Assembly (NCBI GenBank): GCA_029777735.1
Contig: JAKORR010000405.1
Location: 1-31,744, forward strand
Origin: Armatimonadota bacterium
GTDB taxonomy: Bacteria > Armatimonadota > Zipacnadia > Zipacnadales > FEN-943
Direction: 5' to 3'
Length of the DNA stretch: 31,744 bases
Part shown: in pieces, positions 1 to 31,744 of the stretch
Layout of the letters: each line of letters starts with the position of its first letter
Numbering within the stretch: the stretch's first letter is position 1
Position numbers and translations under genes: made by a program
Notes under the pieces: model-generated
Told to the model about the DNA's origin: nothing
The model's input: the letters and a program-made list of their open reading frames with translations, nothing else
Database searches by the model: none

Positions 1-345
1 CGATCCAGGCCAAACAAAGTGCTTGGGACACCTCGCAGCTCATTAATACCCAGCACAAGGTGGTGCGGTCGGTTACGGACATGGACGAGGTAGCTTGGCA
101 CTGGGGGCGGGGCGTGTTCAGGGTGAACGCACCCAAGGCCCAGGGCGTGGTGGGCTTCGTGGGCCAGGTGGGCGCCTTCGCACTGGGGAATGGGACGGCT
201 GCAGGAAGAGCAACTACGCGAACGTGCTCGTCGTGGTGCTGGACGATATAGACCACTGGAACAGTCTGAGCGCGTTGTTGGTGCAGGTGGGAACAATCGC
301 ACGGTCAAATAGCCTTTCGCGCTACAGCGTTGGGAGCCAGGGCCG
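1..345 (+). pseudogene. Frameshifted or truncated C-terminal remnant of a large carbohydrate-active protein (5' part lies outside the window)
   Basis: Frame +3 is open from base 3 (IQAKQSAWDTSQLINTQHKVVRSVTDMDEVAWHWGRGVFRVNAPKAQGVVGFVGQVGAFALG). The similarity continues in frame +2 from about 200 (SNYANVLVVVLDD...ALLVQVGTIAR). Together these resemble the W-x-x-x-x-G-x-x-x-x-N-x-P-x-x-Q-G-x-x-G-F...LLVQVGT tail I recall from CBM-containing glycoside hydrolases. The right boundary is approximate. Confidence 0.55.
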
Positions 346-410
346 CGGAGGAAGACGCCGAATCGGCCTCGGGCAATCGCTGATCGCTTTGTCTAGAGGG
401 GTGTAAAGCC

Positions 411-2798
411 TTGAGCAACTTTGTGCTTGTCTTTGTGTTGGGCGGTTCACTAATCCTCACCTTTCTGGTGGCGACGGGCCTGGGCGATGCCCAGGAGCAG
501 GACTTCGAGGCGCGGGTAAAGGCAATCGCCGAGATGCTGCCGGAGCAGGCGACTGGTCTGGGTCGGCCGGCCAACGACCGTGCTGCATGGGAGAAACTGA
601 GGCAGCAGGAGTGGGCGGAGGGCCTCCTGCGGCGCGCGGAAGCCCTGCTGACCGAGCCGCTCCCTGAGCAGCCCGATGACCTCTACCTCGACTTCTCGCG
701 CACGGGCAACAGGTCGCGGTGGCAGAGGGTGTCTGGACAGCGGCGCGGGAGAATTGCGCCGCTGGTCCTGGCTGAGTGCTTGGAGAACAAGGGCCGGTTC
801 CTGCCGGCCTTCGAGGAGTTGGTGAGAGCCCTCTGCGCCGAGCGTACCTGGGTGATGCCTGCCCACGACGAAAAATTGACCAATTTCGAAGGCACGAGCA
901 TCGACATTGACTTGGCGTCCTCAGCCCTGGCCTGGCAGTTGGCGACGGCGGCCTATGTGCTGGGTGACAAGCTCAGCAGCGAAGTGCGCCAGTTGATTCG
1001 CGACAGTGTGCGGCGATTCGTGCTGGATCCGTACATGGACATGGTGATGGGGAAGAGGCCGCGGAACTGGTGGATGAACACGACCAACAATTGGAACGCA
1101 GTGTGCCTGGCTGGGGTAACCGGCGCCGGGTTGGCACAGGTCGAGAGACGCGAGGACCGGGCCCGGTTCGTAGCCGCCGCCGAGCTCTACTCGCGCAACT
1201 TCCTCGCAGGCTTCACCCCTGACGGCTACTGCAGTGAGGGGTTGGGCTACTGGAACTACGGCTTCGGCCACTACGTGTTGCTGGCTGAGACTGTGGCTCA
1301 GGCAACAGGCGGCCAAGTGGATCTGCTGGCCCGCCCGGAAGCCAGGCAGCCCGCGCTTTTTGGCCTTCGCATACAGATCATCAACGGCGTGTCGCCTGCC
1401 TTTGCGGACTGCAGCATCGATGCCCGTCCCGCGGCGCCGACGATGTATTACCTTAACCGGCGCTTTAACCTGGGTTTGCAGGAATACGACGAGCTCTCAC
1501 CGGAATCGGTAATAAACACCCTAACTGAGGCACTCATATTCCTTTTCTCCAATACTCTGTCAACACTGGAGCCAGCAAGTGAGGGCGCCGCCCCTGAGCT
1601 TGAGCTGCGTACATACTTCGAGCACGCGGGAATACTTCTTGGGCGGCCTAAGAAAGGTTCGCCCTGCCGCCTAGGCGTGGCCCTCAAAGGCGGGCACAAC
1701 AACGAGCATCACAACCACAACGACGTGGGGACGTACGTGGTGGTGCTTGGCGAGCGCGCCCTACTGCTTGACCCCGGCTCAGAGGTCTACACGGCACGGA
1801 CCTTCAGCTCACGGCGCTATGAGAGCAACCTGCTCAACTCCTATGGACACCCGGTGCCGGTGGTGGCCGGAAAGCTCCAGCGAACGGGAAGTGAGGCCCG
1901 GGCCGAGGTTCTCCGCACCGAGTTTAGTGAAGCCCAGGACCTCTTTGCGCTTGACCTGAAGGCCGCCTACGATGTGCCGGAGCTGACGAAGCTGGAGCGT
2001 ACCTTCGTCTACTCACGCGAAGGCCAGGGTTCCCTGACGGTTACCGATCGGGTGGAGTATTCACAGCCCCAGACCTTCGAAACGGCGCTGCTGACGCTCG
2101 GCCAATGGGAGCTACTGGAGGCAACCTCGCTGCTCGTCTACGACGCCCAGGAAGCGGTACGGGTGGACGTGGAGAGTCCCGACTGCGGGTTTAAGGTCAA
2201 AGCGGAAGAGATCATCGAGGAGGGCGCCCACCCGACACGGCTAGGGATCGTGCTCGATAGGCCGGTCCAAGCGGCGACTGTGACGATGCGCATAACACCC
2301 TACACGGACCAAATGGACGGCGGGGTGTCGGGGCTGCTGCGCAACGGAGGCTTCGAGAGGGGCGTGTGGGGCTGGGAACTGCCGGCCGGGTGCCTGGGTA
2401 GCATCTCGGAGGAGCGAGCCGCGGGAGGTAGCCGGTCGCTCAAGATTGTGGATCAGTCGAAGACAGCGGGCTCAAACATAAGCTCAGTGCCGATCCCCGC
2501 GCCGGGGGGCGGGCCCTTTGAGATACGCGGCAAGGTGTTGCACGTCTCTGGGACGGGTATCGGCATGTATGTGCGGTACCTGGACGCCCGGCGCCGCTTG
2601 CTCAATGAGATCGACGCCAAGGGGAACATGGCGCCGGTGGGATCCCTCACGGGAGCCCTAGGGGAGTGGGTTCCCTTCGCCTTCCGGTTCGAGGCGCCGA
2701 AGGAGACTGCGTTCCTGCAGGTGTGGATTCACAGCTACAACGCCGCTGAGGTAGAGGCCTATCTGGATGACCTGGAACTGGTAGCGGTGGAGCAGTAG
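411..2798 (+). CDS. Secreted heparinase II/III-family polysaccharide lyase-like protein with C-terminal CBM4/9-like module
   Basis: 795 aa. TTG start with GAGGGG 9 nt upstream and a hydrophobic N-terminus. Motifs NNWNAVC, EGLGYWNYG and GGHNNEHHNHNDVG. C-terminal module LLRNGGFERGVWGW...YLDDLEL. Confidence 0.8.
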   Translation: MSNFVLVFVLGGSLILTFLVATGLGDAQEQDFEARVKAIAEMLPEQATGLGRPANDRAAWEKLRQQEWAEGLLRRAEALLTEPLPEQPDDLYLDFSRTGNRSRWQRVSGQRRGRIAPLVLAECLENKGRFLPAFEELVRALCAERTWVMPAHDEKLTNFEGTSIDIDLASSALAWQLATAAYVLGDKLSSEVRQLIRDSVRRFVLDPYMDMVMGKRPRNWWMNTTNNWNAVCLAGVTGAGLAQVERREDRARFVAAAELYSRNFLAGFTPDGYCSEGLGYWNYGFGHYVLLAETVAQATGGQVDLLARPEARQPALFGLRIQIINGVSPAFADCSIDARPAAPTMYYLNRRFNLGLQEYDELSPESVINTLTEALIFLFSNTLSTLEPASEGAAPELELRTYFEHAGILLGRPKKGSPCRLGVALKGGHNNEHHNHNDVGTYVVVLGERALLLDPGSEVYTARTFSSRRYESNLLNSYGHPVPVVAGKLQRTGSEARAEVLRTEFSEAQDLFALDLKAAYDVPELTKLERTFVYSREGQGSLTVTDRVEYSQPQTFETALLTLGQWELLEATSLLVYDAQEAVRVDVESPDCGFKVKAEEIIEEGAHPTRLGIVLDRPVQAATVTMRITPYTDQMDGGVSGLLRNGGFERGVWGWELPAGCLGSISEERAAGGSRSLKIVDQSKTAGSNISSVPIPAPGGGPFEIRGKVLHVSGTGIGMYVRYLDARRRLLNEIDAKGNMAPVGSLTGALGEWVPFAFRFEAPKETAFLQVWIHSYNAAEVEAYLDDLELVAVEQ

Positions 2799-3093
2799 CC
2801 AGCGCGCACGGCGGCGTCTCAGAACTCCCAGGACTTGAGTACGCCGTCCCGTCGGACGCACACAGGCGTAGCCAGTCAAGCGCCCTGACACCCAGCCGCG
2901 GGCCTGCGCATCAGGGCGCCGACTCGCTATTGCAGCGCTTGGTCCTGTCTAGGACTGTCGGCTTCGGCTCCCCAGTCGGCGGAAGGTATTGATCCCACAC
3001 AGGGTGAAACCCGGACAAACACCTCGGCCGGGCTTCCCGGTCATCTCTGCGCCTAGCCGGGCGCGAATCTGCTCGATAGGAAAAGAGGATTCC

Positions 3094-4080
3094 ATGGAAT
3101 ACCGCATCCTGGGTCGCACGGGTATGAGCGTGAGCCTGCTCTCAATGGGCGGGCTGTTTGTGTCGAAGATCGCTGGTGAAGACCGCCAGCGGGCCTACAA
3201 GGCCGTGCGTCGGGCGCTGGAGCTAGGCGTCAACTATGTGGACACCGCTCCGAGCTATCTCGACAGTGAGGAAGTACTGGGGGAGGCGCTGGAAGGCGTG
3301 CCCCAACCCTACATCATCTCGACGAAGCTTGGCGGCAAGCCTCAACCCTTCGATCCCAGAAACTTGGATCACCTCAAGTTCTCCTTCGAAGACAGCCTGC
3401 GACTGCTCAAGCGCGACTACGTGGATATTCTTATGGTCCACGAACCCGACCGGCCGCAGTACCACGACTGGTGGACGGACTGGGAGAACTTCACCGGCCC
3501 TGTGACGGAGTACCTGGCCGAGTTGAAGGCCGAGGGCCTTATCCGTTTCACGGGTCTAGGTGGTACCACCCCCTACATTATGGCGCGTATCTGCGCCACC
3601 GGGCAGTACGACGTGGTGCTGACGGCCTTCAACTATAGCCTGCTGTGGCGCGAGGCGGCCCTTGCTGTGCTGCCGGAGGCCAAGAAACAGAACATGGGCA
3701 TCATCATCGGCTCGCCTCTGCAGCAGGGCTGGCTGTCACGGCGCTTCGACGACGAGGTGAGGGCCTGGCCTGCCTGGCTCAGCCCACAGCGTCGGGAGCA
3801 GTTCCTGGCACTGTACGCATTAGTGGACGAGATAGGCATGCAGTTGACTGACGTGGCAATTCGGTGGATCATCTCGAACCCTGATATCACTACGACACTG
3901 ATGGGTGCCCGCTCTGTGGAGGAAGTGGAGATGAACGTGGCCGCTGTCAACGCCGGCCCACTGCCGGCCGGCGTGATAGCGAAACTGGACGAGATCGCTG
4001 CGACGGTGCCCTATCGGCCCCACACAGAGCCCTTTGGCTGCGGCTTCGGCGGGCACTACCGGGGGCCGGGTCTCACCTAG
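3094..4080 (+). CDS. Aldo/keto reductase
   Basis: ATG at 3094 after AAGAGGA (the ORF-track start at 2989 is over-extended). MEYRILGRTGMSVSLLSMGG, YVDTAPSY (catalytic D/Y), ISTK and MVHEP. Confidence 0.9.
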   Translation: MEYRILGRTGMSVSLLSMGGLFVSKIAGEDRQRAYKAVRRALELGVNYVDTAPSYLDSEEVLGEALEGVPQPYIISTKLGGKPQPFDPRNLDHLKFSFEDSLRLLKRDYVDILMVHEPDRPQYHDWWTDWENFTGPVTEYLAELKAEGLIRFTGLGGTTPYIMARICATGQYDVVLTAFNYSLLWREAALAVLPEAKKQNMGIIIGSPLQQGWLSRRFDDEVRAWPAWLSPQRREQFLALYALVDEIGMQLTDVAIRWIISNPDITTTLMGARSVEEVEMNVAAVNAGPLPAGVIAKLDEIAATVPYRPHTEPFGCGFGGHYRGPGLT

Positions 4081-4200
4081 CCAGTACAGGTCGCACCACC
4101 CCCTCGGTGAGCACCACAAGAGGAGCCAGATATGCCAGGGCGCCGCGGGTAGTGCTTAGCCTCAGCGCTCCAGAGTCTGACACGTGGCCGCAAGTTCAGA

Positions 4201-4229
4201 TTGCTTAATGTAGTAAAATGAAATATAAT
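4201..4229 (+). promoter_or_regulatory. Sigma70-type promoter of the TA operon
   Basis: TTGCTT (4201-4206), 17 bp spacer, TATAAT (4224-4229), in an AT-rich patch. Confidence 0.75.
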
Positions 4230-4237
4230 GCATTATA
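4224..4237. promoter_or_regulatory. Perfect 14-bp palindromic operator overlapping the -10 box
   Basis: TATAATGCATTATA is its own reverse complement. Confidence 0.7.
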
Positions 4238-4260
4238 CTCCTTCGCAGGGCGTGATTGGC

Positions 4261-4581
4261 GTGGTGAAAAATTCATCTAGCGAAAAGTGGCTTCGTCCCA
4301 AGGAGGCAGCGACGTATCTGGGCATCTCCTTGAGCACCCTTTACTCCTGGCGCAAACGGGGCATCGTGCGATTCTACCGACTAGGACCGCGGGTTGTTGC
4401 ACTGCTGCGTGAGGATCTGGACCGGCTCGCGAGCCCGGCTTTGGCAGAAGAGGAAGGGCCAGAAGCCGTCGATACTATCTCAGCCCTGCGCGTCCTCCAC
4501 CAGCGCATGTACGAGCGCTACGGCGTCACCGAGGAGAGCACCGGCGTGATACGCCAGGCCCGGGAGGCCAGGGGACGGTGA
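4261..4581 (+). CDS. Putative antitoxin: excisionase/MerR-like (HTH_17) N-terminal domain plus VapB-like C-terminal tail
   Basis: KWLRPKEAATYLGISLSTLYSWRKRG..RFYRLG is an Xis-type wHTH. The tail ESTGVIRQAREARGR follows. The stop overlaps the PIN start (GTGA, 4578-4581). ATG 4228 lies inside the -10 box, so GTG 4261 or 4264 is preferred as the start. Confidence 0.75.
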   Translation: MVKNSSSEKWLRPKEAATYLGISLSTLYSWRKRGIVRFYRLGPRVVALLREDLDRLASPALAEEEGPEAVDTISALRVLHQRMYERYGVTEESTGVIRQAREARGR

Positions 4582-4994
4582 ATAGAGTCTGCGTGGATGC
4601 CTCAGTGGCGATAAAGTGGGTGGCGCCAGAACCGGGCAGTGACGCGGCCCTCGATCTGTTGGAGCAGTGGGGACCCCACGCTGAGCTGTGGGTGCCCGAT
4701 TTGTTCTTCGCCGAGTGCGCAAACGCACTGCGGCACAAGGCTGTTTATGGTCCGGTCAGCCCAGAGGACGCCCAGCAGATGCTGCAAGGGCTGCTTCAGA
4801 TCGAGTACCAGAGGGTCTCCGGGTGGGATGTGGCCGAGGAAGCACTGGATTTGGCTCTGCGGACTGGTCTCACCGTGTGGGATGCCTGCTACCTGGTTGT
4901 GGCGCGGCGTGTGGAGGCCGACTTGTGGACCGCAGACAAGACGCTGTACGAGCACGGGAGTCGGGCGCACGCTGCCGTGCGGCTTCTCGGGTAG
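4578..4994 (+). CDS. vapC: PIN-domain ribonuclease toxin (VapC family)
   Basis: 138 aa. The acidic tetrad is intact: VCVDASVAIKW, FAECANAL, TVWDACY, LWTADKTL. Confidence 0.9.
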   Translation: MNRVCVDASVAIKWVAPEPGSDAALDLLEQWGPHAELWVPDLFFAECANALRHKAVYGPVSPEDAQQMLQGLLQIEYQRVSGWDVAEEALDLALRTGLTVWDACYLVVARRVEADLWTADKTLYEHGSRAHAAVRLLG

Positions 4995-5358
4995 CCTAGG
5001 GACTTGGGCAGCTTGGGCCGAGACAGGAGGAGTGGCGGGTTGCATAGAGTGCAGCCGAGGCTTGCGTGAGGTTTGCGTCAGGAACGGGCATAGCCTGAGC
5101 TCCCGTGACGAGAGGCCGAAGAAATAGACATAAGAAGCATTAGGTGACCAAGGACGGCCACCCCAGCCTCCTTCCGTACCCCTCGGCCAAAGAAGTAAGG
5201 CGCCCCTCCCCCCGGTCCCTTCGCTTGCCCCCTCTTCCGTCCCGGTCTCGTCGCTCCAACATCAGGCTAGAGCCGGCCAGATCGCAGGGGGGCGAGGGCG
5301 CTCATATCACAGGGACGCCACCCCTCCCCTGCGGGCCGCCATGGTGAGCCACAAAGGT

Positions 5359-5745
5359 TCAGATAGCCCATCCCGGGCGTGCCGAGGACTTCTGGGTGGC
5401 GGCTATCCACCGACCGTTCCAGTCAGCGGCCTTCATGCTGTTTGACACCCGCTCATCGAACTAGACCCCTGCGGCGATGACTACGAAATACTCGTATTAC
5501 ATACGACAAAGTTGCAGGTTGACGAAAACCTCGATGCTGTCGTCTTCCTAGACGGGGGCGTCGCGCTGCCCCAGGACGTTCTTGATGCGTTCCACCTGGC
5601 CCTCCCGACACATAAAGCTCAGATAAGTGAGGTGGTCATCGGACAGGACGCAGACTTCTCAGGCTTTGGTTTGCACGGGGTAGACCCGGCGCCCGGAAAG
5701 TGGTATAAGGGTACGTTGGTTGTGCGATCCGATCCAGCAAAGTAG
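5359..5745 (-). pseudogene. Decayed CBM9-like / DOMON-type sugar-binding domain gene
   Basis: A single minus frame reads ...QTKA*EVCVLSDDHLTYLSFMCREGQVERIKNVLGQRDAPV*EDDSIEVFVNLQLCRM*YEYFVVIAAGV*FDERVSNSMKAADWNGRWIAATQKSSARPGWAI*. Stops fall at 5659-5661, 5548-5550, 5497-5499, 5461-5463 and 5359-5361. It matches the RDxxVWxDDSIEVF...YxFxVNxxGxxFD signature. Boundaries are approximate. Confidence 0.75.
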
Positions 5746-5934
5746 TCAGGCCGCCGCAGCGCGCGAGGCAGCAGCTACGGGAAGGCGCGGGCGTCTCCAC
5801 CTCGTCCGTGCAGGCAGCGCCAAAACCTCGGCGCGGCCTGGATGCCCTAACTCATTTGTCGGAGGTATCCTTCTGTTGGGACTTGGCGCGCGCGGCGAAT
5901 CCTACTCGTCCAGCGATGACTGGAGGGATGTGAA

Positions 5935-7098
5935 GTGCAGTATAGGCAAGTCGGCAACACAGGCATTAGCGTTTCGGTACTGGGGCATGGGACGATGCGG
6001 TACAAGAGTCGTGAGAATGCAGCGGAGATGATAGCCCATGGCCTGCGTTTGGGCCTGACATACTTCGATATAGGTTCGGCCTACTCATTCAAGGCCTTCG
6101 ACGATAACGCGGAGACCTGGGTGGGCGAGGCGCTGCGTGGGGTGCCACGCGAGAGTGTCGTACTTTCAGCTAAGGCCCAGCCGCGCCACGGCGAGACCAA
6201 GCTTGACCGAGGCCTGGGTATTGACACTCGTGACGACATGTGGCGATGTATCGAGAACTCCCTGAAACGAGTGGGTGTCGAGTACTTCGACTTCTACCAG
6301 TTCTGGGACATGAGCGCCGATGATCACTTCGACGCGGCCTGTGTCGGCGACGACTCGCCGCTGGTAGCAATGCGCGAGGCGAAGGAACAGGGCCTGGTGC
6401 GGCATCTAGGCTTCACGAGCCACGCGCAGGCGGACCAGATCATTCGCTGGCTCGAGGCGGTGCCGGACTTCCGATTCATCACGGTTTACTACAACTTCAT
6501 GGACACAGCACCCGAAGCGGCCATTAATTTCGCCTACGAGCATAATATCGGCGTGGCGATCATGGGGCCGTTGCGCGGTGGACTGCTGGTCGGCGAGTCA
6601 GAGGTCTTCGCGCAGGCGCTGCCTGAGTTCGCGGGCCTACCGGTGCAGGAAATCGCGCTGCGATTCCTGCTAAGCACACCGGCCATCAGCACCGTGCTGT
6701 CAGGGATGAATGAGATTGCCCATATGGACCAAAACGCGGCCGTTGCCAGCCTGGAGAACCCAATGACGCCGGAGCAGCGTCAGCGATTCATCGAGGCCTT
6801 CCGGGAGTTTAGCAAGGGCGAGCCGCTATGCACGGGCTGCCGCTACTGCGCAGGCGTATGTCCTCAAGGACTGCCAGTGGCGCACATGATGCCCCTGTAC
6901 CAGCTTGCGGAGGTCTTCAAGGTGGCCAGCGCCAACGCCCATATCAAGAGCATGGCAGGTCACCAGCGTCTGGACCCAGCCAAGTGCGTGGCGTGCGGTC
7001 TGTGCGTGGATAAGTGTCCCCAGAAGTTGCCCATACCGGAGCGCATGCAGAGGCTGGCCGAGTTGTCCGCCGAGCTTCAGGAAGCTGCAGTAGAGTAG
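5935..7098 (+). CDS. Aldo/keto reductase with C-terminal 2x[4Fe-4S] domain (COG1453-like)
   Basis: GTG start after GGAGGGA. YFDIGSAY and LSAK in the AKR core. C-terminal CTGCRYCAGVCP and CVACGLCVDKCP. Confidence 0.9.
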   Translation: MQYRQVGNTGISVSVLGHGTMRYKSRENAAEMIAHGLRLGLTYFDIGSAYSFKAFDDNAETWVGEALRGVPRESVVLSAKAQPRHGETKLDRGLGIDTRDDMWRCIENSLKRVGVEYFDFYQFWDMSADDHFDAACVGDDSPLVAMREAKEQGLVRHLGFTSHAQADQIIRWLEAVPDFRFITVYYNFMDTAPEAAINFAYEHNIGVAIMGPLRGGLLVGESEVFAQALPEFAGLPVQEIALRFLLSTPAISTVLSGMNEIAHMDQNAAVASLENPMTPEQRQRFIEAFREFSKGEPLCTGCRYCAGVCPQGLPVAHMMPLYQLAEVFKVASANAHIKSMAGHQRLDPAKCVACGLCVDKCPQKLPIPERMQRLAELSAELQEAAVE

Positions 7099-7199
7099 AC
7101 TGTAGACTTCGGTAGGCTCTTTGAGGCTTCGGCTGAGCAGCAGCCCCTTCGGCACGGGTCTGCGGGGTAGGTGGTGTGCGACGGGGCAAGGGCGTCTGC

Positions 7200-7418
7200 T
7201 TAGTGAGGTTTGAACCACACGGCCACCACCATGAGGAAGATGGCCAGCTGAGTCATCATCAGCGCGTCAAAGACATCGCCGCGGTGGTACCTGGGCATGG
7301 CCGCGATTAGAACGGCAGCGGCCCCGAGGGCTAGGCAGTTTGACAGAACCGTCATGATGATCCGACGTATGCTCCGGTTCACATCGCGGTCGCGGTCCTT
7401 GGTCTCGCTCTCCGCCAT
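7200..7418 (-). CDS. Small hypothetical membrane protein (2 predicted TM helices)
   Basis: 72 aa with GGAGAG upstream of the ATG. Hydrophobic segments IIMTVLSNCLALGAAAVLIAAM and ALMMTQLAIFLMVVAVWF. Confidence 0.55.
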   Translation of the reverse strand: MAESETKDRDRDVNRSIRRIIMTVLSNCLALGAAAVLIAAMPRYHRGDVFDALMMTQLAIFLMVVAVWFKPH

Positions 7419-7680
7419 CTGCTATCACTCTCCGCAAAGGTAACTGCTAGGGGATCGAGGACTCGCGCATCCGTACGCCAAGATAAGGTCCCACCGTCCG
7501 CGCACACTCTGTACTTTAGGCTGCATCAATGCTCGTGTAAACCAAAGGCGAGAGACTGGCTGGGGGCTTAGGGGCCGGGTGGTGTAGGCCTTGCCGGGCG
7601 GAGGTCTACAGGCCGTACGGGCGAAGGCTAACTTGACTGCGACTTATGACAGTGGGTAAGCGCTGAGTCCCACGGAAAGG

Positions 7681-10600
7681 GTGACAGCGATGCGACTCCA
7701 GATCAACGGTGCAAGGGCCTCTGGACCCGCACGGTCCGTACCTTTTCTGCTTGCAATTGCCTGGCTGGCGGCCAACAGCGTGCTGGCTCAGCAGCCTACG
7801 GAAGGTCTGGTCGCCTACTGGCCCTTCGACGAGTTTAAGGACAAGGTCACTTCGGACGTTTCCGGACACGGCAACGACCTGATTGTCACTGCGTCTTTAC
7901 AAGTGAAGGGCGTGCGAAATACCGGCCTAGAGATGACGGAATTGGACTCCTCCGCGCGTTGCATCGTTTCGAGAGTCCAGCCCCCTGCCGAAGCCCTAAC
8001 CCTCGAGGCCTGGGTGAAACCTAGGGCCGTTGGCTTTGTGGACTATCCAACCATCATCCGCAAGGATAGCGCTTATGCCCTGCGTTTTGGTGGCACGCGC
8101 TTGGCCTTCCTTCTATGGTTCGAAGGCAAGCCTATCTATCTCGAGTCGGCGAAGACCGACTGGGTGGCAGACCAATGGTACCACCTAGCAGCGACCTACG
8201 ACGGCGCACAGATGAGGCTGTTCATAGACGGGGCAGAAGACAGTAACTCGCCTCGGGAACAGAAAGGGGCTGTGGACACGTCCCTGGACAACTGTGCCAT
8301 CGGCGCGGGTGCGGGAGGCGGGCGTTTCCGAGGAGTCATCGACGAAGTGCGCCTTTACCACCGCGCCCTGTCTCCCCAAGAGGTACAAGCCTCCTATGCG
8401 TTCGGGCGTCAGGCCCTGGAGGCCGAGCGGGATCGACGGTTTGAGCCCAAGCCCGTTGGGGTCGAACCGGTTGCTTTCCGCAAGCCAGCGAGGGACATAA
8501 AAATGATCGAGGACGGCTTTCTGTGGATTGACGCGGAGGACTTCAGCGACTACGGCGGCTGGCAACTGGACACGCAGTTTGTGCATTTGATGGGCTCAGC
8601 CTATCTCATCGCGGCAGGCGTCGGCACTCCGGTGAAGGATGCGACGCTGACGATTGATGTGCCCAAGGCGGGACGCTATCGGCTCTGGGTACGTGCCAAG
8701 AACTGGCTCAAGGACTACTCACCGGGCCAGTTCCGCGTGCTGGTCGGTGACAGGCTGACGGAAAAGGTTTTCGGCGCCGCGCCGAGCGAAGAGTGGCTAT
8801 GGGAGTCGGGCGGCGAGTTTGATTTGGAGCAGGGCGAGGTACAAATCGCGCTCCGCGACCTGACGGGCTATTTTGCCCGTTGTGACGCGGTAGTGCTAAC
8901 GACCGACCTGAGCTACACGCCGCCGTCGAAGATGGATGAGCTTCAGGTAGAGTGTAGGCGGCTCACAGGGCTGCCGCTGGAGCCAGAACTGGTAGGCGAG
9001 TTTGACGTGGTTGTGGTGGGAGCGGGCGTTGCGGGCTGCTGTGCAGCCGTGGCTGCGGCCCGCGGCGGTGCCAAAACCGCGCTTATCCAGAACCGGCCAG
9101 TATTGGGCGGGAATGCGAGCTCCGAGATAGGCGTGGGTGTCAATGGCGCGGCCAGTGGTCACCCGAACGCACGCGAGAGCGGCATCGTCGAGGAGATCGG
9201 GCGCATAAAGGCTCGCTTCGGCTACCGTGGCTGGAGCGAAGCCCTGCGGATGGTGACCGAACAGGAAAGGAACCTGACAGTCTTTGTCAACCAACACGTC
9301 GTCGCCGTGGAGATGGCCAACGCGCAGCACATCGCCTCGGTGAAGGCCGTTGATACCCTCACCGGAGGCTTTTCGGTGTACCGTGGAAGGGTGTTCCTCG
9401 ACTGTACGGGGGACGGATGGATCGGGTACTACGCGGGGGCTCAGTATCGGTTTGGGCGAGAGCCGCGCGACGAGTTTGGAGAGAGCCTAGCGCCAGAGAA
9501 ATCTGACCAGATAACGATGAGCGGCTGTCTGATGGGCGAGCACGGCCTGGCCTTCCGTTCGCAGGACACAGGCAAGCCTGTCCAGTACCTTCCGCCTCCC
9601 TGGGCACCGAAGTTCCCGTCGGCCGAGGAGTTCGGGCGCAACATCAGGTACTTCACGGGCGGCGAGTGGTGGTTGGAGCACCAAGGCACTATCGACGACC
9701 TCTGGGATGCCGAGAAGGCCCGCGATGAGCTGATTCGCATTAGCTTTGGCTATTGGGACTACATCAAGAACGTCTGGCCCGAGCGACAGCTGGCAGCCAA
9801 CTACGCCATGGTGTACGTGCCCTATCTAGACGCCAAGCGCGAGTCGCGCCGCTTGGTGGGCGACTACATCCTGACGCAAAACGATGTGCAGAAGGCTGTG
9901 GTCTTCCCTGACCGCATCTCCTATGGTGGCTGGCCACTGGACGTGCACCACCCCGAGGGTATCTACTCGGGCAAGGAAGGGCCCTACCATTGCACTCCGC
10001 CAGTACCTCTCTACACTATTCCCTATCGCTGCCTGTATTCGGTCAACATCGACAATCTTCTGTTCGCGGGTCGCCATGTCAGCGTCACGCACATTGCGCT
10101 GGGCACGGTGCGGGTGCAGGGCACTCTCGCCACCCTGGGGCAGGCCGCAGGGACGGCTGCGGCAATGTGCCTCAGGTATGGCACGACTCCTCGCGGCATT
10201 TATCAGCAGCACCTGAAGGAGCTACAGCAGACGTTGGTCAAGGACGACCAGTACATTCCAGGGGTGGTGAACGAGGATCCGAAGGACCTGGCACGGCGGG
10301 CCAGGCTCAGCGCCTCGAGTTCAGGCGACCACGAAGAGTTCGGCAAGGCCCAGGTGCAGAAGGACGAGTTGCACCCGATGTCCACCTGCCGAGCGATGAT
10401 GTTCCCGCGGGGCGAGAACCGGCGGCTTGGATCTGTGTACTTGCTACTGGCATCGAGTCTGGAGACACCCGTGCCTGTGACCCTCCACATCCGTGAGGCC
10501 CAGAGCTGTGACGATTTCTCTTTGCCCAGGGATATTGCGACCGTCAAGACGGAGGTACCACCTGGTCAGGAATCTTGGGTGGAGTTCAAGGTGGGCCGCG

Positions 10601-11172
10601 AGGTTGAGATGCCCTTCCTTTGGGTCTGGCTGGAGCCGGCGAAGGGTTTGTCCTGGCGAAGGATGGCCACGGCGCCCCTGGGCGCTCGACGGGCGTGGGG
10701 CCAAGAGGGCGACTGGCATGTTGTGGCGAACCAGTATTACGCTTTCTATACCGAGCCAGCGCTGGCACTAAAGACCGACTTCGCCGTGGAGAACCTCACC
10801 AACGGCGTCACACGGATCGTTGACACTCACTCCAACCTGTGGGCCTCGGATCCGACCAAGCCCCTGCCCCAGTGGGTGGAGCTGGCCTGGGACACTCCCG
10901 TTGAGATCAACTCCGTCTACCTGACCTTCGATACCGACATGAACGCCGCTTACCACAACGTGCCAGTTGTGGCCCAGTGCGTCAGGGACTATGAGGTGGC
11001 CTACCACGACGGCAGCGAGTGGGTGACCGTAGCGTCAGTAGAGGGCAACTTCCAGCGACGACGCGTACACCGTTTTGCGCCGGTGAGTACTTCGCGGCTG
11101 CGACTGACGATACTGGCCACCAACGGCGCCAAGTCTGCTAGAGTCTTCGAGATCCGCGTGTACAAGGAATAG
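7681..11172 (+). CDS. Secreted multidomain protein: LamG/concanavalin-like + beta-sandwich + FAD-dependent oxidoreductase (FAD_oxidored-like) + C-terminal F5/8/discoidin-like domain
   Basis: 1163 aa. Signal-like segment FLLAIAWLAANSVLAQQ. LamG motifs LVAYWPFDE, WYHLAATYDG and IDEVRLY. FAD motif DVVVVGAGVAGCCAAVAAARGG...RPVLGGNAS, plus FLDCTGDG and LLFAGRHVS. Tail PQWVEL...VEGNFQRRRVHRF..VSTSRLRL..ARVFEIRVY. ATG 7690 is an alternative start. Confidence 0.85.
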   Translation: MTAMRLQINGARASGPARSVPFLLAIAWLAANSVLAQQPTEGLVAYWPFDEFKDKVTSDVSGHGNDLIVTASLQVKGVRNTGLEMTELDSSARCIVSRVQPPAEALTLEAWVKPRAVGFVDYPTIIRKDSAYALRFGGTRLAFLLWFEGKPIYLESAKTDWVADQWYHLAATYDGAQMRLFIDGAEDSNSPREQKGAVDTSLDNCAIGAGAGGGRFRGVIDEVRLYHRALSPQEVQASYAFGRQALEAERDRRFEPKPVGVEPVAFRKPARDIKMIEDGFLWIDAEDFSDYGGWQLDTQFVHLMGSAYLIAAGVGTPVKDATLTIDVPKAGRYRLWVRAKNWLKDYSPGQFRVLVGDRLTEKVFGAAPSEEWLWESGGEFDLEQGEVQIALRDLTGYFARCDAVVLTTDLSYTPPSKMDELQVECRRLTGLPLEPELVGEFDVVVVGAGVAGCCAAVAAARGGAKTALIQNRPVLGGNASSEIGVGVNGAASGHPNARESGIVEEIGRIKARFGYRGWSEALRMVTEQERNLTVFVNQHVVAVEMANAQHIASVKAVDTLTGGFSVYRGRVFLDCTGDGWIGYYAGAQYRFGREPRDEFGESLAPEKSDQITMSGCLMGEHGLAFRSQDTGKPVQYLPPPWAPKFPSAEEFGRNIRYFTGGEWWLEHQGTIDDLWDAEKARDELIRISFGYWDYIKNVWPERQLAANYAMVYVPYLDAKRESRRLVGDYILTQNDVQKAVVFPDRISYGGWPLDVHHPEGIYSGKEGPYHCTPPVPLYTIPYRCLYSVNIDNLLFAGRHVSVTHIALGTVRVQGTLATLGQAAGTAAAMCLRYGTTPRGIYQQHLKELQQTLVKDDQYIPGVVNEDPKDLARRARLSASSSGDHEEFGKAQVQKDELHPMSTCRAMMFPRGENRRLGSVYLLLASSLETPVPVTLHIREAQSCDDFSLPRDIATVKTEVPPGQESWVEFKVGREVEMPFLWVWLEPAKGLSWRRMATAPLGARRAWGQEGDWHVVANQYYAFYTEPALALKTDFAVENLTNGVTRIVDTHSNLWASDPTKPLPQWVELAWDTPVEINSVYLTFDTDMNAAYHNVPVVAQCVRDYEVAYHDGSEWVTVASVEGNFQRRRVHRFAPVSTSRLRLTILATNGAKSARVFEIRVYKE

Positions 11173-11370
11173 CGTGCTGGAGAGTATAGGCGTCACAGGG
11201 ACAGTGGAATGCAGTGGGGTGGGTCTATCGAGGTCTTCGAGGCGATTGCCTACGGTGCCTGGGGCTGTCCGAAGTTTTGGGTGTTTCTGCCACGAAGATT
11301 CCCCGCGTCTTTGCTCTCTCCCCAAACCCTAGCTTAGGGGGAACTGTACACTCCCTTCTGCTCCGGATGG

Positions 11371-11420
11371 TTGACAAAGCCGCCTGGGAAAAATTATGTA
11401 GGTGAGTGAACGTCTGTTCA
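11371..11420 (+). promoter_or_regulatory. Probable promoter and palindromic operator upstream of tetR
   Basis: Consensus TTGACA at 11371-11376 with a weak -10 (TATGTA, about 11395-11400). Inverted repeat TGAAC-GTCT-GTTCA at 11407-11420, just before the SD. Confidence 0.55.
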
Positions 11421-11433
11421 GGGAGGAAGCAGA

Positions 11434-11991
11434 ATGCAGCAGCGCGAGAGGATTCTCGAAGCCGCCGCCGAGGTGGTAGGGAGAAGAGGTTATCAGGCTG
11501 CCAGCATAAGGGAGATTGCGGTCCGGGCGGGGGTCGCAGTGGGTACGATATACATCTACTTTGCGGGCAAGCGGGAGCTTCTACTAGCCTTTGTTGACAG
11601 GCTAGCGGCGGAGCAGCCGCAGCCAGTGGACAGGGCCACCGTCCCAGGTTCGCGCGAGGGCTTCGAGCGATTCGTCATGCACGAGCTCAAGTTCCTACGA
11701 CAGAATCGTCTCTTCGCGGCGCCCGTGCTAACAGAAGCGGTGTTCGACGATGAACTGTCGGCGATCGTGAAGCGCCAGCTCACGCGACCCGGACGCTCGC
11801 GCATGAGGGAGGCCCTTGCGGCGTGCGGGGCCGAAGACCCGGCCGCTGCTGCGCTGCCGGCCTGGAACATGGTTATGTTCAACGCCGTCTTTGCCCCGGC
11901 GATAGGACAGGAGCTCAGCGCGGCGAAATTAGCGTCGGCGATTTGGGCCCTGGCTGGTGGGTTTCCGGCGAAGATCCGGGCACGGCGCTAG
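11434..11991 (+). CDS. TetR/AcrR family transcriptional regulator
   Basis: QRERILEAAAEVVGRRGYQAASIREIAVRAGVAVGTIYIYFAGKRELL is a TetR HTH. GGAGG SD upstream. Confidence 0.93.
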   Translation: MQQRERILEAAAEVVGRRGYQAASIREIAVRAGVAVGTIYIYFAGKRELLLAFVDRLAAEQPQPVDRATVPGSREGFERFVMHELKFLRQNRLFAAPVLTEAVFDDELSAIVKRQLTRPGRSRMREALAACGAEDPAAAALPAWNMVMFNAVFAPAIGQELSAAKLASAIWALAGGFPAKIRARR

Positions 11992-12061
11992 GGCTGGCCC
12001 AGCGCAGAGGCATCTCCTTGCCGCGCACCGGTAGGGCCAGACAACAAAGCAGGGGGTATAC

Positions 12062-14704
12062 ATGGTGGCTCTAGCCTTGGGCTTAGCCCTCATTCTTCCC
12101 TGTCTTGTCGCAGAACTGCCGCCACATCCGCGCATCTGGATCACCAGGGCGGGTCTGTCATGGGTACGGAGCTTGGCGACTGACACTCGGCCTACGGCGC
12201 TTGGTTGGGCGCCAGCCGAAGAAACCGCCCGGGTGCTTGCTCGCGCTAAGGAGCTAGCGACGGCTCCTCCATACCATTACGAAGTGGACATGCCCGGCCG
12301 CGAGGGAGGACCATCCCAGCACTGGGAGTACACGCTTTCGGATGAGCCCCCGCCGCGCCACGACGACTTCTCTCACTATCCCCCCTGGACGGCGATGTTC
12401 CAGGAGGGCAGCGACGCCATCACCACGCGCATCAAGCACTTCGCCTTCGCCTACGTTGTTACCGGCGAGCCGCTGTATCTCGAGAAGGCCAAGGAGGTGG
12501 TCTTTCACCTTTGCCGCTGGCCTATCATCTGGACGGACCCAAGCTACGGCGGTGGCAAGCCGTGTTTGGACACGGGCCACGCGGCCCACGCGGTAGGCCT
12601 GTTCTACGACTGGTGCTACGACGGGCTGACGGAGGACGAGCGCAGGCTAGTGAGAGAGGCCCTGGTGGAGAAGGCCTTGGGGCCCATAGACGAGATTCTG
12701 GACAGTATACCCGCCTATCACAACTATGCCGCAGTGGTCTCCTTGGGCCTGGGAACGGGGGCCTTGGCGCTGCTGGGCGAACACGAGAAGGCCCAGTCAT
12801 GGGTCGAGCGTTGCCTGGCCAAGATGAAGAAAAGCTTTGACATGCAGGGCAGCGATGGTGGACCGCTCGAGGGTCCCATGTATGGCACGTACTTCGCGGA
12901 TAGCTACGCCCAGCTGCTGTGGGGCCTGCATACGGTTGGGATCGCCACAGACCTGTGGGACCATGTGTTCCTCAAGACGATGCCGCGCTACTGCATCGGT
13001 CTGATGGCGCCCGTCGTGCACCAACAGCCCACCTTCGGCGATGGCGGCCCGACCCAGGCCTTCAGGCTCAGCATGACGCTGTTGGCGCTGCGTGGCGACA
13101 CCGATGCGGCGTGGTATCTGCAACAGATCGGCGCCCTGCGGCCCAGCGGCCTCGAGACTCTCCTCCTGCTGGACCCAGGCAAGATACGGCCGGAGCTCCC
13201 GGCGTGGAACCCCTCAGTCGCCTTCTTGGACATTGGCTACGCGAGCCTGCGCGACGGCTACAACGAAGAGGGAGCCTATCTGGCCTTCAAGTGCGGGCCA
13301 CCCGAAAAGACCGTCGGGCACAACCACTTCGACCACAACAGCTTCCAGATTTGCTACAACGGCGCCTGGCTGGCCTGTGATCCGGGCTACCGTAGCTATT
13401 TCGACCCGCCCAAGCGCAAGTACACCACTTCCACCTTCGGGCACAACTCCCTTGTGCTCAACTTAACCCCGGAGTGGCTCCAGTCGAGCGAGTACGCGAC
13501 ACTCGGCGTGGATCAGGTGCAGCTTACCCGGGGACGAATCGCGCGATTCTTCTCCGCCGAGGGTTATGATTACCTCCGCGGCGACGCGACGGAAACCTAC
13601 AACACCGATGACAAGCGCATCCTCGAGAGAGCCTGGCGTGACGTTCTGATGATCAAGCCGCGTGTCTTCGTGGTGCGTGACAGCTTGGAGGCTACCGAAC
13701 CTGCGACCTATCACTACCTACTGCACACCTGGGCGGGCCAAGGCCTCTCTCTCGAGGGCGATAGCCGGGCAAGAGTTGTGACGCCCAACGCTACTCTCGA
13801 CGCCTGGATCTTCTCGCCCCAGCAGATTGAAATGAGCGCCGGCGAGTACAAGGGCGCCGAGGCCTTTGGGCCCTACGTCATGGCCAGCACGGCGCGGGCC
13901 AAGCAAGTGACCATCACTTCAGTCCTCATCCCCAGCAAGTGGGTAGGCCTCGTCAACGGCGGCTTCGAGGAGGGTTTGGCCGGGTGGCGCCCCCGGACCA
14001 TGCCCGGATTCACGGAGAATCACGTCATTGACGAGGCGGTTGCCCATTCTGGGAAGCGCTCGGGGCGCATCGACGCTCCCGGCGGCTATTACTACTCTTC
14101 CTACTTCACCGCCCCGGCAACCACCACGATACATGTGCGCTTTTGGGCCAAGGTCCAGGGCGCCCCAGGAACCGCCACCTCTTGCCTCTACTTCTGGCGC
14201 GACGGTAAGGCCTTCCACCGTGAGGAGGGGCCCAAACCGACGGGGGACGAGTGGTGCCTCTACGAGATGGAGGCCAAGGTGCCCGAGGGAACACAGCAGA
14301 TATGTCTGGCATTGCACTTCTTTGCCGACCAGGGCAGGGCATGGTATGACGACGTTGATCTGGCCTTGGATCCCCCGCCCCCCGACGAGAGGCCGGACTC
14401 CGTTGAGGCTCTGGGCGACGACTCCGAGGGCGTCGTAGTCAAAATGCGAGACGGTACTAGGCATCTGGTGGGCTTTGCGGCCGGGGAGGGAAGCACTAGC
14501 CTGAAAGTCCCCGGGCACGAGCTAGCCTTCAACGGCGAGATGGCTGCTGCTACCTTTGACCCTGCCGATAAGCTCCTTCGCGTCTGGCTCCTCGAGGGCA
14601 CCGCCCTCCTGGTGGATGGGCAAGAGGCGCTCCGTTTGCCCAGGCGCGGCACCAGCGAGGCCGTTGCCCGAGAGGGACGCTTCGAGGCAACGGTAGGCGA
14701 ATAG
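12062..14704 (+). CDS. Secreted heparinase II/III-family lyase-like protein (DUF4962-like N-terminus) with an inserted CBM4/9-like module
   Basis: 880 aa. Signal peptide, then HPRIWIT, YHNY, EGPMYGTYF, FGDG and GHNHFDHNSF. Module GLVNGGFEEGLAGW...WYDDVDL at about 13946-14370. Confidence 0.8.
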   Translation: MVALALGLALILPCLVAELPPHPRIWITRAGLSWVRSLATDTRPTALGWAPAEETARVLARAKELATAPPYHYEVDMPGREGGPSQHWEYTLSDEPPPRHDDFSHYPPWTAMFQEGSDAITTRIKHFAFAYVVTGEPLYLEKAKEVVFHLCRWPIIWTDPSYGGGKPCLDTGHAAHAVGLFYDWCYDGLTEDERRLVREALVEKALGPIDEILDSIPAYHNYAAVVSLGLGTGALALLGEHEKAQSWVERCLAKMKKSFDMQGSDGGPLEGPMYGTYFADSYAQLLWGLHTVGIATDLWDHVFLKTMPRYCIGLMAPVVHQQPTFGDGGPTQAFRLSMTLLALRGDTDAAWYLQQIGALRPSGLETLLLLDPGKIRPELPAWNPSVAFLDIGYASLRDGYNEEGAYLAFKCGPPEKTVGHNHFDHNSFQICYNGAWLACDPGYRSYFDPPKRKYTTSTFGHNSLVLNLTPEWLQSSEYATLGVDQVQLTRGRIARFFSAEGYDYLRGDATETYNTDDKRILERAWRDVLMIKPRVFVVRDSLEATEPATYHYLLHTWAGQGLSLEGDSRARVVTPNATLDAWIFSPQQIEMSAGEYKGAEAFGPYVMASTARAKQVTITSVLIPSKWVGLVNGGFEEGLAGWRPRTMPGFTENHVIDEAVAHSGKRSGRIDAPGGYYYSSYFTAPATTTIHVRFWAKVQGAPGTATSCLYFWRDGKAFHREEGPKPTGDEWCLYEMEAKVPEGTQQICLALHFFADQGRAWYDDVDLALDPPPPDERPDSVEALGDDSEGVVVKMRDGTRHLVGFAAGEGSTSLKVPGHELAFNGEMAAATFDPADKLLRVWLLEGTALLVDGQEALRLPRRGTSEAVAREGRFEATVGE

Positions 14705-14810
14705 GACAGCCTCTGGCACGTGCTCGGCGGTAAGTCATCGTCCCTAAAGGGTGTAGTTTCCTCCTTCCTGTATGCGGGTAATCTAGTATGCTAGAGAGAA
14801 GGTGAATACG

Positions 14811-15320
14811 ATGAGGAAGCACCTGATGATAGCGACTTTGGCGGTTGGGGTCTCCCTCTTCCTGGGAGGCGCGACGACCACAAGCCGAGCACAAGTGTTG
14901 CTGCCTCACAACAACATACAAGTGCCCGGCACTTGGTCCGAAATTCCGTCGATACCTGGGCCCAACACTCCCGGCCAGCGCTACCTGACCCCTCCAGTGG
15001 GACCGCGGTTCCCCTCGCCCCCTGCCGGTTACCGGGGTGACTTCCCACTCTTTGGGCCCAGCCAACCGCGTCTGCTTCCCGACAGGTCCTACTTCAACCC
15101 CCTCGGCCCCGAGTACTTCGAACCCTATCCGACCCAGCGCGTGAGGCCCTGGCACCGGTACTACAGCGACAGGAACGAGAACTGGGAAATCATCGACCGC
15201 TGGAGCCGCTGGCACCCAGACTGGCCGTACAGCGAGTGGCAGTTCGGGCGCATTGAGCGCAACTCGGACGTCCACCGGCGACTGCAAGAACGGCTTGAAA
15301 GGGCGCGCCCGGCGCCGTGA
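14811..15320 (+). CDS. Secreted proline/aromatic-rich hypothetical protein
   Basis: ATG 14811 after GAAGG (GTG 14802 is the alternative). Signal-peptide-like MRKHLMIATLAVGVSLFLGGATTTSRA. The mature part is rich in P, R, W and Y. Confidence 0.6.
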   Translation: MRKHLMIATLAVGVSLFLGGATTTSRAQVLLPHNNIQVPGTWSEIPSIPGPNTPGQRYLTPPVGPRFPSPPAGYRGDFPLFGPSQPRLLPDRSYFNPLGPEYFEPYPTQRVRPWHRYYSDRNENWEIIDRWSRWHPDWPYSEWQFGRIERNSDVHRRLQERLERARPAP

Positions 15321-15369
15321 ACGACAGTCCCGGCCCAAGTGCCTGAGGCCATGACGGTCGCAAAGTGAT

Positions 15370-15398
15370 TCGGCCCTCGCTGTGACGGCGAGGGCCGA
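15370..15398. terminator. GC-rich hairpin between convergent genes (possible bidirectional terminator)
   Basis: TCGGCCCTCGC-TGTGACG-GCGAGGGCCGA, an 11-bp perfect stem. The U-tract is poor. Confidence 0.6.
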
Positions 15399-15447
15399 TT
15401 GCTTGCAAAGACCCTGTCAGCGATACCAGCCAAGGCCCACTACACTA

Positions 15448-17166
15448 CTATCTGCGCTGCGCAAGTCTGAGCTTCGTGGCGTCTTCGCCACCGTTGAGCA
15501 GGTAAAGGAGCGGCATGGGCCTGTCCACGCCTTCAATGAAGCGCGGGCGCTGCGCCCAGGGAGTGACCGAGAGGACGTTGGCCAAGTCCATCCAGTACTC
15601 GAGCCTAGCTGGCTTGAGCCCCCACGTCATATGAAAGTGGTTCGCGGGAGCAAACTGCTTGTACTCAGTCATACTGGCATACCGGGGCACAACCCAGGTG
15701 TGGGGCCAGACAGGCGTGGACGTCGCTGCCACGGCCTGGGCCAGCTTCTCCGGCATCTCTGTTGTCACTGCCTCGTCCCAAACTAGCGAGAAAATGTTGT
15801 TGATGGCACTATAGGCCATACGCCCGGCCACACCCTCGATACCTGCCGGCGAAAAGAAGCTCACGCAGTTGCCGCCGCCAGGGAAGTAAAAGTCCTCTGC
15901 AAAAGGCATCGACACGCGCGCCATAATCTCCTCGATGCTGGAGCCTGGGGGAGCCGCCCAGTCCAGCGAGGCGCTGCCCGAGTTGTCGCCGTCCACGAAA
16001 CCCTTTGTGCGCCACAGACCATCCGGATCTACATCCCCCAGCCCCAGCTCCTTCGCCTTTGCCTCGATCTCCCACGGCTCCCACACCTTGCGGAAGTCCA
16101 TGAATAGCGGCGGGTTGCCACCCGTCAGCCACGTGAAGAACAGCATGGTCAACAGGCCCTGAACGTCCGCCTCTGTCGCAAAGGGCAGTGGGGGCTTCCG
16201 CCCCTTGTGGTCGAAGGTCGAGTTGAGCAGCGACTCCATTATGTCCGCCACGGGCAGCGGTATTCCCCGGCGGTCGGAACCCCACTCAAGCTGGTTCATG
16301 AACCCGCCTCCGACGGCATTCAGATCCGTCAGCAGGTCGCGGACGATGAGGTATACACCCAGGCCTTGATTTAGACGCTCTCCGTCGGCCTCATCGCGCA
16401 ACTCCAGACGGTCGCCAAGATGACCCTCCAGCCAGGCGCGTAGTTCTCGCAGCTCCTCTGCGTCATAGGCCCCCTTCTTCAGCATGTCCGCCAGCAGCTT
16501 CATGTCCAGCCGCGTGATCTCAAGGCCGAAGATGGTCCGCGTGGGTATGATGTGCGCAAGAGCCGTTTCCATGCCCATGCTGTCATGCCCAAAGATCACA
16601 ACTCGACGACCCTTCAAGCCCACCCGCGTTACCGCGGCGTAAGCCCAGTCTACCAGTGCCTCAGCCGTGGACTCCGTCATGACTGGCTTCTGCCCCGTAT
16701 CCGGCCACGTACCAACATTGATGTGCACCATCCGACCACACTGGCTGAGGGCTCCGTTAGCTGCATGCACAAACACTACGCCGGGCTTCGGCCCGCTGTT
16801 CCCGCACGTCAGATTGATCGGTGTGTCCTCGGGAAACTGACTCAGCAGCGAGATGAGGCCCAACTGTGGGAAGGCCCAGGTGTCAGGTACGCAGACGAAG
16901 ATGTTTGCCCCCGCGGCCTCGAACTGCCTCGCCACCATGTCGGCCTCCCTCTCCCCGTCCACAAGTATGGGCGAGTAGACGACGGGCACCAGCGTACCGT
17001 CCGGGAGCTTCACGCGCTCAGCCAAGATGTCGGCCGTCATTTCCACGATGTTCACGCACCGCTGGCGCGATACCTCATCGACCCTCGGATCTCCTGTGGC
17101 GAACACGCCGATGGTCGGGAGCTTGGCAACTGCAGGCTGGCTTTCTGGTAGTCTCTTTGCGCTCAC
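15448..17166 (-). CDS. fucI: L-fucose/D-arabinose isomerase family protein
   Basis: GTG at 17166 with AAGGAG upstream (ORF-track start 17232 is over-extended), about 572 aa. LPTIGV...GHDSMGMET. Metal ligands equivalent to FucI Glu/Asp/His occur in ATEADVQG, FMDFRKVW and NHFHM. The sequence is divergent, so the substrate is uncertain. Confidence 0.8.
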   Translation of the reverse strand: MSAKRLPESQPAVAKLPTIGVFATGDPRVDEVSRQRCVNIVEMTADILAERVKLPDGTLVPVVYSPILVDGEREADMVARQFEAAGANIFVCVPDTWAFPQLGLISLLSQFPEDTPINLTCGNSGPKPGVVFVHAANGALSQCGRMVHINVGTWPDTGQKPVMTESTAEALVDWAYAAVTRVGLKGRRVVIFGHDSMGMETALAHIIPTRTIFGLEITRLDMKLLADMLKKGAYDAEELRELRAWLEGHLGDRLELRDEADGERLNQGLGVYLIVRDLLTDLNAVGGGFMNQLEWGSDRRGIPLPVADIMESLLNSTFDHKGRKPPLPFATEADVQGLLTMLFFTWLTGGNPPLFMDFRKVWEPWEIEAKAKELGLGDVDPDGLWRTKGFVDGDNSGSASLDWAAPPGSSIEEIMARVSMPFAEDFYFPGGGNCVSFFSPAGIEGVAGRMAYSAINNIFSLVWDEAVTTEMPEKLAQAVAATSTPVWPHTWVVPRYASMTEYKQFAPANHFHMTWGLKPARLEYWMDLANVLSVTPWAQRPRFIEGVDRPMPLLYLLNGGEDATKLRLAQRR

Positions 17167-17528
17167 GGCTATACGCTCCTTTGGCTCTAAGGGCTCGACG
17201 GGCAACCTCTGGCCAGCCTGCGGCGTGACCAAGGGGCCCGGAGTCCGGAATCGCAGATAAGCATGCTATGGTTCGCCTCGGCAGGGGTATCCTCCTTCCC
17301 CGCCGCCCACGGCAAGAACCATGCTGAAGCAGACTCCGGATCCCGTCATGATATGCCTCCACGCCACTGACTCCACCAAGGAGACAACACCAACCGGGAG
17401 AACAAACCCTCAATCAAGACCAACGTGCGGCTGAGCACGGGGCCAACCGAAAGAGCGGCAGGACACCTGCCCCTACCCCACAGTGCCCAAACGCCGCGCC
17501 CGAGTAGCTACAGGAGACTGGAGCATCC

Positions 17529-18905
17529 ATGAACCTCATCTGTATCATGCTGGATAGCTTTCGGCAGGACCACGTGGGTGTCTATCACCAGGGCAAGCAG
17601 CCCTTTGACTGCCTTCCGGCTTGCAACACCCCCAACCTCGACCGGTTCGCCGAGAGCGCCGTCGTGCTGGACAACTGCTACCCTGACGGCCTCCCCACAA
17701 TCCCCGTACGCACTTGCCTGATGACCGGGCAGCGCACTCTTTCCTTCAGGCCCTGGCAGCCTCTCACTGCCGAGGACGTCACCGTAGCCGACTTCCTCCG
17801 CGGCGAGGGCTACGTATGCGGGATTATCTCGGATTGCTACCACTACCGCGCGCCGGGGATGAATTTCCACCGCAACTACAACTGCTACCGGTGGATCCGT
17901 GGCCAGGAGTACGACCCCTACGTCAGCTCGCCCACGAAGCGCAACGTAGACGACTACGTCAACGACAACTACGACGAGCAGTGGCGCGGCCGTGTGGCGC
18001 AGTTCTTGGCGAATACCGACGACTTCAAACAGGAAAGCGACTGGTTCCCGGCTCAGGTCACTGAACAGTCGGTGGAATGGCTGCGCGCCAACCGGGTGCA
18101 CAAGAATCTGTTCCTCTGGATCGACTACTTCGAACCCCACGAGCCCTGGGACCCGCCCGTTCGCTTTGATACCTACACCGACCCCAACTACACCGGCAAG
18201 CGCCTCATCCTGCCTATGGGCGGACTAGCGAGCGAGTGGGCCAAGGAGGATGAGATACGTTATATCCAGGGCCTTTATGCCGGAGAGGCAGCCTTTGTGG
18301 ACCATAATTTGGGTCCCCTGTTCGAAACCCTCGAGGCCGAAGGCTACTACGAGGACAGCATCATCTTCGTCATAGCCGACCACGGCCACCCGCTGGCCGA
18401 CCACGGCAAGTTCCTCAAGGGGCCGGACCGAATGTATAGCGAGCTTCTAAAGGTTCCCTTCATCGTGCGTCTACCCAGCGGCAGGAACGGCGGTCTGCGT
18501 AGCTCTGCTCTCCTCCAGTTCCAGGACGTCCTCCCCACCATGCTCGACCTCATGGGCTTGGGCAACAATATCTCGTCCATGCACGGCAAGAGCTTCCGCT
18601 CCGTCCTCGAAGGCGACGCGCAGCACTTCCATACCAGTATCATCACTGGCTTCAAGGAGGGCGTTGACCGCTGCATCCGTGATGAGACATGGAGCTACGT
18701 CTCTCGGCCGGCTAACGAGCCTGACGAACTCTATAATCTGGTCGAGGACCCGCGCGAAACCAACAACCTAATCGACGAACACCCGGCAGAAGCTCTACGG
18801 CTCGCCTCTGCCTTTGGTAGCTACTTTCGTAGGCGCGGGAGTGGCCCCACACCCGTGAAGGGCGTGCAAGGCAAGTACGAAATGGCCTCGGGAAGCGTGG
18901 ACTAA
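17529..18905 (+). CDS. Cytoplasmic sulfatase-like hydrolase (alkaline phosphatase superfamily) with TxPxR motif
   Basis: MLDSFRQD, TPNLDRFA, PTIPVRTCLMTG, PHEPWDPP, ADHG, KVPFIVRLP and DELYNLVEDPRETNNL. No signal peptide. Confidence 0.85.
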   Translation: MNLICIMLDSFRQDHVGVYHQGKQPFDCLPACNTPNLDRFAESAVVLDNCYPDGLPTIPVRTCLMTGQRTLSFRPWQPLTAEDVTVADFLRGEGYVCGIISDCYHYRAPGMNFHRNYNCYRWIRGQEYDPYVSSPTKRNVDDYVNDNYDEQWRGRVAQFLANTDDFKQESDWFPAQVTEQSVEWLRANRVHKNLFLWIDYFEPHEPWDPPVRFDTYTDPNYTGKRLILPMGGLASEWAKEDEIRYIQGLYAGEAAFVDHNLGPLFETLEAEGYYEDSIIFVIADHGHPLADHGKFLKGPDRMYSELLKVPFIVRLPSGRNGGLRSSALLQFQDVLPTMLDLMGLGNNISSMHGKSFRSVLEGDAQHFHTSIITGFKEGVDRCIRDETWSYVSRPANEPDELYNLVEDPRETNNLIDEHPAEALRLASAFGSYFRRRGSGPTPVKGVQGKYEMASGSVD

Positions 18906-19047
18906 CCCCCTGGCGAGGCCTCTCAGCCCGTGCTCCCAGCCTATGCTGAGGACTTCGTGCCCCAGCTTCCTGCTTCCCTCTGCAGCCGAGACTCCGGCAT
19001 CCCGCCAACACTGCTGCGCGGGTAAGAGGCTCCACGGGGCCGAGGGT

Positions 19048-19118
19048 CCTGGGGGGCCAAGGCAAAGCCCCAGGGTCTTCAACAGCCCCTTTCCTCCTAG
19101 GGATGGCGTCCCTAGAGG
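19048..19118. repeat. Two short hairpins between convergent genes (REP-like or terminator-like)
   Basis: CCTGGGG...CCCCAGG (19048-19074) and CTAGGGA-TGGCG-TCCCTAG (19097-19115). Confidence 0.4.
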
Positions 19119-19188
19119 CTCGCGCAGTGCAGTTTGGGCCTTTCAAATTCCTCACCATCCCTCGGGAGGTGGCCCTCACCCACTGCGG

Positions 19189-19968
19189 TCACGCGCCCCA
19201 ACGTCTTTCGATTTCGGCCGCGCAGCGTTTGAGCCCGTCGAGTATCTGAGTCGGTCGGGGTGAGGCGAACCGCACCGCTGGCACGGTGACGCCCAGCGCC
19301 GCGACGACACGTCCCAGCGGGTCCCGCAGCGGCACTGCCAGGGCGCACACACCAGCAGCGGCTTCCTCTCGCGTGACGGCATAGCCCTGTGTGCGCACGC
19401 CTTCAAGTTCCCGGCGGATGTCTTCGAGGGAGGTTAGGCTCCGAGGAGCCCTCTGGCGCAGGTCCAGCCGTGCCAGGAGGGCCTCACGTCGGTCCTCAGG
19501 TAGATGCGCCAGGAGCACCTTACCTGTCGCCATTACATGCGGCTCATCGCGGCTTTCCAGGCCGTGGGACACGGAGAGGGCCTGGTCAGCGTGTATTTCG
19601 AGAAGGCCTAACACGCGGTCGCCACGCAGCTCACCCAGATAGACAGTCTCATTGAGCAGGCGGGCCAGAGTAGCCATCGGTGCCCTGGCGAGGGTTACCC
19701 GATCGCACCGTGACAGCCACCTCTGCGACAGCTTATGCACCTGTGGTCCGAGCTGATAAGGTCCGCCGCGTTCAGGTTGAAAGACCAGTTCGTGTCGCTC
19801 AAGCGACCGCAGGAGGGTCTGCGCCGTCTGTGGCTTGACCCCTAGGGCCGCGGCCAGGTCGCCCAGACCCAGGCCCACGGGTTGGTCGGCGAGTAGTTCG
19901 AGCACTCGCGCGGCCCGGTCTACGGTACTCAGCCCCTTCACCTCTCCCCTGCCGGTTCTGGTGCTCAT
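19189..19968 (-). CDS. IclR family transcriptional regulator
   Basis: ATG 19968 after GGAGG. STVDRAARVLELL...LAAALGVKPQTAQTLLRSL HTH, and ATGKVLLA...VRTQGYAV...GVCALAVPL effector domain. Confidence 0.93.
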   Translation of the reverse strand: MSTRTGRGEVKGLSTVDRAARVLELLADQPVGLGLGDLAAALGVKPQTAQTLLRSLERHELVFQPERGGPYQLGPQVHKLSQRWLSRCDRVTLARAPMATLARLLNETVYLGELRGDRVLGLLEIHADQALSVSHGLESRDEPHVMATGKVLLAHLPEDRREALLARLDLRQRAPRSLTSLEDIRRELEGVRTQGYAVTREEAAAGVCALAVPLRDPLGRVVAALGVTVPAVRFASPRPTQILDGLKRCAAEIERRWGA

Positions 19969-19984
19969 AGGACGCCTCCGTCTA

Positions 19985-20042
19985 TTGACTACGAGATAAT
20001 AGTATGCTATACGATTATATCGTATTTGATTACAACACTCAA
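19985..20042. promoter_or_regulatory. Overlapping divergent promoters with a shared palindromic operator
   Basis: Minus strand: TTGAGT (20042-20037), 17 bp, TATAAT (20019-20014). Plus strand: TTGACT (19985-19990), 17 bp, TATACG (20008-20013) preceded by TG. Inverted repeat ATACGAT-TAT-ATCGTAT at 20009-20025. Confidence 0.7.
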
Positions 20043-20059
20043 CAAGGATGGGGACTGCC

Positions 20060-21073
20060 ATGATCACCGCGCAGCAGGTCAAGGACTACGCCAGGCAGTG
20101 CGGCGCCGACCTCGTCGGAATAGGCGATGTTCAGCGCTTCGAGGGTGCTCCGCCGGGCTTTGATCCCCGCTATATCTTCCCCGAGGCGAAGGTCCTCATC
20201 GGTTTTGCCTTCCGCATCCCGCGCGGCTATCTCCGCGGCATCGAAGAGGGGACGCACTTCTACCAGTATCCGGCTCTGGGATATTCGAGCATCAACGAAG
20301 TCTATGCGCCATCGGTGCTGCGCGAAGTAGCGTGTATGGTGGAGGATCACGGCTACGAGGGTGTAGCCCTACGCAACTATGGCTGCAACAGCATCGTGTC
20401 GGACATGACCGGCGACCCAGAGGAGCCTGCGGAGTACGGCCGACGCCTGCGATACTCACGCGCGGTGAGGCCCAACCAGCCGCCCCCGGACGTCTTTCTG
20501 CATTTCCGTATAGGCGCGTACATCTGCGGTCTGGGTGAGATAGGCCACAGCAAGGTGTTCATCACGCCTGAATATGGCCCACGTCAACGCTTCGCCTTCA
20601 TGCTGACGGACGCCCCTTTGGAACCGGATCCTATCTACGAGGGCCCGACGCTGTGCGATCGGTGTATGAGTTGCGTGGCGGAGTGCCCGATAGGGGCCAT
20701 CAGCGCGGATGAGCTCGTGACAATCAACGTCGAGGGGCACGAAGTCCAGTGGGGAAAATTAGACGAGTGGCAATGTTTCTGGGCCTACTGGAGCGGGCTG
20801 GCGGAAGTGAATCCGTTCCTACCGCCGGACGCTTTTGCGGATCTGCCGGATGGAGACAAGATCCTCAGAGGGGAACGGAAGCTGACGCCCCAAGAAGTGT
20901 GTGAGGTGCATCGGCGTCTAAGGGCCTTCTACCCGTCACCGGGGGGCTATGGGCCGGCCATGTGTGGGGGGAGGGGATGTATCCGGGCCTGCATGGTGCA
21001 TCTGGAGGAACGCGGTGTACTCAAGCAGCACTTCGAGGGCCCCTTCCGCAAACGCCGCCCTTGGTGGCACTAG
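20060..21073 (+). CDS. Epoxyqueuosine reductase / reductive dehalogenase-like Fe-S protein (probably cobalamin-binding)
   Basis: VKDYARQCGADLVGIG, GLGEIGHSKVFITPEYGPRQRFAFMLTDAPLEPD, CDRCMSCVAECPIGAI and CGGRGCIRAC. ATG 20048 is an alternative start. Confidence 0.75.
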   Translation: MITAQQVKDYARQCGADLVGIGDVQRFEGAPPGFDPRYIFPEAKVLIGFAFRIPRGYLRGIEEGTHFYQYPALGYSSINEVYAPSVLREVACMVEDHGYEGVALRNYGCNSIVSDMTGDPEEPAEYGRRLRYSRAVRPNQPPPDVFLHFRIGAYICGLGEIGHSKVFITPEYGPRQRFAFMLTDAPLEPDPIYEGPTLCDRCMSCVAECPIGAISADELVTINVEGHEVQWGKLDEWQCFWAYWSGLAEVNPFLPPDAFADLPDGDKILRGERKLTPQEVCEVHRRLRAFYPSPGGYGPAMCGGRGCIRACMVHLEERGVLKQHFEGPFRKRRPWWH

Positions 21074-21433
21074 CCCAACAGGGCTGTGGTAGGCGGGTGG
21101 GACCTAGAGGAGTTCGGCCTCCACCACCAATATAGGCCGGCGGGTGAGCCTTGGCCTTCGATGGGCCGGCGGTTTATCGTAACCTACGCCCAGACCCCGA
21201 ATATACAGCGCTGAAAGCCCAGGCAGAGTAACTGGGACGCCCTTGAGGCCTCTCTACCGAGGCCAGGGTAATGAGAAGCAGGCTGAGTACAACAGTGGGA
21301 GAGTGCAACGAGAGAATCGAGACTCTCCCTGGCCGAAAACACGATTTGCCACCGGTCAGGCTCCCTTTGAAGGCAAAGAACCTGGACGGGCGGGAAGCCG
21401 TTGCAACCCGCAAGTGCAGGGCAAGGAACGGGT

Positions 21434-22438
21434 CTAGGCCATCATCTCGGCGATGTCGACAGGCGCTCCCCGCTGATCGCTAAGGATCGCACCGAAGACC
21501 ATGGCGAGGGTTTTCAGGTTGTCTTGGGCGCTGCACTCAGGCTCGCGGCCCTCCTTGATGGCGGAGACGAACTCGCGGAGCACAAGGTGCGGGTCGCTAG
21601 CAGGCAAGGCGTCGCAGGGAAGGACCCGATCCTGAGCCTCGTCGGGGGGCCAGGAGCGCACGTAGCGGAGGTCCTCGTCCTCCCAGGTGAAGCTGCCCTT
21701 GGCGCCTTCGATACGCAGCTCGCCATCCCAGGAGGAGGGTTTGCCAACGCTACAGCCGAGGGCGTGGTGGATGACCATGAGGCCATTGTCGAACTCGAAG
21801 AGCACGTTGTGGCCGACGTCGCCCTTGTGCCAGCCCCAGGGGGCGTTCCAAGTCTTGGCCCAGACGCGCACAGGGTCGCTGTTGAGGACGTAGCGCAGAG
21901 TATCGAAGTGGTGGACGGCCATTTCGATGAGCAGGGCGTAGTCGATGAGGACGTAGTGACGGCCGGTGCCCCAGGGGCGGTAGAAGCCCATGGAGACGGT
22001 GTTGATGTCGCCGAGGAAGCCCTCATCGAGGAGGCGGCGAGTAGTGCGCGGCAGGGGCCTGAAGCGATAGTTTTGGGTAACCATATAGGTCTTTCCGGAG
22101 GAGGCAGCCAAGGCGGCGATGCGGCGGGCCATAGGCCAGTCTTCGCCCATGGCCTTTTCGGCAAGGACATGAAGGCCAGCGGAGAGAGACTTTTCGGCCA
22201 CGGCCTCGCGAGCACTGGGGGGCGTGACGTCGAGGACGAAGTCCGCCTCAACGGCGGCCAGGGCGTTGTCGAGGGAGGTAAAGCACTGGTCGTCGGTGAG
22301 GTTGAACTGCTCGATGGCCTGTTTGCGGTGCTCGTCGACGGGTTCGACAAAGCCGACCATGTTGACGAGGTCGCTCTCGCGGGTGATCTGAGCCCAGAAC
22401 CTACCGCGTCCTCCGAGGCCAACAAGGATTCCTCGCAT
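21434..22438 (-). CDS. Gfo/Idh/MocA family NAD(P)-dependent oxidoreductase
   Basis: MRGILVGLGGRG, HVLAEKAM, TQNYRF and EMAVHHFD. AAAGGAG lies upstream. The ORF-track 440-aa version is over-extended into the neighbouring gene. Confidence 0.9.
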   Translation of the reverse strand: MRGILVGLGGRGRFWAQITRESDLVNMVGFVEPVDEHRKQAIEQFNLTDDQCFTSLDNALAAVEADFVLDVTPPSAREAVAEKSLSAGLHVLAEKAMGEDWPMARRIAALAASSGKTYMVTQNYRFRPLPRTTRRLLDEGFLGDINTVSMGFYRPWGTGRHYVLIDYALLIEMAVHHFDTLRYVLNSDPVRVWAKTWNAPWGWHKGDVGHNVLFEFDNGLMVIHHALGCSVGKPSSWDGELRIEGAKGSFTWEDEDLRYVRSWPPDEAQDRVLPCDALPASDPHLVLREFVSAIKEGREPECSAQDNLKTLAMVFGAILSDQRGAPVDIAEMMA

Positions 22439-22568
22439 AGTGTCATCTATCTCCTTTGCCGACAGGTCACACAAGCGACGGGTGCCTGTCATGATTGGGG
22501 TCGCAGCCGGACGGGATCTTCTTCGCGCACGAAGGCCGTCGTCCTGCAGGAGAGGAGAGACGAGAGGT

Positions 22569-23792
22569 TCAGGCGTATCGCTCGGCGAGGTCGATAGCCA
22601 ACCGCGCCCACTCGCGCAGGCGCTGGGGATGGCCAGCCAAGGTCTCGATCTCGCGCAGGACGATCTGGTAGTGACAGCCCTGGAGCTTTCGCAGGCCCTC
22701 ATCCAGGTGTGCGCGGATGGGTTCGAGGTCGTCGGAGAGGATGACGGTGGCAGCATGCTGGCGCCACATGATGGTGTAGCGTCTCCCGCAGGCCTCGAGG
22801 ACGCGATCGAGGTCGGTCCACGCTGAGCAGACGAAGATGCGCAGGTTCGGGATGCGCAGGACGATACTGATTTTCTGCGTGAGGTCCTCGCAGCAGCCGT
22901 ACTGCACGGCGCCGTACTGCTGTAGCAGGGGGATCTGGTAGTTGAGGAGGAACTCCTCCTGCATTCGCGGGGAGACCATCTGGAACTCCTGGCTGTTGGC
23001 GGCGACCCAGAGGTGGTGGAGGCGGATTCTACCGTTGGGAGGCGCGCCGTTGACAGGGTCGCTGCAGAACATGGGCTCGTGGTGGTTGGTGGTGAGCAGG
23101 CCCGTGTCCTCGGCGACTCGTTGGGCGCGCAGGACGCTCTCGGTGAGCTTGGCCATGGCCCGATGGATCAGGTGAGGGTGGAAGGCGAGGTCATCGAGCA
23201 TGGCTGCCATGCCGCGGAGCTGGTCGAGATAAACGCTGAGGTGAGGACCTAAGGGCGGCTGGCAGACGAGGCGCACGGGCATCACATCGGCGAGCAGGTC
23301 GTGCATCTTGGCGAGGGCGTCATCGGTGCGAGCCGCGTTGTAGGTGTAGGTAGGGACAGTGATACGTTCGTAGTCCGCCTCGGTCTTGATGGGTGGATCA
23401 TAGCGAAAGCCGCCGAGGTGAGTAGAGCCGATCAGGTGGCCGGTAGGCAGGCCCCAGGGGTGGGGGCTGTCACACTTCCAGACTGCGGCGACGTCCCACC
23501 AGGGTTCGACGATGTGGTCGTCGCCTACCCAGTCCTTGTACAGGTGCTGGCGCAGCGTGTACTCGACGCCACGGCAGAGGGTGTCGGTGCACTGAAGCGA
23601 CTCGGGGGGGAGCAGCTCCTTCCACGCACCAGCTGGTCGGCACCAGACAGGCGCGCGATCGGACTTGCGGCGCTCGTTGGCGTTGCGCCAGCGCCTGCGG
23701 CGGGCTTCGTACTCGTCGCTGGTGGCGAGGGCCATGACTCGGTGAGCTAGCTCGCGGACGATTGTGACGTCGTGAGATGGAAAGGACGGCAT
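22569..23792 (-). CDS. Uroporphyrinogen decarboxylase / methyltransferase (URO-D-like) superfamily hypothetical protein
   Basis: ATG 23792 after GGGAGAG. NSQEFQMVSPRMQEEFLLNYQIPLL..YG..QYGCCEDL...IPNLR matches the pattern I associate with URO-D-like TIM barrels of unknown function. Confidence 0.55.
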   Translation of the reverse strand: MPSFPSHDVTIVRELAHRVMALATSDEYEARRRRWRNANERRKSDRAPVWCRPAGAWKELLPPESLQCTDTLCRGVEYTLRQHLYKDWVGDDHIVEPWWDVAAVWKCDSPHPWGLPTGHLIGSTHLGGFRYDPPIKTEADYERITVPTYTYNAARTDDALAKMHDLLADVMPVRLVCQPPLGPHLSVYLDQLRGMAAMLDDLAFHPHLIHRAMAKLTESVLRAQRVAEDTGLLTTNHHEPMFCSDPVNGAPPNGRIRLHHLWVAANSQEFQMVSPRMQEEFLLNYQIPLLQQYGAVQYGCCEDLTQKISIVLRIPNLRIFVCSAWTDLDRVLEACGRRYTIMWRQHAATVILSDDLEPIRAHLDEGLRKLQGCHYQIVLREIETLAGHPQRLREWARLAIDLAERYA

Positions 23793-23981
23793 GAGTCGTC
23801 TCTCCCCCAGCGGTGTGGTAAGGGGCTGCAGGCGGTTATGCAACGGCAGCCCGGCCTCAGTGCAGAGCTATTCGCGGGGTTGGGGCGGTGGACCTTGGGC
23901 GCGCTGATTGGGGCCGGCAAGGTAGGTGGCGCGGGCGCGCCGCGGAATAGGCAAGCCGAACGAAGTCAGGAGGTGCCGAGG

Positions 23982-26006
23982 ATGGCCTTGTCACTGCACG
24001 TTTTGTGCCTTGCGGCCCTTACGGGCCTGACTGCCGCGTCCCCGGGCATGAGCCTGCACACGCAGGTTGTGGGGACGGTGAAGGTGATACTGATGCAAGC
24101 GGAAGGTGAGGGGCAGACGGCGCAGGTAAGGGTGTGGGTGGTGGATGCGATGGACAACGTGCTGCGCAGTGCGACTCCGCCAGCGGAAGGGCCGAAGGAG
24201 ATTGTGCTGGAGGGAGGACGAGGGGAGTGGGAGAGCGGGCAGCTCGTGGTGCGCGGCAGTATGGCGATAAGGGGGCTGCGCGCGGCGATTGGAGAGCTGA
24301 CGTCCGAAGACGGGGGGCGGATTGCGGCGGAGGAGCTGCGGTGCCGGTTCGTGGGGTATGTAGGGGTGGAGAAGAACACGGCCGACACGCCGGCGGAGGA
24401 GCTGGTGGGTCCGGCGCCGGGTGAGTTCCCCGATCCGTTGCTCGAGGACGAGAGCGTGGACGTGCCTGCTGAGACGGCTCAGCCTGTGTGGTTAACTGTA
24501 CATCTTCCGGAGAACACGCCGCCGGGTGAGTACCGAGGCGAGGTAGAAGTGTCGTGGGAGGGCGGAGGGCAGTCGGTGCCCGTGCGGCTGACAGTCTGGC
24601 CGTTGACGGTGCCAGAGGAGCGTCATCTGTACTTCACCAACTGGGTGTCGGCTGGACACATCGCCAAGCGGTATGGTGTGGAGGCATACTCAGAGGAATT
24701 CTGGCCGATCTTCGAGAAGTTCGTGGCCAACGCCGCGGCGCACCGGCAGAACATAATGTGGGTGACGCCGTCGCTCATCACGGTGTGGCGCGAGGGAGAG
24801 GATCAGTACTCCTATGACTTTTCGCTCTTTGATCGGTGGATCGAGACGTGCGAGAAGCAAGGGGTTGCGGACCTCATCGAGATATCGCAAATCGGCGGGT
24901 TCAAGGACGGGTGGGGCGGCAGGGAGATTGTGCTGCACAACTTTGGGGTGAAGGATCGGGCGTCGGGGAAGGTCGAGTCGCGGCCGGGGGAGGAGGTTCT
25001 GGCGCACCTGCTGCCGGCGTTGCAGGAACACCTGCGAGAGAAGGGCTGGCTGCGACGCACGGTGTTGCACATCGCGGACGAGCCGTCGATCAACAACGTC
25101 AAGTCGTGGAGGGAGAAGGCGGACTGGGTGCGGTCGAAGGCGCCAGAGATTCGCCTGATAGACGCCATCGAAGGGCCGGACTTCGGGGACTCGCTGGACG
25201 TGTGGGTGCCCAAGCTCTCTCACTTCCATAACTGGCAGGACGCCTACGAGCGGGCGCGGGAGCGCGGGGCTGAGCTGTGGTTCTACACCTGCTGCCACCC
25301 GATGGGACGCTATCCGAACAGGTTCGTGGACTACCCGCTGATCAAGACGCGCATTCTGCACTGGCTGAACTGGCGCTATAAGCTGACGGGCTACCTACAC
25401 TGGGGGCTGCTGTTCTGGACGGACGACCCCTTCAAGTCGGTGATAAGCGGAGGACTGCCGCCGGGCGATGCGTGGATTGTGTACCCGGGGCGCGACGGCC
25501 CGATGGACTCGATTCGTTGGGAGACACTGCGGGACGGGATCGAGGACTTTGAGTACCTAGGGCTGCTGCGGGAAACGGCCGAGAGGGTCAAGGCGACGCT
25601 GGGACCAGCCGCGGCCGATTTTGATCCGGCTCAGAGGGCTGATGAGCTATGCTACCAGGCCGCACCCGGGATCCTGGAGTATGTGCGCGATCCCGCCAAG
25701 TTGCGTGAGATTCGGCGGAGCATCGCCAGGGAGATAGCGAGTCTGGAGGAGCTGCCACTGGCCTTGGTATGGACAGAACCGCCCTCGGGCAAGGCACTGG
25801 CGGCGGGGCCGGCGGTAGCTGTGATCTACGTGGCGGCCGAGCCGGGCACTGAAGTGAAGATCAACGGTCGGGAGGTAGAACTGGACGCCACGGGGTTCTG
25901 TGGACAGAATCTCTTCCTGCGGCCTGGCGTTCACCCCATCGAGGTGACGGTGAGCCGTGAGGGGAATACCAAGACTGTGGTGCGGACCGTGACGGTTATT
26001 CAGTAG
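23982..26006 (+). CDS. Secreted GH123-like / DUF4091 glycoside hydrolase (putative beta-N-acetylgalactosaminidase-like)
   Basis: ATG 23982 after AGGAGG, with a signal peptide. GEWESGQLVV, PDPLL, HIADEP (DE dyad), WFYTCC, GYLHWG and YPG...SIRWETLRDGIEDFEYL. Confidence 0.8.
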   Translation: MALSLHVLCLAALTGLTAASPGMSLHTQVVGTVKVILMQAEGEGQTAQVRVWVVDAMDNVLRSATPPAEGPKEIVLEGGRGEWESGQLVVRGSMAIRGLRAAIGELTSEDGGRIAAEELRCRFVGYVGVEKNTADTPAEELVGPAPGEFPDPLLEDESVDVPAETAQPVWLTVHLPENTPPGEYRGEVEVSWEGGGQSVPVRLTVWPLTVPEERHLYFTNWVSAGHIAKRYGVEAYSEEFWPIFEKFVANAAAHRQNIMWVTPSLITVWREGEDQYSYDFSLFDRWIETCEKQGVADLIEISQIGGFKDGWGGREIVLHNFGVKDRASGKVESRPGEEVLAHLLPALQEHLREKGWLRRTVLHIADEPSINNVKSWREKADWVRSKAPEIRLIDAIEGPDFGDSLDVWVPKLSHFHNWQDAYERARERGAELWFYTCCHPMGRYPNRFVDYPLIKTRILHWLNWRYKLTGYLHWGLLFWTDDPFKSVISGGLPPGDAWIVYPGRDGPMDSIRWETLRDGIEDFEYLGLLRETAERVKATLGPAAADFDPAQRADELCYQAAPGILEYVRDPAKLREIRRSIAREIASLEELPLALVWTEPPSGKALAAGPAVAVIYVAAEPGTEVKINGREVELDATGFCGQNLFLRPGVHPIEVTVSREGNTKTVVRTVTVIQ

Positions 26007-26081
26007 CCGGGGCCAGAGAGCGACAGCCTGTCTGAGCTGCCGTTACCTAGGGCAAAACGCAAACCTAGGAGAGGATGGTTG

Positions 26082-27398
26082 ATGTACGCACTGGATACGC
26101 AAGCAGTCTTCATGATGGACAGAGTACAGGCGGATGCTCAGGCGCTGGCGCGCGTGGAGAGGATGCTGGATGCGCTGGGGATGGGGCGAGAGGAGGTGCA
26201 GGTAATTTCCGACGACGACCTGCCGGAGGTCATCGCGGAGCGCGAATGGCACCGGGCGTGGGTCCGCCAGGGGCGTCTGAAGGAGGCCAAGCCTCATACC
26301 TTGGTCTTCAACGCCCTAAACTTTGACGGGCGTGAGGAGCGGGTGGATGAGTTGCGGAGAGCCTGTCCCGAGGGCACGGGTGAGAACCTGTGCCGGTCGC
26401 TGCTGGGCTATGTGAGGTGTGATGCCCTGGCCCACCCACGAAAGCATGACCAGCGCCAGGATTGTGTCTGCTGGTCGGAGCACGAGTTTGTGACCATCGA
26501 GGGCTGCCCACACCGTTGCCGGTACTGCGGTTGTGGTCAGCTTCTCAACGTGATGACGAACCTGGAGGAGTTTGCGGAGCGGGTGGTGGCGCCGACCCTG
26601 GCCGAGCACGAGTGGCAGAAGTGCTTTCGCTGCAACACGACGGCGAGTGACACGCTGTGCTTTGAGCCGGAGTATGGTCTGCACCGGATCTTGACGGACG
26701 TCTGCGCGGACTTTGGCGACCGGTATCTGTACGTGCACTCGAAGAGCGCCAACGTGGACTTCATCGAGGATCTTCCGCACCGCGAGCACCTCATCGGGTC
26801 GTGGAGCCTTACGTCGCAGCCGGTAAGCATCGAGATGGAGGCGGGGGCGGCTACAGCCCTGGAGCGGCTGGAAGCGGGGCGCAAGTTTCAGGCGATGGGG
26901 TTGTCGGTGCGGTTCAAGTTCAAACCTGTGATTCCCGTGCGCGGATGGCGCGAGCAGTACGCGGAGATCATCGCTGAGATGTTTCGGATAACGCAGCCGG
27001 AGGCTGTGGGCTTTTGCGTGCTGATGTGGATGGGGGTTGAGGACATGCTGTCGACCTTCCCGCCGGATAGCCTGGATCCGGAGTACGTGACAGCGGCAGT
27101 AGCGGCGGCCGAGGAGATGAAGGGCAAAATGGTAGGGCCCTTCCCGCATGAGGTGCGGTCGGAGATTTACCGCTACCTCATCGAGCAGGTGCGTCTCCAC
27201 GACAAGCATGTGCCGCTGTTCATCTCGACGGAATCGCGGGAGATGTGGGACGAGCTGGGGCCACTGATGGGCGCGAACCCGGGCAGGTTCCAGTGTGGCT
27301 GTGGACCGATTTGCGTGCCGGGAGCGCGGTTGGTTGGGCGGCAGACGTCAACATACCTGCCGGACGAGCACGTTGATTCCAACCAGATGGAGGCATGA
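26082..27398 (+). CDS. Spore-photoproduct-lyase-like radical SAM protein
   Basis: GCPHRCRYC (CxxxCxxC), ASDTLCFEP, VHSKSANVD, SWSL..Q....EME...ERLEAGRK and RFKFKPVIP follow the SplB-family layout. C-terminal CGCG motif. Confidence 0.75.
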   Translation: MYALDTQAVFMMDRVQADAQALARVERMLDALGMGREEVQVISDDDLPEVIAEREWHRAWVRQGRLKEAKPHTLVFNALNFDGREERVDELRRACPEGTGENLCRSLLGYVRCDALAHPRKHDQRQDCVCWSEHEFVTIEGCPHRCRYCGCGQLLNVMTNLEEFAERVVAPTLAEHEWQKCFRCNTTASDTLCFEPEYGLHRILTDVCADFGDRYLYVHSKSANVDFIEDLPHREHLIGSWSLTSQPVSIEMEAGAATALERLEAGRKFQAMGLSVRFKFKPVIPVRGWREQYAEIIAEMFRITQPEAVGFCVLMWMGVEDMLSTFPPDSLDPEYVTAAVAAAEEMKGKMVGPFPHEVRSEIYRYLIEQVRLHDKHVPLFISTESREMWDELGPLMGANPGRFQCGCGPICVPGARLVGRQTSTYLPDEHVDSNQMEA

Positions 27399-27550
27399 TG
27401 TGGGGGAGGATGAGGCGGCGGCCGAATCCGCAATGGGGATAGGTATTGTGTTTACGGGCAAGCGAGGGGGTGGGGCACTCGGAGGAATCACTGCCGAAGC
27501 CCTTCTCCGCGGGCGCGGAGGCTTGTGAACGGGCGTGGGAGCGAGCCGGT

Positions 27551-27662
27551 GGGTGGCTTCTCCCCCACCCTGCGACTACAACTGTAGTAAGTGCGACGGT
27601 GTGATGGTCTTCGGGGATTCATAGAGGGGGCGGCCTCTTGACCGAAAACACAATAGTCGCAC
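27551..27662. other. Nested inverted-repeat / structured intergenic element
   Basis: GGGTGG/CCACCC hairpin (27551-27570), ACTACA-AC-TGTAGT (27575-27588), and a long imperfect stem GTGCGAC..TGTG..TTCGG..AGAGG/CCTCT..CCGAA..CACA..GTCGCAC (27591-27662). Confidence 0.5.
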
Positions 27663-27711
27663 AGTAAATCCCCTGCGGAGCCTGCTTGAGCCGTGTCGCG
27701 GAGGGACTTTC

Positions 27712-29943
27712 CTACAGCGCCTGCTTGAGTCGCATCGCCAGATCGGCAAGGGTCCTCCGCGCGGCGTCATAGCGGCGTGTGTCCCAGCCGTTGGGCAGCG
27801 TCATGACACCACTGACGAATAGCTTGCCTTCCTCTTCCCAGTACCGCTCAAAGCGTGCGGAGTTCCTGATGTGCGAGGAGTAGGAGAGGCTACCCAGCAA
27901 GTCGGCCAGTTCTCGCTCAGCTTCATCTGCTAGGTTGCGCGCCTTCTTGTCGCCCTTCTTGCGGGCCTGCTCGGTAAGGCTTCTGAGTAGTGCTACGTAC
28001 TTGTAGTCGTCGATGCCCTCGCGGAAGCCCTCCCAGGCCACAGAGGGACCGCCCGGCCGATCAGCGGTGGTTGGGTAGTGGGCGATGTGGTCGCCATACT
28101 GAGCGTCCTGGTCGTCGTAGGGGTCACCGCTGAAGGACTGGTAGGCCCAGTTGAAGCACCCGTCGGCGCCAGAGGCCAGCTGAAACCAACCCGCCACGTA
28201 GCGATCCACCAAGGGCCTGTACCACTCGACGTCGCAGTTGTAAATCAGGATGATCTTGCCCTCGGCCTTGGCCTGACGGATCACCTCGGGCTCGGCCAAA
28301 GAGCCGTTGTAGTTCCACACATCCGCCAGAGGCCCGGCGACTTTATGGAAGTAGTCGTCGCCCGGGCCGTCCTGCTCAGTGCGAAGCTCCGGTGCGAGGC
28401 GCTGGAGGATATCGAGGAGCTGACGGTTGCGCTCCTTCTCCGCCTCACCCTGCCAGGCGGGCTCGTCGACGGGCTGGATGATGATCTCAGGCCACTTGCG
28501 GGCCTTAGCGTAGTCGGCCACGAACTTCCACGTATCGGCGTAGGCGTCGGCGAAGAGCGGGTCGGTGGCGCGGATCTTGCTACCCACCGCCGACTGCACG
28601 GTGTCGTGAAGCTGGATAAGCGGGGCGGGGAACTTCAGTCTGGTGTACAAGTCCATGAAGGTCTCGTAGCGGCTGCGGCCGGGGGGAAGAAAGTCGACAC
28701 GGCGGCCGTCCACGTCCGTCTGGGCCACGTCCCAGCCAAAACACAGACCCACAGAGGTCATGCCGTGTTCGCGCATGTCGATGAGATGGCGCTCCATCTT
28801 CTCCAGGTCCTCACCAAGTTCAAGGGCAACGGGGCCTGTATAGTAGACGCCCCACCACTTGTCCGCCACTTCTGGCAGCTCGAAGGAGTACACACGCAGG
28901 CGCACCGGCAGCTCGATCAAGACCGGCTTGGCCTCGGCGGCACTCTCCTCCGCGGTGATTGTAAGTTTGGCTTCGTAGACGCCCGGAGGGGTGCCGGCGG
29001 GCACGTGCAGTGTTATCCAGAAGGAAGAGACCTGGCCCGTGGGCAGCTCCAGACCACCTTCGGGCTGGGGCTCGAGGAGCACGGGCGTCTGAGCCAAGTA
29101 TCTCATTTGCTCATCGTTGTAGATCCACCGCTTGTCAAGACAGCGCACGACTCGCAGGTCGGCCTGTGTGGCAGGTATCTTGCCGGGACCCGTGAAGTCG
29201 GACAGCGTGGCCTTCAGAGCGCGCACTTGGCGCCGGGCAGCTAGGCTCACGGTCAAGGGCTCGTATTCCCTAGGGGTCGCCGCTAGAGACAGAGTGTCGG
29301 TGCTTTCGCCCTCGGCTGGCCAGTCATCCGGGAAGACATGCTCCATCCATGGGCGCTGGAAGGCAATAAGGGCCGGGCCGTCCGCAGCGGGCAACCCCTG
29401 GGGCCTGACCGCCGGCACGTGAGTGATCTCACGGAAGACGTAAGACGGATCAGCAAACTGAAAGTTGTCGAAAAACAGCTCCCAGTCCTCGCGTGGCATC
29501 CGGTAATACAGGTAGAACTGCTGCATGCGCTGGAGGTTGAGCTGATTGCGCAGTGGGCGCACCCAGATCTCCACGCGTTTCGTCTTCTGCGGGGGGATGC
29601 TGGTGCCACCGAAGACACTGTGGCGGTCCTGGTCGTCGATGCGCCAGCTCAGACTGCAAGCCTGCTCCTGCGGGTTGTAGACGTCAAAGATGAGCGACTG
29701 CCCAGCGGATAGGTCTGGGCTAGGCGGCGATACCCCGAAGCCAGGCCAAGTGTCCTTCTGTGAGCCCGGGAAGACGACGCGCAGCGCCCACTGACCGTCC
29801 GTGGCATGCTTTTGGACGCGCTCGAAGACGCTCAGGCCGCTAGGATGCAGGGCGACAAGGTCATCCTGCGTCTCGAAGGACAAGGGCCACCCTAGGATCG
29901 AATATGCCACCATAGAGAACAAGAAGCCGGCAGTCGCACTCAC
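27712..29943 (-). CDS. Secreted GH123-like / DUF4091 glycoside hydrolase with N-terminal CBM-like domain
   Basis: GTG 29943 after AGGAGG, hydrophobic N-terminus. N-terminal beta-sandwich (DGQWALRVVF...LFFDNFQF), then REYEPLTV, QPVDEP (DE dyad), GCFNWAY and WEGFREGIDDYKY. Confidence 0.78.
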   Translation of the reverse strand: MSATAGFLFSMVAYSILGWPLSFETQDDLVALHPSGLSVFERVQKHATDGQWALRVVFPGSQKDTWPGFGVSPPSPDLSAGQSLIFDVYNPQEQACSLSWRIDDQDRHSVFGGTSIPPQKTKRVEIWVRPLRNQLNLQRMQQFYLYYRMPREDWELFFDNFQFADPSYVFREITHVPAVRPQGLPAADGPALIAFQRPWMEHVFPDDWPAEGESTDTLSLAATPREYEPLTVSLAARRQVRALKATLSDFTGPGKIPATQADLRVVRCLDKRWIYNDEQMRYLAQTPVLLEPQPEGGLELPTGQVSSFWITLHVPAGTPPGVYEAKLTITAEESAAEAKPVLIELPVRLRVYSFELPEVADKWWGVYYTGPVALELGEDLEKMERHLIDMREHGMTSVGLCFGWDVAQTDVDGRRVDFLPPGRSRYETFMDLYTRLKFPAPLIQLHDTVQSAVGSKIRATDPLFADAYADTWKFVADYAKARKWPEIIIQPVDEPAWQGEAEKERNRQLLDILQRLAPELRTEQDGPGDDYFHKVAGPLADVWNYNGSLAEPEVIRQAKAEGKIILIYNCDVEWYRPLVDRYVAGWFQLASGADGCFNWAYQSFSGDPYDDQDAQYGDHIAHYPTTADRPGGPSVAWEGFREGIDDYKYVALLRSLTEQARKKGDKKARNLADEAERELADLLGSLSYSSHIRNSARFERYWEEEGKLFVSGVMTLPNGWDTRRYDAARRTLADLAMRLKQAL

Positions 29944-30070
29944 GATGAGCACCTCCTGGACTCTTGGTTTGGTCCTTGGGCGCGCGTTTCCTTCCCTATA
30001 GGATGACGCGGGAGGCACCCGGAGAGGGACAAACAGGTAGACACTACCCCCTATCCCTTATCCCTTGCTC

Positions 30071-30170
30071 CTAGTTGGGATGCTGCCCTAAGACCCCTGT
30101 TGGGGGCTACTGTCCCCGAAGTTCCACTGGGGGAACCTGCTCCCCCAGACCCCCGTCCCGTCTAGTTGGG
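30071..30170. repeat. REP-like hairpin cluster flanked by 9-bp direct repeats
   Basis: CTAGTTGGG at 30071-30079 and 30162-30170. Inside are TGGGGGCTACTGTCCCC and CTGGGGGA-ACCTGC-TCCCCCAG-ACCCCC, with AGACCCC twice. Confidence 0.5.
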
Positions 30171-30498
30171 CGAAGCGAATCGCTATCGACACACTGGGTA
30201 ACGTGCCAGGGTACGTGACGTAGAGGGAGGAGGAAACGAGAGAAGGATTCGGGGCGAGATTCTTGTGCCGACACCGCCATTCCCGCGATACGTCCGAGCG
30301 TTTGCAGTATGGGGTCCGTGGAGGCGAGCCAGCTTATCGTGTTTTCGGTACAGCCTTCGCGAGGCGGAATCACGCTTCCCGACGGGCACAGGCCCGCTGC
30401 CCTGCCTCGGGAATGCGCCACTCCTCGATGCGCGAAGGCAGGCTACCGGTGCGGTGCAGCGAACCGTCACGACACAGCGTAGTGGAGGTGAGACGGCA

Positions 30499-31744
30499 GT
30501 GTGTAGTCCCCTGGCCTTGGTATTGATGTCCTTGATGCCCGCGGTTTGTGCGGCGGCGGGGCAGAACTTCTTGAAGAACGGAGACTTTGAGGAAGGCTTT
30601 AGTGACAGAGGCGTTCCGGCTGAGTGGCAGGCCTACGGTGGCGGGGCACCTCAGACCTCTCTGGTGGTCTCGGACGTCGCGGCCAGTGGTCGGCACTCGC
30701 TGCTGATTTCCGACTACAACCCAGCCCAGGAGGTAGGTGTGAGCCAGACAGTAGAAGTACCCGCCGAGGCGCGTTTCCTAGTGGCGTCGGTCATGGTACG
30801 TGCCGCTGAGGGCGGGAAGGGCGCCGGGGGTTTCCTGCAACTACGCTTCCTGCCGAGTCAGAAGTACTTGCAGACCAGGCTGTCCGCCTCGGCCGACGAG
30901 TGGCGCGAGTGCCGGATAGCGGGCGAAAGGCCTGAGGGCACGACGTCCATAACGGTGTACCTATACACCCATCGCGAGACGATCTGCGACACCCTCGTGG
31001 ATAAGGCGCAGGTGATAGCTATGGAGTCGCAGGATGAGCTGCTGTTGGCCTCGGACCAGCTTGACCTGAGCGCTTTTCCTCCGCCGCCGGTAGAGAAGCT
31101 CAAGGACCTGCATCTCACGACGGTGCTGGTGGAAGAGGGCAAAGCCGTTGCGTGTGTTGTAGTTCCTGGGGATGGACGCTATGAGGCGTTGGGGAAGCAG
31201 ATTGTTGACGCTGTGGCGGCAATGACGGGCGTGCGCCTGCCGGTCAAGAGCGACGAGGATGCGCCCAAGGTATTGACCGAAAACACAATAATCCTAGGGA
31301 ATCGTTCGACCAACAGGCTTCTCTCACACCTTTATGACCTGTATTACACGTACCTGGATCTCAAGTACCCTGGGGAGGGGGGCTACGATGTGCGGTCGCT
31401 GCACAACCCCTTCGGCAACGGGTATAACGCGATTCTGGTTGGGAGCAGTGACGACAGGGGCATGGCTGAGGCGACGCGCCAGTTCATTGAGGTGGCTCGC
31501 GCGGCCGTCAAGGGTAGGAATCTGGTGCTGGATTGGACGATGCGAGTGAAGCTGGGTGAGGGCCTCACACCGCCGGAGAAGGCAGACGAGGTGAAGGCCT
31601 GGGAAGAGAGCCTGATGTACCCGGGCGCAAGTTACTTTGGCTGGAACAGTTTGAGCCGTCGGCTGGCGTTGTACTACATGACGGGCGACACGAAGTACCT
31701 CGACGAGTTCCTGGAGTTGGCCTTTCCCGACGAAGAGGCCAAGC
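30499..31744 (+). CDS. Large secreted protein with N-terminal CBM4/9-like module, truncated by the window end (probable lyase/GH-like)
   Basis: Not in the ORF track because it has no stop. GTG 30499 after GGAGGTG, open for 415 codons to the end. Signal peptide MCSPLALVLMSLMPAVCAAA, then QNFLKNGDFEEG...W, ILGNRSTN..., YPGRGGYDVRSLHNPFGNG and LYYMTGDTKYLDEF. Confidence 0.85.
   Translation, partial: MCSPLALVLMSLMPAVCAAAGQNFLKNGDFEEGFSDRGVPAEWQAYGGGAPQTSLVVSDVAASGRHSLLISDYNPAQEVGVSQTVEVPAEARFLVASVMVRAAEGGKGAGGFLQLRFLPSQKYLQTRLSASADEWRECRIAGERPEGTTSITVYLYTHRETICDTLVDKAQVIAMESQDELLLASDQLDLSAFPPPPVEKLKDLHLTTVLVEEGKAVACVVVPGDGRYEALGKQIVDAVAAMTGVRLPVKSDEDAPKVLTENTIILGNRSTNRLLSHLYDLYYTYLDLKYPGEGGYDVRSLHNPFGNGYNAILVGSSDDRGMAEATRQFIEVARAAVKGRNLVLDWTMRVKLGEGLTPPEKADEVKAWEESLMYPGASYFGWNSLSRRLALYYMTGDTKYLDEFLELAFPDEEAK

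Follow-up and report, generated by a model that had tools for sequence, protein, structure and literature searches.

S1 sulfatases carry the signature C/S-x-P-x-R, in which Cys or Ser is the precursor of formylglycine, together with a G-K-x-H motif that includes the sulfate-binding lysine (LysA) and a first metal site whose second position (Asp/Gln) is 76% conserved. In choline sulfatase, kcat/KM is 4.8e3 for the unaltered enzyme; it falls below 7.5e-5 on removal of LysA (K102L) and to 1.19 with the C54S substitution (PMC5870055). The phosphonate monoester hydrolases (PMHs), which are phosphodiesterases and phosphonate esterases, lack LysA (PMC5488252); Ser mutants of the AS/PMH enzymes still have measurable sulfatase activity, on average about tenfold lower (PMC5488252), and a hydroxyl nucleophile is therefore compatible with sulfatase activity. 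Phosphate esters are the substrates of the Thr-nucleophile proteins YejM, LtaS, and EptA (PMC7576196), action on phosphate esters has been described for Thr enzymes of the sulfatase fold (PMC3249071), and it has already been published that Thr-bearing PF00884 proteins of the T-x-N-x-E (LtaS-like) group are not sulfatases.

The gene described here encodes an enzyme of this fold with Thr at the formylglycine position. It lies in a window of 31,744 nucleotides (the whole stretch of DNA that was analysed) from a metagenome-assembled Armatimonadota genome, the closest loci to which come from Armatimonadia and Zipacnadia. The gene and the residues that matter to the argument are as follows.

17520..17523, plus strand: GGAG ribosome-binding site, 5 nt upstream of the ATG, read directly
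17529..18905, plus strand: Thr-type sulfatase-fold enzyme, intact open reading frame of 458 aa (PF00884, E 4.7e-33; PF16347)
17553..17558, plus strand: Asp9-Ser10, first metal site, with Asp9 as ligand (D9 120/120; position 10 S115/T5)
17697..17711, plus strand: Thr57-x-Pro59-x-Arg61 at the formylglycine signature, Thr57 being the putative nucleophile (T, P, and R each 120/120)
17715..17717, plus strand: Cys63, non-conserved and no candidate nucleophile (Q71, E20, C13, A12 of 120)
17832..17843, plus strand: Asp102-Cys103-Tyr104-His105 in place of the sulfatase K-W-H, in a register derived from sequence profiles with a one-residue insertion
18138..18140, plus strand: His204 (HisB), predicted leaving-group acid, in D/E-P-H-E-P-W (152/152)
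18378..18383, plus strand: Asp284-His285, metal ligands (152/152 and 151/152)
18417..18419, plus strand: Lys297 (LysB; 120/120 orthologues, 128/131 Thr-type members)

Codon 57 is ACA (17697-17699) and is read in an intact frame within the motif P56-T57-I-P59-V-R61-T-C63-L-M-T-G67, as the earlier note had described. The identical 458-aa protein is recorded on 58 contigs from independent runs, which rules out a sequencing or assembly error. The gene is probably monocistronic, and a promoter scan gave no signal above chance. The protein starts at its first core strand, as do most orthologues, in which an N-terminal extension is absent, and it has no signal peptide or transmembrane segment (highest 19-residue hydropathy 0.96); the enzyme is predicted to be cytoplasmic.

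Conservation was assessed in the 120 best homologues (64-85% identical; Armatimonadota, Chloroflexota, Latescibacterota, and Bathyarchaeia), taken as the orthologue set. D9, T57, P59, R61, D102, H105, H204, H285, and K297 are present in all 120 and D284 in 119, so that T57 is no mutation peculiar to this gene. An orthologue 64.6% identical to the protein is encoded by the cultured Chthonomonas calidirosea (WP_016482260.1; UniProt S0ETD5). In solved sulfatases the residue aligned with T57 is the Cys/Ser nucleophile, and profile-profile alignment (probability 100%) sets T57 on the Cys of canonical sulfatases from the same genome and from related Armatimonadota. The profile alignment also pairs Asp102 with LysA, His105 with HisA, H204 with HisB, D284/H285 with the metal ligands, and K297 with LysB. 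Oxidation of Thr would yield a ketone and not formylglycine (PMC5066984), which backs the earlier reading of an enzyme independent of maturation.

A profile search returned 4,986 50%-clusters at E below 1e-30, and the 150 top representatives, which were inspected, are mostly Thr-type. The wider clade set, assembled from top representatives and a few added sequences, holds 131 Thr-type members (mostly 50%-cluster representatives, with sampling biased towards the query) and 10 Cys-type members. D-S/T, R61, H204, D284, and H285 are common to all of these, and W76, D102, and K297 are kept by nearly all; Asp102 occurs in 126 of the 131 Thr-types, and Pro59 and His105, present in 10/10 Cys-types, are found in 112/131 and 101/131 Thr-types. 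Additional invariant acidic residues (D102, D129, and E205) run through the clade. The protein carries the entire motif set of the clade (D-S/T, T-x-x-x-R, W76, D102, R-G-x-E-x-D, P-H-E-P, D-H-G, and K297, with no His103), and this catalytic set, conserved across a large clade, marks the gene as a typical member, by sequence, of an uncharacterised Thr-type D/E-P-H-E-P clade: real, but ordinary. A D-S pair in place of D-D at the first metal site had been noted previously and is present (D9-S10). Ser or Thr at the second position extends throughout the clade and to the Cys-type sisters (S5/T5 at position 10), so the pair is uninformative about Thr and not linked to it.

The Cys-type sisters (P-C-x-P-A-R-R; Rhizobium, Neorhizobium, Halomontanus, and others), of which Rhizobium WP_020053069.1 is one, are 28-32% identical to the protein. 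They share D-S/T, D102, R-G-x-E, P-H-E-P, D-H-G, and K297 with it and differ by Cys57 and His103; all 10 Cys-types have His103, as against 1 of the 131 Thr-types. In a subgroup of 14 Cys- and Thr-type members, only 57 and 103 among 458 columns separate the two types; an independent-pairs test of the Cys/His103 link found agreement in 2/2 pairs (p 0.5), with too few contrasts to have power. The clade, which we take to resemble CDD cd16148 ("sulfatase-like"), is supported at 100/99 against canonical sulfatases. When the tree is rooted on the latter, the Cys/His subgroup falls within the Thr clade behind two branches supported at 98/98 and 100/99, and Thr members are found inside that subgroup; monophyly of the Thr-types came close to rejection in an AU test but was not rejected (p 0.051). 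The best tree does not place Thr57 of this gene as a recent change out of the Cys/His subgroup. The pattern could reflect a two-position switch in chemistry (Thr57 without His103, Cys57 with it), meaning either that formylglycine dependence re-arose within a Thr-based clade and was repeatedly reverted or that maturation-free Thr sulfatases exist, a reading we regard as speculative; no example of the latter was found in the literature searched. No characterised Cys-type sister was found, and the acesulfame sulfatase of Shinella, considered for that place, was rejected because it is described as a canonical C-x-P-x-R enzyme.

An AlphaFold2 model of the protein (pLDDT 91) has its best structural matches among S1 sulfatases and PMHs (Z 31-36), with 9koq and 2vqr as the top Foldseek matches; no solved structure closer than about 26% identity was found. 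Arg, HisB, and LysB are all in place on the sulfatase fold. S1 sulfatases (6hhm S1_7, 7oz8 S1_46, 9koq, and the choline sulfatase BetC) resemble the protein in overall fold, C-terminal domain included (Z 34-36; about 390 residues aligned at an rmsd of about 2.9 Å; 20-24% identity), and in the metal ligands, Arg, HisA, HisB, and LysB, but where they have Cys/Ser, LysA, and a second Asp/Gln, the protein has Thr, Asp, and Ser: T57-I-P-V-R offers no Cys/Ser precursor, which makes maturation impossible, S-D102-C-Y-H105 replaces G-K-x-H, and D9, D284, and H285 are retained as metal ligands beside a second-position Ser. The SpAS-RlPMH group (2vqr, 2w8s, 4uph, and 4upl) is likewise among the top Foldseek matches, and SpAS2 is the top match of the clade profile. 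PMHs and the protein are alike in an Asp...Asp-His single-metal site, the absence of LysA, and a cytoplasmic location; PMHs (S1_0), however, have formylglycine derived from Cys, Tyr at LysA, and Asp/Thr at HisA, whereas the protein has Thr57, Asp102, and His105, and its PehA NCBIfam score is 95 bits against a cut-off of 900.

LtaS, YejM (PbgA), and EptA-MCR have a sulfatase-like fold (Z 21-28; YejM up to 31) and a Thr nucleophile that needs no modification, but they are membrane-anchored and extracytoplasmic, lack T-x-P-x-R, and are 11-18% identical to the protein, which is unanchored, has no N-terminal membrane domain, and scores 24.5 against an LtaS NCBIfam cut-off of 970. NPP/PafA enzymes and phosphonoacetate hydrolase share the superfamily core and the Thr nucleophile with the protein; NPP and PafA match it less well (Z 20-22, about 255-275 residues aligned), and PF01663 reaches only 23.9 bits on it, with no passing stretch. 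NPP/PafA-type enzymes are bimetallic, with a second-metal His in place of LysB; the protein keeps LysB as the invariant K297. The likeness to NPP and phosphonoacetate hydrolases proposed in the earlier note is thus not borne out: in the first model the top sulfatase scored Z 33.6, YejM/LtaS 25-28, and NPP/PafA 20-22, and Lys297, not a second-metal His, occupies the LysB position. Retention of Lys297 argues for a single-metal site and, given the fold matches and the kept D9/D284/H285/K297, the active site is predicted to be single-metal and sulfatase/PMH-like, not NPP-like. Judged on these sequence features, the protein is not a member of the S1 sulfatases, the PMHs, the NPPs, or the LtaS-type transferases.

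The invariant catalytic core argues that the enzyme is most likely active. The earlier reading of a maturation-independent hydrolase mislabelled as a sulfatase remains the most likely one, favoured by that core, by Thr57, and by Asp102 at LysA, with the activity itself a prediction. Asp102, which the earlier note had not remarked on, points away from sulfatase activity; both positions altered in the choline sulfatase experiments, K102 and C54, are changed in the protein. The enzyme most likely works, by analogy, like a PMH that dispenses with formylglycine. More specifically, we propose, with about as much confidence as doubt, that it hydrolyses phosphodiesters or phosphonate monoesters through a phospho-Thr intermediate. 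Asp9, Asp284, His285, and Thr57 would occupy the metal site, as sequence and fold indicate; the metal-bound Thr57 hydroxyl would attack a small mono-anionic phosphodiester or phosphonate monoester at phosphorus, the leaving alcohol would take its proton from His204/Lys297, and water would hydrolyse the phospho-Thr intermediate, since Thr cannot undergo the hemiacetal elimination of formylglycine enzymes. High identity across phyla suggests that the substrate may be one specific small metabolite. Several observations run against this proposal: His105 (HisA) is invariant in the orthologues and is Asp/Thr in PMHs, Ser mutants of AS/PMH enzymes keep sulfatase activity, 15 of the 20 orthologue-bearing genomes checked encode an anSME, and the gene neighbourhoods give no consistent phosphate-ester signal.

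Thr57 might instead form a phospho-enzyme that acts on a soluble metabolite, either in hydrolysis of a phosphomonoester or in transfer of a phospho-group to an alcohol as in LtaS/EptA or a mutase. Transferases and a phosphatase do occur among Thr enzymes of the sulfatase fold (YejM and LtaS at Z 25-31), and orthologues adjoin an inositol monophosphatase gene (L011/L013), a histidine phosphatase gene (L134), or gpsA (Chthonomonas); these neighbours, however, recur within single lineages only, a membrane anchor and an acceptor-binding domain are absent, and Asp102 in place of a cationic residue would disfavour a dianion. We consider this unlikely, though worth keeping in view. We find it improbable that the enzyme is a true sulfate-ester hydrolase or sulfotransferase with an unmodified Thr57, in which a sulfo-Thr would be cleared by water or passed to an acceptor. 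In its favour, sulfatases are the closest structures, activity survives in Ser variants of AS/PMH enzymes, His105, His204, Arg61, and Lys297 are retained, FGE/anSME-compatible Cys-type members belong to the same clade, and the window is rich in glycan-degradation genes. Against it, Asp stands in place of LysA, which in choline sulfatase contributes more than 10 kcal/mol, His103 goes with Cys and is missing with Thr, the literature searched yielded no sulfatase that relies on Thr, and the glycan context is not conserved. It is very doubtful that Thr57 is a metal ligand or structural residue only, with direct attack by a metal-bound water, another bond type as target, or a non-catalytic binding role; the T302A substitution costs YejM only about 70% of activity (PMC7576196) and the acidic D102, D129, and E205 are extra invariant residues, yet the whole catalytic set of the superfamily is conserved across the sampled 50%-clusters and Thr and Cys interchange exactly at the nucleophile position. 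That a nearby Cys becomes the formylglycine nucleophile is scarcely credible, even with an anSME encoded in the genome and Cys32 (which precedes a structural T-P-N-L-D helix) in 120/120 close orthologues, because the residue that the earlier note numbered 62 and offered as a possible nucleophile is Cys63 and is present in only 13/120 homologues, Cys32 lies outside the invariant columns of the wider clade, neither is in a C-x-P-x-R motif, and T57 fills the nucleophile column.

Besides this gene, the genome encodes three Thr members of the clade, of which two are broken in this assembly, as well as about eight Cys-type sulfatases and an anSME that exceeds the cut-off. The broken paralogues lie at G000:C357:7862-9406, with an in-frame TGA at C357:8498-8500, and at G000:C391:11755-13139, with a frame change. 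Two further proteins, without Arg61 and Lys297, belong to a separate Thr family (G000:C515:1063-2382 and G000:C685:1784-3121; also in L139, L142, and L146) that has a P-T-T/H/F-P/S motif, is His-rich in place of LysB, occurs in several copies per Armatimonadota genome, and is possibly two-metal. In one 99%-complete genome (G037) that carries the orthologue, all PF00884 proteins are Thr-type and neither FGE nor anSME exceeds the cut-off, which fits maturation independence. An anSME occurs in 15 of the 20 orthologue-bearing genomes checked, and G037 alone is without both enzymes; a correlation between the Thr-type orthologue and the absence of maturation enzymes was considered and is unsupported statistically.

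The genes flanking the Thr-type gene in the window are as follows.

15448..17166, minus strand: L-fucose-isomerase-like gene, divergent, adjacent only in the closest relatives, L001, L133, and L135 (81-83% identical)
19189..19968, minus strand: IclR regulator, convergent, the link being absent in other loci

Comparison of neighbourhoods (127 loci clustered, about 130 overall) found no neighbour family that recurs between lineages; the 148 nearest non-redundant neighbours match 160 Pfam families, none more than four times. In Anaerolineae the orthologue occurs with a GH116, a Gfo/Idh/MocA oxidoreductase, and an IMPase or PTE-family gene, in Chthonomonas it precedes gpsA, and in Bathyarchaeia it stands alone. 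Links to GH116, IMPase, PTE, gpsA, and FucI are lineage-limited, and assignment of a substrate from the gene neighbourhood was rejected; the "substituted sugars" suggested earlier drew on this window only and are left without support because the neighbourhood is not conserved across the loci compared. Elsewhere in the window lie a QueG/reductive-dehalogenase-like Fe-S protein (20060-21073, plus strand), with a 74% identical copy close to the L133 orthologue; overlapping HTH_17 and PIN-domain genes that resemble a VapBC toxin-antitoxin pair with an excisionase-type HTH partner (4228-4994, plus strand); a radical SAM protein (26079-27398, plus strand) that resembles spore photoproduct lyase but scores far under the equivalog cut-off; a 1163-aa protein with LamG, golvesin-like, FAD-oxidoreductase, and galactose-binding domains (7681-11172, plus strand); and two called genes without a Pfam match (22569-23792, minus strand, 407 aa; 14802-15320, plus strand, about 164 aa).

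Neither a paper on the T-x-P-x-R clade nor a close solved structure was found in the literature and structures searched, and those homologues that have names go under "sulfatase" or "arylsulfatase A-like." For this enzyme the label is probably wrong, and it is probably a phosphate-ester hydrolase instead. Because Thr-type homologues are labelled in this way, inferences of sulfated-glycan metabolism from the number of sulfatases probably start from inflated counts; of the roughly 17 sulfatase-like genes in this genome, at least six are Thr-type. On rhizobial plasmids, Cys-type sisters (L130:7001-8515 and 9566-11080; L128:7001-8494) lie beside a LysR regulator and sugar ABC transporters and offer a tractable system for finding the substrate of the clade. 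The co-occurrence of Cys/His103 and Thr sisters in one clade makes the need for formylglycine directly testable and, likewise, the moves of the superfamily between sulfate and phosphate esters.
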